From positions 896,001-960,000 of the forward strand of contig OZ240215.1 of the NCBI GenBank assembly GCA_965197585.1: 64,000 bases of DNA, read 5' to 3'. The translations under genes were made by a program, and so were the position numbers. This stretch comes from Dehalococcoidia bacterium (GTDB taxonomy: Bacteria > Chloroflexota > Dehalococcoidia > Plut-88900). Below the pieces are notes generated by a model. The model made no database searches. It had not been told where the DNA came from and worked only from the letters and a program-made list of their open reading frames with translations. Positions within the stretch are counted from its first letter, which is position 1; every line of letters begins with the position of its first letter. Shown in pieces: positions 1 to 64,000 of the stretch.

Positions 1-530
1 AGCTGGTAAGCGGCGCCTATGGCATCGCTGCCGCTGGAGCAGGCGGAAGTCGTACAGAAATTGGGTCCCTTGATACCGAGGTCTATGGAAACCTGTCCGG
101 AAGCCATGTCGGTGATCATCATGGGGACCAGGAAAGGGCTGATACGAGAGGGGCCCTTGTCCCGGAGCACGTTGAACTGCTCCGATAGCGTGATAAGTCC
201 CCCGATGCCGCTCCCGATAACCGTTCCTACGTCGCCCGCGTTTTCGTCGGTAATTTCAAGGCCGGATTGGGCGGCGGCCTCCCTGGCGGCGATGACGGCG
301 AACTGGACGAAGCGGTCCATACGCCGTGCGGCCTTCCGGTCAAGGTGATCGTTGGGGTTGAAGTCGGAGACTTCTGCGGCGATGTGGGTCTCGTAGTCGG
401 AGGAATCGAAGGCGGTGATATAGCCCACGCCCGACTGACCGGAAATCAAGCTCCCCCAAGTAGACTCGACGTCCATTCCGAGAGGGGTAACCAAACCAAC
501 GCCTGTGACTACTACACGGTGGTCAAGCAC
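1..530 (-). CDS. fabF: 3-oxoacyl-ACP synthase II (5' part; runs off the window edge)
   Basis: Manual translation from GTG at 530: MLDHRVVVTGVGLVTPLG...SGVGYITAFDSSDYETHIAAEV...MDRFVQF...ISPFLVPMMITDMASGQVSI...GPNFCTTSACSSG (catalytic Cys motif). Not in the ORF track because it is truncated. Confidence 0.93.
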   Translation of the reverse strand, partial: MLDHRVVVTGVGLVTPLGMDVESTWGSLISGQSGVGYITAFDSSDYETHIAAEVSDFNPNDHLDRKAARRMDRFVQFAVIAAREAAAQSGLEITDENAGDVGTVIGSGIGGLITLSEQFNVLRDKGPSRISPFLVPMMITDMASGQVSIDLGIKGPNFCTTSACSSGSDAIGAAYQ

Positions 531-555
531 TGGAAAGTCCTGCCTTTACACGGAT

Positions 556-2100
556 CTAAGGGGAAGGCTGCTTTGCAGGGGGCCCCTGGTCCAGGAGTTC
601 AATGCCTCGGCGGTAGGTCTCAATGTCGGAGAGGGTCCTGTACTGGCGGAGGAACTTGATAACGCTCTCCCGGGTTGTGGAGACCTCGTTGATCATTCTC
701 CTGATCCTGTCCATCCCTCCGTCTCCCACGGTGCGCCAAAGGGAGGCGTACTGCTCATAGAACTTTTCGCCCCCCAATTTGGTCGGCAATACGCTGTGGA
801 GGAAGTCGAAGAAGTGGGGCTCCTTCGTAACCAGCTTGCTGTGCATATCCTTCCACTGACCGGTGCCGGGCAGGGGAGTGAGTATTGTGTAGTTGGGAAA
901 CTCGATCCTGGTCTCGTTGACCTTCTCCTTGAGATTTTCGAAGTTATTATCCATCCAATGCTGGAAGATCATAACGGCGCCCCAAATCCGAATGCCCATG
1001 CTGTGGAGGATGTCGATGGACTTCTCGTTGTCACCGACACGGGTGCCCTTGGCAACGGAGTTCAGGTCGCTCTGTTCAAAGGATTCAAGGCCGACTAACA
1101 CGGTGTCGAGCCCGGCCTTGGCCCATTTTTCGAACTTCTTGGGGTTTCGGACCACGTTGTCGGCGCGGACCTGCATCCAGTAACGTTGGCCGAGATCCAT
1201 GTCGATGATCTTGTCGGCGAGGTCGTCCATGGGATCAAATCCCGGCGGGTAGGCCATTTTGAGGGAGCCGGGAAGCTCCTGGATGGCCAAGTCGTCGACA
1301 ATGTTGATCCACGAATTGCGGGGGAGCTTGGAAAGCTCAAGGAGCGTGCGATCGTTGCCCTGGACCTTGTACTCGCCGCGGTGGAACTCGTGGACGGAGC
1401 AGAAGTTGCAACGGTAGATGCAACCGCGAGCCATTTCTACGGAGTAGGGCTTGGTGTGATATAGGAAGAAATAGTCGTCCCTGTACTGGTCTACGAGATG
1501 CCGGGCGGGCAGAGGGCGCTCGTTCATGGATAGGGAGTCGAACTCCTTAAGGGAGCTCTTCTTTATTACTTTGGTGTTGGACTGGTCGAAGTCCCCGCTG
1601 GCGGTGCGGTAGATAACCTCGGGTATAGAGTCGAGTCCCCGGTCATTCTGGAGGCTGAGTACAAGGCGGCGGAAGGTGTTCTCACCGTCGCCGATGACGA
1701 TTGCATCGATGTCCGGGCTGAATGCGTCCTGGGGTGCGAGGGAGACGTGATGACCGCCTACAATGATGATTATGTCCGAGGATATCTTCTTGATCTCCCG
1801 GGCCAAGTTCTTAACGGACGAGACGTCGACCGTGTAGCCCTCTCGTATACCGACTACGTCGGGCTTGAACTCCTCGATGACCTGGGCCAGAGGCTTCTTG
1901 TCGACGCGCATGTCATAGATACGTACGTCAGCGATGTCGAGGAGGTTTCCGGCCAGGTATTCCAAGCCCAGGGGTTCGACAATCACCGTGGCGTTAAAGC
2001 CTACAAAGAGGCTGTTGGGCGGCTCTGTTAAAAGGACTCTGCGGGGACGTTGGTACGTTCGGGATCCTACGCCCCTAGTCGCCTGAACAGTCATGGGCAC
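556..2100 (-). CDS. Cobalamin-binding radical SAM protein (class B methylase-like; resembles the HpnR family)
   Basis: N-terminal B12-binding domain (EPLGLEYLAG, IVGGHHVSLAP, IGDGE), CIYRCNFC cluster motif, GLES, ILTPLPGT, FDFLHSVLPTKL. Confidence 0.85.
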   Translation of the reverse strand: MPMTVQATRGVGSRTYQRPRRVLLTEPPNSLFVGFNATVIVEPLGLEYLAGNLLDIADVRIYDMRVDKKPLAQVIEEFKPDVVGIREGYTVDVSSVKNLAREIKKISSDIIIIVGGHHVSLAPQDAFSPDIDAIVIGDGENTFRRLVLSLQNDRGLDSIPEVIYRTASGDFDQSNTKVIKKSSLKEFDSLSMNERPLPARHLVDQYRDDYFFLYHTKPYSVEMARGCIYRCNFCSVHEFHRGEYKVQGNDRTLLELSKLPRNSWINIVDDLAIQELPGSLKMAYPPGFDPMDDLADKIIDMDLGQRYWMQVRADNVVRNPKKFEKWAKAGLDTVLVGLESFEQSDLNSVAKGTRVGDNEKSIDILHSMGIRIWGAVMIFQHWMDNNFENLKEKVNETRIEFPNYTILTPLPGTGQWKDMHSKLVTKEPHFFDFLHSVLPTKLGGEKFYEQYASLWRTVGDGGMDRIRRMINEVSTTRESVIKFLRQYRTLSDIETYRRGIELLDQGPPAKQPSP

Positions 2101-2196
2101 TCCCTGGGCCGTGCGGCCCTAGCAGGTCATACAGGGTATGGGTGAAAAAAGATTCGGGTGAAAACAAGGTAATCATCAGACTTCTTTCGGATGTGA

Positions 2197-2222
2197 ATTA
2201 TAACACAACAGCCTAATGTCAA
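2197..2222 (-). promoter_or_regulatory. sigma70-like promoter for the radical SAM-fabF unit
   Basis: Minus strand TTGACA-N14-TATAAT with TGn extended -10; spacer is short, so the -35 may not be used. Confidence 0.45.
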
Positions 2223-2351
2223 ATCTGGGGATGGCTGAGCAGGCGGCGACCAGGTGGCATTACGGGTGCGGGATACCGGATAATGTATGGCGTATGTGAA
2301 AAGTGCATGGCCGGACAGAATTTCTTTCCAGCATTATGCAATTATCTAACA

Positions 2352-3692
2352 ATGCCGAGCAAACTATCAACAGGAAGATCAGATAAGCCTCGCGTTGCGG
2401 TAGCGGCGCACGGGTGCAAGCTGAACCAGGCCGAGGCGGACGCAATGAGCCGCCGACTGGCCGAGGTAGGGTTCGAAGTTGTACACCAGTCCGCCGAGGC
2501 TGACCTCTACGTGCTGAACACCTGCAGCGTGACCCACGTGGCCGATGCTAAAGGCAGGCAATGGCTCGGGGGGGCGCGGAGGAGGAATCCGCAGGCAAAG
2601 GTGATCGCGACGGGATGCTACGCGATGCGGGCCACGGGGGAGGTTGAAGCGCTTGAAAGCGTGGATGCGGTGGTCCTGAACAGGGACAAGGGTCGGCTGG
2701 CAGAAGTGGCGTCGGAGTTGATGGCGGACTGGGAAGATGGGGTCGCTCGGTCTCCTATCCCGGATGCGAGGGGGGTGGGGAGGAGCAGGGCTTTCGTGAA
2801 GATTCAGGATGGGTGTAATCAGTTTTGCGCGTTCTGCGTAATACCTATGACCAGGGGCCGGGAATTCAACGTGCCCCTGGACCAGGCCCTGATCGATATC
2901 CGTGCACGGTTGGATGAGGGATTCAAGGAAGTGGTTATCACCGGCCCCCAGATCGGCTCCTACGGCCAGTACCCGCCAACCGCCGAGTTTCGCCGAGACC
3001 CGGAAGGGTATGATGGTCGGCTGCACGGGTTGATTGAGAGGGTGTTGGAAGAGACGGACCTACAGCGGTTGAGGGTCTCCTCCATACAGCCGCAGGACGT
3101 GACGCCAAGGCTGCTGCGGGCGTTTGGCAGTGCTCGGGTGTGCAGCCATGTTCACATAGCTCTGCAGAGCGGAAGCGACGCCGTACTGAGCCGCATGGGC
3201 CGACGATACAGGGTGGATGAGTATAGGAAGGCGGTATACAGATTCCGAGAAGCCATCCCCGGCATTGCCATCACGACCGACGTGATGGTCGGGTTTCCGG
3301 GAGAGACTCGGGAGGAGTTCGAAGAGAGCTACCGGTTCTGCCGAGAGATGGCCTTCGCAGCGGTGCACGTGTTCCCGTATTCTCGGAGGCCCGGGACCCG
3401 GGCGTACGATTTCGATGGAGCAGTGCCCGATGAGGAGAAGCGGGACAGGATGGGCCGGATGCTGGCGCGGGCAGGGGAGTTGTCGGTGGAGTACCGTCGG
3501 GCTTTCCTTGGGAAGCCGCTGGACGTGTTGTGGGAGGAGAAGGTACGGGTGGACGGGTCGGAGTATTGGTCTGGGCTTTCGGATAACTACATCCGGGCCT
3601 ACGCTTCGGACAGTGGAGCCGCGGAAAATGAAATTACCCGTGGGGTAGCCACGAGTGAAGTTGGCAAGGGGTTGCTGGTGGAAAGAGCTTAG
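2352..3692 (+). CDS. mtaB: tRNA t6A37 methylthiotransferase (MtaB/MiaB family)
   Basis: HGCKLNQAE, NTCSVT, ATGCYA, VKIQDGCNQFCAFCVIP, LQSGSD, VGFPGET, HVFPYSRRPGT; start uncertain (2283 or 2352). Confidence 0.88.
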   Translation: MPSKLSTGRSDKPRVAVAAHGCKLNQAEADAMSRRLAEVGFEVVHQSAEADLYVLNTCSVTHVADAKGRQWLGGARRRNPQAKVIATGCYAMRATGEVEALESVDAVVLNRDKGRLAEVASELMADWEDGVARSPIPDARGVGRSRAFVKIQDGCNQFCAFCVIPMTRGREFNVPLDQALIDIRARLDEGFKEVVITGPQIGSYGQYPPTAEFRRDPEGYDGRLHGLIERVLEETDLQRLRVSSIQPQDVTPRLLRAFGSARVCSHVHIALQSGSDAVLSRMGRRYRVDEYRKAVYRFREAIPGIAITTDVMVGFPGETREEFEESYRFCREMAFAAVHVFPYSRRPGTRAYDFDGAVPDEEKRDRMGRMLARAGELSVEYRRAFLGKPLDVLWEEKVRVDGSEYWSGLSDNYIRAYASDSGAAENEITRGVATSEVGKGLLVERA

Positions 3693-3711
3693 CCCTGGTG
3701 GAGTAGGGTAA

Positions 3712-4551
3712 CTAACAGACTTTGGCGGGGTTGAGCAGGACTCGCCCATTGCGGCTTTCCACGTAGCCGGAAATGGTCTCTGGGTCGTGGGCGAAGACCA
3801 GTAGCCAGCCGTGTTTCTCGGCGTCTTCCAGCAGCTTGCGCTTGCGCTCCATGCTCTCCATCGGGTATTGATCGAAGGCGGGGATATAGGGCAAAGGCAG
3901 GTGATGGGAAGTGGCGACCAGGTCTCCCAGGATCACGGCTTTGCGCTGGCCCGTGCCGGCCATGACTAGCTGGTGCCCTGCCGAGTGTCCCCCGGTCAGG
4001 ACGGTATCTACGCCTTTTTCAATCTCAGTGTCTCCATCGAGCAGCTCGAGCTGTTTGTTGAAGAGGAGCGGCTCGAAATCGTCGGGGTGGTAGGCGGCCT
4101 TGTTGCGTTCGTTGGGGTGTGTGGCCTCTTCCCAGTCAGCGCGCTGGACCAGGTATTTTGCCTTTGGGAAGGTCGGGACCACCTCGCCCTTTGAGTTGAA
4201 GCGGGTGCAACCGCCCACGTGGTCGAAGTGGAGGTGAGACAGAATCACGAGGTCTATGTCCCGGGGCCCGAGCCCGTGCTCCTTGAGACGCCGTAGGATC
4301 TTGCCCGCGGAGAGTCCATAAATGTCCTTGTCTCGGTCGGACTCTTTTTTGCCGATGCCCGTGTCGACGAGGATGTTGTGGCCGTTGGAGTGGATGAGCA
4401 TGCAGTTGAGGCCCATTTGAAGCCTGTTCCTGCGGTCGGCTTTGACTTTGCGCTGCCAGAGGGTCTTAGGAACGACGCCGAAGATCGCGCCCGCGTCGAG
4501 TTTGAAAGTACCGTCACTAATGACGTGAACGTCGATATCTCCGAATTTCAC
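3712..4551 (-). CDS. MBL-fold metallo-hydrolase (YtnP-like)
   Basis: LDAGAIFGVVPKTLW, SHLHFDHVGG (HxHxDH), GGHSAGHQ, FAHD. Confidence 0.88.
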   Translation of the reverse strand: MKFGDIDVHVISDGTFKLDAGAIFGVVPKTLWQRKVKADRRNRLQMGLNCMLIHSNGHNILVDTGIGKKESDRDKDIYGLSAGKILRRLKEHGLGPRDIDLVILSHLHFDHVGGCTRFNSKGEVVPTFPKAKYLVQRADWEEATHPNERNKAAYHPDDFEPLLFNKQLELLDGDTEIEKGVDTVLTGGHSAGHQLVMAGTGQRKAVILGDLVATSHHLPLPYIPAFDQYPMESMERKRKLLEDAEKHGWLLVFAHDPETISGYVESRNGRVLLNPAKVC

Positions 4552-4590
4552 AAGCCACCTCCAGAAACGGGATGGTGATAATGGTCTAAA

Positions 4591-4666
4591 TGGTGCGCCT
4601 GAAGGGATTCGAACCCCCGACCCTCGGTTCCGAAGACCGATGCTCTATCCGCTGAGCTACAGGCGC
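4591..4666 (-). tRNA. tRNA-Arg (anticodon UCG)
   Basis: GCGCCTGTAGCTCAGCGGATAGAGCATCGGTCTTCGGAACCGAGGGTCGGGGGTTCGAATCCCTTCAGGCGCACCA folds as a cloverleaf; loop CT-TCG-GA; CCA encoded. Confidence 0.95.
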
Positions 4667-4700
4667 AAAGTGTTCCGCCGGGTGAAGTTTTGAAAGGACA

Positions 4701-4777
4701 TGGGGTGAGCGAAGGGATTCGAACCCTCGATCTCCAGGGCCACAACCTGGTGCCTTAACCGCTAGGCTACGCCCACC
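4701..4777 (-). tRNA. tRNA-His (anticodon GUG), G-1 encoded
   Basis: GGTGGGCGTAGCCTAGCGGTTAAGGCACCAGGTTGTGGCCCTGGAGATCGAGGGTTCGAATCCCTTCGCTCACCCCA; C73 discriminator, CCA encoded. Confidence 0.95.
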
Positions 4778-4798
4778 ATGAGCAGAGACGTGTGGCGG

Positions 4799-4827
4799 AT
4801 TCTAGCATCGGGCATTAGAGGGGTCAA
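4799..4827 (-). promoter_or_regulatory. Promoter of the tRNA-His/tRNA-Arg pair
   Basis: Minus strand TTGACC-N17-TAGAAT with extended TG, just upstream of tRNA-His. Confidence 0.7.
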
Positions 4828-4891
4828 GGAAAAAAGGTGATGGGCAGAGGGACCGCATTGCTTTCGGAAGCCTGAATGGCAAGTAAACGGA

Positions 4892-5611
4892 TTAGTGTTC
4901 AGGGTTATTGTCCGGTTGTTTGAGGAGGTCGGGGCGGCGGCGCTGGGTCTCAATCAGTGATTGCTCCTTCCGCCAGGAATCGATGTGCGCGTGGTGACCC
5001 GAGAGCAGGATTTCCGGCACCGACCAGCCCCGAAACTCGGGGGGACGGGTGTACTGGGGGTACTGGAGTAGTCCGTCGGTGTGGGACTCACGGGCGGTTG
5101 ATTCCTCGGAACCCAGGACCTCAGGCATAAAACGGGCTACGCAGTCGATGACGACCATGGCCGCAAGCTCTCCGCCGGTGAGCACGTAGTCTCCGATGCT
5201 AATTTCGTCAGTAGCGAGATGATCAACAATTCGCTGGTCCACGCCCTCGTAGTGGCCGCAGAGAAGAACGATGTCGGGGTGTTGGGCCAATTCCCCAGCG
5301 ACCTTCTGGGTAAGGAGCCGACCCTTGGGGCTGAGCAATATCACGGGAATCGGGCTGGGTGTGGGTTGCGTCTTGCTGATGTTTGCAAGCTGGGTCTCGA
5401 CTGCTTTGAAGACGGGCTCGGGCTTCATAACCATGCCGGGGCCTCCACCGTACGCGTAGTCATCGACGATCCTGTGCTTGTCCTCGGCGTAGTCACGGAT
5501 GTCGTGGAGGTGGACGCTGATCAAACCCCTGTCCCGGGCGCGCTTTATGATGCTTTCGCTGATCGGGCCGTGAAACATGGTGGGGAACAGGGTAAAGACG
5601 TGAAAGTTCAT
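4892..5611 (-). CDS. trmD: tRNA (guanine37-N1)-methyltransferase
   Basis: [62 protein letters not shown]. Confidence 0.97.
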
Positions 5612-5629
5612 GGCGAGGGCTGGAGCCTG

Positions 5630-6115
5630 CTAGTGAGCCGTGTCGCCTTTTAGCAGGGTTAGAGCGTGGGATAGTACAGGAGAAATGGCGTCCAGGCATT
5701 CCCGGACGGCCTTCGGGCTGCCGGGCAGGTTGACTATCAGGCATGAGCCCTTCGCGCCCGCTATCTGACGGCTGATCATGCCCATCGGTGTCTTTTCCAT
5801 GCTGGCGAGGCGCATGGCCTCAGGGATGCCGGGGACCTGGCGTTCTATGACGGACAGGGTGGCCTCCGGGGTGATGTCCCGGGGCCCGAGGCCCGTGCCT
5901 CCAGTGGTCAGTATTAGGTCGACATCGCCGCTGTCAGCCCATTCCCGTAGGGTGTTGGCTATCTGGTGCTGATCATCCGGCACGATGACATATTTGGCTG
6001 GATTCATGCCCAGTGCGGTAACCATTTCGTTGATGAGAGGCCCGCTCGCGTCCTCGCGCTTGCCCTGGGCCCCGAGATCGCTGCTGGTGAGTATGCCTAC
6101 GTTGAATGGGGACAT
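5630..6115 (-). CDS. mog: Molybdopterin adenylyltransferase (MogA/MoaB family)
   Basis: GILTSSD, DASGP, IVPDD, TTGGTGLGPRDITPEAT, NLPGSPKAVRECL; start moved to the ATG at 6115. Confidence 0.9.
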   Translation of the reverse strand: MSPFNVGILTSSDLGAQGKREDASGPLINEMVTALGMNPAKYVIVPDDQHQIANTLREWADSGDVDLILTTGGTGLGPRDITPEATLSVIERQVPGIPEAMRLASMEKTPMGMISRQIAGAKGSCLIVNLPGSPKAVRECLDAISPVLSHALTLLKGDTAH

Positions 6116-6171
6116 GTCTTTTGGTATCCGCAATCCATGATAGCACGGTAGGAAATCGGCGCTGTTTTGCG

Positions 6172-6225
6172 TTGACAGTGGCACCCTGAGTGGTAGAATG
6201 TGGGGACTAGTGGGGACAGGTGGGC
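6172..6225 (+). promoter_or_regulatory. mraZ promoter and MraZ-binding direct repeats
   Basis: TTGACA (6172)-N16-TAGAAT (6194); GTGG/TGGG repeats with 10-bp period at 6191, 6201, 6211, 6221, matching the known MraZ operator architecture. Confidence 0.8.
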
Positions 6226-6232
6226 GATGCCT

Positions 6233-6661
6233 ATGTTTCTCGGGGAGTATGAATATCGCCTGGACCAAAAGGGGCGGGTGGCGATTCCGCCCAAGGCTCG
6301 AGGCGATTTCAGTGACGGCATAGTCGTAACTCGTGGCTATGATAACTGCATAGTTGCGTATACCACTACGACCTGGGACCGGCTGGCCGAGGAATACGCC
6401 TCGCTGCCGGGTACTGACCGCGGGGCGAGGCTCGTGAACCGGCTGGTGTTCTCCAGCGCTTTCCGATTGACGCTGGACCGCCTGGGCAGACTGGGTCTGC
6501 CGACTCCACTACGGGAATACGCTCAGATCGATGAAGAGGTGGTGGTGGCGGGGGTGGGGAGTCACCTGGAGATATGGGGCAAGGAGCTTTGGGCCCGGGA
6601 ACGGGAGTTGATGGAAGAGAAGGCCTCCGAGATAGCCCAGGGACTGAGCGACCGGCCTTAG
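6233..6661 (+). CDS. mraZ: Division/cell-wall cluster transcriptional repressor MraZ
   Basis: MFLGEYEYRLDQKGRVAIP and second repeat LDRLGRLGLP...LEIW. Confidence 0.95.
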   Translation: MFLGEYEYRLDQKGRVAIPPKARGDFSDGIVVTRGYDNCIVAYTTTTWDRLAEEYASLPGTDRGARLVNRLVFSSAFRLTLDRLGRLGLPTPLREYAQIDEEVVVAGVGSHLEIWGKELWARERELMEEKASEIAQGLSDRP

Positions 6662-6689
6662 GGGAACCAAGCAGCGCTTCTTTCTGACA

Positions 6690-7613
6690 ATGAGTGAATA
6701 CAGGCACCAACCGGTTATGACGGCGGAAGTGTTGGAGGGCCTAAATGTCAGGCCCGGAGGCACTTACCTCGACGCGACGATGGGCGAGGGAGGCCACTCA
6801 GGCCCGATCGTGGAGTCGTGTCTGCCGGGAGGCCGGGTGCTGGGCCTGGACGCCGATCCGTCCGTTGTGTCGATAGCCTCGCAGCGGTTGTCACATTTCC
6901 AAGGTGCATTCGAGGCGAGGGCAGCGAACTATGCGAATATGAAGTCCATAGCAGCGGATGCCAGCTTCCGGGAACTGAACGGAGTGCTATTCGATCTCGG
7001 GTTTTCGTCTCGGCAGATTGACGATCCGGGTCGGGGATTCAGCTTCCAGGGGGACGGGCCCCTGGACATGAGGTTCGATACGGATCAGGCGCTGACGGCC
7101 GGCGAAATTGTCAACACGTGGCCGGAAGCGGAACTGGCCCAGACGATCCGGGAATACGGGGAAGAGCCCCGGGCCCGGAGAATAGCGGAGGCGATAGTTA
7201 GACAGCGCCCCGTGAATTCGACGGGAAGCCTGGCGGCGATTATTTCGAGGGCGTCGGGTGGAGGACGGCGGAAAATCCATCCCGCAACCCGGACTTTCCA
7301 GGCGCTCCGTATACAGGTGAACAGGGAGCTTGAAAATCTGCAAGGCGGGCTGGAAGGCGCCATAGACCTGCTGGCGGCAGGGGGGAGACTGGTTGTCATA
7401 ACCTACCACTCCCTTGAAGCGGCGCTCGTAAAGTCGTTCCTGCGCCGGGAGTCGGGAATGTGCATATGCCCCCCCGAGCTGCCCGTATGCACGTGTGGAA
7501 GGGTGCGCCGCATGAAGCGGATCACCCGTAAAGCCATAGCTCCGAGTAAAGAAGAAGTGTCCAGCAACCCCAGAGCCCGAAGCGCAAGGCTGAGGGTGGG
7601 AGAAAGGGTCTAG
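6690..7613 (+). CDS. rsmH: 16S rRNA m4C1402 methyltransferase
   Basis: HQPVM, DATMGEGGHS, FDLGFSS, GPLDMR, HPATRTFQALRIQVNREL, NPRARSARLR. Confidence 0.97.
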   Translation: MSEYRHQPVMTAEVLEGLNVRPGGTYLDATMGEGGHSGPIVESCLPGGRVLGLDADPSVVSIASQRLSHFQGAFEARAANYANMKSIAADASFRELNGVLFDLGFSSRQIDDPGRGFSFQGDGPLDMRFDTDQALTAGEIVNTWPEAELAQTIREYGEEPRARRIAEAIVRQRPVNSTGSLAAIISRASGGGRRKIHPATRTFQALRIQVNRELENLQGGLEGAIDLLAAGGRLVVITYHSLEAALVKSFLRRESGMCICPPELPVCTCGRVRRMKRITRKAIAPSKEEVSSNPRARSARLRVGERV

Positions 7614-7689
7614 CAAGCGGGTCCGGCTGGCGGACAAGGCCGGTACTCACGTCGGCGCTCTTTTGTCAGAGCGCGAAAGGGAATGAGAA

Positions 7690-8811
7690 ATGATAAGAAG
7701 GCCAAAGCAGCTCAATCTCGCGAAGGTAAAGATCATAGGAGTCGGGGGTGGGGGAAGCAATGCGGTCACCCGGATGGCCGTCGGCAAGGCCAAGAATCTG
7801 GACCTTGCCTGTATAAACACTGACGCCCAGGCCCTGGACCTGATGCAGGTGCCCAACCGGCTGTGCATCGGGCCGTCAACTACCAACGGGCTCGGCAGCG
7901 GCGGCGACCCGAGCATGGGCTGGAAGGCCGCCGAGGAGAGCAAGGAAGAGATAGAAGAAATGATCGGGGACGCCGACATGGTGTTCGTGGCGGCGGGGAT
8001 GGGTGGGGGCACCGGTACGGGAGCGGCCCCCATAGTCGCGGAGTTGGCGCGGGAATTGGGAGCTTTGACCGTAGGGGTCGTGACCAAGCCATTTTCGTTT
8101 GAAGGCCGGGCCCGCATGAGCGTTGCCGAAGAAGGCATAAACATGCTGGTGGAGCACGTCGACACCCTCATCACTATCGACAACAACCGGCTTCTGGATG
8201 CCTGTGAGTACGATTTGCCGATGTCGGAAGCCTTTGGATTGGTGGACGACGTCCTTGCCCAGGGCGTGCAGGCGATATCGGACATAATCAACGTTCCGGG
8301 CGAGATCAACGTGGACTTCGCAGATGTTCGCAACGTAATGCAGGATGGCGGCCATGCTCTCATGGCGATCGGGGTGGGGGAGGGTGAAGACAGGATGATA
8401 AAGGCAACGACTCAGGCACTGGCGTCGCCGTTGCTGGAATCGTCTTTCCATGGAGCGACCGGCGTGTTGCTGAACATATCGGGCGGGGACGACTTAACGC
8501 TGGGCGAGACCAACAGGGCGGCGGAGCTGCTGAGCAGGGCCTCTAACCCCGATGCCCTGGTGATATTCGGCGTAGTACGAGACAAGGAGTTGGAGGGGAA
8601 GGTTCGGATAACGCTGATAGCCACGGGACTGGAGATGGGCAGCACCGGTGAGGAGCTTCCAAAAGGTCGGGTGATCACATCCCAGGGCCGGGAAGCGCCG
8701 GAGAGGTTAAAGGGACGGGTGAACGGGCTGCGGAACGGTAAGAACGGGTCTCGGTTCGGTGGGCTTTTCAAGCGGGGGTCGGGCGCCAGGACATCCAGGT
8801 CATTCCGCTAG
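7690..8811 (+). CDS. ftsZ: Cell division GTPase FtsZ
   Basis: IGVGGGGSNAV, NTDAQAL, AGMGGGTGTG tubulin signature, PFSFEG, INVDFADV, TLIATG. Confidence 0.97.
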   Translation: MIRRPKQLNLAKVKIIGVGGGGSNAVTRMAVGKAKNLDLACINTDAQALDLMQVPNRLCIGPSTTNGLGSGGDPSMGWKAAEESKEEIEEMIGDADMVFVAAGMGGGTGTGAAPIVAELARELGALTVGVVTKPFSFEGRARMSVAEEGINMLVEHVDTLITIDNNRLLDACEYDLPMSEAFGLVDDVLAQGVQAISDIINVPGEINVDFADVRNVMQDGGHALMAIGVGEGEDRMIKATTQALASPLLESSFHGATGVLLNISGGDDLTLGETNRAAELLSRASNPDALVIFGVVRDKELEGKVRITLIATGLEMGSTGEELPKGRVITSQGREAPERLKGRVNGLRNGKNGSRFGGLFKRGSGARTSRSFR

Positions 8812-8874
8812 ACAATCTTTAACTGAATTCGAACTCAGTCAAAGATTTTGCTCAAAAACTGCGGTTGTCATAGC

Positions 8875-8928
8875 TTGACAGCGGTAACATGTAGTAGTAG
8901 TTTTACCCAACAGCACTACATGTTGTGG
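8875..8928 (+). promoter_or_regulatory. nrdR promoter with tandem NrdR boxes
   Basis: TTGACA at 8875; NrdR-box-like TAACATGTAGTAG and CACTACATGTTGTG whose ACAT cores are 31 bp apart (typical tandem spacing). Confidence 0.7.
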
Positions 8929-8972
8929 TGTTGTGAATTATATCCTTCCCTTACCGGCGGAGTCTTTAAACC

Positions 8973-9512
8973 TTGAGATGTCCCTTTTGTGACTTCGAAG
9001 ATTCGAAAGTCATCGACTCTAGGACCGTAGACAGCGCGGTGCGCCGCCGGAGACAGTGCCTCCGTTGCGGGCTCCGTTACACAACCTTGGAACGGGTGCA
9101 GGGAGCAGTGCTCACCCTGATCAAAGGGGACGGGCGTCGAGAGCTGTTCAACCGGTCCAAGCTTGCGTCGGGGATTCACAAGGCCTGTGCCAAGAGACCC
9201 CTGCCCCTGGGCTCAATCGAGAAGATGGTCGACGAGATCGAAGAAGAGTTGCAGAAGCTCGGTAAGGCTGAGGTGCCGACGGGCATCATAGGCGAAATGG
9301 TGATGAGTCGGCTGAGGGACCTGGACCGCGTGGCCTATATCAGGTTCGCAAGCGTCTACCGCGATTTTGAGGACGTGGAAACGTTCAAGGAAGAAGTGGA
9401 CTCTTTACTAAGCTCTTCAGCCGTTGCAGTGACCCCATCGGCACAGCTGCCGATGTTCATTGAGCAGGGGCGTCAGGAAGCGCGGCGCAGAGAAAGACGC
9501 TCCCGGTCATAG
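8973..9512 (+). CDS. nrdR: Transcriptional repressor NrdR
   Basis: MRCPFC..SKVIDSR..RRRRQCLRCGLRYTTLE, ATP-cone, VAYIRFASVYRDF; TTG start. Confidence 0.97.
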   Translation: MRCPFCDFEDSKVIDSRTVDSAVRRRRQCLRCGLRYTTLERVQGAVLTLIKGDGRRELFNRSKLASGIHKACAKRPLPLGSIEKMVDEIEEELQKLGKAEVPTGIIGEMVMSRLRDLDRVAYIRFASVYRDFEDVETFKEEVDSLLSSSAVAVTPSAQLPMFIEQGRQEARRRERRSRS

Positions 9513-9532
9513 AGACGAAAGGGAGATAGGCG

Positions 9533-9733
9533 ATGAAATTGATGAAGGCAAAAACGCCCCTTGACACATATGTGGTGGCGAGCAGGAACGGAGTCCGGCT
9601 TACTAATCCTAAACAGGGCACCGACGAAGTGGACGCCGAAGATGCGGGTGCTGAGGGATATTTTGAGGAGTCGGAAATGACAGATGTCTTAACGGAGTCG
9701 CTGGCATCCAGTCACGGAGCTGGGTCCGGCTGA
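9533..9733 (+). CDS. Possible small acidic protein between nrdR and nrdJ
   Basis: 66-aa ORF with GGGAG RBS; no recognisable family; contains an NrdR-box-like site. Confidence 0.3.
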   Translation: MKLMKAKTPLDTYVVASRNGVRLTNPKQGTDEVDAEDAGAEGYFEESEMTDVLTESLASSHGAGSG

Positions 9734-9822
9734 GGGGACTAGCCGTAGCATAGGAATATTTAGAACGACTTAAGTATCGCCCGCCTCTAGTGAGGCGGAC
9801 TTGGGAAAGAAGACTCGGCGCA

Positions 9823-12210
9823 ATGAAGAAGGTAGAGACCAAGACAACCGTTCACTCGCAGATGGTGCGAGGCCTGACCAAAGAAATCTCCGAGAGCCAA
9901 GGCGATAAGTTGCCACTGGTGTCTGAGAACGGCATTGCCGTTCTCAATCGGCGGTACCTGGTCAAAGACGCGGAAGGCAAGCCGGTTGAAGTGCCGGAGA
10001 ACCTTTACCGCCGGGTGGCGCGGAATATTGCTCAAGGCGACGTGGAGTATGGGTCCACCGCGTTGGAGGCGGAGGAGCTGGCAGAGCGGTTCTACCAGAT
10101 GATGGCCCGCAACCAGTTCATGCCGAACTCTCCGACCCTGATGAACGCAGGCCGGGAATTGCAGCAGCTTTCGGCGTGCTTCGTGCTGGCGGTGCCGGAC
10201 TCGATAGACGGAATATTTGAAGCGGCGAAGCACACTGCCGTTATACATAAGAGCGGTGGCGGCACCGGTTTCGCCTTCTCCAACCTGAGGCCCGAGAGCG
10301 ACAGAGTCGGGTCCACGGGCGGCGTGGCGAGCGGGCCGGTCTCCTTCATCCGAATCTTCGACACCGCGACGGACGTGGTGAAGCAGGGCGGGACTCGGCG
10401 TGGGGCCAACATGGGCATTCTCGACGTGGGCCACCCCGACGTTATCAAGTTCATCCACTCGAAGGACGACGACACATCGCTGCAGAACTTCAATATCTCG
10501 GTGGCTGTTACCGAGCAGTTCATGCAACTGGTGGAGACCGGCGGCAGACACGACCTGATAAATCCCCACAACAATGAGAAAGTTAAGTCGGTAGACGCCA
10601 AGCCCATGTTCGACGAGATGGTGGAAAGTGCGTGGAAGACCGGTGACCCGGGAATCATATTCATCGACCGGATGAACGACGCACGTTCCAACCCCGTGCC
10701 CAAGAGGGGCCCGATCCAGGCCACCAATCCGTGCGGCGAGCAGCCGTTGTATTCATATGACTCCTGCAACCTGGGGTCGATTAACCTGGCGAAGTTCGTG
10801 GTGGAAGCAGAGGGTGGACCCGGTGTGGACTGGGATGGGCTGGGAACGGTGATCGAGACCTCTGTCCGGTTCCTGGACAACGTGGTCACCATGAACAAAT
10901 ACCCGATCCCGGAGATCGCCGAAACGTCGACGAGCATCCGGCGGATAGGTCTAGGTGTTATGGGTTGGGCGGATACGCTCATCCTTCTGGGCATTCCGTA
11001 CGACTCACAGAGTGCGTTGGACCTGGGCGAACAGATCATGAGGTTCATCGACGAAAAGGCGTCGGGAGCGTCGGAGCAGCTTGCGGCGGAGAGAGGGAAC
11101 TTCCTGGACTGGGATGACTCGGAGTACGGTCCGGACGGGAAACTGGGCCCGAGGCCGATGCGTAACTCCACCAGGACTACCATCGCTCCTACCGGCACAA
11201 TCAGCATTATCGCCAACTGCTCCAGTGGGATAGAGCCGTTGTTTGCACTGAGCTACGTTAGGCACGTGATGGACAACGCCCGCCTGGTGGAAGTGAACCC
11301 GTATTTCGAGGCCGTGGCCCGTCGGGAGGGGTTCTACAGCCCCGAACTGATGGAAAAGCTGGCGGATCATGGGAGCGCGCAGGGCATGGATGAAGTGCCC
11401 CAGTGGGTGCAGGATGTCTTCGTAACCTCCCACGACATCAGCCCCGAGTGGCACGTGAAGATGCAGGCGGCGTTCCAGAAATACACAGACAACGCGGTTT
11501 CCAAGACCGTGAACTTCTCAAACAACGCCACCATAGAAGACGTGCGCAAGGTGTACATGCTTGCCTACCAAGAAGGCTGCAAAGGCGTGACCATCTACCG
11601 GGACGGCAGCAAGAGCAAGCAGGTATTGAACATAGGCCAGACGGAAAAAGCCCGCAGCGACGAGCAGCCCGTGGCGGCGAGCCCGACGCCAAGACGCAGG
11701 CCGTCCAAGGTGCAAGGCATTACCGAAAAGGTCCACACGGGCCACGGGAACATGTACGTGACTGTCAATTTCGATGAGGAGAAGAGTCCCTTTGAAGTCT
11801 TCTCCAACCTGGGCAAGGCCGGGGGTTGCGACTCGGCGCAGCTGGAAGCGATATCGCGGCTGACGTCTCTGGCGCTGCGCTCGGGCATCGAGCCTGAGGA
11901 CGTGATCGACCAGCTAAGGGGTATAACCTGCTGTCCGGCCTGGAACGAAGGAGAATTGGTGAAGTCGGGGCCGGATGCGGTGGCGCTCGTGCTGTCGCGG
12001 CACCTGATGGAGCATAAGGATTGGGTAGAAACGGCCGATTCGGCGGTGGTCAGTTCGCAGATCCCACTGCCGCAGATGGAAAAGAACGGCAACGGAAACG
12101 GTAATGGAAAGACGACCTACTCAGGCCGATGCGCGGAGTGCAACGGAAACCTGGTTTACCAGGAAGGCTGCGTGACGTGCTACGGGTGTGGATACAACAA
12201 ATGCGGATAA
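9823..12210 (+). CDS. nrdJ: Adenosylcobalamin-dependent (class II) ribonucleotide reductase with C-terminal TSCPD/zinc-ribbon domain
   Basis: FMPNSPTLMNAG, LSACFV, SGGGTG, VKQGGTRRGANM, TNPCGEQPL, SCNLGSINL, TIAPTGT, AVSKTVN, KGVTIYRDGS; C-terminal CAEC...CYGCGYNKC. Start approximate. Confidence 0.95.
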   Translation: MKKVETKTTVHSQMVRGLTKEISESQGDKLPLVSENGIAVLNRRYLVKDAEGKPVEVPENLYRRVARNIAQGDVEYGSTALEAEELAERFYQMMARNQFMPNSPTLMNAGRELQQLSACFVLAVPDSIDGIFEAAKHTAVIHKSGGGTGFAFSNLRPESDRVGSTGGVASGPVSFIRIFDTATDVVKQGGTRRGANMGILDVGHPDVIKFIHSKDDDTSLQNFNISVAVTEQFMQLVETGGRHDLINPHNNEKVKSVDAKPMFDEMVESAWKTGDPGIIFIDRMNDARSNPVPKRGPIQATNPCGEQPLYSYDSCNLGSINLAKFVVEAEGGPGVDWDGLGTVIETSVRFLDNVVTMNKYPIPEIAETSTSIRRIGLGVMGWADTLILLGIPYDSQSALDLGEQIMRFIDEKASGASEQLAAERGNFLDWDDSEYGPDGKLGPRPMRNSTRTTIAPTGTISIIANCSSGIEPLFALSYVRHVMDNARLVEVNPYFEAVARREGFYSPELMEKLADHGSAQGMDEVPQWVQDVFVTSHDISPEWHVKMQAAFQKYTDNAVSKTVNFSNNATIEDVRKVYMLAYQEGCKGVTIYRDGSKSKQVLNIGQTEKARSDEQPVAASPTPRRRPSKVQGITEKVHTGHGNMYVTVNFDEEKSPFEVFSNLGKAGGCDSAQLEAISRLTSLALRSGIEPEDVIDQLRGITCCPAWNEGELVKSGPDAVALVLSRHLMEHKDWVETADSAVVSSQIPLPQMEKNGNGNGNGKTTYSGRCAECNGNLVYQEGCVTCYGCGYNKCG

Positions 12211-12229
12211 ATTCTTAATATCAACTGAG

Positions 12230-12377
12230 GGCAGTCGGGGAGAACGCTCCCCCAGAACGTGGCCCGAGCCATCGGGCTAATCTCCCTTCTGCCTGTACCC
12301 CGGTGCGCTGTTCCTCCCAGCGCACACGACCTCGGGCACCCTTGGGCGCCACCTCCCCCCAGGGTGCCCACTCTTTT
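12230..12377 (+). ncRNA. Candidate structured RNA/terminator region with four hairpins, two with C-rich loops
   Basis: Stems 12237-12252, 12262-12277, 12303-12325, 12334-12369; last one followed by CTCTTTT. Confidence 0.45.
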
Positions 12378-12479
12378 ACCCAAAATCACGTTCGATCCGG
12401 GCGTGAGTGATATAATCTACTATGCAGCTTCAGGCCGTGCAAGGCCAGTAGCTGCAACGTTATCTTAAGGAGGCCCAGC

Positions 12480-13277
12480 ATAAAACTGTCTTTCATCGGC
12501 GGTGGAGTTATGGCTGAAGCCATAGTCCGCGGCGTCATCGAACGGGGAGTCGCCAAGGCTCCCGACATCCTTGTCAGCGAACCCCTCGAACCCCGACGCA
12601 CGGCCCTTGTTAAGACCTATGGGGTCGGGGCGGCGGAAGACAATCTTTCGGCCCTGGAAGACCGGGAGGCCGTGGTCCTGGCGGTAAAGCCCCAGGTCAT
12701 GCCATACGTACTGAAGGAACTGCAAGGCCGAGTCGGTCCCAAACAGGTGGTCGTGTCCATAGCGGCTGGCGTGAAGCTCGACACCCTGCATTCGGGGCTG
12801 GGCCACGACGTTCTGGTAAGAGCAATGCCCAACACCCCGGCCCAGATAGGCCGCGGGATCACGATGTGGACTACTGCGGACGGCGCGGGCCCCGAGGCTA
12901 GAGAGGCGGGAGCCCAGATACTTCAGGCATTGGGTGAGGAGATCTACGTAGAGGACGAGAAGTATTTGGACATGGCGACGGCTCTGAGCGGCGGCGGTCC
13001 GGCCTACACCTTCTTAATCATAGAATCGTTGATAGATGCGGGCGTGCACGTGGGGCTGGCGAGGGACGTGTCGGAGAAACTGGTACTGGAAACCGTACTG
13101 GGGTCGGCGATGTTATACAAGGAGTCGGGGGCGCACGCGGCGGCGCTGAAGAACATGGTGACCTCGCCCGGAGGCACGACTGCCGAGGCGCTGCTGGTCC
13201 TGGAAGAGGGCGGACTCAGGGGCCTGTTTATCAGGGCCGTGGTCGAGGCATACCACAAAGCTCAGAGGGTGGGCTGA
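12480..13277 (+). CDS. proC: Pyrroline-5-carboxylate reductase (probable ATA start)
   Basis: KLSFIGGGVMAEAI Rossmann motif, LAVKPQ, SIAAGV, RAMPNTPA, TALSGGGPAY, VTSPGGTT; AGGAGG 6 nt upstream of ATA. Confidence 0.95.
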   Translation: MKLSFIGGGVMAEAIVRGVIERGVAKAPDILVSEPLEPRRTALVKTYGVGAAEDNLSALEDREAVVLAVKPQVMPYVLKELQGRVGPKQVVVSIAAGVKLDTLHSGLGHDVLVRAMPNTPAQIGRGITMWTTADGAGPEAREAGAQILQALGEEIYVEDEKYLDMATALSGGGPAYTFLIIESLIDAGVHVGLARDVSEKLVLETVLGSAMLYKESGAHAAALKNMVTSPGGTTAEALLVLEEGGLRGLFIRAVVEAYHKAQRVG

Positions 13278-13278
13278 T

Positions 13279-13542
13279 TTGGTGATATTCACCTTTATCG
13301 CAGCGCTGGCTCAAGTCCTCTCCTGGATGATAATCGCCCGCATGATCCTGAGCATGGTCTTCCCCATGGGGACGGACCGGCAGTGGGTCGCTTCTCTGAT
13401 GCACGTCCTTTACAGGGTGACGGAGCCAATCCTGGCCCCGATCAGGAAACTGGTGTACCGGGGCGGCACACTGGATTTCAGCCCGATGGTTGCGGTGCTG
13501 CTCCTATGGTTAGTCTCCCTCGTCTCCGGAAGACTGGGCTAG
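13279..13542 (+). CDS. yggT: YggT/YlmG family membrane protein
   Basis: LYRVTEPILAPIRK...LDFSPMVA motif; follows proC as usual. Confidence 0.9.
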   Translation: MVIFTFIAALAQVLSWMIIARMILSMVFPMGTDRQWVASLMHVLYRVTEPILAPIRKLVYRGGTLDFSPMVAVLLLWLVSLVSGRLG

Positions 13543-13620
13543 CGTAGTAAGCCTGATACCCTATATCATCGTTGGACTCAGGGGCGGAATGACGCCCGAC
13601 TTCCTCCCTGTTATCAAACG

Positions 13621-14478
13621 ATGCCTAAGGTAGCCATAGTCACCGACAGCACCTCCTGCATACCTCATGAGCTCTCTCAGGAGCTTGGCATTCACGTCGT
13701 GCCGCTTACCTATGTTTTTGGCGACACCGTGGTGGCCGACGATCCAACGCTGGACATGGCCGACTTCTACCGACGCCTGGAAACCTCCGAGAAGCCGCCG
13801 ACCACATCCCCCGCATCTCCGGGAGCGTACGTGGAGACGTTCGAGGACCTCATTGGGAACTTCGAGGCGATACTTTGCATCACCGTATCGTCGAGGTTCA
13901 GCGGTATGCACCGGGCGGCGACTGTGGCTAAGGGAATGGTGGTTACAGACTCCTCGCCTACACAAGTCGAAATCATGGACTCGGGCGGAGCGGCAATGCT
14001 GCAGGGGTTCGTTGTGCTGGCAGCGGCTCGGGCGGCGGTAGGGGGGGCATCGTTGGAGGAAGTCACGCGTGCAGCCGAATCGGTCAGGTCCCGGGTGCGC
14101 CTGGTGGCCGTGATCGACACGTTTAAGTATTTAGGCCGCAGCGGCCGGTTCCCGAGAATTGCCACGTGGGGGGCATCGCTCATCGGGTTGAAGCCGATAC
14201 TCTCGTTGAAGACGGGACAAGTGAAACCCGTGACTGTTGCAAGAAGTCGTCAGGCTGCCGAGAGCAAGATCTTGAGAATGCTGAAGAGGGACACGGAGGG
14301 GAAGGAGACAGTGCGGGTGGCAGTCCTGCATGCCAACGTGCCGGAAGAAGCGGAAGCGTTTGCCCGGATTGTCGGGGAGACGGTAGACTGCGCCGAGCTG
14401 CTGATGTCTCACCTGACCCCGGTAATGGGGATCTACACGGGCCCCGGAGTCCTGGGTCTCACCTACTACACCGACTAG
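13621..14478 (+). CDS. DegV family fatty-acid-binding protein
   Basis: VAIVTDSTS, TTSPASPG, VSSRFSGM, YLGRSGR, LKPIL, GIYTGPG. Confidence 0.93.
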   Translation: MPKVAIVTDSTSCIPHELSQELGIHVVPLTYVFGDTVVADDPTLDMADFYRRLETSEKPPTTSPASPGAYVETFEDLIGNFEAILCITVSSRFSGMHRAATVAKGMVVTDSSPTQVEIMDSGGAAMLQGFVVLAAARAAVGGASLEEVTRAAESVRSRVRLVAVIDTFKYLGRSGRFPRIATWGASLIGLKPILSLKTGQVKPVTVARSRQAAESKILRMLKRDTEGKETVRVAVLHANVPEEAEAFARIVGETVDCAELLMSHLTPVMGIYTGPGVLGLTYYTD

Positions 14479-14496
14479 CGAACAGAGAAAACCAGG

Positions 14497-15186
14497 TTGC
14501 TGAAGGCACTTTACATATTGGGCTGCTACCTGTTCGGCTCGCTCCCCGTTACTGAGGCACTGGCCAAGAAGAAGGGCACGAACCTCCGAAAAGTGGGCAC
14601 AGGCAACGTGGGCGCGGGTAATTTGTGGCAAACGTCGGGTGCGATGAGCGGGATGATTGGTGGAGCATTCGATGTCGGGAAGGGTGCGCTGCCGGCGATG
14701 GTGGCCGGTGTACTGGGGTTGGGCAAGGGGGTGGGGTGCGCGGGGTCGGTGGCCGGCCTGATTGCGCAGATGTGGCCCGTCTTCAAGAAATTCGACGGCG
14801 GCAGGGGGAACTCCTCGGCCATCGGCTTGGCATTGACGCTAAGTCCGAAGTCGTTCCTCATGGCGCTCATTCCGATGCTTGCCGGAGGAGCGATAAGGTC
14901 TCTCCCAATCATGATGCGGAACGACCTGACGTGGAAGCAGCGTATGAAGTTCCCCAGTAAAAGCACCGATGAAGTTCCCCTGGGGATGCTTGCGGGTTGG
15001 GTGGGCATGCCGCTGTTTGCATGGCTAATGAATGAGCCCAAGCCCGTTGTTCGGGCCTTGCTGGCTATGGCAATCGCAATCGTGGTGCGCCGTATAACGG
15101 GTGGGTTGTCGGACGACATCGCAGAGGGAAAGGACCTGAAACAGGTTGTGCGGAACAGGGCCCTTTATGACCGGGTGACGAGGTAG
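14497..15186 (+). CDS. PlsY-like glycerol-3-phosphate acyltransferase family protein
   Basis: YLFGSLP, LRKVGTGNVGAGN, DVGKG, WPVFKKFDGGRG; several motif residues diverge. Confidence 0.75.
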   Translation: MLKALYILGCYLFGSLPVTEALAKKKGTNLRKVGTGNVGAGNLWQTSGAMSGMIGGAFDVGKGALPAMVAGVLGLGKGVGCAGSVAGLIAQMWPVFKKFDGGRGNSSAIGLALTLSPKSFLMALIPMLAGGAIRSLPIMMRNDLTWKQRMKFPSKSTDEVPLGMLAGWVGMPLFAWLMNEPKPVVRALLAMAIAIVVRRITGGLSDDIAEGKDLKQVVRNRALYDRVTR

Positions 15187-15210
15187 CGGCCCAAGCCGCG
15201 ACGCCGCCTA

Positions 15211-15846
15211 ATGTCTCGTCATCGAACCGGCCCAGCGCAGGTCGATAACCCAGCGGCTCGGCTGGAAGCCGACGTGGAACTGCTGAAGAGTTGCCTCCCT
15301 GCTCCCCCGCCTCCCGTGGCAAATCCGTACCTGGTCTTGATGTGTGGTTTACCGGGCGTCGGCAAGACTCATTTCGCGCGGTGCCTGGCTGCCGAAGCGC
15401 GGTTGCAGATGATAGAGTCGGACGCGGCGCGGAAGGCATTGATGGTTGTGCCCGCGTATAATGCCGAGGAGAACCTTCGAGTTTTTGCAGCGTGCCGCAG
15501 GCTGATGGATGAGCTACTGGACAACGGCGTACCCGTCCTGCTGGACGCTACCAACGTTACGGAGCGCGACCGAGCCTATTCATACGCGGCGGCTGAGGGG
15601 AGGGGGGCGGAGGTAATGGTGGTCAGGGTAACGGCGCCGGAGAGCGAGGTACGCCGGAGACTCAGGCGTCGGGAGCGGGGGCTTGCGAAGGACGGAGCAT
15701 CGAATGCGGGTTGGGACGTCTATTTGAAGATGAAGGCCCGCGAGGAACCTGTGACAAGACCTCACTTTGTCGTAGATACTTCGAAAGACATAACACCGGC
15801 AATCGTGAAAATATCGAATAAACTGAAAGTCATAAACGGAGACTAG
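15211..15846 (+). CDS. P-loop kinase (AAA_33 family)
   Basis: MCGLPGVGKT Walker A, ESDAARK, VLLDATN. Confidence 0.8.
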   Translation: MSRHRTGPAQVDNPAARLEADVELLKSCLPAPPPPVANPYLVLMCGLPGVGKTHFARCLAAEARLQMIESDAARKALMVVPAYNAEENLRVFAACRRLMDELLDNGVPVLLDATNVTERDRAYSYAAAEGRGAEVMVVRVTAPESEVRRRLRRRERGLAKDGASNAGWDVYLKMKAREEPVTRPHFVVDTSKDITPAIVKISNKLKVINGD

Positions 15847-15859
15847 AGGAGACTCATAA

Positions 15860-17365
15860 ATGGAAATAACCGTTGTCCAAGGCAACATAACGGAACTGAA
15901 AACCGACGCGGCTGTGGTCAACCTGTTCGAAGGGGTCAAGCAGCCGGGCGGCGGCACGGGAGCGGTCGACATGGCCCTGGACCGGGCTATCAGCAACCTG
16001 ATAGCCGATGGCGAGTTGACGGGCAAGGAGGGGGAGATAGTCCAACTGCACACGATGGGCAAAATAGCTCCAAAGCGGGTTGTGGTGGTCGGCCTGGGCA
16101 AAAAAGAGAAGTTCGATGAGGACACCGTGCGCCGGGTGATGGGCGGTCTCTGCCGCAACCTTCGGGCGAAGGGCGTGAGGAAGGTGGCGACAATCGTGCA
16201 TGGGGCGGGGATAGGCGGAATGGACGCCGGGGAGTCGGCGTGCGCGATAGCCGAGGGCAGCGTGCTTGGGACGTACAGGTTTTCCAAGCATAGGACCACG
16301 GCGCCCGAGACAGGCGAAATTGAGACACTGGCCTTGGTCGAGGTGGATGATTCCAAGCTGGCGTCGCTGGAAGCAGGCGTGGAGAAGGGCAAGGTTATCG
16401 CCGAGGCGGCGAACCTCGCCCGTGACATGGCCAACGAACCGGCCAACTTCATGACACCGACGGACATGGCGGCAACGGCTGAACGGGTTGCAGAGGACTC
16501 GGGGCTGGAAGTCGAGGTGCTGGACGAGATGCAGATGGACGGGCTGGGGATGGGGGCTATTGCCGGTGTGGCCAAGGGGACCCGCCAGCCGCCAAAGTTC
16601 ATCATATTGCGATATCGCGGTGCGGGAGACGGAGCCGATAAGAACATTGGGCTCGTAGGGAAAGGTGTGACCTTCGACTCGGGAGGAATTTCTCTCAAGC
16701 CGGCGGCCAATATGGGCGAGATGAAGGGCGACATGTCGGGTGGGGCGTCGGTTATAGCTACGATGGGAGCTATAGGGAAGCTGAAGCCGAAGGTCAACGT
16801 AACGGGCCTCGTCCCCGCATCCGAGAACCTGCCGGGAGGCGCGGCCCAGAAGCCGGGCGACGTGGTAAGGGCAATGAACGGCAAGACCATCGAGATTGAG
16901 AACACCGACGCCGAAGGCAGACTTCTGCTGGCCGACGCCCTCTCCTACGGCCGGAAGATTGGCCTCACTTCGATGGTGGACATAGCAACACTTACCGGGG
17001 CGATAGTCATAGCCCTGGGGCACGTGAGCTCGGGGGTGTTCGGGAATGACCAGGACCTGGTCGAGAGCGTAATCGGGGCGGGGAAGGGGGCAGGGGAGAA
17101 GATTTGGCAGCTGCCTCTGTTTGATGAATACAAGGAGCAGAATAAGAGCGACGTGGCGGACGTGAAGAACACGGGTGGCAGGCCGGCGGGCTCGATAACC
17201 GCGGCTCAGTTTCTCTCGGAATTCAGCGAGGATACTCCCTGGGTCCACCTGGACATCGCCGGGACCTTCATGTCGAGTAAGACGAAAGGCTACGTGGTGA
17301 AGGGCGCGACGGGGGTGCCCGTAAGGACACTGATCAACTACGTGTTGTCGCAGGCGGAGAAGTAA
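15860..17365 (+). CDS. pepA: Leucyl aminopeptidase (M17)
   Basis: VGKGVTFDSGG, MKGDMSG, NTDAEGRL, DIATLTGA, WVHLDIAG. Confidence 0.96.
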   Translation: MEITVVQGNITELKTDAAVVNLFEGVKQPGGGTGAVDMALDRAISNLIADGELTGKEGEIVQLHTMGKIAPKRVVVVGLGKKEKFDEDTVRRVMGGLCRNLRAKGVRKVATIVHGAGIGGMDAGESACAIAEGSVLGTYRFSKHRTTAPETGEIETLALVEVDDSKLASLEAGVEKGKVIAEAANLARDMANEPANFMTPTDMAATAERVAEDSGLEVEVLDEMQMDGLGMGAIAGVAKGTRQPPKFIILRYRGAGDGADKNIGLVGKGVTFDSGGISLKPAANMGEMKGDMSGGASVIATMGAIGKLKPKVNVTGLVPASENLPGGAAQKPGDVVRAMNGKTIEIENTDAEGRLLLADALSYGRKIGLTSMVDIATLTGAIVIALGHVSSGVFGNDQDLVESVIGAGKGAGEKIWQLPLFDEYKEQNKSDVADVKNTGGRPAGSITAAQFLSEFSEDTPWVHLDIAGTFMSSKTKGYVVKGATGVPVRTLINYVLSQAEK

Positions 17366-17418
17366 GCGAGGGCTGGAGTAAGTTGAAGAATGGAGAAATT
17401 AGCAAGAGTGATTAGGCA

Positions 17419-18558
17419 ATGCTGGGAGGACTGAAAATCAGAAGGTCCGGTCCCAAAGAAACGGACCACCAGCGATATCGCCGATACCTCAAGAATGAGT
17501 TAGAGGCGGTACAGCTATACCGGGACTTGGCCGACGTCGAGAAGAACGAAGAGCGGGCCGGTCTTTTTCGAAGGTTGGCGCAGGCGGAGATGCGTCACGT
17601 CCGGATCTGGTCGCGCAAACTGGGGCTGGAAGACCAATCGCCGGACAACTACCGGCGGACTCTGCGCGTGATAGTGCTGCGCACTGTGGCCCGGGTGCTC
17701 GGCACCCGGGCCGTCATGCCGATGATTCTGAAGTCTGAGGCAGCGGACGCTAGCACCTACAGGGAGGACCCGGAGGCGACCAACATAGTCCAGGAAGAAA
17801 TCGAGCATTTCAACGTGCTGGGTCGGCTAGCCGGTCGGCCCGACCATACCCAGATTCTCTCCCTGGAACGCCGCCATTACAGCGGCACTGTCAACGTGCG
17901 GGCAGGAGTCCTGGGATTCAACGACGGACTGCTGTCGAACCTGAGCCTGGTGATGGGGGTGGCGGGGGCTACCTCGGACCCTAACTTTATTGTGATAGCG
18001 GGGATCTCGGGGCTGCTGGCTGGGGCGTTCTCAATGGCGGCGGGGGAGTATGTGTCGGTGAGGGCACAGAGGGACGTGTACGAGAGAGAGATTGAGGTGG
18101 AAAGGGCCGAGCTGGAGGAGATGCCAAAGGAGGAGATGCAGGAGCTGGCATTTATATATCAACGAAAGGGTTTCACGAGACAGGAGGCCCGGGCTGTTGC
18201 CGAGCGGATCATCTCCAACCCGGAAGTAGCCCTGGCTACGCTGGCCCGCGAAGAGCTGGGCCTGGACCCGAGCCAGCTCGGGTACCCGTGGATGGCGGCG
18301 ATCAGCTCCTTCCTGGCCTTTGGCCTGGGGGCGGTAATACCCCTGCTCCCGAACTTGTTCACCGAAGGCCTCCTTGCACTAATGCTCACGATAGCGGTGA
18401 GCGGGGTGGCGACTGTCGGGATAGGAGTCCTGCTGGGGATCATCACGGGGAAGAACCCGCTGTGGGGAGGTGGACGCATGTTATTGGCCGGGACGATTGC
18501 AGCGGGTGTGACATACGGGATAGGCTCTGCGATAGGAATTTCCCTGGAGACACACTAG
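17419..18558 (+). CDS. Rubrerythrin/ferritin-like domain fused to VIT1/CCC1 iron exporter (MbfA-like)
   Basis: N-terminal E..Y..LA...AEMRH and EEIEH di-iron motifs; C-terminal VLGFNDGLLSN, GAFSMAAGEYVSV, REELG. Confidence 0.85.
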   Translation: MLGGLKIRRSGPKETDHQRYRRYLKNELEAVQLYRDLADVEKNEERAGLFRRLAQAEMRHVRIWSRKLGLEDQSPDNYRRTLRVIVLRTVARVLGTRAVMPMILKSEAADASTYREDPEATNIVQEEIEHFNVLGRLAGRPDHTQILSLERRHYSGTVNVRAGVLGFNDGLLSNLSLVMGVAGATSDPNFIVIAGISGLLAGAFSMAAGEYVSVRAQRDVYEREIEVERAELEEMPKEEMQELAFIYQRKGFTRQEARAVAERIISNPEVALATLAREELGLDPSQLGYPWMAAISSFLAFGLGAVIPLLPNLFTEGLLALMLTIAVSGVATVGIGVLLGIITGKNPLWGGGRMLLAGTIAAGVTYGIGSAIGISLETH

Positions 18559-18650
18559 ACTCGATTGCTGGGCCGAGCCGGTAGAAGTGAGTTATTGTTA
18601 CGCCGTTCTGCTCTTCCCCTTGGCCTTCCTGCTCGGGGGCCGAGCTCTCT

Positions 18651-19613
18651 CTAACCCGCCGTCAACGCTGACCTTAGCTGGTGCATAGCCAGGTTGCCGC
18701 CGCTGACTACAACCGCCACCTTTTTGCCCCGGACTTGGTCCTTGATCTGCAATGCGCCTGCCAGGGAAGCGGCGCCCGCGCCCTCGGCCAAGGTGCGGGT
18801 CTTTTCGAGGAGCATGAGAATCGCATTCTGGATCTCTTCCTCGCTGACCTGCAGGAAATCATCGAGCATGTCCCGCATGATCGACTGAGGCATCTCGAAG
18901 GCAGTCCGGGTCGCTAGGCCCTCGGCGGCGGTCTCCATGGAGGCTTCAACCAGCTCGCCGCTCTTCCACGAAAGGTAAGCCGCAGGGGCCTTGGCCGCTC
19001 CAACGGCGATCACCTGGATGGCCGGGTTGATGGTCTTGGCGGCTATTGCTGTGCCGCAGGCCCCGCTACCCCCGCCCACCGGGACGAAAATTACTTCCAC
19101 GTCAGGGAGGTCTTCGATGATTTCGACGGCGTATGTCCCAACACCGGCGATGAGGTCGGGTTCGTTGCCGCTGTGGATGTATCGATAGCCGAACTCGGCG
19201 CAGAGGCGTTCGACGTGCCCTCGGGACTCGTCAAAGTCCGCGCCATGAAAGATGACTTCCGCGCCAAAGTCTCGCATCGCTTCCACCTTGCCGGGGTTCG
19301 CGCCTTCCGGCACGACGATAATCGCCCGGACTCCGAACAGCCGACCTGCGTAGGCTATCGATTGGCCGTGGTTGCCAGTCGAGGCGCAGATGATCCCCCG
19401 AGCCTTGTCCTCTTCGGAGAGCCGGGATACCAGATTGATCCCGCCCCTGACCTTGAAGGCCCCGGTGACCTGGTAGTTCTCGTGCTTCAGGTATACTTCG
19501 GCGCCCAGGGTGTCGGAGAGGGAGGGGTAGTGTCGGAGGGGGGTCCTGCTAACGTAGGGGCTTATGGCTCGGCGGGCAGAGAGGATATCTGCGAAGGTTG
19601 ACTGGGTGTGCAT
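18651..19613 (-). CDS. PLP-dependent threonine/serine dehydratase family protein
   Basis: KHENYQVTGAFKVRG, ASTGNHG, VPVGGGSG, VVSGGN; no regulatory ACT domain. Confidence 0.9.
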   Translation of the reverse strand: MHTQSTFADILSARRAISPYVSRTPLRHYPSLSDTLGAEVYLKHENYQVTGAFKVRGGINLVSRLSEEDKARGIICASTGNHGQSIAYAGRLFGVRAIIVVPEGANPGKVEAMRDFGAEVIFHGADFDESRGHVERLCAEFGYRYIHSGNEPDLIAGVGTYAVEIIEDLPDVEVIFVPVGGGSGACGTAIAAKTINPAIQVIAVGAAKAPAAYLSWKSGELVEASMETAAEGLATRTAFEMPQSIMRDMLDDFLQVSEEEIQNAILMLLEKTRTLAEGAGAASLAGALQIKDQVRGKKVAVVVSGGNLAMHQLRSALTAG

Positions 19614-19817
19614 ATGGAGGCTCCGATTGTCCCGTTTACGTTTGGTAGATTTTCGAAGGGCTTGTGCTAGAGGTTAGAGTCGTATGATAGGCCTCCGTGG
19701 AGGCCCCTTCAATGTTGGCGCGATACTGTGCTAGAGTATATGCACTAATTTGAAACTGAAGAGCGGCGGGAGAAGAAGACCAATCGGGTTTCGATCCCGC
19801 AGCGAGGCTGAAAAACC

Positions 19818-20180
19818 ATGAGTGGTCTAACGGGAATTGATGTAAATACGGTGGTCAAGGCCGAGCCGAACCCTAATTTGGATGAGATACACCCCGGAGA
19901 CACCGTCAAGGTGCACTATCGGGTAATAGAAGGGACCCGGGAGCGTATCCAGGTGTTCCAGGGAACGGTCATCAGGGTCCACTCCGGCGCTATCGATGGG
20001 AACTTCACGGTGCGCAGGGTAGCGCACGCGGTGGGTGTGGAGAGGACGTTCCTGTTCAATTCACCCAGGCTTCAGAGGCTCGAAGTCGTAAAACTGGGTC
20101 GGGTCAGGCGGGCCCGCCTGTACTACCTGCGGGGCCTGTCGGGCAAGGCCGCCCGTATCAAAGAGAAGCGCTACAACTAG
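19818..20180 (+). CDS. rplS: 50S ribosomal protein L19
   Basis: [44 protein letters not shown]. Confidence 0.98.
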
Positions 20181-20261
20181 AGGCCCGAGGCCCGGCTTCC
20201 GAGTCCATTTCACCTCTTCCCTGTTCCGGGGCGACCATATGCAGTGCCGCAGATATTGGCT

Positions 20262-22715
20262 ATGCCATTCGCTGAGATCGCCGTCGATGCACCCCTGGAA
20301 CCCGACAGGACTTTCACCTATTCCGTTTCCTCCCACCTGGACCTGAGACCCGGTCATTCCGTTTGGGTCCCCTTCGGGCCGCGCCGTCTGCAGGGCATCG
20401 TCTTCGAACTCGCCGCTTCTTCCAACTTCGAGGAAACGCGGGAGATAATCGGGCTTGTCGACCCTGCCCCGATTCTCGGGTCCCGGCAGCTCTCTCTCGC
20501 TCGATGGATAAGCCGCCGATACCTCTGCTCCCTCTTCGAGGCCGCTGCGTTGATGCTGCCCCACGGTTTCCGGCGCAAGGTGCGGACTTTTTATTCGCTC
20601 AACCCAGGCCCTTTGCCTGACTCCTTCGTCCCGTCGGAATCGGAGAAAAAGGCGCTGGATACGTTGGCAGAGGTGGGACGTACGGAAATTGCCGGGTTGA
20701 AGGGGAAGCTGGGGTCTCGGGCACAGGTGAGGGTGGAAAAACTGGCGAGGTGGGGGGTGGTGAGACGGGAGTCGGAGTGGCCGAGACCCGTCGTTTCTCC
20801 CAAATACGAGACACAGTTTTTCCTGAAGATGGATGCCAAACAGGCAGTTGTACGGGCGCGCCTGAAGAAAAATGCAGTCAACCAGCGAGCCCTGCTGGAT
20901 GCACTGTTCGAGATGCCTGACGGGGTTAGTGCGTCAGAGCTCAGAGAGCGCAGCATATCGACTGCTGCGATAAAAACCCTGGGGGAGAGGGGGGTATTGG
21001 GTTCCCGGAAGGTGCGGGTTATCAGGGACCCCTTGGCGTCGAGACACTACGAACGGATGGACGCACCCGCGCTTATGGAAGACCAGCAATGGGCCTGGAC
21101 GCCGATCGAGGAGGCGTTAGAAAAGTCGGCGGCGGGTGGGGAGGGGAATGCGTTCCTGCTGCGGGGGGTTACCGGAAGCGGCAAGACCGAGCTTTACATA
21201 AGGGCGCTGGAGCGCACCCTGGAGTTGGGTCGCCGGGGCATCGTGCTAGTGCCGGAGATATCGCTCACCCCGCAAACGATTCAGAGATTCAGCAGCCGGT
21301 TTCCGGGACAGGTGGCCATCTTGCACAGCCGACTGAAAGCAGGGGAGAAGTTCGACGAATGGTGGCGCATTCGAGACGGGGAATTCGGGGTGGTGATAGG
21401 CCCGAGAAGCGCATTGTTTTCGCCGCAGCCGGACCTCGGGCTGATAGTGCTGGATGAGGAGCACGACAGCTCCTACAAGCAGTCGGAGCCCGCGCCTCGC
21501 TACCACGCCAGGGACGCGGCCCTTGAACTGGCAAAGCTGTCGGGGGCAGTGGTGATTCTCGGGAGCGCGACGCCCGACGTCACGACGTCATATAGGGCGT
21601 CGATAGGAGAATTGGAATACCTGGAGCTCCCGAGACGCATATCGGTCAGGCCCAGGCTATCGGGAGTGGAAGAGGAAGGAATCGGAGGAATGGCGAGAGT
21701 CGACGTGGTGGACATGAAACAGGAGCTTAGAAGCGGCAACCGCGACATGTTCAGCCGGTTATTGCGGAGCGAGATGGGCAAGGCTCTGTATGCAGGCGAG
21801 CAGGTGATTCTGTTCATAAACAGGAGGGGTTTCGCCACGTCGGTGCACTGCCGAGAGTGTGGGCTGGTGGTCAGGTGTCGGCGCTGCGAGGTGGCGCTCA
21901 TTTATCACGGGGCCAAGGGCAAACTTGTGTGCCATCACTGCGGTTATAACATCAGGAAACCCGAGGTGTGCCGAGGCTGCGGCAGCCCGGACCTCGGGTA
22001 TTTGGGCACGGGCACGCAGCGGTTGGAAGAAGAGATGCGGCTGAGATTTCCCAATGCCAGGACATTCCGGTGGGACCGGGACTCGATCTCCAAGCCGTCG
22101 GAGCATGAGGAAGTGCTGGAGAAGCTGCAGACGGGTCAGATCGACATACTCATCGGGACTCAGATGGTGGCCCAGGGATTGCATCTGCCGCAAGTGACAC
22201 TGGTGGGGGTGATGAGCGCCGACGTCGGCATCAACTTCCCCGATTTCAGGGCGGGGGAGCGGGTGTTCCAGCTTTTGACCCAGGTGGCGGGGCGGGCGGG
22301 CCGGGGCCCGGGGGGAGGGAGGGTGGTGGTGCAGACTTTCAACCCGGATCACTACGCCATCCAGGCTGTCGCCGACCACGACTATGTCGGCTTCTACCGG
22401 CAGGAGACCAGCTATCGAAGGCAAAATCGCTATCCCCCCTACGCCCGGCTAACGAGGCTGGTCCACTCACAATTCGACCCGGCCAAGGCGGAGGCTGAGT
22501 CCCAGAAGGTTGCGGTCCGGCTGCGAAAGGAGCGCGACCGTCTGGGCCTGCCGCAGACCGACGTTCTGGGCCCGGTCCCTTGTTTCGTGCCGAGGCTGAA
22601 GGGCCGGTACCGCTGGCACGTCCTGATCAGATGCGACGAGCCCGCCCGACTCTTGGAACGGGTGGGGCTGGGTGAGGGGTGGTCGGTGGACGTGGACCCG
22701 GTGACTCTGCTGTGA
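20262..22715 (+). CDS. priA: Primosomal protein N'
   Basis: GVTGSGKTE, LVPEISLTPQ, DEEHD..YKQ, GSATP, four CxxC zinc motifs, QVAGRAGR, VDVDP. Confidence 0.97.
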   Translation: MPFAEIAVDAPLEPDRTFTYSVSSHLDLRPGHSVWVPFGPRRLQGIVFELAASSNFEETREIIGLVDPAPILGSRQLSLARWISRRYLCSLFEAAALMLPHGFRRKVRTFYSLNPGPLPDSFVPSESEKKALDTLAEVGRTEIAGLKGKLGSRAQVRVEKLARWGVVRRESEWPRPVVSPKYETQFFLKMDAKQAVVRARLKKNAVNQRALLDALFEMPDGVSASELRERSISTAAIKTLGERGVLGSRKVRVIRDPLASRHYERMDAPALMEDQQWAWTPIEEALEKSAAGGEGNAFLLRGVTGSGKTELYIRALERTLELGRRGIVLVPEISLTPQTIQRFSSRFPGQVAILHSRLKAGEKFDEWWRIRDGEFGVVIGPRSALFSPQPDLGLIVLDEEHDSSYKQSEPAPRYHARDAALELAKLSGAVVILGSATPDVTTSYRASIGELEYLELPRRISVRPRLSGVEEEGIGGMARVDVVDMKQELRSGNRDMFSRLLRSEMGKALYAGEQVILFINRRGFATSVHCRECGLVVRCRRCEVALIYHGAKGKLVCHHCGYNIRKPEVCRGCGSPDLGYLGTGTQRLEEEMRLRFPNARTFRWDRDSISKPSEHEEVLEKLQTGQIDILIGTQMVAQGLHLPQVTLVGVMSADVGINFPDFRAGERVFQLLTQVAGRAGRGPGGGRVVVQTFNPDHYAIQAVADHDYVGFYRQETSYRRQNRYPPYARLTRLVHSQFDPAKAEAESQKVAVRLRKERDRLGLPQTDVLGPVPCFVPRLKGRYRWHVLIRCDEPARLLERVGLGEGWSVDVDPVTLL

Positions 22716-22738
22716 CGTGGGCCCCTTGCCCCCTAAAA

Positions 22739-23500
22739 GTGACACGAACCCCTTGACCAAATCAAAACACTTGTACTATTATCCCCTCGACTAGCTCGTC
22801 ACTCACCCTAACTATCTCAAGGAGGAACCACAACCCAGGGGGAAACCCAGCCCCGGCCCCGAGGACTCAACGTCCCAGCCCATCCCAAAGGGCGGCCCAC
22901 ACGCCGCCCCTCGGCTCAAGCGAAAGCCGCCATCTCCTCATACCAAAGGCCCGGCTGCCCCTTCCCCAACCACCCAGGCGATGGAAGGTCCACAGACTAT
23001 GCTCGGCATGCCCCGTCCAAGGCCCCTGCCGATTCAACGCTTCCCACTACCGGATGCGTTTACCCCGGCCATTTACGTGCCGGTTTACCGGACAGGTCAA
23101 CCGACCCCCGGTCTAGCAAGGCCCTCGTGCCTTGTTTGTCCCGCCGTCCCCGCCATCCGTCTCTACGACCGATGCACCGGGACGCCGGTTATGAAAGACC
23201 GCCTCAGGCGGCATCTTCCCCGTCAGCGGTCCGGTCAAGTGCCGCTGCCGGAGGGATCGGCCCCACACAACCCTGACCACAGCCGACAACATGTGGGGAT
23301 AATCCAGCCCGGCGCCGACGGCTCGGCAGCAACCTACGGCCTGGTTTCTAGTCCCGGACCTTCCATCGCCTGCCTCCCCTCAACAAACAAACCCGAAACA
23401 CCCAAATCCCAATCGAAGATGGAACATCCACCTTGGGCGGGTCCGCCTCAGGAGGACTGAATAAAACTCCAGTGTGTCACTAATCTACCGAACGAGTACA
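22739..23500 (+). repeat. Copy 1 of a ~0.8 kb dispersed structured element (promoter, LexA-like box, inverted-repeat-bounded variable interior)
   Basis: Both ends align with the reverse complement of 40186-41056; GTGACAC...GTGTCAC near the ends; perfect 17-bp inverted repeat 22975-22991/23356-23372. Confidence 0.85.
22753..22782 (+). promoter_or_regulatory. Promoter with LexA-like box (element copy 1)
   Basis: TTGACC-N18-TATTAT with AAAC-ACTT-GTAC in the spacer; same layout as copy 2. Confidence 0.6.
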
Positions 23501-23586
23501 CGACCTTTACAGGTCTAAGGCCATTTCATAGAATGGGCCGGTGCCCGAATCAAACATGATATTTCGCTACGCCGCAGAGACTCCCA

Positions 23587-24072
23587 TTGGCCGTACTCCC
23601 GCTTAGAGTCGCCCCCGACCCGATACTCCGCCAGAGGGCCAAACGCGTCCGGGCTATAGACGCGTATATCAAGAAGCTGGCGGAAGACATGGTGGAGAGC
23701 ATGCATGAGTACAACGGCGTGGGTATTGCAGCTCCACAAGTGGGTGTTTCCCTCAGAGTCATCGTGATTGAGGTGCCGGATGAGCCCGTTATCACGCTTA
23801 TCAACCCGGAGATCGTGAAGAAGACCGGTGAACGTGACGTAAGCGAGGGCTGCCTGAGCATTCCGGGCTACAGGGGGGATATCAAGAGGGCGGAAACTGT
23901 CCTGGCAAAGGGGCAGGGGCTTGACGGGAAAGAGGTGAGAATCAAGGCAACGGACCTGCTCGCCCAGGCCCTGGAGCATGAGGTCGGGCATATCCAGGGT
24001 TCTCTTTATACCGACCTCCTGGAGAGCATAGACAAACTGCATAAGCTGCCCCCGGAAGAAGAGGAAGAATAG
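23587..24072 (+). CDS. def: Peptide deformylase
   Basis: GVGIAAPQVG, EGCLSIPG, EHEVGH (variant of HExDH); TTG start. Confidence 0.95.
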   Translation: MAVLPLRVAPDPILRQRAKRVRAIDAYIKKLAEDMVESMHEYNGVGIAAPQVGVSLRVIVIEVPDEPVITLINPEIVKKTGERDVSEGCLSIPGYRGDIKRAETVLAKGQGLDGKEVRIKATDLLAQALEHEVGHIQGSLYTDLLESIDKLHKLPPEEEEE

Positions 24073-24198
24073 GTGGACAGGGGGGTGGGGGGCGGTTTGA
24101 GTTATCATTGACGCAATTGTGCAAGGAATCACTAATGACTCGCGGGGCCGCAAGGCGTAGAATAGGTTATACCGACTCGTGAACGGCGGACTATTTAG

Positions 24199-26595
24199 TT
24201 GATCATACTTCTCCGGCTATACAAGCTCTTTCCCAAGGGCAACACCTTAAGCCTGCTAATCATCGGCCTGCTCGTCATTGCAGCCCTGGTGGTCCTGGTC
24301 CCGAACAAGACGCCCGGCCTTGACAGGGAGGGATTCCGGCAAGGGCTGGACATCAAGGGCGGCACCCACCTCGTCTACGAGGCTATCCCCCCTGAGGGAG
24401 AAGTCGTCACCGATTCCCAGATGGAGGGAGTCATAAGCATAATCCGGCGCCGGGTAGACGCGTTCGGGGTGTCGGAGCCCATCGTACAGAGAGTCGGGGA
24501 CGACCGTATCATGGTGCAGATCCCCGGCATCAAGGACGTGGAACAAGCCAAGAGTCTCATTGGCAAGACGGCCCAGCTTGATTTCCGGGAGCAGAGACGC
24601 AAGGAAGACGGCACATTCGTTACCGATCCCACTACTGGCAGTATCATCTGGGACCCGGCCCTCACGACAAACGATACCGGCCAATTGGCGCCTGTCACGG
24701 GTGAATTCCTGCTCCCGACCTCCCAGGTATTGCTTGACCCGAGCACCAACCTTCCCCAAGTCGCCTTCGAGTTCAATGACGAAGGCGCCAGGATGTTCGA
24801 GAGGGTTACGAGCAGGCTGCTCAACCAGCCCCTGGGGATACATCTTGACGGGGACCTCATCTCTTCCCCGACAGTGCAAGCCGTCATATCGAGAAACGGT
24901 GTAATTACGGGGCTCTCTCTAGACGAAGCAGACGTCTTGGCCATTCAGCTAAACGCGGGCGCCCTTCCCATTCCCATCCAGACGATACGCGAGCAGGACG
25001 TTGATGCAACGCTGGGCGCGGAATCGGTGAGCAAGAGCCTGGTAGCGGGGGTGGTGGGTTTGCTTCTCGTCCTCGGGTTCCTGATGTTCTACTACAGGCT
25101 GCCTGGTGTCCTCTCCGCAGGCGCACTCATAATCTACGGGATGGTGGTGCTGTCGACGTTCAAGCTGCTTCCCGTGACCCTTACGCTCTCGGGCATCGCC
25201 GGCTTCATCTTGTCCATCGGCATGGCGGTCGACGCCAACGTCCTTATATTCGAAAGACTGAAAGAGGAATTACGAGCGGGTCGAAGTCTGAGGGTAGGCA
25301 TTGAGGCGGGGTTCAACCGGGCCTGGGTGGCCATCCGTGACAGCAATGTCTCGACACTGATCACCTGCGCCATATTGTGGTGGTTCGGGAACAAGCTGGG
25401 GACACCGCTGGTAACCGGCTTTGCGATCACGCTGGCCATCGGCGTGGTAACAAGCATGTTCTCGGCGATGTTCGTGACCAGGAGTTTCCTCAGGTTCGTC
25501 GTCGGGGCCCGGGTGCAGGAGAAGCCTGGGTTATTCGGACTGGGCAAGGCCGGGGCTCAGGCGGTCGAGGCTTCAACCCCTCGGCGTGGGCTGAACCTGG
25601 TCAACAAGCGGGTCTGGTACTTCGTTATCTCGGGGGCGGTCCTGTTACCGGGCATCGTCTCCCTGATCTTCCCTCCGGCCTTCAACACGGGCATCGAGTT
25701 CTCCAGTGGCTCGACCATTGAGGTTCGGTTCATAAACCCCTCCGACCTGTCGAGACTCACGACCGGTGCGGTTACGTCTCAGGCCGTGCGGGAGGTGCTG
25801 GACGAGCTGGGGCACGGCGACGCGATAGTTCAAGCCCTGGAGGCCAATGCGTTCCTCATCCGTACCGAGACGCTGGGGCAGGGTGAGATCGACCAGGACG
25901 GGAACGTGGGCCCCTCGGACAGCCAGCTTATTCAGCAGGCATTCGCACAGCGCTTTGGGGGGACGAGTATAGACCGCTTCGAGGTCGACTTCGTGTCTCC
26001 GATAGTAGCCGCTGAGATGGTGCGTAACGCGGCGCTGGCAGTGCTGTTCGCAATAATCGGCATTTTCTTATACATAGCGTGGGCATTTCGTAAGATGCCC
26101 CATTTCTTCCGATATAGCCTATCGGCGGTATTTGCCCTGTCCCACGACGTCCTGATAGTACTGGGCCTCTTCTCGATCATGGGGAAGGTGTTCGGGATTG
26201 AGCTGAATACAATGGTGATCACAGCCATCCTGGCAGTGATCGGTTACAGCATTAACAACACCATCGTAGTCTTCGACCGCATCAGGGAGAACATGCTCAA
26301 GCGGACGGGCGAGCGGTTCGAAGTCACCGTGAACAACAGCCTGCTGGAGACGATGGGTCGATCGCTGAACACCAGCCTGACAACGCTGTTCACGCTGATG
26401 GCCCTGGCCCTCTTTGGCGGGAGTACGCTGCTGCCGTTCATCCTGGTACTGCTCATCGGCGTGATTGCCGGAACGTACAGTTCCATGCTGATAGGCCCGC
26501 AGATTCTGGTGATGTGGGAGAACCGGGAGTTCGGCGTGATACTGCGCCGTGTCCAGGCCCGGCTCGGCGGAGCCCGAGCCCGCACCCCCACTTAG
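24199..26595 (+). CDS. secDF: Fused protein translocase subunit SecDF
   Basis: GLDIKGG, LNAGALP, SIGMAVDANVLIFER, DSNVST (SecD) then GIEFSSG, SHDV, IGYSINNTIVVFDRIRE, GTYSS (SecF). Confidence 0.95.
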   Translation: MIILLRLYKLFPKGNTLSLLIIGLLVIAALVVLVPNKTPGLDREGFRQGLDIKGGTHLVYEAIPPEGEVVTDSQMEGVISIIRRRVDAFGVSEPIVQRVGDDRIMVQIPGIKDVEQAKSLIGKTAQLDFREQRRKEDGTFVTDPTTGSIIWDPALTTNDTGQLAPVTGEFLLPTSQVLLDPSTNLPQVAFEFNDEGARMFERVTSRLLNQPLGIHLDGDLISSPTVQAVISRNGVITGLSLDEADVLAIQLNAGALPIPIQTIREQDVDATLGAESVSKSLVAGVVGLLLVLGFLMFYYRLPGVLSAGALIIYGMVVLSTFKLLPVTLTLSGIAGFILSIGMAVDANVLIFERLKEELRAGRSLRVGIEAGFNRAWVAIRDSNVSTLITCAILWWFGNKLGTPLVTGFAITLAIGVVTSMFSAMFVTRSFLRFVVGARVQEKPGLFGLGKAGAQAVEASTPRRGLNLVNKRVWYFVISGAVLLPGIVSLIFPPAFNTGIEFSSGSTIEVRFINPSDLSRLTTGAVTSQAVREVLDELGHGDAIVQALEANAFLIRTETLGQGEIDQDGNVGPSDSQLIQQAFAQRFGGTSIDRFEVDFVSPIVAAEMVRNAALAVLFAIIGIFLYIAWAFRKMPHFFRYSLSAVFALSHDVLIVLGLFSIMGKVFGIELNTMVITAILAVIGYSINNTIVVFDRIRENMLKRTGERFEVTVNNSLLETMGRSLNTSLTTLFTLMALALFGGSTLLPFILVLLIGVIAGTYSSMLIGPQILVMWENREFGVILRRVQARLGGARARTPT

Positions 26596-26723
26596 CTCCT
26601 GGACCTTGGGCGTAGGCCCCAAACGCCATCTTTTCCTTGACACCGGATACCCCTGAATATACCCTCACGTTAGGGAACTGGAAGGCCCGTAGCCCCCAAG
26701 TAGAGACAGCGAAGGAAGGGATA

Positions 26724-27593
26724 ATGAGAGACAAACTCGTAACCCTGGAACAGGCCGCCAACCTGGTACGTACCGGCGACAAAGTGATCATGATGGGGGG
26801 CCTGGACTACACCCCAATGGCGCTATTGAGGGAGATAGTCAGGGGCGGGACGACTGACCTGAACACTCTCGGTGTGGTGGGAGCGTCACTGAATCTCGAC
26901 TTCCTGGTCGGGGCGGGTCGGACGGCCACCGTGGAGACCTGCGATTTCAACTTCCAGCCCTTCGCCAGGGTCGCGCCCAACTACCTGCGCCTCCAGAAGC
27001 AGGGCCGCATCAAGATGAAAGACAACACCTGAGGCGTGCTCTATAGCATGGTCCAGGCTGGATCAATGGGCATCCCCTTCGTCCCGACCCTCGGCTACGC
27101 AGGCAGTGACGTAATTAGGGAAAGAGACGACTTCACCATGGCCCCCAACCCCTTCGACCCGTCAGAGACGGTGGTGATGGCCAAGGCTATCACTCCCGAC
27201 GTCGCATTGTTCCACGGAAGCAAGGGTGACAGCCGAGGCAACGTGCTGGTCAGCAAAGGCGGGGAAGCCTTGATGCTGGCGCAGGCGTCGGACAAGGTGG
27301 TAGTGACGGTTGAGGAGATCGTGGATTCGGTCTCGCAGAACGATCCAACGGGGACTTTCATTCCTGCAATCCACGTCAAGGCTGTGGCCCACGCGCCTTT
27401 CGGGGCCTACCCCAGCGCGTGCCCGGGCTTCTATGGCATGGACGTGGAGGAGATGAAGAAGTACCTGGACGCTTCCACTTCCGACGAGACCTTTGAAGGT
27501 TACCTGGCCGATGAGGTATACGCCTTCCACGACCACGAGGACTACTGCCGGTCTCGGGGCCTGGGGGTTCGGGTGCCTGCAGCGGTGGGGTAG
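26724..27593 (+). CDS. Class I CoA-transferase-fold alpha subunit with in-frame UGA (27030-27032), probable selenocysteine
   Basis: ORFs 26637-27032 and 27036-27593 share one frame, separated only by TGA: ...KMKDNT*GVLYSMVQAGSMGIPFVP...PDVALFHG..GDSRGN...VVVTVEEIV; hairpin follows the TGA. Confidence 0.8.
27036..27073 (+). promoter_or_regulatory. Candidate bacterial SECIS hairpin
   Basis: Upper stem CATGGTCCA/TGGATC(A)ATG with GGC loop at 27056-27058 (~23 nt after UGA); lower stem GTGCTC/GGGCAT. Confidence 0.55.
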
Positions 27594-28345
27594 TGTCTCA
27601 ACCGCCTAACTGCACGTTCGAAGAGTTCATGGCCGTCCTCCTGTCGCGGGAGGTGCATGATTGGGAGACCTCGGCCTGCGGTGCACTGTCCTTCATACCT
27701 GCCTCCGCACTCCTTCTGGCCGAAGCGTCCCACGCCCCGAACGGCGAATTCATAGTCCTGGACAGCGACTACTACAACCCGTTCGTCGGGGGGAAGGACT
27801 TCCACTACCTCGCCCAGAGGGGAAAGCTCGACCTGTTCTTCATGAGCGGGATCGAGATAGACCGGGAGGCCAACTTCAACCTGCACCTCATCGGAGACCC
27901 CGATTCGCCAGAGGTCAGGATGCCGGGTCAATACGGAACGGGGCTCCTCTACTATGCCGTGCCCCGCATAGTGCTCTTCCGCACCCGCCACGATAAGCGG
28001 ACATTCGTTGAGAAAGTGGACTATGTCTCGGCGGCTTCCTCTTCGCCGGAGGGCTTTGTCCGCCGTACAAAGGAAGTGGGGGTAATAACTCCGCTGGCAA
28101 AGATGGAGCTATCGAGGGAGTCGGGTATATTGGAGTTGGTCTCTGTGCACCAGGGGCACACGCTTGAAGAGGTGAGAGAGAACACGGGCTTCGAGCTGAA
28201 GATTAAGGACGGCGGCGAGACTGCGCCGATGACTCCGATTATTTCTGATGAGGAGCTTCACCTGCTCCGTACAGACGTCAAGGCCCGAATGATCGAAACC
28301 AACACCTACCCCCACGACGCCCGGGCCAATATACGCGAAGCGTAA
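27593..28345 (+). CDS. Class I CoA-transferase-fold beta subunit
   Basis: LDLFFMSGIEIDREANFNL, VRMPG..G, HDKRTFVEKVDYVS, ITPLA, SVHQG..LEEVRENTGFEL; start overlaps the alpha stop. Confidence 0.88.
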   Translation: MSQPPNCTFEEFMAVLLSREVHDWETSACGALSFIPASALLLAEASHAPNGEFIVLDSDYYNPFVGGKDFHYLAQRGKLDLFFMSGIEIDREANFNLHLIGDPDSPEVRMPGQYGTGLLYYAVPRIVLFRTRHDKRTFVEKVDYVSAASSSPEGFVRRTKEVGVITPLAKMELSRESGILELVSVHQGHTLEEVRENTGFELKIKDGGETAPMTPIISDEELHLLRTDVKARMIETNTYPHDARANIREA

Positions 28346-28390
28346 ACCCGAAGCCTTCCCCCGCTAAACAGCGCAAAGGGCGTTTCCAGA

Positions 28391-29452
28391 CTATTGGGAA
28401 GTGCGCTTGATGCGGGCCACACTGCGGATTCGGTCCTCGGCGAGACGGTCTGCGGCGGAGGCGGTGGTGATGCCCTCCGCCTTGGCCCGATCGAAGATAT
28501 CCAGAAGAGTGTCGTAGACCTTGGCGGTCCGGTCCATGGCCGCATCCCTGCTCTTACCCTCAACCTCACAGGCCACGGTTATTACACCGCCGGCGTTTAT
28601 GGCGTAGTCGGGTGCATAGAGGATGCCGGCTTCGGCGAGGGCCTCTGCGTGGCGAGGGTCCTTGAGTTGGTTGTTGGCGGCCCCTGCCACTATTGGCGCC
28701 TTGATCTGGGGAATGGTGTCGTCGTTTAGGACGGCGCCCAGGGCGCAGGGAGAGAAGATATCGCATTCGACGGCATGTATCTCTTCCGGCGCGACTATGG
28801 AAGCCCCGAGTGCAACCGCCTCAGCAATTCTGGACTCGTTGATGTCGGCGGCGATGACCCGGGCGCCATCTTCCCGCAGGTGTCGAGCGTAGTTGTAAGC
28901 GACCTTCCCGAAACCTTGGATGGCGACGGTCTTACCGTTCAGGGAGTCGGAGCCCGTGAGCTCCTTCATGCAGGCGCGAGCCCCTTGGTAGATTCCGAAC
29001 CCGGTAATCACCTCTGCCCCGCCCAGTCCGCCGTGGGACTCGGGGAGACCGGCAGCGTAGCGGGTCTCCTTGCGCATGTGGACAACATCCTGGTTCACGA
29101 CGCCGACGTCCTCAGTAGTGATGAAACGGCCCCCCAGGGTGTCGACGAAACGGCCGTGGGCGCGGAATAGGGACTCGGATTTGTCGGTGTTGGAGTCGGC
29201 GATGATGACGGCCTTGCCGCCCCCGTAGTCGAGACCGGCCAGCGATGACTTGTAAGTCATTGCCCTTGCGAGGCGCAACACGTCCAGGATTGCCTCTTCC
29301 TCGGTGGCGAAGGGCCACATGCGGGTGCCCCCGCAGGCAGGCCCGAGCGTCGTGTCGTGAATGCAAATGAGAGCCCTGAGACTGGCAGCCTCATCGGTGT
29401 AAAGGGCCAGCTCCTCGTACCCGTACTGCTCCATGTAATCGAAGATTTTCAT
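28391..29452 (-). CDS. Glu/Leu/Phe/Val dehydrogenase (leucine dehydrogenase-like)
   Basis: IHDTTLGPACGGTR, MTYKSS, GGGKAVI, TEDVG, IQGFGKV, PCALG, GAANNQL, PDYAINAGG. Confidence 0.93.
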   Translation of the reverse strand: MKIFDYMEQYGYEELALYTDEAASLRALICIHDTTLGPACGGTRMWPFATEEEAILDVLRLARAMTYKSSLAGLDYGGGKAVIIADSNTDKSESLFRAHGRFVDTLGGRFITTEDVGVVNQDVVHMRKETRYAAGLPESHGGLGGAEVITGFGIYQGARACMKELTGSDSLNGKTVAIQGFGKVAYNYARHLREDGARVIAADINESRIAEAVALGASIVAPEEIHAVECDIFSPCALGAVLNDDTIPQIKAPIVAGAANNQLKDPRHAEALAEAGILYAPDYAINAGGVITVACEVEGKSRDAAMDRTAKVYDTLLDIFDRAKAEGITTASAADRLAEDRIRSVARIKRTSQ

Positions 29453-29509
29453 GGCTGCGCTCCAAATCGATGGGGCTTAAGGGCCATCAAACCAGGGGAC
29501 GAGTGTAAG

Positions 29510-30763
29510 TCAGGCTGGGGGTTCCAGGGACTCGCGGATCAGATCCTCGCCAAGGGTCAGCATCTCACGGATTTGTGTCTCTGACCAGCCGCGGGTCTCG
29601 GCCGAGCTGTCCAGGTAGGCTTTCAGGGCGTCTCGGGGCGTCATGCCGTCGACTGCCTGGCCGTCGAGCCTGAAGGACCGGGTACGGTCCACCTCGCGGC
29701 TTATGGCGGCGACGAAGTGGGCAGGAGCGAGGGCTTTACGAATGTCGGCGTCAAGGATCATGGGCTCGAGCTCGGCTGGGACCTTGATGCGGAGACGGAC
29801 AACGGCATCAGCGATGGGAGACTGCTTGAGTCGGTTGATAATGGTGGCGGTGGGGTTAAGGTCGTCGGAGGGGATGTCGACGTCTATTGTAACGAAGGGT
29901 CGAGCGGTGACCGTTTGGAACCGGTAGCCAGTGACGCGCTGGCCTTGGGGTAGAGAAGGGTCCAGGTCAGCGACGTAAAAGCCTTTGGGGTCCTTTTCCT
30001 CACTGAAGTCCACTCGCTGCAAGCTGCCGCTATAGACTACCGGCGGCGACTCCGTGAGGACTTGCATCTTGTGGACATGTCCGAGGGCTACGTAGTCGAA
30101 CTGGGGAAGGGACACGTTGCTCAGGAGGATGACGTGGTCGTTTCCTATCATCATGCTGCGCTCGGAGCCGACCGTGGCCTGGGCTACGGTAATGTGGGCA
30201 GAGAGGATGGCGGGAATGGACGGGTCAAGGGACTCGGCTTCATTGAACAATAGCCTTGTAAGGAGGTCCTGGATCTGCTCGTTGAGTTGGTCGAAGGTGA
30301 GATTCTTCACGGAGTCACGGGAGAGCAGAATGGAGCGTCGGGGCCAGGGTAGGCCGACGATCTGCACGGGCCCCGACTTAGTCTCTATCGTCCAAGTGCC
30401 CCCCCTGTCGGCGACGGTGACGTTTTGGACGGCGAGGGTGTCGTAAATCTCGATAGACGTTGCTTGTGCCAGAGCGTAAGGAAGGTCGTGGTTGCCGACC
30501 AAAAGGAAAACCTGGACTCCGGCGCTGGCAAGCCGAACGACGCGCTTGGCAAACTCCCGTTGTTGAGTCTGCTTGGGCTCCCGGCTCTTGAAGGCGTCCC
30601 CTGCAAAGACCACCAGATCGACGTTGTTGGTCAGGGAATATTCGACCAGCTCGTCGAATGCGGACAGGAAGTCACCCATGCGGGTGGAGAGGCCGGTTGT
30701 CGGGTCCAACCGGCCATAATTCTCGACGCCTATATGGAGGTCTGAAAAATGGACTATGCGCAT
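29510..30763 (-). CDS. sbcD: SbcD/Mre11 family nuclease
   Basis: HFSDLHIG, AGDAF, GNHD, SAH, YVALGHVH, YSGS..RVDFSE. Confidence 0.9.
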   Translation of the reverse strand: MRIVHFSDLHIGVENYGRLDPTTGLSTRMGDFLSAFDELVEYSLTNNVDLVVFAGDAFKSREPKQTQQREFAKRVVRLASAGVQVFLLVGNHDLPYALAQATSIEIYDTLAVQNVTVADRGGTWTIETKSGPVQIVGLPWPRRSILLSRDSVKNLTFDQLNEQIQDLLTRLLFNEAESLDPSIPAILSAHITVAQATVGSERSMMIGNDHVILLSNVSLPQFDYVALGHVHKMQVLTESPPVVYSGSLQRVDFSEEKDPKGFYVADLDPSLPQGQRVTGYRFQTVTARPFVTIDVDIPSDDLNPTATIINRLKQSPIADAVVRLRIKVPAELEPMILDADIRKALAPAHFVAAISREVDRTRSFRLDGQAVDGMTPRDALKAYLDSSAETRGWSETQIREMLTLGEDLIRESLEPPA

Positions 30764-30787
30764 GGGCCTACGGGAGGGAGACTCGGC

Positions 30788-31000
30788 CTAGGAACGGGCT
30801 ATGGAGATGTTCTCCAAGGTAACCTGCTTCAGTACGTCCGGCCCCAGCCTTTTGGCGGCATCAAGCACCTCTACGCCGGCCAGATTTCCATCGACGTCAT
30901 AGTCCGCAGCCAGCCCATCGGCCACGTGCTTGGTAGTGACTGTAGTTTCCAAGAAGCGAATGTAGAGAGCATCCACCTGTCCATCGTAGGTAATCTTCAC
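30788..31000 (-). CDS. DUF2283 family protein (putative antitoxin)
   Basis: MKITYD..VDALYIRF...DYD.DGNLAGVEVLDA. Confidence 0.85.
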   Translation of the reverse strand: MKITYDGQVDALYIRFLETTVTTKHVADGLAADYDVDGNLAGVEVLDAAKRLGPDVLKQVTLENISIARS

Positions 31001-31009
31001 AATACTCTC

Positions 31010-31264
31010 CTAGAAGTAATAGGCGTATACAGTTACGATGACTATCGCCGATTCTTCGTCAACGAAAATGGGACGCACCTTCTTCGTCTGATAGTGCTCG
31101 CCGTTCCACTCTCCATTGTATGGGAAGTCCTTTTCGCATTCCAATCTCCCTAGTGCTGCCGTACTCCATTCAGTCTCGTTTATTGCGTCAATAACTTCTG
31201 CTTCTGTAGCCCCGCGGTATCGCATCTGATCACGTGCGTGAGCAGAGAAGAGAACCGACTTCAT
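31010..31264 (-). CDS. DUF4258 family protein (putative RelE-like toxin)
   Basis: [13 protein letters not shown]...EV...IVIVTVY; paired with DUF2283. Confidence 0.8.
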
Positions 31265-32589
31265 AAAGTGGCGAGAGCTTGCCGCACAGATTCGACTAGT
31301 CTCTCGATGGGGACACGGGACTGGGACATGGAGTCTCGGTCTCTGATGGTGACGGCGTTATCGTCTAGGGAGTCGAAGTCTACGGTGACGCAGAGGGGAG
31401 TCCCGATCTCGTCCTGGCGCCGATACCTGCGCCCGATTGACTGGGCGTCGTCATACTGGGCACGGAAATCAGTTCGGACCGTATCGAATACCTGCTGTGA
31501 CAAGGGAAGGAGACGCCGGTTGCGGCTGAGGGGCAGCACGGCTACCTGGACGGGGCAGAGGTCCTTGTGGAGTTTCAGGAGGACTCGGGTCTCGCCGCGT
31601 ACCTCTTCCTCTCGGTAGGAGTCAACTAGGAAGGCGAGGGTGGCGCGGTCCACGCCCCCAGATGGCTCGATGACGTAGGGAGTGACGTGCTGCTTGGCCT
31701 CCTCGTCGAAGACCGTGAGTGATTTGCCACTGGTCTTGGAATGCTGAAGAAGGTCGAAGTCTGTTCGGTTAGCGATGCCCTCCAACTCGGACCAACCCAT
31801 CGGGAATAGGTACTCGACGTCTGCGGTGGCCTTTGCGTAGTGGGCGAGTTCATCGGGATCGTGCCAGCGAAGACGCAGGTTCTCGGGTCGGATACCGAGG
31901 TCAAGATACCACTGGAATCGCTGCTCGACCCAGTACTGGAGGGATGAGTCCGCCTCATCGGGCATGACGAAGTACTCCATCTCCATCTGCTCAAACTCTC
32001 GAGTGCGGAACGTGAAATTGCCGGGCGTGATCTCGTTGCGGAAAGACTTACCTATCTGAGCGATGCCAAAAGGTAGCCGCTTTCGGGTGGAATTCAGCAC
32101 GTTTTCGAAATTGACGAAGATACCCTGGGCGGTCTCAGGGCGGAGGTAGACGACAGCGACATCTTCTTCGACGGGACCCATGAAAGACTTGAACATCAGG
32201 TTGAACATACGAGGTTCGCTCACCTCGCCGTTGCAGTTGGGGCAGCGCCCGTCGGCAAGAGCGTCGTCTCGCCAGCGCAGGTTGCATTCTCGGCACTCGA
32301 CCAGTGGGTCGGCGAAGTTATCCAGGTGGCCGCTGGCTTCCCAGACCCTTGGGTGCATCAGGATTGCGGAATCCAGTCCCACAACGTCACCCCTCTGCTG
32401 GACCATGGAGCGCCACCATGCATCCTTGACGTTCCTTTTGAGCTCGACTCCCAGGGGTCCGTAGTCCCACACGCTTCCGAGACCGCCGTAGATTTCGGAG
32501 TTCTGGAAGATAATGCCGCGGCGTTTGCAGAGGGATACGATCTTTTCCATCGTTACGGAGTGAGTAGTCGGGTCCAAGGGGGCCTCCAA
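31261..32589 (-). CDS. glyQS: Glycyl-tRNA synthetase, homodimeric type
   Basis: [67 protein letters not shown]. Confidence 0.97.
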
Positions 32590-32693
32590 AGGTTAAAGTT
32601 AGCATACGTATTTTAACAACTGGGGTGGGAATAGGGGGGGATCAGGAGCAGGGGTTGACAGAGCATTGTGAAACGGTTAACTATCCCAATAAC

Positions 32694-33329
32694 ATGCTTA
32701 TAGATTTACACAACCACACGTCCAAGTATTCCGATGACAGCCTTTTGCATCCCGAGCACCTGATTGAAGAAGCGAAAAAGGCCGGGTTGGACGGTATAGC
32801 CGTTACGGAGCACGATTTCTTCTGGGACCCCGACGAGTTGGTCGGCCTGGGCAAGAAGATGGACTTTCTGGTGATCCCGGGAGTCGAGATCAACACCGAC
32901 GAAGGGCACTTGCTGGTTTTCGGGCTGGACCACTACGTGTTTGGGATGCACAAGACATGGTTTCTTAAGGACTTGGTAGACAAGAGCGGTGGGGCAATGT
33001 TGGCGGCGCATCCATACCGCAGAAGGTTCAGGCCCGAGTTCAAGAACGCCGAGGAATACGAGCGCATGCTCCAGAAGGCCAGCACCAACAGCATGCTCGC
33101 AATTGTTGAGGGCGCCGAGGTGAATAATGGGCGCGGGTCTGAGCAGGAGAACGCATTCGCGACGGAGCTTTGCCGCAGGCTTAACCTAAAAGGAGTCGCG
33201 ACCAGCGATTCGCACCAGACCCACGACATTGCCAAGAACGGTACGCGGTTTGAGCGTCGGATCTCGGGTTTGGAAGACCTGATTACCGAGTTGAAGGCCG
33301 GGAGGTTTCAACCCGAGCCGCTAAGGTGA
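32694..33329 (+). CDS. PHP domain phosphoesterase
   Basis: IDLHNHT, AVTEHD, GVEI...GHLL, AHPYR, SDSH; TTGACA upstream at 32655. Confidence 0.88.
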   Translation: MLIDLHNHTSKYSDDSLLHPEHLIEEAKKAGLDGIAVTEHDFFWDPDELVGLGKKMDFLVIPGVEINTDEGHLLVFGLDHYVFGMHKTWFLKDLVDKSGGAMLAAHPYRRRFRPEFKNAEEYERMLQKASTNSMLAIVEGAEVNNGRGSEQENAFATELCRRLNLKGVATSDSHQTHDIAKNGTRFERRISGLEDLITELKAGRFQPEPLR

Positions 33330-33377
33330 GGGTAGTTCGCTGCTCTTCATGCCCTGGCATGTCGCGCAGGGGATGGC

Positions 33378-34403
33378 CTATTTCTTGGGATGGAGGGTGG
33401 TGGACAGGTCGCCGATGAGCATCTCCAGAGCGATTCCCTCAGGCATGTCTGTGGACTTCAACTGTAGGTCCGTGTTCAGGACGTTCTCGTAGGCTTGGGT
33501 CACGGCGGGTAGGGTGGTGGTCGAGGCTTGGTCCATGACCTTGTCCAACGCAAAGCGAGATGACATCCCAAGATGCTTCGGAAACTCGGAGGGTGGGACG
33601 CGGCGGGCGCGTAGGTCGATGGCCAGGGCAATAAGGCGAAGCTGCCGTCCGATCATCGTGAGGATATGAAAGCCAGAGATTCCGTCGTCCATGAGAGCTG
33701 AGAGCTGACGGAATGCCCTGGTACGATTCCCCTGTATGACTGCATCCACCAAGGCGAAAATGTTGGAGTCCTGGGTGCTGTTGACCAGCTTTCTGACATC
33801 CTGTTCATCAATGGCTCGGCCTGCTGCATAGAGGCTGAGTTTTTCTATATCCCCAGCCAACCTCCAGAGGGAACCGTCGAAAGAGGCCATTAGGAGTGAG
33901 ACGGCCTTTTCGGATATCCGGCCTCCGGTGTTTAGGACTCGTTCATGAATCCAACGCTGCAGGTTGGCTCCGCGCAGGGGCTCGAAAGCTTTCACCTGTG
34001 CCTCGGGAGCGAGAGCCTTAAGCAGGGGGTTATCTCTATGGAGGGGCCCGTCTTCTAGAACCAGGACGGTTGTGGAGGGCATGACTTTTACTGCGTCGGG
34101 GAGTTGGTCCCATTGAGCGGCTTCCTTGGACCCTTTACGTCGTCTTGGAGCAGCGCTGCTGCCGGCTCGCCGACGGTCCGGCGGGTTCGATTTGCTCAGC
34201 AGGCCCTGCACTATGACCAGCCGATACTCGGCGAGAAAGGGCATCGCGTTGATGATGGACATAAGCTGATCGTAGCTAAGGTCCGAGCCATCCAGCTTGG
34301 ACGTGTTGGTGGCCAGGGCTTCCGGCGCGTCTAGGCTTTCGGCTAAGCGGGTAAGGGCTTCCCGTCGGGTGAAATCGTCTTCTCCGTAAAATATGTAGAG
34401 CAC
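33378..34403 (-). CDS. holA: DNA polymerase III delta subunit
   Basis: YIFYGEDDF, MPFLAEYRLVIV, IEKLSLY, IFALVDA, DLQLKS. Confidence 0.9.
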   Translation of the reverse strand: MLYIFYGEDDFTRREALTRLAESLDAPEALATNTSKLDGSDLSYDQLMSIINAMPFLAEYRLVIVQGLLSKSNPPDRRRAGSSAAPRRRKGSKEAAQWDQLPDAVKVMPSTTVLVLEDGPLHRDNPLLKALAPEAQVKAFEPLRGANLQRWIHERVLNTGGRISEKAVSLLMASFDGSLWRLAGDIEKLSLYAAGRAIDEQDVRKLVNSTQDSNIFALVDAVIQGNRTRAFRQLSALMDDGISGFHILTMIGRQLRLIALAIDLRARRVPPSEFPKHLGMSSRFALDKVMDQASTTTLPAVTQAYENVLNTDLQLKSTDMPEGIALEMLIGDLSTTLHPKK

Positions 34404-34404
34404 T

Positions 34405-35649
34405 TTATTCTCGGGAGGGGCGCCTCGGGGGCCGGGATACGAGGATAAATACTGCGGACGCGAGAAACGCAGTGAGAAGGACTAAAAAGGCGGGCCTATA
34501 GGTGCCGGTAGCTTCAAAGATGGCAGCCACCAGCAAAGGCGAACCTGCTATGGATACCATGTTCGTCATGGTCACGAATCCCCTAATCGAACCTATGAAT
34601 CGACGGCCAAAGAACCGCGCCCACAGCAGTGAGGTCATGGGGTCCATGCCCCCGATTCCGATACCAAATGATAATCCCCAAAGCACCATCATGACCACGT
34701 TGTCGGCGTAGAGGAAGAATAGCATTCCAGAGGCGGACAGAAGGAAGCTGATGGCGGCGGAGTAGCGAGGGTTGAGGCGGTCGGCGACGAGCAGCCAGCC
34801 AAATCTGCCGAACAGGCTCGATGTCGTGACCAGCGTGGCTCCCCCGACGGCCCACCCATCGCTGTAAAACTCCTTCAAGTAGGCGACCTGGTTGACCAGA
34901 ACACCAATGATGCCCGAGCCGCTGAGGTTGGTGGCAAGAAGGACCATCCAGAAGGCCCGGGTACGGAGCGCGAGGCCAAGGGTCCAGCTTGATTCGACCG
35001 GTTCAGTGGAGTTGGGTAGACGGATTGGTTCTGGATCTCCGTCGGGGAGGAGGCCGCGGTCCTCGGGGCGGCGGTGCAAGAACAGAGCGTTGAGCGGGAT
35101 AATTATAGCCACGATGGCGATTCCAAGGATCAGCCACGTCGTGCGCCAGCCTACTGCGGACATGAGGACCTGGGTCAGAGGGAGCATTAGCAGGCCGCTC
35201 GCGGGTCGGCCCATGGTAGAGAAGATCAGGGCTCGGCCCCGTTTGCGTATGAACCATTTGGATACGACGGTCGGGACGACCAGGAAAATGGTGGTGTGGA
35301 GGAAGAACGCCGAGACGACGCCGAAGAACAGATAGTATTGCCACAGATGCTCAACCCGGCTGGTTAGGATGAGGCCCAGGGCGCCCATCAGCGCGAAAAC
35401 GAGCATGAGGAGCCGGGGCCCGTGCCGCTTGTCCAGGAAGATGCCGAAGAGAGGCCCGGTGCTGGTGGCTACGACGATGCCGATGGTGATGCCCCAAACA
35501 AGCTGAGTTGAGGACCACCCCAGGTCAGCATCATCGGACATGGGCTTGACGAGGACGCTGAAGGCGTATACGCCGAAGCCGGCGGCGGTGAACTGGTCGA
35601 TGAAGCCGGTCAGGACAACCCACCAACCGTAGAAGGGCCGCCGTTTCAT
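34405..35649 (-). CDS. MFS transporter (paralogue 3)
   Basis: FYGWWVV, LDKRHGPR, SKWFIRKRGRA, RRPEDRGLLPDG, FFGRRFIGSIRG; ~12 hydrophobic segments. Confidence 0.9.
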   Translation of the reverse strand: MKRRPFYGWWVVLTGFIDQFTAAGFGVYAFSVLVKPMSDDADLGWSSTQLVWGITIGIVVATSTGPLFGIFLDKRHGPRLLMLVFALMGALGLILTSRVEHLWQYYLFFGVVSAFFLHTTIFLVVPTVVSKWFIRKRGRALIFSTMGRPASGLLMLPLTQVLMSAVGWRTTWLILGIAIVAIIIPLNALFLHRRPEDRGLLPDGDPEPIRLPNSTEPVESSWTLGLALRTRAFWMVLLATNLSGSGIIGVLVNQVAYLKEFYSDGWAVGGATLVTTSSLFGRFGWLLVADRLNPRYSAAISFLLSASGMLFFLYADNVVMMVLWGLSFGIGIGGMDPMTSLLWARFFGRRFIGSIRGFVTMTNMVSIAGSPLLVAAIFEATGTYRPAFLVLLTAFLASAVFILVSRPPRRPSRE

Positions 35650-35652
35650 TGG

Positions 35653-36999
35653 TTAGCTCGCTACTTCCCTGACGACTGTGTCCGGGAAGAGCCGTTGGCT
35701 CTCGGGTTTCGGGAGGGGGGAGGGGGGCACGGGCTTTCGGGCGAAGAGCATGAGGCAGCCTGAGAAAAGGAACAGGCCGATGAAAACGGAGAAGGAGGCT
35801 TGGTAACTCTCCAAATTGTCGTACAGGAAGGCCGCAAAGAGGGGGCCCGAAGCCTGGGCCAGGAAAGCGATGGGAGATGTCACGCCTCTTATGGAGCCGA
35901 GGAAAGTACGACCATAATATGAGCCCCAGGCCAAGGCTGGGAGAGGGGCAATACCGGAGATGCCGGTCCCGAAAACGATACCCCAGAGCAAAAGCATCCA
36001 GAATGCATCGGCGTTGATGAGAAGGGCGATACCGAGAGCAGGAACCGTATACGTGAAAACGGTGGAGATTCGAATGTCTATCCGGTCGGAGAGGTAGGCC
36101 CACGGGAGCTTGCCTATGAGGGAAAAGCCGGAGAAGGCGACGAAAGCTATGGAGGCCTGGTTAGTGGTGAATCCGACATCTGTGTCGGTGGCGAAGGCAA
36201 AGAAGTTGATCAGTATGCCCATGAAACACATCATCCCCAGGCTGCTGGAGACGAGGATGAGCCAGAATGAACGAGTGGCGACGGCCTGACGGATGGTCCA
36301 GGAGTGTTCGTCAGGCAGCACCGGGGCGAACTCGCCGGACAGTAAGCGCGAAGCCGGTTCGTCATTGTCGGTGCGGAGACCTATGTCTTCGGGGCGTCGG
36401 CGCATAAATAGGGCGCACAAGGGGACCGTGACAACCAGGGCCGTAATGCCGAGGACCATCCAGGCATCGCGCCAGCCCAGGTACGCTATGAGTAAACTGG
36501 CATAAGGGCTAAGCAGAAACCCGCTGGAGGGCAGACCCATACTGGCCAAGGAGATGGCCATGCCCCGCCGACGCACGAACCACTTGGAGACGATGGTCGG
36601 CGTCAGGAGGCCGGGGTAGGCGTAGAGTCCGACAGCGCCGCCGATGAAGAAAAGCCCGTAAAGGTGCCAGGTCTCCTGGACGAATCCGAACAGGATGGCG
36701 CAGACGCCGATTGTGATCATTCCGCCGGTGGTTAGAAGCCGGGCCCCGTGCCTCTTGTCCAGCACTGTGCCGAGAAAGTGCCCGAATACGGCCGCCGCAA
36801 CAGTCCCGGTGGTCGTGGCGAGTATCGTGGATGACCGGGACCAGCCGAGGTCGTCACCCATGGGCTTTACGAAGACGGAGAAAGTCGAGGAGCTCAGCCC
36901 CGCGGTCATGAGGTTGAGTAGGTAACCGAGGGCTACGATTCGCCAACCGTAGAAGAATGTGAGCCGACCGGCCGGAGAGAGCTTGGAGGGGAGGGGCAT
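35653..36999 (-). CDS. MFS transporter (paralogue 2)
   Basis: Same motif set; highly similar to 37061-38407. Confidence 0.9.
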   Translation of the reverse strand: MPLPSKLSPAGRLTFFYGWRIVALGYLLNLMTAGLSSSTFSVFVKPMGDDLGWSRSSTILATTTGTVAAAVFGHFLGTVLDKRHGARLLTTGGMITIGVCAILFGFVQETWHLYGLFFIGGAVGLYAYPGLLTPTIVSKWFVRRRGMAISLASMGLPSSGFLLSPYASLLIAYLGWRDAWMVLGITALVVTVPLCALFMRRRPEDIGLRTDNDEPASRLLSGEFAPVLPDEHSWTIRQAVATRSFWLILVSSSLGMMCFMGILINFFAFATDTDVGFTTNQASIAFVAFSGFSLIGKLPWAYLSDRIDIRISTVFTYTVPALGIALLINADAFWMLLLWGIVFGTGISGIAPLPALAWGSYYGRTFLGSIRGVTSPIAFLAQASGPLFAAFLYDNLESYQASFSVFIGLFLFSGCLMLFARKPVPPSPLPKPESQRLFPDTVVREVAS

Positions 37000-37060
37000 A
37001 TGCGTCAGTTTACAGCGAATCAGGGGTGGGGTCGAATCGGCAGAGTGCGATCTTCCAAGG

Positions 37061-38407
37061 CTAACCGGCGATGTTCCGGGCTGCGTCTTCGGGGAAGAGG
37101 CGTTGGCTTTCGGGTGTTGGGGCGGGGGCGGGTGGCACGGGCTTCCGGGCGAAGAGCATTAGAACGGCGGAGAGCAGGAATAGCCCGATGAAGACCGTGA
37201 AGGGGACTTGGTAGCTGTCCAACTTGTCATAAAGCAGAGCGGCAAATAGCGGGCCCGTGGCCTGACCGAAGAAGGTCATGGGGGATGTGATGCCCCTTAT
37301 GGAGCCCAGGAAGGTCCTTCCGAAGTATGCCCCCCATGCGAAGGAAGGCAGTAGAGATATCCCCGATGCACCCGTTCCGTATATGAGACCCCACAAAACG
37401 AGCATCCAGAATGAGTCGGCGTTTATCAGGATGGCCATTGCAATGGCGGGCACTGCATAGGTGAAGGCAGTAGTCGCCCGGATATCGAGTCGGTCGGCGA
37501 GGTAGGCCCAAGGGACCTTGGCAGCAAGGGAAATGAACGAGAAAGTTGCGAATGCCCACCCTGCCTGACCAGAGGTAAATCCGATAGAGGCGTCGGATGC
37601 AAAAGCAAAGAAGTTGATCAGGACACCGATGAAGCAAAACATCCCGAGGCTGCTGGAGATGAGCATGAGCCAGAATGCCCGGGTGCGAATGGCCTGTGGG
37701 ATGGTCCAGGAATGCTCGTCGGGAATTACGGGCATCATTTCACCGGCGCCTCTTTGGGCTGCAGGGTCATCACCGTCGGGCCGGAGGCCGATGTCCTCGG
37801 GACGGCGGCGCATGAACAGGGCACAGGCGGGGACCGTAACGGCCAGGGCCGTCAACCCAAGAACAATCCAGGCGTCGCGCCACCCCAACTGGTCAATGAG
37901 CAAGTTGGCATATGGGCTCAGGATGAATCCACTGGAAGGCAGGCCCATACTTGCAAAGGAAATGGCCATGCCCCGCCGACGAACGAACCACTTGGAGACT
38001 ATGGTGGGTGTAATGAGGCCCGGGTATGCGGCGAGACCGACGGCTCCTCCGATAAAGAAGAGGCTATAGAGATGCCAACTCTCACGCACCTGGCCAAAGA
38101 ATATGGTGCTGATTCCGATTGTTAGCATGCCGCCTGTAGTGAGAAGCCGAGCCCCGTGTTTCTTGTCCAGGGCCAACCCGAGGAAATGGCCGGATATTGC
38201 AGCTGCCAGTGTCGCTATCGTAACGCCGAGGACGATGGAAGCCCGTGACCAGCCGAGGTCGTCGCCCATGGGCTTGACGAAAACGGAGAAGGCGGAGGAA
38301 CTAAGGCCCGCGGTCATCAGGTTGAGCAACAAGCCGAGGGCTACGATGCGCCAGCCGTAGTAGAAAGTGAGCCGACCGGCGAGGGGAAGCTTGGAGAGGC
38401 CCGACAT
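37061..38407 (-). CDS. MFS transporter (paralogue 1)
   Basis: YYGWRIV, SKWFVRRRGMA, RRRPEDIGLRPDG, YFGRTFLGSIRG. Confidence 0.9.
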   Translation of the reverse strand: MSGLSKLPLAGRLTFYYGWRIVALGLLLNLMTAGLSSSAFSVFVKPMGDDLGWSRASIVLGVTIATLAAAISGHFLGLALDKKHGARLLTTGGMLTIGISTIFFGQVRESWHLYSLFFIGGAVGLAAYPGLITPTIVSKWFVRRRGMAISFASMGLPSSGFILSPYANLLIDQLGWRDAWIVLGLTALAVTVPACALFMRRRPEDIGLRPDGDDPAAQRGAGEMMPVIPDEHSWTIPQAIRTRAFWLMLISSSLGMFCFIGVLINFFAFASDASIGFTSGQAGWAFATFSFISLAAKVPWAYLADRLDIRATTAFTYAVPAIAMAILINADSFWMLVLWGLIYGTGASGISLLPSFAWGAYFGRTFLGSIRGITSPMTFFGQATGPLFAALLYDKLDSYQVPFTVFIGLFLLSAVLMLFARKPVPPAPAPTPESQRLFPEDAARNIAG

Positions 38408-38507
38408 ATCTGGGAGTGTACTCTGAATTGGGGGTATGGTCGAATAGACGGGCAGGGTGGGTGATATGATGGGCGCCTATGCAATACCGCCTTCGAAAGA
38501 GTGAAGC

Positions 38508-39449
38508 GTGCCGGTAGGCGAGCTCTTCGCAATCGGCGCGGCGATAAGCCACTCGATAGGCTCGCTGATTGACAAGGCGCTGACCCGACGCCTGCCTCCT
38601 ATGAAGCAGGCTGCCTTGGCCGCTCTCGGCGGGTCTCTATTCTCCTTCGTATTGATGGCAGTGTTGGGTAAATACCAGGAATTACCCGACGTCCACAAAC
38701 TCTCTCTGGTGTTAGGCATTTGCGGTGGGCTGGTATCTTTCGGGATTGGCTTCACCCTGTTTCTGATATTCCTGAAGTCGGTGGATGCGAACAAGGCTAT
38801 TCCCCTGTCGGGCGGCATCTCAGCGATTCTTTCCGTACTTTCCGGACTATTTTTCCTGGATGAGGACTTGTCGGCAATGACATTGGGCGGAATTGCCATA
38901 ATCCTGATCGGGATCTACGCGCTGAGCTTTTTTCAGAGGAACGAGACGGACCTGGCGCAGTCGGTGTGGTTGGGGTTCAAGGGGATGGCGTTCCTGGTAT
39001 TCGCCGCATCGTTCTGGGTTACGGGGTTTTCGATGCAGGCCGTGGCCCTGCGAGAAGTAGACGCGGTCATCCTGAACTCCGCCCGACTGCCAGCTATCTT
39101 CATCTTCCTTACGGTGTTGTCCCTGGCCGGCGTGGGGAAGCTGCTCAGGCCTCGCGGGGCAGCCGCACAGCCCCCGCTCGAGAGCGCGGCACTCAGCGAG
39201 GGATTTCGGGCGAGGGCCCGGGGCTACGTAGTGCCCATTTTGAACGGGAGCCTGAACCTGGGCGTCGGCAGTCTGTTCATACTTCTAGCCGTTGAGAAGG
39301 CAGGGCTGGCAGTGGCCTTCACTCTCAGCAACACCTCCCTGCTCTGGTTAGTACTGGCGAGTCCGATCTTCCTGAGAGAACGGCTTACCTTGAAAACGCT
39401 GGCGGGAGCACTAGTGACCCTCGTCGGAGTGATTATGGTGGTGCGCTAG
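38508..39449 (+). CDS. DMT/EamA family transporter
   Basis: Two EamA repeats ending in FLDEDL and FLRERL..LAGALVTLVGV. Confidence 0.85.
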   Translation: MPVGELFAIGAAISHSIGSLIDKALTRRLPPMKQAALAALGGSLFSFVLMAVLGKYQELPDVHKLSLVLGICGGLVSFGIGFTLFLIFLKSVDANKAIPLSGGISAILSVLSGLFFLDEDLSAMTLGGIAIILIGIYALSFFQRNETDLAQSVWLGFKGMAFLVFAASFWVTGFSMQAVALREVDAVILNSARLPAIFIFLTVLSLAGVGKLLRPRGAAAQPPLESAALSEGFRARARGYVVPILNGSLNLGVGSLFILLAVEKAGLAVAFTLSNTSLLWLVLASPIFLRERLTLKTLAGALVTLVGVIMVVR

Positions 39450-40120
39450 GGAGGGGTGATCCTCTCCAGGATGCCGAGCCGTGCCTCGGTGGTGACGGCG
39501 TGCATGCGCTGGGCCCACTCGGTCTCGTTGGCTTCCTTGACCTTGGGGTGGCGCAGGGTCTCGGGCCCCGACATCTCGTAAATAGAGACCCACGTGGGGT
39601 CGAGACAGGGTGTCCGGGGATGCACGGCGGTTCGTCGGCAGAGCCTTCCGGCCAGCATCCCTTCTGCCTGCATCAGCGTAGGCATGTGCTCAGTTCGGTG
39701 CCACTCGATAAGCTCGTCCTCGTGGCCCTCCTGAACTTCCAATTGAACGGCTATGAGGTGGCGGGACCGGATGCCCGGGACCCACTCCCCGTCCCCGCCG
39801 GCTTCCGGAGATGGCAAGTTGACGACCTGCTCATATAGCGAAGCGGAGTGGTTCATAAGGCCGGTGCGGACCTGGGTGATGTAAGGGTCATTCTTGGCGA
39901 CGGCAGCGTAAGCGTCGGTGTGGAGAAGGTCAATGCTCGCCAGCTCATAGAGGTGAAGAAACTCGGGTTTCCCCTTGGAGGCGCGGAAGCGTTGTGCGCT
40001 GAGGAATCCGGTAGCGAGCAGGTCTTCGGTGTGCCTGCCGGAGGCCCACTCTTCGAAGAGGTCACGGACTTCTGGAGTAACGTCCATTCGGACGGTGTAG
40101 ATGATAGGGAGCTTGGCCAT
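39446..40120 (-). CDS. Two-domain dimeric alpha/beta-barrel protein (EthD/DUF4286-like)
   Basis: Duplicated F/L.EW...H...L...G.L.A/G.R...YE units; GGAG RBS before ATG at 40120. Confidence 0.7.
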   Translation of the reverse strand: MAKLPIIYTVRMDVTPEVRDLFEEWASGRHTEDLLATGFLSAQRFRASKGKPEFLHLYELASIDLLHTDAYAAVAKNDPYITQVRTGLMNHSASLYEQVVNLPSPEAGGDGEWVPGIRSRHLIAVQLEVQEGHEDELIEWHRTEHMPTLMQAEGMLAGRLCRRTAVHPRTPCLDPTWVSIYEMSGPETLRHPKVKEANETEWAQRMHAVTTEARLGILERITPP

Positions 40121-40185
40121 TCGATGTCTCCTTTTGATTCTGGTGAGAGACACGTTAGCACAAATCAGGCTGGGATTCATGGGTA

Positions 40186-41056
40186 TGCACTCGTTTGGTA
40201 GATTAGTGACACGCCGGGATTTTCTTTAGTCCTCCAGAGGCGGATGTTCCATCTTCGATTGTGGGGTTTCGGTTTTGGTTCTGTCTGTTGGGAAGGGGAT
40301 GGCGATGGAAGAGGCCCTCTTGCCCTCTAACTGGCTTTGCATCTCTCTTTGCGGGTGTTCCGGCTGTCGGGGGACCTGAAGGGTAGGCCCCGCCTGAGAG
40401 GGAGGGACTTGCAGCCGGCCGTGCCCTCTGCTCGATTATATTCACGGACCGATCCAGGGCAGGATGTCCGTCAGAGGCTCCTTAGGGGTTGTATGCCGCT
40501 ATGGGCACAACGGGGCCAGGGATCCAGCTGTGGCCCCACAGCCTAACTAATGATGTCCTAGTTTGCCGGAGCGATTCGGAGCAAATCCTCCGGCACCCCC
40601 TCGCCGTAGCGCGCTAACTCTTACAATGCGGCCCGAACTTCGAGGCGAAGCTCTATGGGGGTTCTCTCGGTCCGCGAGTACAGCTCCTGTCACCCTTGTT
40701 GTAATCTCTCTGTGCACCCCGCCCCTGGATTCACGCCAATGGCGCACTTACAGCCCGACTACTCGGGAATGACGGGGGGATGGTGGGAGAGGGGTGGGAG
40801 TAGAAAGCCAGGGCGTCTTCCATCGCCTGGGTGTCAGGGAAGAGTGCACGGGACCCGATGGGATGAGAAGATGGCGCCGGTCGCTTGTGCCGCGGGTCGC
40901 TAGGCGACCGTTGGGATGGGCTTAGGCGTTGAGTCCTCGGGTGGGTCGGGTGGGCTTCCCTGGGTGTTTGGTTCCTCCTTGAGATAGTTAGGTTGGTGTT
41001 CGAACGGTGAGGATAATAGCACTAATGTTCAGGTAGGATCAAGGGGTTCGTGTCAC
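40186..41056 (-). repeat. Copy 2 of the ~0.8 kb dispersed structured element
   Basis: Ends homologous to 22739-23500; 18-bp inverted repeat (1 mismatch) at 40301-40318/40810-40827; interior unrelated to copy 1. Confidence 0.85.
41013..41042 (-). promoter_or_regulatory. Promoter with LexA-like box (element copy 2)
   Basis: TTGATC-N18-TATTAT with GAAC-ATTA-GTGC in the spacer. Confidence 0.6.
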
Positions 41057-41091
41057 AGTTGGGGAGACACCGCCCCAGCCCCACAGGGGAA

Positions 41092-41250
41092 CCCTCACCC
41101 CCTTGATCCCCCTCTCCCTTAGGGCCTTCAAGGGAGAGGGGGAGAGAAGAACAGAGGGATACGTTGGCGCAGACGCGCCAACGTATCCCTCTAGTTCGGT
41201 ACTGGGGGAAAGGGGATGGATTCCCGATCGGGGTCGGGAATGACGGGGGG
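41092..41250. repeat. Cluster of three REP-like palindromes
   Basis: CCCTCACCC..CCCCCTCTCCCTT/AAGGGAGAGGGGG (41092-41142); perfect 18-bp stem 41153-41192; GGATTCCCGA..TCGGGAATGAC (41218-41244). Confidence 0.75.
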
Positions 41251-41305
41251 GTGGGGGGTGATGTCACTCCTCTATCTGAACGAGATAGGGGTACAACGAC
41301 ATGAT

Positions 41306-41334
41306 TGACAGTTAAGGATGGCGTCGTATCATTC
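41306..41334 (+). promoter_or_regulatory. Promoter of first M24-family gene (duplicated upstream of the second)
   Basis: TTGACAGT...TGGCGTCGTATCATTCGGG, nearly repeated at ~42568 (TTGACAGT...TGGCGTCGTATGATTCGGG). Confidence 0.7.
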
Positions 41335-41360
41335 GGGCAGCCGTTTCCACCGGAGGACAT

Positions 41361-42524
41361 ATGTCAGAGCCAACCATTTACTTCACCCGAGAAGAGTTCG
41401 CCGAACGCCAGGCCCGAGTCAGGGCAGCGCTGTCCGAGCAGGGTCTAGAGGGGATGCTGCTGTTCAAGATCGAAGACATGTACTGGCTCAGTGGCCTCGA
41501 CACGCAGGGCTGGAAAATCTTTCACGCCATGTATATAGGGGTGAACGGAGAACTGACTCACATCACCCGCTCTGCCGATGTCCCCAGCATCGAATATTCC
41601 TCGGTGTGTGACGACGTGCATCTCTGGGTGGACAGTCTGGATAACTCTCCAATGAACGCGGTAAGGAAGGTGCTGGAAAGGTTCAACGTGAAAGGCAAGC
41701 GTATTGGCGTACAGCACGACACCTACGGCCTCTCCAGCAAGATGGGACAGGAATTGGCCGCGGCGGTCGGCGGCTACTGCGAGCTCGTTGATGCCTCAGA
41801 CATCATCCGCCTGATGAGGGTTGTGAAGAGCCCCCAGGAGCTCGAATACATCCGGCATGCGGGAAAGATTATGGACCAGGTCATGGCCAAGGCCATTGAT
41901 ATGACCAAGGCAGGGGTGTACGAGGGCGATATCTGGGCTGAGCTGTACGGCATCGTATTGAGGTCGGGCGGCGATCCTCCGGCGGCCCACTGGCCCGTTG
42001 GATCCGGCAAGAAGGCAATGCTTGTGCGCTACGCCACGGGTCGGGGCACGGTTGGAGAGAACGACCAGGTAACATATGAGATTGGCTGCGGCTACCGACA
42101 CTATCACGCGGCCAACATGACTGCCGTTGTAACCGGCCCGAATGTCGATGATCGGCACCGCAGAATGCACGAAGCCTGCCTGGCTGCCCTGGAAGGCGTG
42201 CAAGGGGCACTCAGGCCCGGCAACACCGTCGGAGATGTGTTTGAAGCCCACGTCAAAGCATTCACCAAGCACGGGTATGGACATGCACTGCTGAATGCCT
42301 GCGGCTATACCATGGGGGCTACCTGGTCGCCATCCTGGATGGAGCAGCCGCTGATTCTAAGAAATAACCCCCACGTCATCGAACCTAACATGACCTTCTT
42401 CACCCACATGATACTGGTAGACCGGGAGTCGAGACTGACCATGTCTCTCGGAGAGCAGGTCATAGTCCAAGAAGATGGAGTTGAGGTCATTACACACGTG
42501 CCCCACGAGTTGGTCGTGAACTAA
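41361..42524 (+). CDS. M24 (creatinase/aminopeptidase P fold) hydrolase, DoeA-like
   Basis: FTREEFAERQARVR creatinase N-domain, RVVKSPQEL, pita-bread domain with altered metal ligands. Confidence 0.85.
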   Translation: MSEPTIYFTREEFAERQARVRAALSEQGLEGMLLFKIEDMYWLSGLDTQGWKIFHAMYIGVNGELTHITRSADVPSIEYSSVCDDVHLWVDSLDNSPMNAVRKVLERFNVKGKRIGVQHDTYGLSSKMGQELAAAVGGYCELVDASDIIRLMRVVKSPQELEYIRHAGKIMDQVMAKAIDMTKAGVYEGDIWAELYGIVLRSGGDPPAAHWPVGSGKKAMLVRYATGRGTVGENDQVTYEIGCGYRHYHAANMTAVVTGPNVDDRHRRMHEACLAALEGVQGALRPGNTVGDVFEAHVKAFTKHGYGHALLNACGYTMGATWSPSWMEQPLILRNNPHVIEPNMTFFTHMILVDRESRLTMSLGEQVIVQEDGVEVITHVPHELVVN

Positions 42525-42622
42525 GCAGCACAAGTCTGTTCTGCTTAATTGGCGCGTGAAAGGCGATTGACAGTCCAGCGTGGCGTCGTATGATTCGGGG
42601 AGCCGTTCCATAGGGAGGACCC

Positions 42623-43786
42623 ATGCCGGAACCTACGATTTACTTCACCAGGGAAGAGTTCGCCGAACGCCAGGCCCGAGTCAGGGCAGCGCTGTCCGAG
42701 CAGGGCCTCGAAGGGATGCTGCTCTTCAAGATTGAGGATATGTACTGGCTGTGCGGGCTCGACACCCAGGGCTTCGTCATTTTCCACGCCATGTATATTG
42801 GTGTGAACGGAGAGCTTACACACATCACCCGGTCGGCGGATGTGCCCAGCATCGAATACTCGTCGGTCTGCGACGACGTACATCTCTGGGTGGACAGTTT
42901 AGGTAACTCTCCATTCAATTCGGTTCGGGAGGTGCTGGAAAGGTTCAACCTGAAGGGCAAACGGATCGGTGTCCAGCACGACACCTACGGCCTCACCAGC
43001 AAGATGGGCCGGGACTTGGCCGCCGCGGTAGGAGACTATTGTGAGCTGGTCGACGCCTCGGACATGATCAGGCTAATGAGAGTGGTAAAGAGTCCAAAGG
43101 AACTCGAATACATTCGAGAGGCAGGAAAGATCATAGATCAGGCGATGGCGAAGGGTATTGAGTTGACACGGGCCGGGGCGTATGAAGGCGATATCCTTGC
43201 CGAGATGCACAGCATCATCTGGAAAGCGGGCGGAGATCCTCCTGCCAGCCACTGGCCCGTGGGCTCCGGCGACAAGGCCCTGCTGGTGCGCTATGCCACG
43301 GGTCGGGGCACGGTGAGTGAGAACGACCAGGTCACCTATGAGATCGCCTGCGGATATCACCACTATCATGCCGCCAACATGGCGGCCGTGGTCACCGGGC
43401 CGAGAGTCGACGATCGACACCGCCGCATGCACGAGGCCTGCCTGGATGCCCTGACCTCAGTCCAGGCGACCCTGAGGCCCGGCAATACCGTCGGAGATGT
43501 ATTCAAGGCCCATGCTGATGCTTACACAAGGCACGGATACGGCCACGCATTCCTGAAAGCATGTGGCTACACTATGGGTGCAACGTGGGCGCCCTCCTGG
43601 ATGGAGCAACCCATGATAGTGGGCGATAACCCGCTAGTGCTGGAACCCAACATGACCTTCTTCACCCACATGATCCTCGTGGACAGCGAGTCGGGGCTGA
43701 CCATGTCCCTGGGAGAGCAGTCGATAATCCATGAGGACGGCGTTGAGGTCATTACACACGTGCCCCATGAGTTGGTCGTGCAGTAG
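42623..43786 (+). CDS. M24 family hydrolase, tandem duplicate
   Basis: Same length (387 aa) and collinear with the preceding gene. Confidence 0.85.
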   Translation: MPEPTIYFTREEFAERQARVRAALSEQGLEGMLLFKIEDMYWLCGLDTQGFVIFHAMYIGVNGELTHITRSADVPSIEYSSVCDDVHLWVDSLGNSPFNSVREVLERFNLKGKRIGVQHDTYGLTSKMGRDLAAAVGDYCELVDASDMIRLMRVVKSPKELEYIREAGKIIDQAMAKGIELTRAGAYEGDILAEMHSIIWKAGGDPPASHWPVGSGDKALLVRYATGRGTVSENDQVTYEIACGYHHYHAANMAAVVTGPRVDDRHRRMHEACLDALTSVQATLRPGNTVGDVFKAHADAYTRHGYGHAFLKACGYTMGATWAPSWMEQPMIVGDNPLVLEPNMTFFTHMILVDSESGLTMSLGEQSIIHEDGVEVITHVPHELVVQ

Positions 43787-43831
43787 GGTAGCCTCAGGAC
43801 TTGGTAATCTCCGGGAACTAGGGAAGGAGTA

Positions 43832-44884
43832 GTGATGGGTGAAAATGGGCATGAACACAGCGGGGCACATCTCTTTGTAGGGCTGGCGGGAGAGACGGCT
43901 CCCGGCAAGCCGATAAACTCGGGGTTGTACAGGGTGCACCACGGGGCCGGTGGCTGGAACCTTGCGGTTTCAGGCCTGCCTCAGGCCCCGGAAGTAAGGG
44001 CTATCGTTCCCCACCCCTCCCGACACCGGACGGTTTATGCGGGGACGCAGGACGGCCCCTACGTCAGCGAGGACTGTGGGGACTCATGGGCTCGGGTGCC
44101 GGGTGTCGAGAGCGGCTTGCCCGTCTGGTCGATCCTGTTCGATCCTCGGGACCCTATGACAATGTATACAGGCGGCGAAGATGCCCAGGTCCATGCTAGC
44201 GCCGACGGCGGGGAAACCTGGACTCGTCTCTCTACGGAAATGCGATTTCCTGAGATTATGATGAGGCCGGGGGCGAATCCTGCGAAACGGCTCCTGATGA
44301 TGGGAGCCAGCCCGTTCGACCAGGAAATCCTGTACGGCGCTATCGAGGTGGGAGGGGTGATGCGGACTCGGGACGGAGGTAAATCGTGGGAGAACTTGAG
44401 CCACGGGATGTACCAGAGCGACCAGCCGGTAGACACTCACGGCGTCCTGGCGAGCAGCGTGAGCCCGGGGCTGGTGTTCTCCATAACCGGCGCAGGACTG
44501 TTCAGGAGTAGAGATGAGGGCGACCATTGGGGACACGTGCCGCTGCCTCCCCTGGACGTTACGGGGAGGCTGTACACCCGCGCCATTCAGGAGTCCCCGA
44601 GGGACCCGAAGGTCATCTGGGTAGGTGCTGGCAACGGCTTCGACGGCGACCTGGGTGGACTATTCAAAAGCGAGGATGGCGGTGAGACCTGGGCAAGTGT
44701 GGACATGGGAGTACGGCCGCCAAGCTCCATCTTCTGCATAGCATTCGACCGGTCTAACCCGGACCTGATGGCGTGCGCGGCGTATCAAGGGCAGGTGTAC
44801 GTGAGCGAGGACGGGGGTGTGTCATGGCAGGAACACCCTCTGCCACAAGGAGCGACGCAGGTCTACGCGCTGGCTTGGGCCTAG
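43832..44884 (+). CDS. BNR/Asp-box repeat beta-propeller protein
   Basis: Repeated S.D.G.[TS]W Asp-boxes (SEDCGDSW, SADGGETW, TRDGGKSW, SRDEGDHW, SEDGGETW, SEDGGVSW). Confidence 0.85.
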   Translation: MMGENGHEHSGAHLFVGLAGETAPGKPINSGLYRVHHGAGGWNLAVSGLPQAPEVRAIVPHPSRHRTVYAGTQDGPYVSEDCGDSWARVPGVESGLPVWSILFDPRDPMTMYTGGEDAQVHASADGGETWTRLSTEMRFPEIMMRPGANPAKRLLMMGASPFDQEILYGAIEVGGVMRTRDGGKSWENLSHGMYQSDQPVDTHGVLASSVSPGLVFSITGAGLFRSRDEGDHWGHVPLPPLDVTGRLYTRAIQESPRDPKVIWVGAGNGFDGDLGGLFKSEDGGETWASVDMGVRPPSSIFCIAFDRSNPDLMACAAYQGQVYVSEDGGVSWQEHPLPQGATQVYALAWA

Positions 44885-45594
44885 CCCCGAGGGGCGTACC
44901 AGGAGTCACCTGCTGTCTGGATGAAATCAGCACTCTCTTCCAGGTCCTTGTGGGTGTCGACGGAGCGCCAGAATCGAGGGTGGAGCCTGGCCCCGCCGAG
45001 AAGGCCCTTTTCCACCAGGGCCGGGAAGACGTCCCGCTCCAGGCTTCCCTTCTCCGGCAGGTAGTCGAACACGTCCTGTGAGAGGGAGTAGAAGCCCGCG
45101 TTTATCCAGTGCGGCAGAAGCGGCTTCTCCCTGAAGGCAGTGACGAGTCCGTTGTCCTGCGCCTCGATGATGCCATACGGGGAGGGCAGGGGCACCAGCG
45201 CCAGCGCGGCGACCAGACCTTGATTTGATCTAAGACTTTCGCACCGCTGGGGGTTGATATCTGTGAGGACATCCCCATTACCGGCATAGAAGGGGCCACT
45301 AATGTCACCCTCGGTCATGGCGTTTCTCAGGGCGCCGGCGGTGCCGAGGGGCTCGTGCTCCATGGCATAACGGATGGAAACGCCGATGCCCGCGCCATCC
45401 CCCAGGACTGCCTGTACCTTATCAGCCAGGTGCCCGATGGACAGCACGAATTCCTCGACTCCGGCGTTCTTGAGCCATTCCATCTGCCACTGGATGATCG
45501 GCTTGCCGGCTACGGGGAGGAGGGGCTTGGGGGTGGAGTCAGTCAGGGGCCTGAGCCTCGAGCCCAGGCCCCCGGCCAGAATAATCGCTTTCAT
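44881..45594 (-). CDS. Sugar-phosphate nucleotidyltransferase
   Basis: ILAGGLGSRLRPLT..PKPL, EPLGTAG, NGDV, FREKP, INAG. Confidence 0.9.
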   Translation of the reverse strand: MKAIILAGGLGSRLRPLTDSTPKPLLPVAGKPIIQWQMEWLKNAGVEEFVLSIGHLADKVQAVLGDGAGIGVSIRYAMEHEPLGTAGALRNAMTEGDISGPFYAGNGDVLTDINPQRCESLRSNQGLVAALALVPLPSPYGIIEAQDNGLVTAFREKPLLPHWINAGFYSLSQDVFDYLPEKGSLERDVFPALVEKGLLGGARLHPRFWRSVDTHKDLEESADFIQTAGDSWYAPRG

Positions 45595-45668
45595 AGGGTG
45601 AGTGGGGTCTCTGAGAGACCATGACGACAGTCTAGTCGGGTCACCCTGTCACCCTTACATATCGTGCC

Positions 45669-46814
45669 TTATACGCCATTAGTGGCTGCGCCGTTGCGGA
45701 GCCGGTTTCCGTAGAGCGCCTTGGAGTTGTCCCACAGAATTTTCCGCCGGTGGCTGTCCTCCAGGGGTTGGGCCAGGAACTTGTCCACCGAGCCGGGGAA
45801 GGGCGCGTCGGGGTGGGGGTAGTCGGTGTTGAAAACGATGTTATCGCCGTCCAGCCACTCGACTGCGGAGCGCAGGGTGCCTTCGTCAGGGTCGCAGGCG
45901 ACGAAGCACTGGCGCATGAAATACTCACTAGGTTTTAAGGGCATGTGGTGACCCTGTAGGAAAACGCCCTGGCGGCCGGGGCCGTGGTCGTCCATCCGGG
46001 AGAGCCAGAAGGGAGTCCAACCGGCATTTGCTTCGTAGAAGCCACAGCGCATGTTCGGGAATTTCTCCAGCACGTCACCGAATATCAGGTCGCCAATGGA
46101 TAGCATGCAGTCAACGGGGAAGGATATGGCATGACTCACGGAGTAAAGCTGCCCAGTATAGTCGCCGAACAGGCGCTGTTGGGCTCCGCCACCGTGGAAT
46201 GCGGCGGTGATGTCGTGCTTAGTGATCGCTTCCCAGAGAGGAGTGAAGTTGTCGTCAGACCAGTGCTGGCCCGCGCCGTCATCCCCGAATCCCATGAGCA
46301 TGATACCAGCCACCTCGGGTGTGGGGGCGACCCGGCTAATCTCTTCTACGGCGAGGCCGATGTCCTTGAGCGTGATCTGCGCTATGTACTGGACCCGGCC
46401 TTCGGAGGGGCGGCAAAAGTCCTCGCACCATCGGTTGTAGGCTCGGCACAGGGCTGCCTGAAGGCTGAAGTCGGTAATATGAGCGGACGTAGCGACACTT
46501 CCGTTAGTGGGGAAGCAGACCTGGTTGTCCACGCCATCCTGGTCCAGGTGGGCGAGGCGGGTATCGAGGCTCCACCAGGAGCGGTAGGCGTCGCCATAGC
46601 GCTCCTCCATGTCCGCGAAGACCGAATCTTCGTAGATGACTGAATGGCCTTCGGGGAAGGCCTCGCAGGGATCGTAGCTGTAAATGGCGCGTCCCAGGTG
46701 ACCACTGACCTTGGGTATGCGTTCACGGTAGGCGGGTTCGGTGTAGGTGGCCCAAATGTCCATCGGTTCCTGCATGTGGCCGTCGCCGTCTATTACACGA
46801 AAGCCGTTTTTCAT
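45669..46814 (-). CDS. Amidohydrolase_2 family protein
   Basis: IDGDGHMQEP, RAYNRW, FH, YEANAGW, FNTDYPHPD. Confidence 0.9.
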   Translation of the reverse strand: MKNGFRVIDGDGHMQEPMDIWATYTEPAYRERIPKVSGHLGRAIYSYDPCEAFPEGHSVIYEDSVFADMEERYGDAYRSWWSLDTRLAHLDQDGVDNQVCFPTNGSVATSAHITDFSLQAALCRAYNRWCEDFCRPSEGRVQYIAQITLKDIGLAVEEISRVAPTPEVAGIMLMGFGDDGAGQHWSDDNFTPLWEAITKHDITAAFHGGGAQQRLFGDYTGQLYSVSHAISFPVDCMLSIGDLIFGDVLEKFPNMRCGFYEANAGWTPFWLSRMDDHGPGRQGVFLQGHHMPLKPSEYFMRQCFVACDPDEGTLRSAVEWLDGDNIVFNTDYPHPDAPFPGSVDKFLAQPLEDSHRRKILWDNSKALYGNRLRNGAATNGV

Positions 46815-46855
46815 AGCCTCACACCTCCGTTGCTTGCTCCAGGGCCTTACGTGGC

Positions 46856-46884
46856 ATTAGACCATTGGGAATGTCGGGTGTCAA
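46856..46884 (-). promoter_or_regulatory. Promoter of the amidohydrolase gene
   Basis: Minus strand TTGACA-N17-TCTAAT. Confidence 0.55.
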
Positions 46885-46946
46885 CGGATTCTCGGGGGGC
46901 GGGGGTTGACATATAATCGACGGAGTCACTTTGGAGAGGAGACGGA

Positions 46947-47612
46947 ATGCCACGGTATGAAGTTCTGACATTCGACTGCTACGGGACGCTCATCGACTGG
47001 GAAGGGGGGATGCGGGCCGCACTGGCGAGCGTAATCGAAAAGAGAGGGTTGTCCCTCGGTGCGGAAGAGGTCCACAGAAAATACGCCGAGATAGAGCCTT
47101 CGATACAGGAGGGAATCGGTGGGAAATACGTGGAGGTGATGCGGATGGGGGTGGAGCAGACTTTCAGACATTATGGCGTGGAAGTTAGCGAAGAGGAGGC
47201 GGGGATATTCGGGAACACTCTCGGGAGTTGGCCGAAGTTCTCGGATACTACGGAGGCGCTGACGGAAATGAAGGCCCGAGGCTACAAACTGGTGATCCTA
47301 TCCAATACCGACGAAAACTTCATACGTCAGTCGATAGAGACCATAGGCGTTGAGTTCGACGAGGTGATAACCGCGCAGGCGGTGGGGTCGTACAAACCGG
47401 CGCGGGGTCACTGGGACCGGATGCTGGCGACTCTCGACGTATCTAAGGAAGTCGTGTTGCACGTGGCGCAGAGCTACTACCACGACGTTGTTCCGGCCAC
47501 GGGTCTCGGGTTCGATATGGCATGGATTAACCGCAAGGGCCAGAAGCCATGGGGTGAGGCGAGGCCCGACTATGAGTTTCGGGACTTGAAGAGCCTGCTA
47601 GGGATGTTGTGA
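46947..47612 (+). CDS. HAD-family hydrolase (haloacid dehalogenase type II-like)
   Basis: FDCYGTLIDWE, LSN, SYKP, LHVAQSYYHDV, WINR. Confidence 0.9.
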   Translation: MPRYEVLTFDCYGTLIDWEGGMRAALASVIEKRGLSLGAEEVHRKYAEIEPSIQEGIGGKYVEVMRMGVEQTFRHYGVEVSEEEAGIFGNTLGSWPKFSDTTEALTEMKARGYKLVILSNTDENFIRQSIETIGVEFDEVITAQAVGSYKPARGHWDRMLATLDVSKEVVLHVAQSYYHDVVPATGLGFDMAWINRKGQKPWGEARPDYEFRDLKSLLGML

Positions 47613-47913
47613 GCGGTCAGAGAGTCCTGCGAGTCTAGGGTCGGAAGGCCGGAAGCACTCTCTCCAAGCAGACGGAGGCAGTTCAAGGCCTGCTCTCCCC
47701 CAAGACCCGCGGTCTGTTAGAAGAACATGATGTGGGTAAAGCCTATGTCCATGAGCTTCTGAACTTCCCGGGTGACCGTCTCCGGGCTCAGGGGCCAGGC
47801 GGGCAATTAGAGGGAATGTGTGTATGTGCCCTCGTCTGTGGATGGCCGGCTTTAGCACTTGCGGGTGAGTTCCCGGCCGTGGGAACATAATGGCCTTGGA
47901 GGAAGGACTGACA

Positions 47914-48732
47914 ATGAAGGTGACCATCATCCCATCGAAGACTCTCTTGCCTCAATACGCCCTGGACCCCGCCTTTTACGATGAAGTTCGAAACGCGAAA
48001 CCCGATTACGCCCTGGTTGAAAGATCTGTCATCCCACCAAACAACGGTAAGGGCTTTGAAGTCAAAAAAGGCCAACTCTTCCGAATCATCCAGGAGACCG
48101 GGCCGCAAGTGGTCGATGTTGTGCTCTGGAACCTCCATGACCCCAGGGAGATATTCAGGCCCGAGCACAGCTTTCTAATCGAGGGATGGTTTGTCGAAGA
48201 GAATACGCGACTCTGGTCCGACGTACCGTACTTCAGGCCTATGGCCACTTGTATAGAAGACACTGTCGAAAGGCAGAGGGGTTGGCACAACCATCTGGTA
48301 TTAGGGTCTCATTGCACTTCCGAATTTCTGGAGATGAGGTCAGAACGAAAAGGGCTCAACTCCTGCCATCTGAACTTCCTCCAGGCCATCGAGCCCTTTG
48401 GCTTGGGCGAAGAGAACATACAGGACAACTTTTGTCTTTGCATGCCGTCCCGGATAAACGCTGAGACAGGAAAAATGGAGATCACTGCGACCAAGGCCAG
48501 AGCAGGTGATTACGTTGCCTTCTACGCGGAGATAGACCTACTGGTTGCGGTATCCGTGTGTCCGATGGGTGACGGCAGCTTTGCCGCCACGACTCCGGAG
48601 AAGATTATAGTCAGGCCATTGGGTGTCGAGATTCTGGACACGGGCATCGAGCCCCGGGAGTTTCCAAAGCGGTATGATTGGAGACCTCATTGGGGAGGTC
48701 ATTGGGAGCCTGGCCTGGGGTCGGGGTCATGA
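47914..48732 (+). CDS. DUF1989 (urea carboxylase-associated/CgdAB-like) protein
   Basis: GPQVVDV..WN, HC, NSCHLNF, AGDYVAFYAEIDLLVAVSVCP. Confidence 0.85.
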   Translation: MKVTIIPSKTLLPQYALDPAFYDEVRNAKPDYALVERSVIPPNNGKGFEVKKGQLFRIIQETGPQVVDVVLWNLHDPREIFRPEHSFLIEGWFVEENTRLWSDVPYFRPMATCIEDTVERQRGWHNHLVLGSHCTSEFLEMRSERKGLNSCHLNFLQAIEPFGLGEENIQDNFCLCMPSRINAETGKMEITATKARAGDYVAFYAEIDLLVAVSVCPMGDGSFAATTPEKIIVRPLGVEILDTGIEPREFPKRYDWRPHWGGHWEPGLGSGS

Positions 48733-48788
48733 AGGGGCTGCACGGCTTTCCGACGCCACAATCCAATTTGTTCTTGTAGGAGGTCCGT

Positions 48789-50006
48789 ATGGTCGACTAT
48801 CTAAGGGAATGCTTGAAAGAGCCCGTGCCGCGGGAGTGGAGCTTCCCGGAGTCCGAGTACCGGGCTCGGTTGGAGAAGACTCGGAAGGCGATGGACGAGG
48901 CGGGGATCGACGTGTTGTTGGTCCATGCCATTGTGGACAACTGTTATCTGAGCGGCTACCAGAGCCTGTGGCCCGAGGCCTACGCGTGCCTGATCGTGCC
49001 ACGGGAGGGCGAGCCGTTCATGCAGGTAGGGGAGATAGAGGGTGCGCTGGCCGTGCTGCAGGGCTACGTGAAGGACATCGTGACGTTTTCCTGGGTCGGG
49101 GCGGATGTTGCGCCGACGCAGCTGGCGCAGCTTCTCGCCGAACGGGGCTTTGGGAATCGAAATATTGGAGTGCAGTTGGGCAGTATTGAGATGGGGCTGC
49201 GCGGGCCGCTGGATGCTCGGGCATACCTTCGTCTGAAGGAGATGCTACCCAACGCCCGGTTCATCGATGCTACGACGCTGATGTTCGATATCCGGGTAAC
49301 CAAGTCGGAGGCCGAGCTTGCGCACATGAGGAAAGCGGCAAGTATCACCTCGGCGGGGATGGCGGCGGCGATAGAAGCTACGGAGCCCGGTGTCACCGAA
49401 AACGTCCTTTCGGGTATTGCTGCCAAAGAGATGATCGACCTGGGTTCGGAGCCTTTTTCAATTGACCCGATTACGAGCGCGAGTCACAGGTCGGGGTGGT
49501 TTCACACGACGTTCAAGCGGGCGGATATAGGAGCAGGGGACCACGTTCTGCTGGAGTTTGGGGGGTGCTGGCACCGCTACACCACTCCGATGATGCGCAC
49601 GGTAATCTTGGGTGAGCCGAGCGATATGGCAAAGAGGATCATAGATGCAAACCGGGCCACCCTGGAACTGACGTATTCCAACGTTAGGGCAGGACGCACG
49701 GCCCACGAAGTGGCGGTGGAGGTCAAGCGAGGGGTGAAAGACGTGGATGAAGAGATATTCAGGTCGGGGCACTTCGGCTATTCGATAGGGCTCGGGTTCC
49801 CGCCGACGTGGACCGACGGCCCCATGTACATCGCCGAGGGTAACCACCTGGTGCTGGAAGCAGGGATGACCTTTCACACTCCCCATTCATACCGGATACC
49901 GGCGAAGTTTGTGGTCGGGGCGAGTGAGAGCATCGCAGTGACCGAGACGGGATGTGAAATCCTGACCTCGGGGTGGGAGGGAGAGCGGATAGTGGTGAAG
50001 GGGTAG
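48789..50006 (+). CDS. M24 family hydrolase (ectoine hydrolase DoeA/EutD-like)
   Basis: FPESEYRARL, YLSGY, RVTKSEAEL, LEFGGC..RY..PMMRT, GYSIGLGFPPTW, GMTFH, GASESI. Confidence 0.85.
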   Translation: MVDYLRECLKEPVPREWSFPESEYRARLEKTRKAMDEAGIDVLLVHAIVDNCYLSGYQSLWPEAYACLIVPREGEPFMQVGEIEGALAVLQGYVKDIVTFSWVGADVAPTQLAQLLAERGFGNRNIGVQLGSIEMGLRGPLDARAYLRLKEMLPNARFIDATTLMFDIRVTKSEAELAHMRKAASITSAGMAAAIEATEPGVTENVLSGIAAKEMIDLGSEPFSIDPITSASHRSGWFHTTFKRADIGAGDHVLLEFGGCWHRYTTPMMRTVILGEPSDMAKRIIDANRATLELTYSNVRAGRTAHEVAVEVKRGVKDVDEEIFRSGHFGYSIGLGFPPTWTDGPMYIAEGNHLVLEAGMTFHTPHSYRIPAKFVVGASESIAVTETGCEILTSGWEGERIVVKG

Positions 50007-50013
50007 GACAGCT

Positions 50014-50964
50014 CTATTTGAGCAGACTCTCCAAACGAGGCTCGAAGACTTCTTTGAGCTTGGGGAGCAGGTTCAGCATCCAGGCCCTTGTCTCCTCCAG
50101 TTTGTCCTGTGGATCGTCTATGGAGCCGTCTTTTCTTATGCTTATAGTGAAGAAGGAGTAGGGTTCAAATCTGTCCCATACCCATTCAGCGTCGAGGAGT
50201 TGTTCGATTTCAGACTTGGTCGTTTGCAGTTCATCAAATATCCGGTTGTTTCGTTCAATGCTGTCCCACGTTCTAACATGTAGAAATACCCATGAACCCT
50301 TATTCGAGAAGCTGACTGCGTAGCCTGTATCTTTGTCGAAGCAAGAAGGAAAGAACCGGCCGGTATGGTCAGAATAGTGGAGGGCCTTTTCGGCGAAATC
50401 TATCCGAAGCATCTCGTTAATCAACGGCTGGAAGAAGGAGTGGTAGCGCTGGGTTGTCGAAGGCATCTCCCATGACTGCAGTGTGAGCTCCTTGTTCCAG
50501 CCACCGGGGTACACCACCTTGTGAAACTTGGCATCAATGCTGGATTGGGCGTCGTTCTTGATGACCTCGACCTTCACGCCGTAGAACCGGATCCCATCAC
50601 CCGTCCACTTGTTGAGCTGATCCAAGGCCTGGGCATGCTCGAACACGAACTCTGGCGCTACCCATATTGCTATGCCCACACCACAACCGGAGGCATAGGT
50701 AAGCAGTTAGCCGAGATGGGTGTGGTCGGTCTCTTCCAACTGGTTCTCGATAGCGACCTTCATGCCAGTCTCGGTGTCTATTGCTAGTATGTCGAGGGAG
50801 AACGGTCCTACCGGCTTTTCCTCTTGGACCAACTCCAGCCTGACGCCAAGCTCCTCTCCCAAGAGATTGAGGTTCTTGGCGAGCCAGGGCGTGAAGTCTA
50901 ATGCCTCGTCCGGCCATTTCGTGCGGACGGGCACCTGTATCATCTGTTCGTCGGAACCGGTCAT
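50014..50964 (-). pseudogene. DUF4268-domain restriction-endonuclease-like protein interrupted by a premature TAA
   Basis: EALDFTPWL...VAIENQLEETDHTHLG*LLTYA; TAA at 50707-50709 where the family has Gln (HLGQLLTYA), frame continues into ORF 50014-50679. Confidence 0.8.
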
Positions 50965-50970
50965 GACTGG

Positions 50971-51312
50971 TTATTCTCCTCGCATACCGGAGTCGCCCGG
51001 TTGAATCGCAAAGTCGCGGCGGTCCCTGTAGAGTAGGGCACGGTTAAGAACACTGTCGTAAATATTGGGGTTTATGTCCTCGACCTCATCCATTACCCAA
51101 TACTTGTACTCGCCTAGAAACAGATATGGCCGTGTCTGGTGGAAGAATTGGCATTCGACGCCTTCACCCTTGAGAATGCGCTGGCAAAATGCACTCAGCA
51201 GGGTCTGCTGTTTGTCCTGCTGGATTACAACGTATTCGTGGGGCCACGTATCGCGGTAAGTGACCGCCTCGCGCCAAGGGGCCTGGGCTATCAGAGTAAT
51301 GATGTCAGGCAT
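50971..51312 (-). CDS. Hypothetical protein (W..A.TY....PHEY motif)
   Basis: 113 aa ORF with PWREAVTYRDTWPHEYVV, YKYWVM, LNRA; abuts the next gene's RBS. Confidence 0.65.
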   Translation of the reverse strand: MPDIITLIAQAPWREAVTYRDTWPHEYVVIQQDKQQTLLSAFCQRILKGEGVECQFFHQTRPYLFLGEYKYWVMDEVEDINPNIYDSVLNRALLYRDRRDFAIQPGDSGMRGE

Positions 51313-51344
51313 ATGAGAGTCCAAGGCCGACACGTCGTTTATGC

Positions 51345-51378
51345 AAAGGGGCCTGGGAGTCGACCCCAGGCCCCTTTT
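51345..51378. terminator. Intrinsic terminator, possibly bidirectional
   Basis: AAAGGGGCCTGGG-loop-CCCAGGCCCCTTTT, downstream of the minus-strand gene ending at 51391. Confidence 0.8.
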
Positions 51379-51390
51379 CACTTACTCAGG

Positions 51391-51624
51391 CTAGCTGCTC
51401 TTATTGGCCTGCACGCTCACGTAGTGAACAAGTGCGATCAGAGCGGATACAGCCAGGATGGTAATCGAGGCGAATCCCATTGTCTGCATCACTCCTATGA
51501 ATATCCCAAGATTATCGCCGGGAAAGACATCTACCATGCGTGCAATCACCGGAACCAGCGTTCCGACGAAAAGCCAAAAGAAAACGAACAGGCCGATCCA
51601 CAGGAACCGTATCTTATCCGGCAT
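51391..51624 (-). CDS. Small two-helix membrane protein
   Basis: 77 aa, two hydrophobic segments, GGGAGG RBS, followed by terminator. Confidence 0.65.
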   Translation of the reverse strand: MPDKIRFLWIGLFVFFWLFVGTLVPVIARMVDVFPGDNLGIFIGVMQTMGFASITILAVSALIALVHYVSVQANKSS

Positions 51625-51711
51625 TGAGCCCTCCCTGCTGATATAAGACCCTCGAAAACGCTAAGGACGTTGTGTTCTTGGATGTCTTCAGATCAGGGGA
51701 CGGAGCGGGAG

Positions 51712-53079
51712 CTAGGAACGTAGGGGCGCTACCCCGTCTTCCAAAATGGCATCCAGGCCCTTGTTAAAGGCATCCATCGTCTTCTCGATGGCCTCTTCGT
51801 CGTGGGCCATGGAGCAGATGCCGATGCGGAGCCAGCAGTCGACACCGTTATAGAGCATCTGCTTTCTGAGGTTGCCGGTCGCAGCGCCGTTGCCACCCTT
51901 GAAGAGGGTCTCGTCGGTGGCTGCGGGAAGCTTGGAGTACTCGGTGGGGTCGGAGTCAGTGTCGCCGAGGTAAACGTGGAACATTGAGGCGTCGCCGTAG
52001 GCGAACCCAGAGATGCCGCGCTCCTGCAGGGCGGCGTGCATCTGTTGACGTAGGGTCTCGGCGGCGGCGTTGGCGATGCGGTGGGGTTCTCCGGTAGCGA
52101 TTATCTTCAGGCAGGCGATTCCTGCTGCCACGGAGACGGGGTTCGCGTTGAAGGTGCCGGGGTGTGGCATGCGCTTCGCTCGGTCCCGTTCTGCGTCGCC
52201 GGTGTGCTGGATGACGTTTAGGATTTCTTCCTTGCCTGCGACACAGCCACCGGGCATGGCGCCCATGAGTACCTTGGCCATGGTGGAGATGTCCGGCTCG
52301 ACGCCTATGGTCTCCTGCCAGCCGCCGGGGGCCCAACGGAAGCCGCTCACTACCTCGTCGATGATGAAGATGGTGCCGTACCTGGTGCAGAGCTCTCGGG
52401 CGGCACGGGCATACTCGGCGGATGTGGGTATGGTGCCCATGTGAGCGCCCGCTCCCTCGATTATGAAGGCAGCGACGTCGCGGTTTGAGAGTGCATTTTC
52501 AAGGGCTTGAACGTCGTTGGTTGGGAGGGTGATAACACTTTCGTGCACACCGGGGGGCAGTCCCGCCGACGGCATTTCGAAGGGCGGGTCGATGCCAGCG
52601 AACAGGGCGTCGGCCCAACCGTGGAAGTTGCCCTGGAGCTTCACCAGCTTGGGTCTTCCGGTCGCGGCTCGGGCCAGGCGGACGGCCATCATGTTGGCCT
52701 CGGTGCCAGAGTTGGTAAAGCGAAGTTTCTCGGCGGAGGGGAATAGCTTGAGAATAAGTTCCGCCAGCTCGATCTCCTGGGCGCTGGAGCCGCTGGCGTG
52801 GCTCCCCAGAGCAACTTGCCGCTGGACGGCCTCCACGACCTCGGGGTGGCTGTGACCCAGGATGCTAGCCCCGTGCCCCGTGACGTAGCAGACGTACTCG
52901 TGGCCATCTACGCACCACTTCTTCGCGCCCTGCAATCGGTCGATATACATGGGGAAGGGTGCGAACATGCGGCCGTCGTGGGTGACGCCGTCGGGGAAAA
53001 GGTTCCTGGCCCGTTGGGCGAGGGCCTGTGACTTAGGGTGGGCCTGAACAAACTGCTCTTGTGCTAACGAGGTCTTCAT
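51712..53079 (-). CDS. Class III aminotransferase (glutamate-1-semialdehyde aminomutase-like)
   Basis: ILGHSHP, RFTNSGTEA, GNFHGW, IDEVVSGFR, MAK, HPGTFNANP. Confidence 0.88.
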   Translation of the reverse strand: MKTSLAQEQFVQAHPKSQALAQRARNLFPDGVTHDGRMFAPFPMYIDRLQGAKKWCVDGHEYVCYVTGHGASILGHSHPEVVEAVQRQVALGSHASGSSAQEIELAELILKLFPSAEKLRFTNSGTEANMMAVRLARAATGRPKLVKLQGNFHGWADALFAGIDPPFEMPSAGLPPGVHESVITLPTNDVQALENALSNRDVAAFIIEGAGAHMGTIPTSAEYARAARELCTRYGTIFIIDEVVSGFRWAPGGWQETIGVEPDISTMAKVLMGAMPGGCVAGKEEILNVIQHTGDAERDRAKRMPHPGTFNANPVSVAAGIACLKIIATGEPHRIANAAAETLRQQMHAALQERGISGFAYGDASMFHVYLGDTDSDPTEYSKLPAATDETLFKGGNGAATGNLRKQMLYNGVDCWLRIGICSMAHDEEAIEKTMDAFNKGLDAILEDGVAPLRS

Positions 53080-53209
53080 TGTCCCTCCAGGGATGAGCTA
53101 CCGATCGGGCCCCGAGTATGCGAATAGACTCGCGTTGCCGGGGGCGGATTCGTGGGCGATTATAGCATAGCGGGTGCAGGTAGCTTGGGCAGGTCAGTGA
53201 GAAATCCGG

Positions 53210-53668
53210 TTAACCTCCGACTCCACCCGGCTCACGAATCCCGTCTTTAAGAAGCGTCTCCAGCGACATGGATTCCGTGCCTGGGGCCAGGGCATACAGT
53301 TCGACTTCGTTGCCATCCGGGTCGAGAAGATAGAGACCCTTAGTGTCTCCGTGGTCGCCGTATCCGGCTATGCGCACGTTGTTTTCTACGACTAGCTGGT
53401 AGGCATTCCTCAGTTCTTCTAAAGACCCGAGCTCGTACGCGAAGTGGTATAGGCCGACGCTGTTGGCGTCGGGGCCCGGGGCTTCTTCCCCGATAGCCAC
53501 CAATGCGAGGTCATGGTCGACGTCAGGGTTGCTTCTCAAGAACACCATCTTGTCCTCATGCCGCCCCTTGACCTCCAGCCCCAGTATCCCGCTGTAGAAC
53601 TCCTCCGATCGGTTGATATTCCTAACTCTGAGCACGATGTGCCCCAGTCTTGTTGGGCTAATCTTCAT
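53210..53668 (-). CDS. VOC (glyoxalase/extradiol dioxygenase) family protein
   Basis: LGHIVLRV, FYSGILGL, GLYHFAY, YLLDPDGNEVEL. Confidence 0.88.
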   Translation of the reverse strand: MKISPTRLGHIVLRVRNINRSEEFYSGILGLEVKGRHEDKMVFLRSNPDVDHDLALVAIGEEAPGPDANSVGLYHFAYELGSLEELRNAYQLVVENNVRIAGYGDHGDTKGLYLLDPDGNEVELYALAPGTESMSLETLLKDGIREPGGVGG

Positions 53669-53793
53669 GATATCCTCCGGCGAATCTAGCGTTGGCCTGC
53701 ATACATTTTAGCGCGGTTGCCACGTTCGGGAACCGGCCTGTATATTACCGGTCTGGTTGGGCCTTGCGAAAGGGCCCCAAGGAGGTTAATCGC

Positions 53794-54819
53794 ATGGGCA
53801 GATACGGATACGCGCTAGGCGACAACATGGACCCTCAAGCGCTGATAGCACAGGCGCGCAAGATTGAGGATGCGGGGTTCGAAGCGGCCTGGTCAAATGA
53901 GCTGTTCACATCCCCATTTGTACCACTGGCGGCGGTGGCCTCCCACACGAGCAACATAAAGCTGGGTTCGAGCATCGCATACGGCTTTACTCGCAGTCCC
54001 CTGGAAACGGTTATCACCTCCCTGGACCTGGACGCCGTAACCAATGGGCGGTTCATTCTGGGTCTGGGCTCGGGGGTAAGGCGGCTGAACGAGATGTGGC
54101 ACGGAGTGCCGGATTACGGCAGGCCTGCTACTCACCTCAAGGAGTGTGTCCGGGCCATCCGGGCGATTGTGGACGGGGTATCGACAGGGGAGCCGGTGAG
54201 ATTCGAGGGCGAGTACTACGACATAGACATGCGGGGCTGGGAGGGGCCACACAAGCCGGTCAACGGCAGTATTCCGATTTATATGGCTGCAGTTAGAGAC
54301 GGGATGCTCCGGGCCGCCGGTGACGTCGCTGACGGAGTGTTGGGCTTCCCGATGTGGTCTTTGCAATGGGTCAAGGAAATGGTGATCCCGAACATTGAGA
54401 AAGGGTTGAGCAGGTCGGGGAGGGAGAGGAAGGACTTCGAGATCCGGGCGGCTGTGACCGTCGCCATAACGAATGACAAGAAGCAGGGATACCGGGACTC
54501 CAGGGGAACCCCCGGCTTTTACACGACGATACGCACCTACCAGCCCCTGGTTAACTGGCACGGCTATGAGGAGGAGGCTGAGAAGATCAGGGAGGCGTTT
54601 GTAAAGCTGCAGGGCTTCGGGGACGAGGTTCTGGAGCCCATCACCGACGAGATGGTGGACACCTTCGTGGTGGTGGGTACTGCGGACGAGGCCCGGGCAA
54701 GGGTGGCCGAGTTCGAGGAGATTTGCGACGCGGTAGACCTGGAAGTGCCACACAACTTCATCCCGGAAGAGGTGCACAACGAATACGAGAACCGGTTGTT
54801 CGAGGTGTTTGGGAACTGA
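53794..54819 (+). CDS. LLM-class flavin/F420-dependent oxidoreductase
   Basis: EDAGFEAAW, LGSSIAYGFTRSP, GRFILGLGSG, FEGEYY, IPIYMAA, AGDVADG; GGAGG RBS. Confidence 0.9.
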   Translation: MGRYGYALGDNMDPQALIAQARKIEDAGFEAAWSNELFTSPFVPLAAVASHTSNIKLGSSIAYGFTRSPLETVITSLDLDAVTNGRFILGLGSGVRRLNEMWHGVPDYGRPATHLKECVRAIRAIVDGVSTGEPVRFEGEYYDIDMRGWEGPHKPVNGSIPIYMAAVRDGMLRAAGDVADGVLGFPMWSLQWVKEMVIPNIEKGLSRSGRERKDFEIRAAVTVAITNDKKQGYRDSRGTPGFYTTIRTYQPLVNWHGYEEEAEKIREAFVKLQGFGDEVLEPITDEMVDTFVVVGTADEARARVAEFEEICDAVDLEVPHNFIPEEVHNEYENRLFEVFGN

Positions 54820-54868
54820 AAAGCCCAGCGGGATGATTAAAGTACTCGGACTAAACATAAGAGTATAG

Positions 54869-55891
54869 ATGCCGATGAAATACTACCTGGGACTGGACCT
54901 CGACTTGGGCATGGAAGGCCAGATTGCGGCGGCAGTGCGGGCCGAGGCCGCGGGCTTCGATGGGTTATGGTCCACCCACTACTACAACTCGCCATTCATC
55001 CCCTTGGCGGCAATTGCCAGAGAGACGAAGTCGATAGGACTGGGCACGAACATCGCCTATGCCTTCACACGCAGCCCGATGGAAACCGGGTTGTCGGCGC
55101 TGGACCTGGATGCCTTGTCGAACGGTAGATTTTCCCTGGGTCTGGCCCCGGGATTCCGCACCATCAACGAAAGGTGGTACGGCGTGCCGCACGGCCGTCC
55201 GGCGCCGCACATGAAAGAGTGCATTCAGGTAACCAGGGCAGTGATAGAAGAGGCGTCGCAGGGTACTCCGGTCAGGTTCGAAGGCAAGTATTACGATATC
55301 GATATAGAGGGTTGGAGCAGGGTTCACTCGATGCCGAGGGAACGCATTCCCATCTACGCCGGGGCGATGCGGGAAGGAATGTGTCGGATGGCGGGAGACG
55401 TGGCCGACGGCCTAATGCCTCATTCGATATGCTCCGCACAATGGATCAAGGAAGTGATGCTGCCCAACGTAAACATAGGGTTGGAACGCTCGGGGCGGAA
55501 GAGGGAAGACTTCGACTTTGCCGCCTGCCTCAGCGTTGCAATCACTGAAGACAAGAAGCAGGCACTCCACGATTTCAAGGACACGATTGCCTTTTCTGCC
55601 GTCACCAAGCCGTACCAGACTATATTCTCGTGGCACGGGTTCGGTCGGGAGGCGGAGGCCATCAGGGACATGTTCCTGGAAAAAGGGTACGGCCCTGAAG
55701 TCATCGAAATGGTCCCTGACGAGATGGTGGAAGCGTTTACCATCATTGGGTCGGTGGATGAAGTGCGGCGCAGGGTCGGCGAATTCGAAGAGTTCGTGGA
55801 CTCCATACTCTTTGCACAGAACAGCTACGGGTCGGGGCCGGAGGGCAAAGTCCGGTACCTGGACGCCGTCTACGACGTATTCGGCCGATAA
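54869..55891 (+). CDS. LLM-class flavin/F420-dependent oxidoreductase (paralogue)
   Basis: EAAGFDGLW, LGTNIAYAFTRSP, GRFSLGL, FEGKYY, AGDVADG. Confidence 0.9.
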   Translation: MPMKYYLGLDLDLGMEGQIAAAVRAEAAGFDGLWSTHYYNSPFIPLAAIARETKSIGLGTNIAYAFTRSPMETGLSALDLDALSNGRFSLGLAPGFRTINERWYGVPHGRPAPHMKECIQVTRAVIEEASQGTPVRFEGKYYDIDIEGWSRVHSMPRERIPIYAGAMREGMCRMAGDVADGLMPHSICSAQWIKEVMLPNVNIGLERSGRKREDFDFAACLSVAITEDKKQALHDFKDTIAFSAVTKPYQTIFSWHGFGREAEAIRDMFLEKGYGPEVIEMVPDEMVEAFTIIGSVDEVRRRVGEFEEFVDSILFAQNSYGSGPEGKVRYLDAVYDVFGR

Positions 55892-56004
55892 GCCCGGTTG
55901 TCCTTGACCCGGTTATGGCCGATTGCTAAAGTAGCGACGCACGTGTGCCCGCTTCCTTAGCCGAAGTCGGGCAAGCGAACCTAAGCTAGCAAAGGCCGGC
56001 ATTG

Positions 56005-56658
56005 ATGATCATTGATATGCATTCCCACTCCGTGTTCTCTGACGATTCGCGCGCCACGGTTGAGCAGTACGCCAAATGGATCAGCAAGGTGGTGAAGAAG
56101 AAGGGGGCGCTGGACGCGATAGTCCTGACCGAGCATCGGGGCTTTGACAAAGATGGAGACTACTCGGAGCTTGAGGCGGAGTACGATATCAGGATATTCA
56201 AGGCCACGGAGCTGGACACCAACCGGGGCCACATCCTCCTTTACGGCGTCAACGATTATCTGCTGAACAAGTTCGATTTTACGGACGTGACCATGGATGC
56301 GGTGTCGCTGGTGCGGGAAGCCAAGGCGTCGGGAGCTTTCACGGTACCGGCTCATCCGGGACGGAAGAGGATCGGGTTGCGAGAGTTCGTGGAGAGCGGG
56401 GTGTCGGTGCCCGAGGTGGAAGTGGTGGAGATATTAAACGGCGGCAGTTCCACGGCGGAGAATGAAAGAGCCCGGGAGTTGGCGGAGGAGAAGGGGTTCA
56501 AGGGAGTCGGGGGGAGCGATGCGCATTTCGTCAACGCCATCGGCAAATACGCGACGGAGTTCCGCAATCCCGTCAACAGCATAGAAGAGTTGGTAGAGGA
56601 GCTGAAGTCGGGCGCCTTCGAGCCGGTGAGGCTCGAAGATCTGTCGCCGGCCCGGTAG
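56005..56658 (+). CDS. PHP domain phosphoesterase
   Basis: IDMHSHS, LTEH, GHILLYG, AHPGR, GGSDAH. Confidence 0.88.
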   Translation: MIIDMHSHSVFSDDSRATVEQYAKWISKVVKKKGALDAIVLTEHRGFDKDGDYSELEAEYDIRIFKATELDTNRGHILLYGVNDYLLNKFDFTDVTMDAVSLVREAKASGAFTVPAHPGRKRIGLREFVESGVSVPEVEVVEILNGGSSTAENERARELAEEKGFKGVGGSDAHFVNAIGKYATEFRNPVNSIEELVEELKSGAFEPVRLEDLSPAR

Positions 56659-56663
56659 TCGTT

Positions 56664-57104
56664 ATGGCTGAAGAGTTCGAGTTCAAATTCAACCGAGACA
56701 TTCTGAATACGACCTTTAAGGCAGGGCCGTTTCGCATAACGCAAGAGATGATCGCGCTGCACACAACTTCCACGGGCGAAACGAACCCGAAATTCGTGGG
56801 AGACGGCAACTCTCACGGAATGACCGCTCCACCCTCCCTTCCCGTCCTGCTAATCGACGATTGGGAACCCCCAGATTTGCAACTGGACTTCGACGGGGTG
56901 CTTTACCTTGCGGGGTACTGGGTAGAGCCCATCGGCGCGGTCAGGCCGGGAGACGTGCTGGACGCCTCAATAACGGTGACCGACGTTTACGCGAAGACCG
57001 GGCGCTCGGGGCCCATGGTGTTTCTGAAGAAGGAAGCTCTGTTCACCAATCAGGACGGGGTCCCGGTTGTGAAGGTGGGCGCGACCTCGGTGTGGCGGAA
57101 GTAG
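56664..57104 (+). CDS. MaoC-like hot-dog fold dehydratase subunit
   Basis: GETNP, APPS, VRPGDVL...VYAKTGRSGPMVF...FTNQDG. Confidence 0.8.
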   Translation: MAEEFEFKFNRDILNTTFKAGPFRITQEMIALHTTSTGETNPKFVGDGNSHGMTAPPSLPVLLIDDWEPPDLQLDFDGVLYLAGYWVEPIGAVRPGDVLDASITVTDVYAKTGRSGPMVFLKKEALFTNQDGVPVVKVGATSVWRK

Positions 57105-57156
57105 GGCTTAGACGAGAGGGGACCTGCCAGTCTGAGACTGAGTGAGAATGGGATCA

Positions 57157-57193
57157 CCCTCACCCTAGCCCTCTCCCGTCAAGGGAGAGGGGA
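57157..57193. repeat. REP-like palindrome between convergent genes
   Basis: CCCTCACCCTAGCCCTCTCCC-GTCAA-GGGAGAGGG; same family as 41092-41142. Confidence 0.75.
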
Positions 57194-57270
57194 TTGGACC
57201 TCCCCTCAGCCGCCCGGAATAAGGGATATGCAAAAGTTCCATTGAGGGAGAGGGTATTTTGTTGGGAGGG

Positions 57271-59016
57271 CTACTTGGCGGGTTCCTGTGATGCGCCGCA
57301 GTAGGGGCAGCGCATGTCCTCGGGGTTGGCGCCGTAGTCCTGGGAGGCTGATTCCTCGGAGACGTATTCGTTGATAACGTCGTTGCGCAGGGCTTCGGGG
57401 TCCCGTTGCTCGGGGTTGCCGTAGCCGCCGGAGCCCGCAACATCGTACCAAATTTCGCTGCCGTCGCCGATGGCGAAGGGCGGCCCCTTGCCTGCTACTT
57501 TGCTCTTGTTGCCCTCTTTATCGATCATCTGGATGCTGCTGACCGCTCCGGGCATCCCTCCCCGTAGACCGAAGGGCGCCGAGGTCATCCGTTCGCAGCA
57601 GGTGGTGACCATAGCGGTATGCCCCATGACACGGGTCACGCGCCTGGCGCCCAGCCCGCCACGGTACTTGCCCGGGCCGCCTGAGTCGTTGATCAACTCG
57701 TAGCGGTCGATCATTATCGGGAAGCGCATCTCGATCTGCTCTACGGGAGAGTTCATGGTGTTGGAGATGCCGACCTTGACGCTGTTGATGCCGTCCTGGT
57801 TGGGTCGGGCGCCCATGCCACCGGCCACGGTTTCGTAGCTGACGTAGCGGCGCTTGGTCCTGGGGTGCAGTCCGCCGACGGTCAGGATGGCGGAGGTGCC
57901 CTGGGAGCCTGCCAGCACGTTGTTGGGGTAGCCGGGGGCCACTGCCCCGAAAACCATGTCGCAGATACGGTGGGTCATCTCGTGGTTGGCGAAGACGACC
58001 GGGGCAGGAGGCAGGACGTTGACGACTGAGCCCTCCGGGGCGTTCACGCCGATTGCGCGCCAGGCGCCGGAGTTGGGGGGAATTAGGTCGTTGGGGTCGG
58101 CGATCATCTTGACGGCTGTGTAGACGCCGGAGGCCGTGACGGCAAGGGGTGCGTTCATGGGACCGTCCACCTGGCCATCTGAGCCCGTGAAATCTACCGT
58201 CAAATGGTCGTCTACCTTGTTGACGCGGAGGCGGATGTTGATGGGTTCGTCCTCGGTCTGCCCGATGCCCAGAATGCCGTCGCCATCGCAGAAGTCCTCG
58301 TAGTAGAACTCGCCATCGTCGAATCGTTCGAGCTGGTGTCGGATCATGCGCTCGGAATAGTCCTGGATGCCCTGCATCATCTCGCGTATGAGGTCTACGC
58401 CATACTTCTCGGCGAGAGCCTGGACCCGGATTGCGCCGCGGTGATTTGCGGCTACCTGGGCGCGGAGGTCTCCTCGACGCTCCTCGGGGGTGCGGACATT
58501 GGCAAAGATCAGGTCGTCTATATCCCGGTTTAGCTCGCCCTGGGTGAACAGGCGGACACCGGGGAGCCGGAGACCCTCGCCGTAAATCTCGGTGGTAGCC
58601 CCGTAAGAGCCGGGACTGGCAGAGCCTATGTCGGGCCAGTGGGCACGGACGCAGGTAAATCCGAGGAGCAGGTCGTCGTTGAGATAGATGGGCGTGATGA
58701 CGTTGACGTCTGGGAGATGAGACCCTCCGAAATAGGGGTCGTTGTGGATGAACACGTCGCCGGGGGCTATGTCGTTGGCCCTTGCGAGGATAGCTTTAAC
58801 TGAGAGGGGCATGGAGCCAAGGTGGATGGGGATGTCGGGGCCCTGGGCCACCATATTGCCGGACGCATCGAAGATGCCGCAAGAGTAATCGCCGGCTAAC
58901 TTCAGGATAGGGGAATAGGCGGTCTTGGCGAGGACGACTTTCATCTCCTCGGCGGCGGACAGGAGGCTGTTCTTGATAACCTGGAAGGTGATGGGATCAA
59001 TGTCCTGGTGCATCAT
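57271..59016 (-). CDS. Hydantoinase B/oxoprolinase family protein
   Basis: TAYSP, DYSC, IPIHLG, NDPYFGGSHLPD, RAHWPDIG, EG, NVRTP, DSGGPGKYRGG, GSGGYG. Confidence 0.93.
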   Translation of the reverse strand: MMHQDIDPITFQVIKNSLLSAAEEMKVVLAKTAYSPILKLAGDYSCGIFDASGNMVAQGPDIPIHLGSMPLSVKAILARANDIAPGDVFIHNDPYFGGSHLPDVNVITPIYLNDDLLLGFTCVRAHWPDIGSASPGSYGATTEIYGEGLRLPGVRLFTQGELNRDIDDLIFANVRTPEERRGDLRAQVAANHRGAIRVQALAEKYGVDLIREMMQGIQDYSERMIRHQLERFDDGEFYYEDFCDGDGILGIGQTEDEPINIRLRVNKVDDHLTVDFTGSDGQVDGPMNAPLAVTASGVYTAVKMIADPNDLIPPNSGAWRAIGVNAPEGSVVNVLPPAPVVFANHEMTHRICDMVFGAVAPGYPNNVLAGSQGTSAILTVGGLHPRTKRRYVSYETVAGGMGARPNQDGINSVKVGISNTMNSPVEQIEMRFPIMIDRYELINDSGGPGKYRGGLGARRVTRVMGHTAMVTTCCERMTSAPFGLRGGMPGAVSSIQMIDKEGNKSKVAGKGPPFAIGDGSEIWYDVAGSGGYGNPEQRDPEALRNDVINEYVSEESASQDYGANPEDMRCPYCGASQEPAK

Positions 59017-59034
59017 GGCGTCAGTCCCTCGTGC

Positions 59035-61122
59035 CTAGACGGTAATCTCTATAGTCCCGAACTCGGTTGCCGCGGCCCGTTGGCCCGGGTATACGATGAC
59101 GGTGGAGCTGGACTCCTGTATGACGGCCGGGCCTTCGATCTCTGCGCCCGCGGACAGGTCTCCCCTGTCATATACGGGGCATGAAGTCTGTCCCGACTCC
59201 TTGAAATAGACCTCACGGTGAGATCGAGGGCTAATGTCTTTGCCGTCATTGCTGGAAGAGGATCGCGTGGCGATGAAGTCCGCTCCGAACTTGCCGATGG
59301 CCGAAGCCCGCATGTTGACTAGCTGGATTGGTTCGTCGGGGGCGTTGTAGTCGTACGTGGTGAAGTGCTGGGCATGGTAACGTTCTGCGATGGCACTCAG
59401 GGCGCCTTCTTCGATCTCCGAGGACTCGACTGGTACCGTGAGCTCGTAGGCCTGGTTGCCGTAGCGAATGTCGAGGTAATAGCGGAAATTCCAGTTTTCC
59501 TCGGGAATACCGGACCGGGAGAGCATGGCCCGGGCCTCGGCGGTGATATCCCGATACACGTGGCGCATCCGGTCATCCACGCCTTCCACATCGAGAAGGG
59601 TGTACAGGCTGCGAACGTAGTCTCGCTTCAGGTCCGTGCACACGAGGCCCATGGCAGAAAAGACGCCGGGGTTGGGAGGGATGATGACTTTCTTGATGCC
59701 CAGCTCCTCACCAATACGGCCTGCGTGAACGGGGCCCGCACCGCCGAAGGCGACGAGGGAGTAGTCCCGTGGGTCGTGGCCCCGCTCTATAGAAATCATA
59801 CGTATGGCGTCGGCCATGTTGGAGTTGACGATGTCCACGATGCCCTGGGCAGCCTGCATCAGGTCGAGGCCCAAGGGTTTTCCAACGACGCGATTTATAG
59901 CTGTGGAAGCGCCGTCAATGGAGAGGGGCATGCGCCCGCCGAGGAAGTGGCCGGGATCCAGGTAGCCGAGAACGGCGTCGGCGTCGGTCACAGTCGGGTC
60001 CTGGCCCCCGAGGCCGTAACAAGCGGGGCCGGGTGCTGCGCCTGCACTCTGAGGACCGACCCTGAGGCCGCCTGCGTCGTCGAGCCAGGCTATGCTGCCG
60101 CCACCAGCGGAAACCTCGGCGAGGTCTACGACCGGGACCTTGATGGGGTAGCCGGTGCCCTGGAGCCAGCGCCGTACGTTACCGGAGCCGCCGACCTCGT
60201 ATTCCGTAGTGACACTCACCTCGCCGTTGTTAATCAAGGAGGCCTTGGCCGTGGTGCCTCCCATGTCGAAGGAGATGAGTTGATTTAGCCCGAGGACATT
60301 GCCCAGGGCGACGCTGGCTGTGACACCGGCGGCGGGGCCCGACTCGGTGAGCATGGCGGGGACTCGGAGACCTTCGTCGATGTTGAATACGCCGCCGCTG
60401 GAGCCTGTCAGGTAGAGGGGAGGATAGTCGTCGGTGGCCAGGAAGTCGTTGAGCCGGTTTAGATAGCCTTCCAGGACGGGCGCCACATATGCGCATACGG
60501 CAACGGTGCTGGTGCGCTCGTATTCCCGCATTTCGGGGAGGACTTCGGAGGAGAGGAAGGTTCGGACTTCTGGAAGCTCGCGGCGGAGAATCTTGCCGAT
60601 AGCCTGCTCGTGGACCGGGTTCAGGAAGGAGAAGAGCAGGGATACGGCAATAGCCTTGACCTCGTGGGCCTTTAGAAAGGCGACGATGGGGGCAAGCTCG
60701 GACTCGTCGAGTGGCTTGTATATGTCGCCGTAGGCGTCCACACGTTCGGAGACTTCGAGACGCAGGTGCCTGGGAATGATTACCTGTGGCGGGGGTTGGA
60801 ATATATCGTAGAGCTTGGCCCGGGACTGGCGTCGAATTTCGAGAACGTCTCGGAATCCATCGGTGGTGATGAGGGCGGCTCGGGCGCCCTTGGACTCCAG
60901 GATGGCGTTGGTGACGACGGTGGTAGCGTGGGAAAGAAAGGTGAGGGAGGATGGGGCAATGCCGTGGTCGGTTGAAAGGGCTTTTATGGCGTCGACGACG
61001 GCGGTTGAGTAGTCGGAGGGGGTAGAGGAGACCTTAAATGTGGTCTGCCGACCGGAGTCCTCGTCAACAAGAGCGAGGTCAGTAAAGGTTCCGCCGATGT
61101 CTACGCCGAGTCTAAGGCCCAT
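59035..61122 (-). CDS. Hydantoinase A/oxoprolinase family protein
   Basis: GVDIGGTFTD, HATTVVTNA, REYER, ESGPAAG, DMGGTT, AGGGSIA, VGPQSAGA.PGPACY, FGGAGPVH. Confidence 0.93.
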   Translation of the reverse strand: MGLRLGVDIGGTFTDLALVDEDSGRQTTFKVSSTPSDYSTAVVDAIKALSTDHGIAPSSLTFLSHATTVVTNAILESKGARAALITTDGFRDVLEIRRQSRAKLYDIFQPPPQVIIPRHLRLEVSERVDAYGDIYKPLDESELAPIVAFLKAHEVKAIAVSLLFSFLNPVHEQAIGKILRRELPEVRTFLSSEVLPEMREYERTSTVAVCAYVAPVLEGYLNRLNDFLATDDYPPLYLTGSSGGVFNIDEGLRVPAMLTESGPAAGVTASVALGNVLGLNQLISFDMGGTTAKASLINNGEVSVTTEYEVGGSGNVRRWLQGTGYPIKVPVVDLAEVSAGGGSIAWLDDAGGLRVGPQSAGAAPGPACYGLGGQDPTVTDADAVLGYLDPGHFLGGRMPLSIDGASTAINRVVGKPLGLDLMQAAQGIVDIVNSNMADAIRMISIERGHDPRDYSLVAFGGAGPVHAGRIGEELGIKKVIIPPNPGVFSAMGLVCTDLKRDYVRSLYTLLDVEGVDDRMRHVYRDITAEARAMLSRSGIPEENWNFRYYLDIRYGNQAYELTVPVESSEIEEGALSAIAERYHAQHFTTYDYNAPDEPIQLVNMRASAIGKFGADFIATRSSSSNDGKDISPRSHREVYFKESGQTSCPVYDRGDLSAGAEIEGPAVIQESSSTVIVYPGQRAAATEFGTIEITV

Positions 61123-61157
61123 AGTTGGGTAAGGATATCATAGGTGGGGTGGGGGAG

Positions 61158-61574
61158 TTATGTTTGAGCATCCAACCAATTCTCTACACTCAGGTCAGGA
61201 ATTCTCTGGAAATGGCGGACGTTGCCCGTGACGACCGTGAGGCCACGGGCCAGCGCTATGGCGCCAATTCTGAGGTCAGCGTCAGCCAACGGGGTGCCGC
61301 GACGCTCCAACTCGGCTCGCAACTCACCGTAGCGATGTGCGGCGGAGCGGTCAAAAGGGAGTACACGCATGCTTGCTGGAAAGATACCGCGGATGCGCTG
61401 CAAGAAGAGATCCGTTTGCTGTCGCATGCGGTAGGCTCCGTAGAGTAATTCTCCAAGGGTAATACTAGATGTAAATTGTTGCTCTCCTGGTAATGACGAT
61501 AGCTTGGCAATGAGAGAGGCCGAAGGTTTGCGTTTCAGCAGATTGCTCAGGATGTCCGTGTCTAGCAGGTACAT
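61158..61574 (-). CDS. vapC: PIN-domain toxin VapC
   Basis: YLLDTDILS, ITLGEL, DLRIGAIAL, VTGNVRHF, VENW. Confidence 0.92.
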   Translation of the reverse strand: MYLLDTDILSNLLKRKPSASLIAKLSSLPGEQQFTSSITLGELLYGAYRMRQQTDLFLQRIRGIFPASMRVLPFDRSAAHRYGELRAELERRGTPLADADLRIGAIALARGLTVVTGNVRHFQRIPDLSVENWLDAQT

Positions 61575-61876
61575 CAGAGCTCAAGCTGTACAGACCGCAG
61601 AGTGTCGTTTTCTCGGGATTTGTAAACATCCTCTATGAATGCGTCGATTTCGACATCGCTCGCCTCTTGCCATGCTCCTACCAGGGCCAGGGCTCCTAGA
61701 GGGCTTTGAGAATTCGTTTGATCGTCATGCAGAAGTTCCAAGTCGGCTATGCTTACCAGGGCAACAAGTGGCACTCCACGACGTTCTATAATGATGTGCT
61801 CACCCCCAGAGGCCACCTCTTCTGAAAGAGATGAAAGCCTTGCTTTTGCCTCTGTTGTGCTAACTCTCTTGGCCAC
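61574..61876 (-). CDS. Phd/YefM family antitoxin
   Basis: VSTTEAKARLS.L...V...E.III.RRG.P...LV; AGGAGG before GTG at 61876; stop overlaps vapC start. Confidence 0.88.
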   Translation of the reverse strand: MAKRVSTTEAKARLSSLSEEVASGGEHIIIERRGVPLVALVSIADLELLHDDQTNSQSPLGALALVGAWQEASDVEIDAFIEDVYKSRENDTLRSVQLEL

Positions 61877-61896
61877 AGTGTGAACCTCCTTGGGCA

Positions 61897-61927
61897 TGAC
61901 CAATTGGTCACGACAAGTAACATTATA
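61897..61927 (-). promoter_or_regulatory. TA operon -10 box and operator palindrome
   Basis: Perfect 14-bp palindrome TGACCAATTGGTCA (61897-61910) between TATAAT (61922-61927, minus) and the RBS. Confidence 0.7.
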
Positions 61928-61976
61928 TCTCCCGGGCAAGGACCAAGATAAAACGCATCACCTTGGAGCTTAGATT

Positions 61977-63110
61977 CTAGGTAAACCCGTATATCCGAGC
62001 CGCGTTTCGGAAGGCCATCTTTTCTGCTTCGTCCTGGGGGACTTCGGCTAGCAGTTTGGTGAGTACGGGGAGGGAGTTGGGCCAGGTGGACTCGGTGTGG
62101 GGGTAGTCGGAGCTCCAGAGGATATTGTCTACGCCGACGACGTGTCGGGTGGCGATGCCCGCTACATCCTCCTGGAAAGTGACGAAGACGTTGCGGCGGA
62201 AAAAGTCGCTGGGCAGGGCGTCGCTCTTGTACCGGATCTCCTTGACGTATCGATGCTCTTCGTAGTGACGGTCCATCTGTTGGATGAAATAGGCCGCCCA
62301 ACCGAGTTCGAATTCAACGGCTCCGATGGTAAGGCCGGGGAAGCGTTCGAAGACGCCGGAGAACATCATGTCGCCGATGGCGCGGCGGGGCCAGTAGTCC
62401 TCACTGGCGCGGAAGGAAGAGGTGCCGCCGACGGAGATGTCGTTGGCGAAGGAGCCTATGACCCCGGGCCCCGGGCGATAGGACCCCGAGTGCATTGCCA
62501 ACGGAATTCCCAAGTCCTGGGCCAGAGCCCAGAACCGGTCGTATCTGGGCAGGTCGTAGGTGCGGCCCACGCCGGGATAGGCGGGGATAGCAATACTGGA
62601 CAGTCCTAGGTTGGCGCAGCGTTCCAATTCGGAAAGGGCGTCGTCCATGTCATCGACGTTGATGACGCCGCTTCCCTTGATGGAGTTGGGATATGCGGAG
62701 GAGAACTCGGACATCCAGTCATTCATGGCACGGAAGCATGCGGACATTAGGTCGGAGTCGATGTCGGTCTCGACCAGGCGGACGGCGATGGTGGGGTAGG
62801 TGACCTCCCCGACAACACCGTCGACAGCCATGGCCTTGACCCTCGCATGGGGGTCGTAGGCTGCCTTGGGGGTGTCCTGGAAGGGGGCCTCGATGGTGAG
62901 GGAGTCGGGGTCTTCGAATCGGCGTCCGGCCTGGGAGGGTGCGCCGAGAGACCCGACGTTGATGTCCTTATCCGCAATCCAGCGGTGAACGTCGCCGTCG
63001 AGATACATCCTGGGTCGGCGGTCCCTGAATGGGGCGTCGATACGGGAGTCCCATAGGTCCGGGGGTTCCACCACGTGAGAGTCGGCAGAGATGAGTTTAT
63101 CGATAGTCAT
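61977..63110 (-). CDS. Amidohydrolase_2 family protein
   Basis: ISADSHVVEPPDLW, YPT, NDW, MH, FSGVFERFPGL, WSSDYPHTESTWP. Confidence 0.9.
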   Translation of the reverse strand: MTIDKLISADSHVVEPPDLWDSRIDAPFRDRRPRMYLDGDVHRWIADKDINVGSLGAPSQAGRRFEDPDSLTIEAPFQDTPKAAYDPHARVKAMAVDGVVGEVTYPTIAVRLVETDIDSDLMSACFRAMNDWMSEFSSAYPNSIKGSGVINVDDMDDALSELERCANLGLSSIAIPAYPGVGRTYDLPRYDRFWALAQDLGIPLAMHSGSYRPGPGVIGSFANDISVGGTSSFRASEDYWPRRAIGDMMFSGVFERFPGLTIGAVEFELGWAAYFIQQMDRHYEEHRYVKEIRYKSDALPSDFFRRNVFVTFQEDVAGIATRHVVGVDNILWSSDYPHTESTWPNSLPVLTKLLAEVPQDEAEKMAFRNAARIYGFT

Positions 63111-63219
63111 GGGAGGAGTATAAAAGCCGCATGAAAAGGGTGTCAAAGGAATAGCGAATACGTGGGATTCGGCTAGCCGTCAAGAATGGCGGAAGGTAGG
63201 GGTGTGTTAGAATTTTCAC

Positions 63220-63978
63220 ATGGATTGTGTGATCCGGGCCTCGGGGCTGACAAAACGGTATGGCGATTTGACGGCTGTGGACGACGTGAGCTTCGAAGTG
63301 GAGCGGGGTGAGATATTCGGGCTTCTGGGGCCCAACGGTGCGGGCAAGACCACCACGGTGGAGATTCTGGAAGGGATGAGGAGTCCCAACGAGGGCACGG
63401 CGACGATAGACGGCATAGACGTCACCAAGGACCCGAGGGGTGTCAAAGCCAAAATCGGCGTCCAACTCCAGTCCTCCGCGTTCTTCGGCAATCTGGTAGT
63501 ACTTGAGCTCGTGAGTCTGTTCGGGCACCTCTATGGTCGAAGCATAGATGCCAGGGAAATCTTGGAGAAGGTGGAACTGCTTGACAAGGGGAAAGCGCAG
63601 TACAGGCAGCTGTCCGGCGGGCAGAAACAACGCCTTTCCCTGGCCACCGCTCTTGTGAATGATCCGGTGGTGATGTTCCTTGACGAGCCGACCACGGGCC
63701 TCGATCCCCAGGCCCGCCGCCATATGTGGGACCTCATCAAACGGCTTCGGTCGGACGGTAAGACCATCATGATGACCACCCACTACATGGAAGAGGCTGA
63801 GGAGCTGTGCGACAGGGTTGCTATCATCGACAAGGGTTCGATTGTGGCGCTGGACAGCCCCGACTCCATGATAGACGGCCTCCTGGACACGGGTTTCCGC
63901 AAGGAGAGGGCCAGCAAGTTGGCCAACCTCGAGGATGTCTTCCTGAACCTGACCGGCAAGAGCCTGCGAGAGAACTAG
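63220..63978 (+). CDS. ABC transporter ATP-binding protein (ABC-2/drug export type)
   Basis: GPNGAGKTT, LSGGQKQR, FLDEPTTGLDP, TTHYMEEA. Confidence 0.93.
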   Translation: MDCVIRASGLTKRYGDLTAVDDVSFEVERGEIFGLLGPNGAGKTTTVEILEGMRSPNEGTATIDGIDVTKDPRGVKAKIGVQLQSSAFFGNLVVLELVSLFGHLYGRSIDAREILEKVELLDKGKAQYRQLSGGQKQRLSLATALVNDPVVMFLDEPTTGLDPQARRHMWDLIKRLRSDGKTIMMTTHYMEEAEELCDRVAIIDKGSIVALDSPDSMIDGLLDTGFRKERASKLANLEDVFLNLTGKSLREN

Positions 63979-64000
63979 TTTGCACCCTACCTTCGCCCTG

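Follow-up and report, generated by a model that had tools for sequence, protein, structure and literature searches.

Correia elements of Neisseria are non-autonomous inverted-repeat elements that carry promoters, and transposons of the Tn7 type are characterized by site-specific 'safe-harbour' transposition at one unique site. Putative mobile promoters, which are promoter-bearing repeats located upstream of unrelated genes, represent a case of promoter propagation in prokaryotes. The window analyzed here (the whole stretch of 64,000 nucleotides examined, which belongs to one contig of 3.43 Mb and 59% G+C from a Dehalococcoidia genome) contains two copies of an element family that shares traits with each of these systems and is represented by 57 full-length copies, including the two in the window, in the 3.43-Mb genome. 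We give a probability of about three in four to the reading that this family is a genus-restricted, MITE-like DDE transposon with a structured ncRNA as cargo that inserts 5 bp upstream of -35 boxes. An earlier sequence-only reading of the window had offered a choice between a structured ncRNA with an exchangeable centre and a cargo-carrying mobile element, and the results detailed below support both at once. The real ends of the element, its precise -35 targeting and the 29 rve-domain ORFs located elsewhere in the genome had escaped that reading.

The first copy (copy 1) is located between priA and def and spans 22718-23500, corrected from the initially assigned 22739-23500. Its features and immediate surroundings are as follows.

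22713..22717, plus strand: left target duplication TGACG, including the stop codon of priA; in sister genera the def -35 box is immediately preceded by TGAGG or TGAGC
22718..22752, plus strand: left end with a diverged outer part (TGGGCCCC...) and the conserved inner motif GTGACACGAACCCC abutting the element's own -35 box
22753..22782, plus strand: the element's own predicted sigma-70-type promoter TTGACC-N18-TATTAT (promoter scan, 10/12 match)
22790..22974, plus strand: 5' arm of the putative RNA with invariant motifs AAGGAGGAAC, CGAGGACTCAACG, GCCCATCCCAA, CTCAAGCGAAAG and CGCCATCTCCTCAT (57-copy consensus, orthologues in 8 genomes, predicted helices 1-8)
22975..22991, plus strand: 5' strand of the closing helix, CAGGCGATGGAAGGTCC, pairing with 23356-23372 and invariant in 8/8 orthologues
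22992..23355, plus strand: class-A interior of 364 nt, a predicted multi-hairpin domain (16-copy alignment, predicted pairs)
23356..23372, plus strand: 3' strand of the closing helix, GGACCTTCCATCGCCTG
23373..23473, plus strand: 3' arm, a C/A-rich linker followed by AATCGAAGATGGAACATCC and the GGAGGACTGAA motif
23474..23500, plus strand: right terminal inverted repeat GTGTCACTAATCTACCGAACGAGTACA, ending ...ACA at 23500
23501..23505, plus strand: right target duplication CGACC, 3/5 match to TGACG
23506..23534, plus strand: resident def promoter TTTACA-N17-TAGAAT, the insertion target, outside the element

The left end of this copy was positioned by means of the empty sites in sister genera. Its outer 21 nt start with TG and are diverged from the 'type-2' left terminal repeat TGATCCCGTTCACATAGAGGGGTGACATCACCCCC, while GTGACACGAACCCC is homologous to the inner part of that repeat and nearly invariant among the 57 copies. 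Unassigned repeat modules lie upstream of most 'type-1' copies. On the right side, the terminal repeat GTGTCACTAATCTACCGAACGAGTACA was found at 25 places, all of which are element ends, and assembled contigs from three RNA-library runs part from the window sequence at 23500-23502. A match of just 3/5 between the two target duplications is what would be expected of an old insertion in which the right duplication has drifted.

The def promoter downstream of copy 1 is conserved in all nine genomes of the genus as well as in three sister genera that lack the element. In the latter (3/3 genomes), the priA stop codon is located 2-3 nt from the -35 box of a def promoter with the sequence TTTACA-N17-TAAAAT. 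This arrangement proves copy 1 to be an insertion, as had been suspected from the location between priA and def, and judging by these empty sites it is an old one, acquired by the ancestor of the genus between the stop codon of priA and the promoter of def. The element is present upstream of def in 8/9 genomes of the genus; at the def locus of the genome designated G003, what remains is the promoter-like start and the terminal ~15 nt, on either side of an unrelated body of 250 nt.

The second copy (copy 2) extends from 41288 to 40186 on the minus strand (1103 bp). Both copies were thus present as originally reported, but their limits were not: in addition to the earlier start of copy 1, the left end of copy 2 was found ~230 nt beyond the initial limit, past a nested block of hairpin repeats. 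The features of copy 2 are as follows.

41289..41293, minus strand: left target duplication TACCC, 5/5 match with 40181-40185
41255..41288, minus strand: left terminal inverted repeat CTATCTCGTTCAGATAGAGGAGTGACATCACCCC
41057..41254, minus strand: nested insertion of REP-like hairpin repeats, separating the left terminal repeat from the -35 box of the element itself
41013..41056, minus strand: GTGACACGAACCCC motif and the element's own predicted promoter TTGATC-N18-TATTAT
40810..40827, minus strand: 5' strand of the closing helix, GGCGATGGAAGACGCCCT
40319..40809, minus strand: class-B interior of 491 nt (12 class-B copies in the genome)
40301..40318, minus strand: 3' strand of the closing helix, AGGGCCTCTTCCATCGCC
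40186..40212, minus strand: right terminal inverted repeat; the element ends at 40186
40181..40185, minus strand: right target duplication TACCC

The organization described by the sequence-only reading, with a left arm of ~250 nt and a right arm of ~140 nt around unrelated interiors (364 and 491 nt), was confirmed in both copies. That the arms are shared beyond chance was evident from the genome-wide search with nhmmer arm profiles, in which the left arm gave 79 matches (57 full-length and 22 partial) and the right arm 56. Elements of the family are ~0.74-0.89 kb long, and the ORF-free bodies they carry make up ~1.3% of the genome. The distance from arm to arm is 287-495 bp in every copy, so that no copy is roomy enough for a transposase. 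The interiors were sorted into six classes with 12, 12, 10, 7, 6 and 6 copies plus four singletons; copy 1 belongs to class A (7 copies in the genome) and copy 2 to class B. Short-form copies without the part of the 3' arm that corresponds to 23373..23473 of copy 1 were also observed. No recognisable left terminal repeat was present within 400 nt in 41/57 copies, and the full right end, found in 27/57, was absent from the other 30, which indicates that most copies are decayed or rearranged.

Matches to the family were found in all eight other genomes of the genus that were searched, many in each, while only 3/32 genomes outside the genus gave matches, all of them weak (E about 1e-5). Even within the genus, the more distant species retain only left-arm positions 75-260, some interiors and the right arm in recognisable form. 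The exact left terminal repeat occurs in only seven of 401 genomes of the class and in only three MAG records in a collection with one genome per species (185,579 species). As judged from these searches, the family is restricted to one genus of Dehalococcoidia.

A sharp left boundary, TGATCCCGTTCACATAGAGGGGTGACATCACC, was identified in 15 copies, all of which have the full right end. Imperfect terminal inverted repeats of ~30 bp with 5'-TG...CA-3' tips were recognised in 15-16 of the 57 copies and at 18 sites in relatives. GTGACAC and GTGTCAC, which had been taken for the terminal inverted repeats, are indeed part of them, but they are inner parts of the ~30-bp repeats and not the termini. When the reverse complement of the left end TGATCCCGTTCACATAGAGGGGTGACATCACC was aligned by hand with the right end ...GGTGTGTCACTAATCTACCGAACGAGTACA, 22 of 32 positions matched, a local-alignment score little above that of random 80-mers. 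Owing to this weak match between left and right repeats, the ends of the element rest mainly on the target duplications and the empty sites. Among the 16 copies with both ends, 5-bp direct repeats agreed at 5/5 positions in eight and at 4/5 in four; mismatched pairings of left and right flanks, used as a control, gave 0/240 at 5/5 and 4/240 at 4/5. In three related genomes (G002, G005 and G003), 20 sites with the left repeat were read, 18 of which proved to be elements of 739-1029 bp, while the other two were a solo repeat upstream of groES. Perfect 5-bp repeats flank ten of these 18 elements and 4/5 repeats another four, but many of the 18 are orthologous to copies in this genome and thus not independent. 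An uninterrupted empty site was found in G003 at all three loci tested, one of which is also empty in G001, and these empty sites hold the 5 bp once, directly before TTGAYN. The terminal inverted repeats, 5-bp duplications and empty sites in relatives bear out the mobile-element half of the earlier proposal: the family is a non-autonomous transposon.

Insertions have their right end exactly 5 bp before a resident promoter, upstream of its TTGAC-type -35 box. Among the 27 copies whose right end is complete, the five bases that follow the duplication read T25 T23 G23 A18 C18 (TTGAC), with a TAnnnT box located 17-19 nt further on in most of these copies as judged by eye. The target promoters are visible in the empty sites and are therefore older than the insertions. 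Only one orientation was observed, in which the element is co-directional with the downstream gene and the host promoter is left intact. On a crude, purpose-made ORF map, none of the 57 copies overlaps a gene, the next gene downstream is co-oriented in 45/57 copies (13:3 in tandem gaps), these 45 co-oriented copies end 45-135 nt before it, and divergent gaps are enriched with 32/57 copies. The lack of gene overlap, the co-orientation and the enrichment in divergent gaps are all explained by the -35 targeting rule. The genes downstream of the 57 copies are functionally diverse and represent many unrelated Pfam families; they include def, leuS, uvrA, ribF, amidohydrolases, monooxygenases and transporters. 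A tie between orientation and the direction of replication was considered and rejected, since the distribution of 41 plus-strand and 16 minus-strand copies does not follow the irregular GC skew and is better accounted for by the targeting rule. The element's own -35 box also draws insertions: ~200 nt of REP-like repeats entered there in copy 2, modules like these were found upstream of many other copies, and another copy carries a 1.33-kb insertion sequence between its left repeat and its own promoter. In the literature searched, no description was found of transposons that choose a generic promoter element with nucleotide precision and in one orientation; the searches and passages of PMC9208149 yielded only general statistics on insertion sequences near promoters.

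Between the terminal repeats of the family, no transposase was found in this genome, at the 20 left-repeat sites in relatives, or in the 185,579 species genomes or JGI metagenome contigs. The 29 rve-domain ORFs of the genome all look like single-ORF IS481-type elements, none of which has matching ends. The main IS481-like element (1093 bp, ~21 copies, 89-100% identity to one reference copy and 96-100% for most) has TGT...ACA ends and 5-bp duplications (ATTCC), and its target is a REP hairpin. A hand count showed agreement between its terminal repeat and the right repeat of the family at 16/27 positions, while the ends of the other rve elements were no closer to the family repeats than random; none of the insertion sequences in this genome came closer than the main element. 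We infer that an rve-type, IS481-like transposase acts on the family in trans. The possibility that the body is itself a decayed transposase was rejected, since tblastn with 13 rve proteins of the genome matched only a flanking insertion sequence.

The body of the element is ~0.65 kb long and ORF-free, consisting of a conserved 5' arm, an interior belonging to one of at least six classes and a 3' arm. It is preceded by a predicted sigma-70-type promoter directly inside the left repeat, with -35 and -10 boxes that are conserved across copies. A promoter scan of 22600-23700 returned only two sites, the element's own and that of def, compared to 0.2 expected. No terminator-like site was detected on the promoter strand of copy 1, which suggests that transcription probably continues into the resident promoter and gene. 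The GTGACACGAACCCC-TTGAC module serves as promoter for a second element family and for a few protein genes as well. Within none of the classes was a conserved ORF found; starts and lengths vary, and 1-nt indels separate the copies. One candidate, an ORF of 159 aa at 22981-23460 with its ATG inside the closing helix, is not kept and stops after 30 codons in copy 2. At the nucleotide level, the 57 copies hardly vary in AAGGAGGAAC, CGAGGACTCAACG, GCCCATCCCAA and the two strands of the closing helix, and AAGGAGGAAC and both helix strands are identical in all eight orthologues, in which the def gene itself is only 77% identical; CGAGGACTCAACG and GCCCATCCCAA lie in a left-arm segment lost from three orthologues. 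No match to an Rfam family was obtained: a scan of the window at Rfam gathering thresholds found only two tRNAs, and a scan of both copies with E up to 10 gave nothing near gathering score and no HEARO. Many conserved GGA motifs prompted a search for a role as a CsrA sponge, a candidate that was dropped when the search for PF02599 gave no hit in the genome, which is 92% complete, while control genomes matched.

The inverted repeat that had been noticed around the interior, with inner bases that differ between copies and yet stay complementary, was recovered as a closing helix of 14-19 bp in a survey of the 57 copies and is kept in nearly all of them. It consists of a 9-bp core, GCGATGGAA/TTCCATCGC, and an inner extension with the main forms GGTCC/GGACC and GACGC/GCGTC in addition to GACAC/GTGTC and GATGC/GCGTC. 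Departures from pairing, counted by hand on the promoter strand, comprised 17 G.U and three A.C, in related copies that represent few independent events. For the RNA of copy 1, a fold of -268.5 kcal/mol was predicted (z = -7.4, compared to z = -4.1 for the opposite strand). The structure alignment of class A (16 copies from five genomes) contains 140 predicted pairs with 97.5% of cells paired, and double changes were present at 10 pairs versus 3.4 +/- 1.4 in shuffles (0/500) and 1-3 with slid partners; the structure used for this count was itself a prediction from that alignment. Among the helices suggested earlier, the co-varying hairpin of the left arm (helix 6) retained its pairing through double changes, while the proposed pairing of CCATCTCC with GAAGATGG was unsupported: the two strands are nearly invariant, the full right end is present in 27/57 copies, and three orthologues lack the 5' strand. 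Mutual information over 106 left arms mostly follows subfamilies, and an arms-only consensus fold of 28 copies retained the closing helix and two short helices only. Overall, covariation lends modest support to the predicted fold. A consensus fold of the opposite strand had as many pairs and double changes and was equally good in four classes, so that the fold does not assign a strand.

Three RNA libraries hold part of the window, one of which is labelled as a sponge metagenome. Among the contigs assembled from the RNA libraries, short ones of high depth lie on the conserved 5' arm and ones of low depth on the interior. Two metatranscriptome runs yielded short contigs on conserved parts of the repeat with priA uncovered, from which, being assembled contigs, starts, ends and strand are unreadable. 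These contigs weakly hint at transcription of the body, the product of which we infer to be a structured ncRNA.

An ordinary MITE is the alternative that survives best, even though we regard it as unlikely. According to this explanation, the promoter is a relic of the transposase promoter of the parent IS, AAGGAGGAAC is a relic ribosome-binding site, pairing is a by-product of DNA-level constraints or recent copying, and any RNA produced lacks a function of its own. The transposon features are solid, the promoter adjoins the left repeat on its inner side, an arrangement known from many insertion sequences, and is followed by an invariant Shine-Dalgarno-like motif that lacks a start codon, the fold is blind to strand and the expression evidence consists of assembled contigs only, all of which fit an ordinary MITE. 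However, the body exhibits no similarity to any transposase of the genome, and its short motifs and closing helix have stayed invariant in the eight orthologues in spite of the divergence of def. The complementary variants of the helix, the hand-counted excess of G.U over A.C on the promoter strand and the double changes above controls likewise speak against it.

The exchange of interiors was analyzed at three loci that are filled in several species, which allowed six orthologous comparisons. The flanks of these orthologous copies are 83-98.5% identical and their left arms 80-89%, while the interior was of a different class in five of the six comparisons, in agreement with the exchangeable centre proposed by the sequence-only reading. 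The break-points fall at the closing helix in one comparison, and another shows a change of the left arm alone. Independent insertions into this very specific target could also have placed different interiors at one site, but recombination among copies is the better explanation of the mosaic pattern.

The explanation that we favour, a transposon with structured ncRNA cargo, can be summarized as a series of steps, in part proposed. An rve-type, IS481-like transposase provided in trans would move the element in a cut-and-paste-type reaction, and the element lands right end first, exactly 5 bp upstream of a -35 hexamer and in one orientation. Its own promoter would then transcribe the body as a structured ncRNA, in which the start-codon-less, invariant AAGGAGGAAC near the 5' end may serve as a Shine-Dalgarno-like stabiliser, and transcription would probably run on into the resident promoter and gene. 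Recombination between conserved segments would reshuffle interiors and arms among the copies. A far-reaching extension, to which we attach little probability, is that the RNA is part of the transposition machinery, for example as a scaffold linking the transposase with promoter DNA or with sigma-70 RNA polymerase, with the interior as an exchangeable RNA cassette. Such a scaffold would explain the nucleotide-exact, oriented insertion at -35 boxes and, if true, would represent a new kind of RNA-assisted, promoter-homing transposon.

Highly improbable, in our view, is a chromosomal family of large RNA genes that was multiplied by duplication or recombination rather than transposition, with 'ends' that are in fact promoter-associated motifs. 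The copy upstream of def that is kept in 8/9 genomes of the genus, the many copies without a recognisable left repeat and the GTGACACGAACCCC-TTGAC module shared with the second element family and a few protein genes could be read this way, but the variable 5-bp direct repeats occur far above chance, the nucleotide-exact empty sites at four loci contradict it, and the copies are scattered beside unrelated genes. Just as improbable is a cis-acting, riboswitch- or attenuator-like leader that would regulate the following gene in response to a signal sensed by its interior. The genes that follow the copies have unrelated functions and are not linked to interior class, the resident promoters are older than the element and lie on its downstream side, close relatives have different interior classes in front of the same gene, and no Rfam match was obtained. 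The co-orientation of 45/57 copies, the short distance to the next gene and the absence of a terminator inside copy 1 would suit such a role.

Compared to described systems, the transposon with ncRNA cargo favoured here is most similar to MITEs and Correia elements, with which it shares the lack of its own transposase, terminal inverted repeats, short duplications and dozens of intergenic copies, as well as promoter activity and pairing within the transcript (a predicted promoter and fold in this case). In contrast to typical MITEs, its elements are 5-8 times longer, possess a complete inward-reading promoter and a conserved modular body of ~0.65 kb, and insert in a single orientation with constant spacing to -35 boxes. 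The cargo is unusual in being a promoter-driven, ORF-free body with genus-wide invariant motifs and a helix-bounded interior that varies between orthologues. The 5'-TG...CA-3' ends, terminal repeats of ~27-30 bp and 5-bp duplications are also found in IS481-family insertion sequences, as in the resident 1093-bp element, but no rve gene lies between the family ends anywhere searched, and the resident IS481-like element targets a REP hairpin and not promoters.

With Tn7-type transposons the family has in common the 5-bp duplication, the TG...CA-type ends and oriented insertion at a fixed distance outside coding DNA, whereas its target is a generic promoter -35 box and not one unique site. Since host promoters and genes are left intact, the -35 rule would be a natural safe-harbour strategy, and it could serve as a tool for placing DNA upstream of promoters. 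In its size of 0.6-0.8 kb, its lack of an ORF and its extensive pairing (predicted here), the body resembles OLE, GOLLD, ROOL and HEARO/omega RNA, and with HEARO it also shares the link to a mobile element. Unlike these large orphan ncRNAs, the family has no Rfam match and reaches 57 copies per genome. It differs further from IS200/IS605 elements (HEARO/omega, PATE) in its inverted-repeat ends and 5-bp duplications, which those elements, inserting 3' of a tetra- or pentanucleotide, lack, and from HEARO/omega in that no IscB or TnpB gene is adjacent to family elements. If the RNA is functional, the family would represent one of the rare large ncRNA genes that spread as transposons, and its 57 extra promoters in tandem with host promoters could reshape expression in these uncultured Dehalococcoidia. 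As in putative mobile promoters, a promoter-bearing repeat is found upstream of unrelated genes; here, however, the resident promoter stays intact and the element contributes another promoter further upstream, followed by a long structured leader.

Searched against Rfam at gathering thresholds, the whole window gave no matches beyond two tRNA genes on the minus strand:

4594-4666 and 4704-4776 of the window, minus strand: tRNA genes

On the single 3.43-Mb contig of the source genome (G000 C1), a second family of ~14 elements was found to have the GTGACACGAACCCC-TTGAC promoter module in common with the main element family.

62860, 505610, 684518, 1445638, 1590859 and 3035253 of G000 C1, outside the window: examples of the second family

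The 5' domain of this second family (...AAGGAGTCCCATGAGTCGCA...GAGCGGTATGGGACCGCCCGG...) is unlike that of the main family, and the GCGATGGAAGGTCC helix strand is also present in some of its members, as it is in the main family. The promoter module alone was common to 7 more sites of the contig, several of them directly 5' of protein genes.

Within the main family, the -10 box is followed by a short palindrome:

22789-22802 of the window and the corresponding position in other copies, just 3' of the -10 box: loop-less palindrome, 8-12 bp

Each element subtype carries it, in a GACTAGCTAGTC-like form or as GTTCGAAC or GTCTAGAC, and its two halves co-vary across element copies. The palindrome could be an operator acting at the transcription start.

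Copy 2 of the element is accompanied by hairpins that were also observed upstream of many other element copies:

41057-41254 of the window, minus strand, and ~40755-40785 within the interior of copy 2: REP-like hairpin modules

One of these modules reads CCCCGTCATTCCCG...CGGGAATCC; in another, a T-rich run comes after a strong hairpin (AGAGGGATACGTTGGCGC...GCGCCAACGTATCCCTCT); a further one reads CCCCCTCTCCCTT...AAGGGAGAGGGGG. An IS481-like insertion sequence occupies ~21 sites of the contig, has the ends TGTAAGTG...CATCCACA and is 96-100% identical among most copies; its target is a REP-like hairpin, GTCATTCC...GGAATC, whose loop it enters with a 5-bp duplication (ATTCC). A different insertion sequence, encoding an rve ORF of 424-438 aa and bearing its own inverted repeats, is nested in an element copy.

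1679597, 1008366 and 1248785 of G000 C1: example sites of the IS481-like insertion sequence, 1093 bp
659305-660640 of G000 C1, in element copy E660641p, with the left repeat on one side and the -35 box on the other: nested insertion sequence, 1.33 kb

In the left arm, element copies E114454p and E2369990p have a 22-nt insert, CGGAACGTCCGCCTACGGAGGA. Its similarity to the right-arm motif GGAACATCCGCCTCTGGAGGA is a hint that the insert could be a small hairpin module able to move. At the priA-def site of G003, another genome of the genus, all that is left of the element is a promoter-like start, GTGACATTTGCTCC...TATAAT, together with its final ~15 nt.

~1150-1445 of G003 locus L106, priA-def site: AT-richer segment, ~290 nt

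A left terminal repeat also occurs by itself 5' of groES, where it is kept in three genomes: G000, G002 (L150) and G005 (L161).

3404961-3404995 of G000 C1, adjoining the groES promoter and CIRCE operator on their upstream side: solo left terminal repeat, 35 nt

The neighboring groES promoter reads TTGCGA-N17-TAAAAT. Inside the left terminal repeat of the element lies the palindrome GGGGTGA-CA-TCACCCC, which resembles a regulator-binding site.

Follow-up and report, generated by a model that had tools for sequence, protein, structure and literature searches.

A putative selenoprotein with a CoA-transferase fold encoded by a two-gene locus of a Dehalococcoidia bacterium

Background

Does the TGA at positions 27030-27032 of a 64,000-nucleotide stretch of Dehalococcoidia DNA (hereafter the window) terminate a gene or is it read through and, if so, what kind of enzyme is made? 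A preliminary description of this locus, drawn from the letters alone, had interpreted it as a selenocysteine (Sec)-containing enzyme of the CoA-transferase fold. This interpretation is supported by every computational test that the description had proposed. We give a probability of roughly 85% to the reading of the locus as a whole, Sec decoding being almost certain, a catalytic Sec103 likely, and an enzyme other than a transferase somewhat more likely than not. On sequence evidence, positions 26724-27593 very probably form one gene in which UGA is decoded as selenocysteine. The resulting 289-aa alpha subunit, with Sec103, would pair with the translationally coupled beta subunit, and the resulting enzyme, with its family-I CoA-transferase fold, would belong to the GctAB/AibAB/IpdAB branch.

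One reading frame across the TGA

The open reading frames 26637/26724..27032 and 27036..27593 share one frame of the plus strand, and their sole break is the TGA at 27030-27032. Read through, the alpha subunit gene (26724-27593, +) has 289 codons, with Sec at codon 103 and a TAG stop at 27591-27593, and its product is 289 aa long. Pfam family PF01144 (CoA_trans) gives a single match to alpha residues 8-223 (E 8e-16), which therefore crosses the TGA. A purine-rich stretch, GAAGGAAGG (26711-26719, +), lies 4 nt 5' of the alpha start codon and is the putative ribosome-binding site. The second half of the gene has only a GAGG 1 nt 5' of GTG 27036 and no well-spaced ribosome-binding site. The beta subunit gene (27593-28345, +; 250 aa) starts with a GTG that shares 1 nt with the alpha TAG. 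Thus the layout given in the preliminary description, namely two same-frame ORFs separated by a single TGA and adding up to an alpha subunit of about 289 aa, a second half without a convincing ribosome-binding site, and an intact, translationally coupled beta gene, is borne out by the ORF map, the spanning Pfam match and the 1-nt overlap.

Among NCBIfam models we found none specific for the alpha subunit; the best match, TIGR02429, scores 30.7 bits against a cut-off of 128.5. Our promoter scan returned no candidate, and the terminator scan a single antisense terminator-like site, fewer than expected by chance. Rfam gave no match over 26500-28500 except a chance hit to NrsZ (E 0.78).

Fold of the alpha subunit and the site of Sec103

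The AF2 model of the alpha subunit has a pLDDT of 93.5 and a pTM of 0.91. Residue 103 is the first of a helix (103-114) directly following a strand (97-100). Foldseek matched the model to GctA (1POI, query TM 0.86), AibA (5MZW, 0.79) and IpdA (6CON, 0.86; 6COJ, 0.84), with a range of 0.78-0.86 over all matches to these three proteins. The fold and the alpha/beta pairing are thus those of family-I CoA-transferases. GctAB, the glutaconate CoA-transferase of Acidaminococcus fermentans, provides the best alpha match in both sequence and fold (E 4e-35, TM 0.86). In sequence alignments, Sec103 faces a Gln in GctA and a Gly in AibA.

IpdAB, the hydrolase that cleaves a ring of COCHEA-CoA in Rhodococcus jostii and Mycobacterium tuberculosis (6CO6, 6CO9, 6COJ, 6CON), has the same fold (query TM 0.84-0.86), also consists of separate alpha and beta subunits, and has its special residue on alpha in the same column, at the site of the E105A mutant. 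Sec103 aligns with the single position that differs between 6co6_A (Glu) and 6coj_A (Ala), and the title of PDB entry 6COJ is "IpdAB E105A COCHEA-CoA complex", which places Sec103 at the Glu105 site of IpdA. We take Glu105 to be the catalytic base of IpdA. However, the column holds Sec in the window protein, and Sec or Cys in its family, in place of the Glu of IpdA, and sequence identity is only 24-25%.

We found no universally conserved second Cys: alpha C73 is present in 42 of 52 sequences and beta C29 in 36 of 51. The pair therefore has no classical UxxC redox motif.

The beta subunit and the catalytic-Glu column

In true family-I CoA-transferases, the catalytic Glu resides on beta (Glu54 of GCT), and IpdAB, which has no such Glu, does not transfer CoA, according to the accessible text of PMC5380842. 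AibA/AibB, the 3-methylglutaconyl-CoA decarboxylase of Myxococcus xanthus (5MZW), likewise has the CoA-transferase fold with the beta Glu replaced, by Cys56 of AibB, and is not a transferase, as far as the accessible text of PMC7756340 goes. We located this beta column with the help of a canonical homologue, whose Glu aligns both with E-S-G of 1poi_B and with the residue at which the AibB mutant entries differ.

We then compared alpha and beta columns in 93 pairs (loci L025-L124), one of which is uninformative owing to a truncated alpha. Alpha subunits with His or Asn at the Sec column are always accompanied by a beta Glu (11 of 11). With Glu in alpha, the beta column holds Gly (16 pairs) or a gap (2). 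With Sec in alpha, beta has no residue there in 51 of 51 pairs, the column falling in an alignment gap. No beta Glu accompanies alpha subunits with Cys (seven pairs) or Gly (five). None of the 51 Sec-form beta subunits therefore carries the Glu of the E-S/A-G motif (Glu54 of GctB), which in GctAB is catalytic and coexists with the Gln of GctA at the Sec column. The window beta subunit resembles the IpdAB beta subunit in having no transferase Glu (for IpdAB, again from the accessible part of PMC5380842). Its gapped column is flanked by hydrophobic residues (Leu or Ile), and nearby Asp residues are not conserved beyond the genus. Although its best PDB sequence match is AibB (46.7 bits), it differs from AibA/AibB: the latter combines Cys56 in beta (Cys56B) with a Gly in alpha, while here nothing is conserved at the gapped beta column and alpha has Sec.

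The residue at the alpha Sec column, taken with the beta-Glu column, appears to offer a simple rule for separating transferases from non-transferases. His or Asn in alpha combined with Glu in beta is consistent with true transferases, Glu in alpha corresponds to IpdAB, and Gly, Cys and Sec make up further classes.

A nucleophile on the acyl-CoA?

Since beta has no residue at the catalytic-Glu column, the sequence comparison suggests that the enzyme is, on balance, something other than a CoA-transferase. The CoA-transferase identity given in the preliminary description is thus upheld for the fold and the subunit pair, and probably fails for the function. Sec103, replaced by Cys in some relatives, is likely to be the catalytic residue, judging from its alignment with the site mutated in IpdAB E105A. 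As a residue that caps a helix and is exchangeable for Cys, its simplest role would be that of a nucleophile on acyl-CoA; most likely, its selenolate would attack the acyl part of the bound substrate. The enzyme could then be a lyase, hydrolase or isomerase whose substrate is an unsaturated or beta-keto thioester. More tentatively, at a little under even odds, we may be dealing with a new mechanistic class of the CoA-transferase superfamily, in which an alpha Sec serves as the catalytic nucleophile on acyl-CoA and forms a covalent intermediate (Se-C or Se-acyl).

The alternative that survives best retains Sec and makes the enzyme a CoA-transferase after all (or a thioesterase or acyltransferase). 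Sec103 would then stand in for the beta Glu as carrier, bound to the acyl group as a selenoester (Se-acyl) or to CoA by a Se-S bond. In keeping with this, the fold and the arrangement in two subunits match those of GctAB and SCOT, and the Gln that GctA holds at the Sec column lies within the active-site region. In single lineages, an ADP-forming acyl-CoA synthetase or a pyridine-nucleotide disulfide oxidoreductase is also encoded nearby. However, no neighbour is conserved, known transferase chemistry requires a carboxylate, and the characterised relatives without the beta Glu, IpdAB and AibAB, are not transferases (accessible texts of PMC5380842 and PMC7756340). We thus regard a Sec-dependent transferase as unlikely, and retain the reading of a non-transferase with a catalytic Sec103.

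The TGA column among homologues

All of the above supposes that the UGA is read. Were it a true stop, the locus would produce two polypeptides, of 102 and about 185 aa, or be a pseudogene. Two facts speak for this: GTG 27036 is a conceivable start codon, and in 62 of 120 database entries gene callers have annotated only the C-terminal 175-186 aa.

A first scan covered 61 genomes, the window's own and 60 relatives. The alpha homologue of 16 relatives, ranging from 100% down to 34% identity, has a single in-frame TGA, in the same alignment column (codon 99-103) in all 16. A second scan, querying one genome per prokaryote species with the closer homologue alignment, returned 80 loci. Thirty-six have TGA at the Sec column and come, according to the titles of their records, from Dehalococcoidia, SAR202, Burkholderiales, Betaproteobacteria, deltaproteobacterial MAGs, Thermodesulfobacteriota, Binatia and Tectomicrobia. 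The remaining 44 carry Glu (19), Cys (10), His (6), Gly (5) or Asn (3), or are cut by a contig end (1). Among 80 metagenome loci, the column is TGA in 69, Asn in 9 and Cys in 2; the two Cys codons, TGT and TGC, were verified (L153 and L182). A few loci are duplicated between collections, the 52 genome-derived 48-nt segments comprising 48 distinct ones. Neither TAA nor TAG was seen at the column: in all 52 genome loci and 69 metagenome loci with a stop, this stop is TGA, which argues against a true stop.

The residues that replace the TGA argue in the same direction. Cys occupies the column in 11 of 100 loci and in 15 of the 120 database homologues, including the closest full-length ones (52-43% identity). 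In the close family, the aligned column is thus Sec (TGA) or Cys, and not Trp or Arg. The preliminary description had placed this Cys in a KD.TCP motif, which is broadly correct: the closest Cys homologues read D-N-T-C-G, and a C-P variant occurs in a sister subclade. In a separate Cys class (L078, L082, L088, L090 and L117), a Cys doublet fills the column (C-C-N or C-C-Y). Its members come from Methanomassiliicoccales and a single Methylococcaceae MAG, and the tree places them away from the Sec clade.

The short database entries may be viewed in this light. The 62 that lack the first half are fragments of 169-210 aa starting past the Sec column. Public databases mostly show the gene shortened to 175-186 aa (62 of 120 homologue clusters), under the name "hypothetical protein" or "glutaconate CoA-transferase subunit A". 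Dozens of public clusters of 169-186 aa, within P0002-P0067, are miscalled second halves of the alpha selenoprotein gene.

A hairpin downstream of the UGA

A G-first-loop hairpin about 23 nt past the UGA had been pointed out from the letters, and we recovered it with exactly this spacing to the first loop G. The apical helix of this putative SECIS has 7 bp (27049-27065, +), with a 5' arm at 27049-27055, a GGC loop at 27056-27058 and a 3' arm at 27059-27065, and lies 17-33 nt past the UGA. Its folding energy is not above that of shuffled sequence (z +0.49, equalled or bettered by 142 of 200 shuffles), and the case for the hairpin rests on conservation.

In 52 TGA-form sequences (48 distinct), 94.9% of the cells of the 7-bp helix are paired. 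Three pairs vary on both sides (UA to AU, GC or CG; GU to AU or CG; UA to CG), and the covariation score was reached by none of 500 shuffles. Sliding the helix partner by 1-3 columns lowers pairing to 18-45%. Because the helix lies in the codons of a conserved Q-A-G peptide, non-TGA homologues were taken as controls. In the same register, TGA forms keep 6.61 of the 7 pairs in genome loci (n=36) and 6.90 in metagenome loci (n=69), compared with 3.1 in Cys forms (n=10), 2.74 in Glu forms (n=19) and 2.4-4.2 in non-TGA forms overall. The only controls with the M-V-Q-A-G peptide itself are two Cys forms, which encode it with different synonymous codons and form 4 of 7 pairs. As the loop and upper stem fall within the Q-A-G codons, part of the conservation of the hairpin reflects protein constraint.

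The stem-loop 3' of the UGA is thus conserved, covarying and specific to TGA forms, as a SECIS should be, and its specificity is a further argument against a true stop. The apical helix is the only firmly supported part of the hairpin. We also considered a lower SECIS helix at constant positions (columns 4-11 pairing with 38-45) and rejected it, since it is only 62% paired in a single register.

Sec machinery, selection and genetic code

The preliminary description had made the presence of sel genes a check on the Sec reading. The source genome contains matches to selA (542.7 bits), selB (369.6 bits) and selD (385.4 bits), together with a tRNA typed Sec with anticodon TCA (tRNA-Sec(UCA)). The release factor gene prfB is present as well (470 bits). 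Among the relatives, selA accompanies the TGA form in 16 of 16 genomes versus 43 of 61 genomes overall, a co-occurrence that lends weak support since the TGA-form relatives are kin. It is also found in four of four TGA-form genomes of other phyla. The ribosome would then read the UGA at 27030-27032 as Sec with the help of tRNA-Sec, SelB and the hairpin described above. The selD match itself (G000:C1:3357253-3358176, -; locus L013) contains one in-frame TGA, so that SelD of the source genome is probably a selenoprotein too.

Both halves of the alpha gene are under purifying selection: comparisons within the genus give a dN/dS of 0.018-0.087 upstream of the UGA (codons 1-102) and 0.063-0.117 downstream of it (codons 104-289), hence at most 0.12 on either side. 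A sequencing error, also raised at the outset, is not indicated by the contigs examined. A 298-nt contig from a public run covers 26990-27287 and reproduces the TGA region without any difference, although the best-matching run is possibly the sample of the window's own assembly. Two contigs from RNA libraries also bridge the TGA, one of 2417 nt covering 26600-27756 with 83 differences, the other covering 26973-27142; neither is proof of transcription. Among the best-supported 40 of 269 differences, none changes 27030-27032.

The low dN/dS on both sides completes the case against a true stop, which also has to contend with the relatives that carry Cys at the column, with a break placed at a helix start inside one domain and with a second half that has no spaced ribosome-binding site. 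We consider two polypeptides or a pseudogene very improbable. The Sec reading draws on the conserved TGA, the Cys homologues, the covarying hairpin, the Sec machinery and the purifying selection on both halves.

Insertion of a standard amino acid at the UGA, through a changed code (Trp or Gly) or a Sec-like tRNA carrying Cys, is just as improbable: tRNA-Cys species resembling tRNA-Sec have been described in some bacteria and TGA is rare as a stop in the window (4 of 29 long ORFs), but prfB is present, long ORFs are intact under table 11, the same TGA is found in Burkholderiales and other phyla, and the genome has a TCA-anticodon tRNA typed Sec along with selA and selD. On stop usage itself, the 29 non-overlapping ORFs of at least 300 aa in the window end with TAG (18), TAA (7) or TGA (4); TGA stops are unusually rare for a genome of 59% G+C that nonetheless has prfB.

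Phylogeny and gene context

We placed 96 alpha subunits in a quick maximum-likelihood tree, several branches of which are long. In it, 49 Sec forms share one side of a branch (SH-aLRT 98) with a single Cys form (L069). A further ten Cys forms, mostly from archaea and Anaerolineae, sit apart, and the IpdAB-like Glu forms are found on the opposite side of the tree from the Sec forms.

The neighbours of the pair in the window are housekeeping genes, according to the 11 Pfam-scanned ORFs (minimum length 200 aa) that lie from 15.8 to 34.4 kb. This is another difference from IpdAB, as no steroid-catabolic neighbourhood surrounds the pair in this interval. A convergent Glu/Leu-type dehydrogenase gene lies downstream of the pair, and genes for PriA, peptide deformylase and a tRNA synthetase, among others, are nearby. 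Directly upstream, a single 798-aa ORF (24199-26595, +) encodes a SecD-SecF fusion. Antisense ORFs from a crude ORF caller were left out of the neighbour lists, and across lineages we found no conserved gene neighbour of the alpha/beta pair. Gene context therefore points to no substrate. In seven loci of two clades (L036, L039, L051, L054, L084, L085 and L087), the pair is adjoined by a gene for an IMPDH/NMO-like FMN protein of about 395 aa; a 60%-identical homologue is encoded in the source genome (G000:C1:2930523-2931635), about 2 Mb from the pair.

A probable selenoprotein family outside the classical redox folds

The window gene shares with known bacterial selenoprotein genes, such as those for FdhA and SelD, an in-frame UGA, a hairpin just downstream, Cys homologues and a genome with the selA/B/C/D system. 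However, its product has neither a thioredoxin-like fold nor a UxxC/CxxU motif. The preliminary description had placed it outside the classical redox selenoprotein families, and the searchable parts of the catalogues agree. In the accessible portion of a 2026 review of 119 selenoprotein families and subfamilies, PF01144 does not appear, and CoA comes up only for CoA-disulfide reductase, HgcA and a crotonase-like DsbA form. No CoA-transferase-fold selenoprotein was found in the available text of deep-Sep (2025), of a 2022 review, of the GOS (2008) and Olavius (2007) surveys or of a 2021 deltaproteobacterial study. Searches of the full-text literature for a selenoprotein paired with a CoA-transferase were also negative, although supplementary tables may list one. 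From these partially accessible sources, we thus consider it likely that this is a widespread selenoprotein family new to the catalogues.

If new, it would bring a widespread family into a catalogue in which thioredoxin-like redox proteins predominate. If the proposed reading is true, the enzyme would be among the very few selenoenzymes outside the classical redox folds, with a distribution over at least five bacterial phyla. It also poses a question of chemistry, namely why selenium should be used in an enzyme of CoA thioesters, for which the natural Cys relatives offer ready comparisons.
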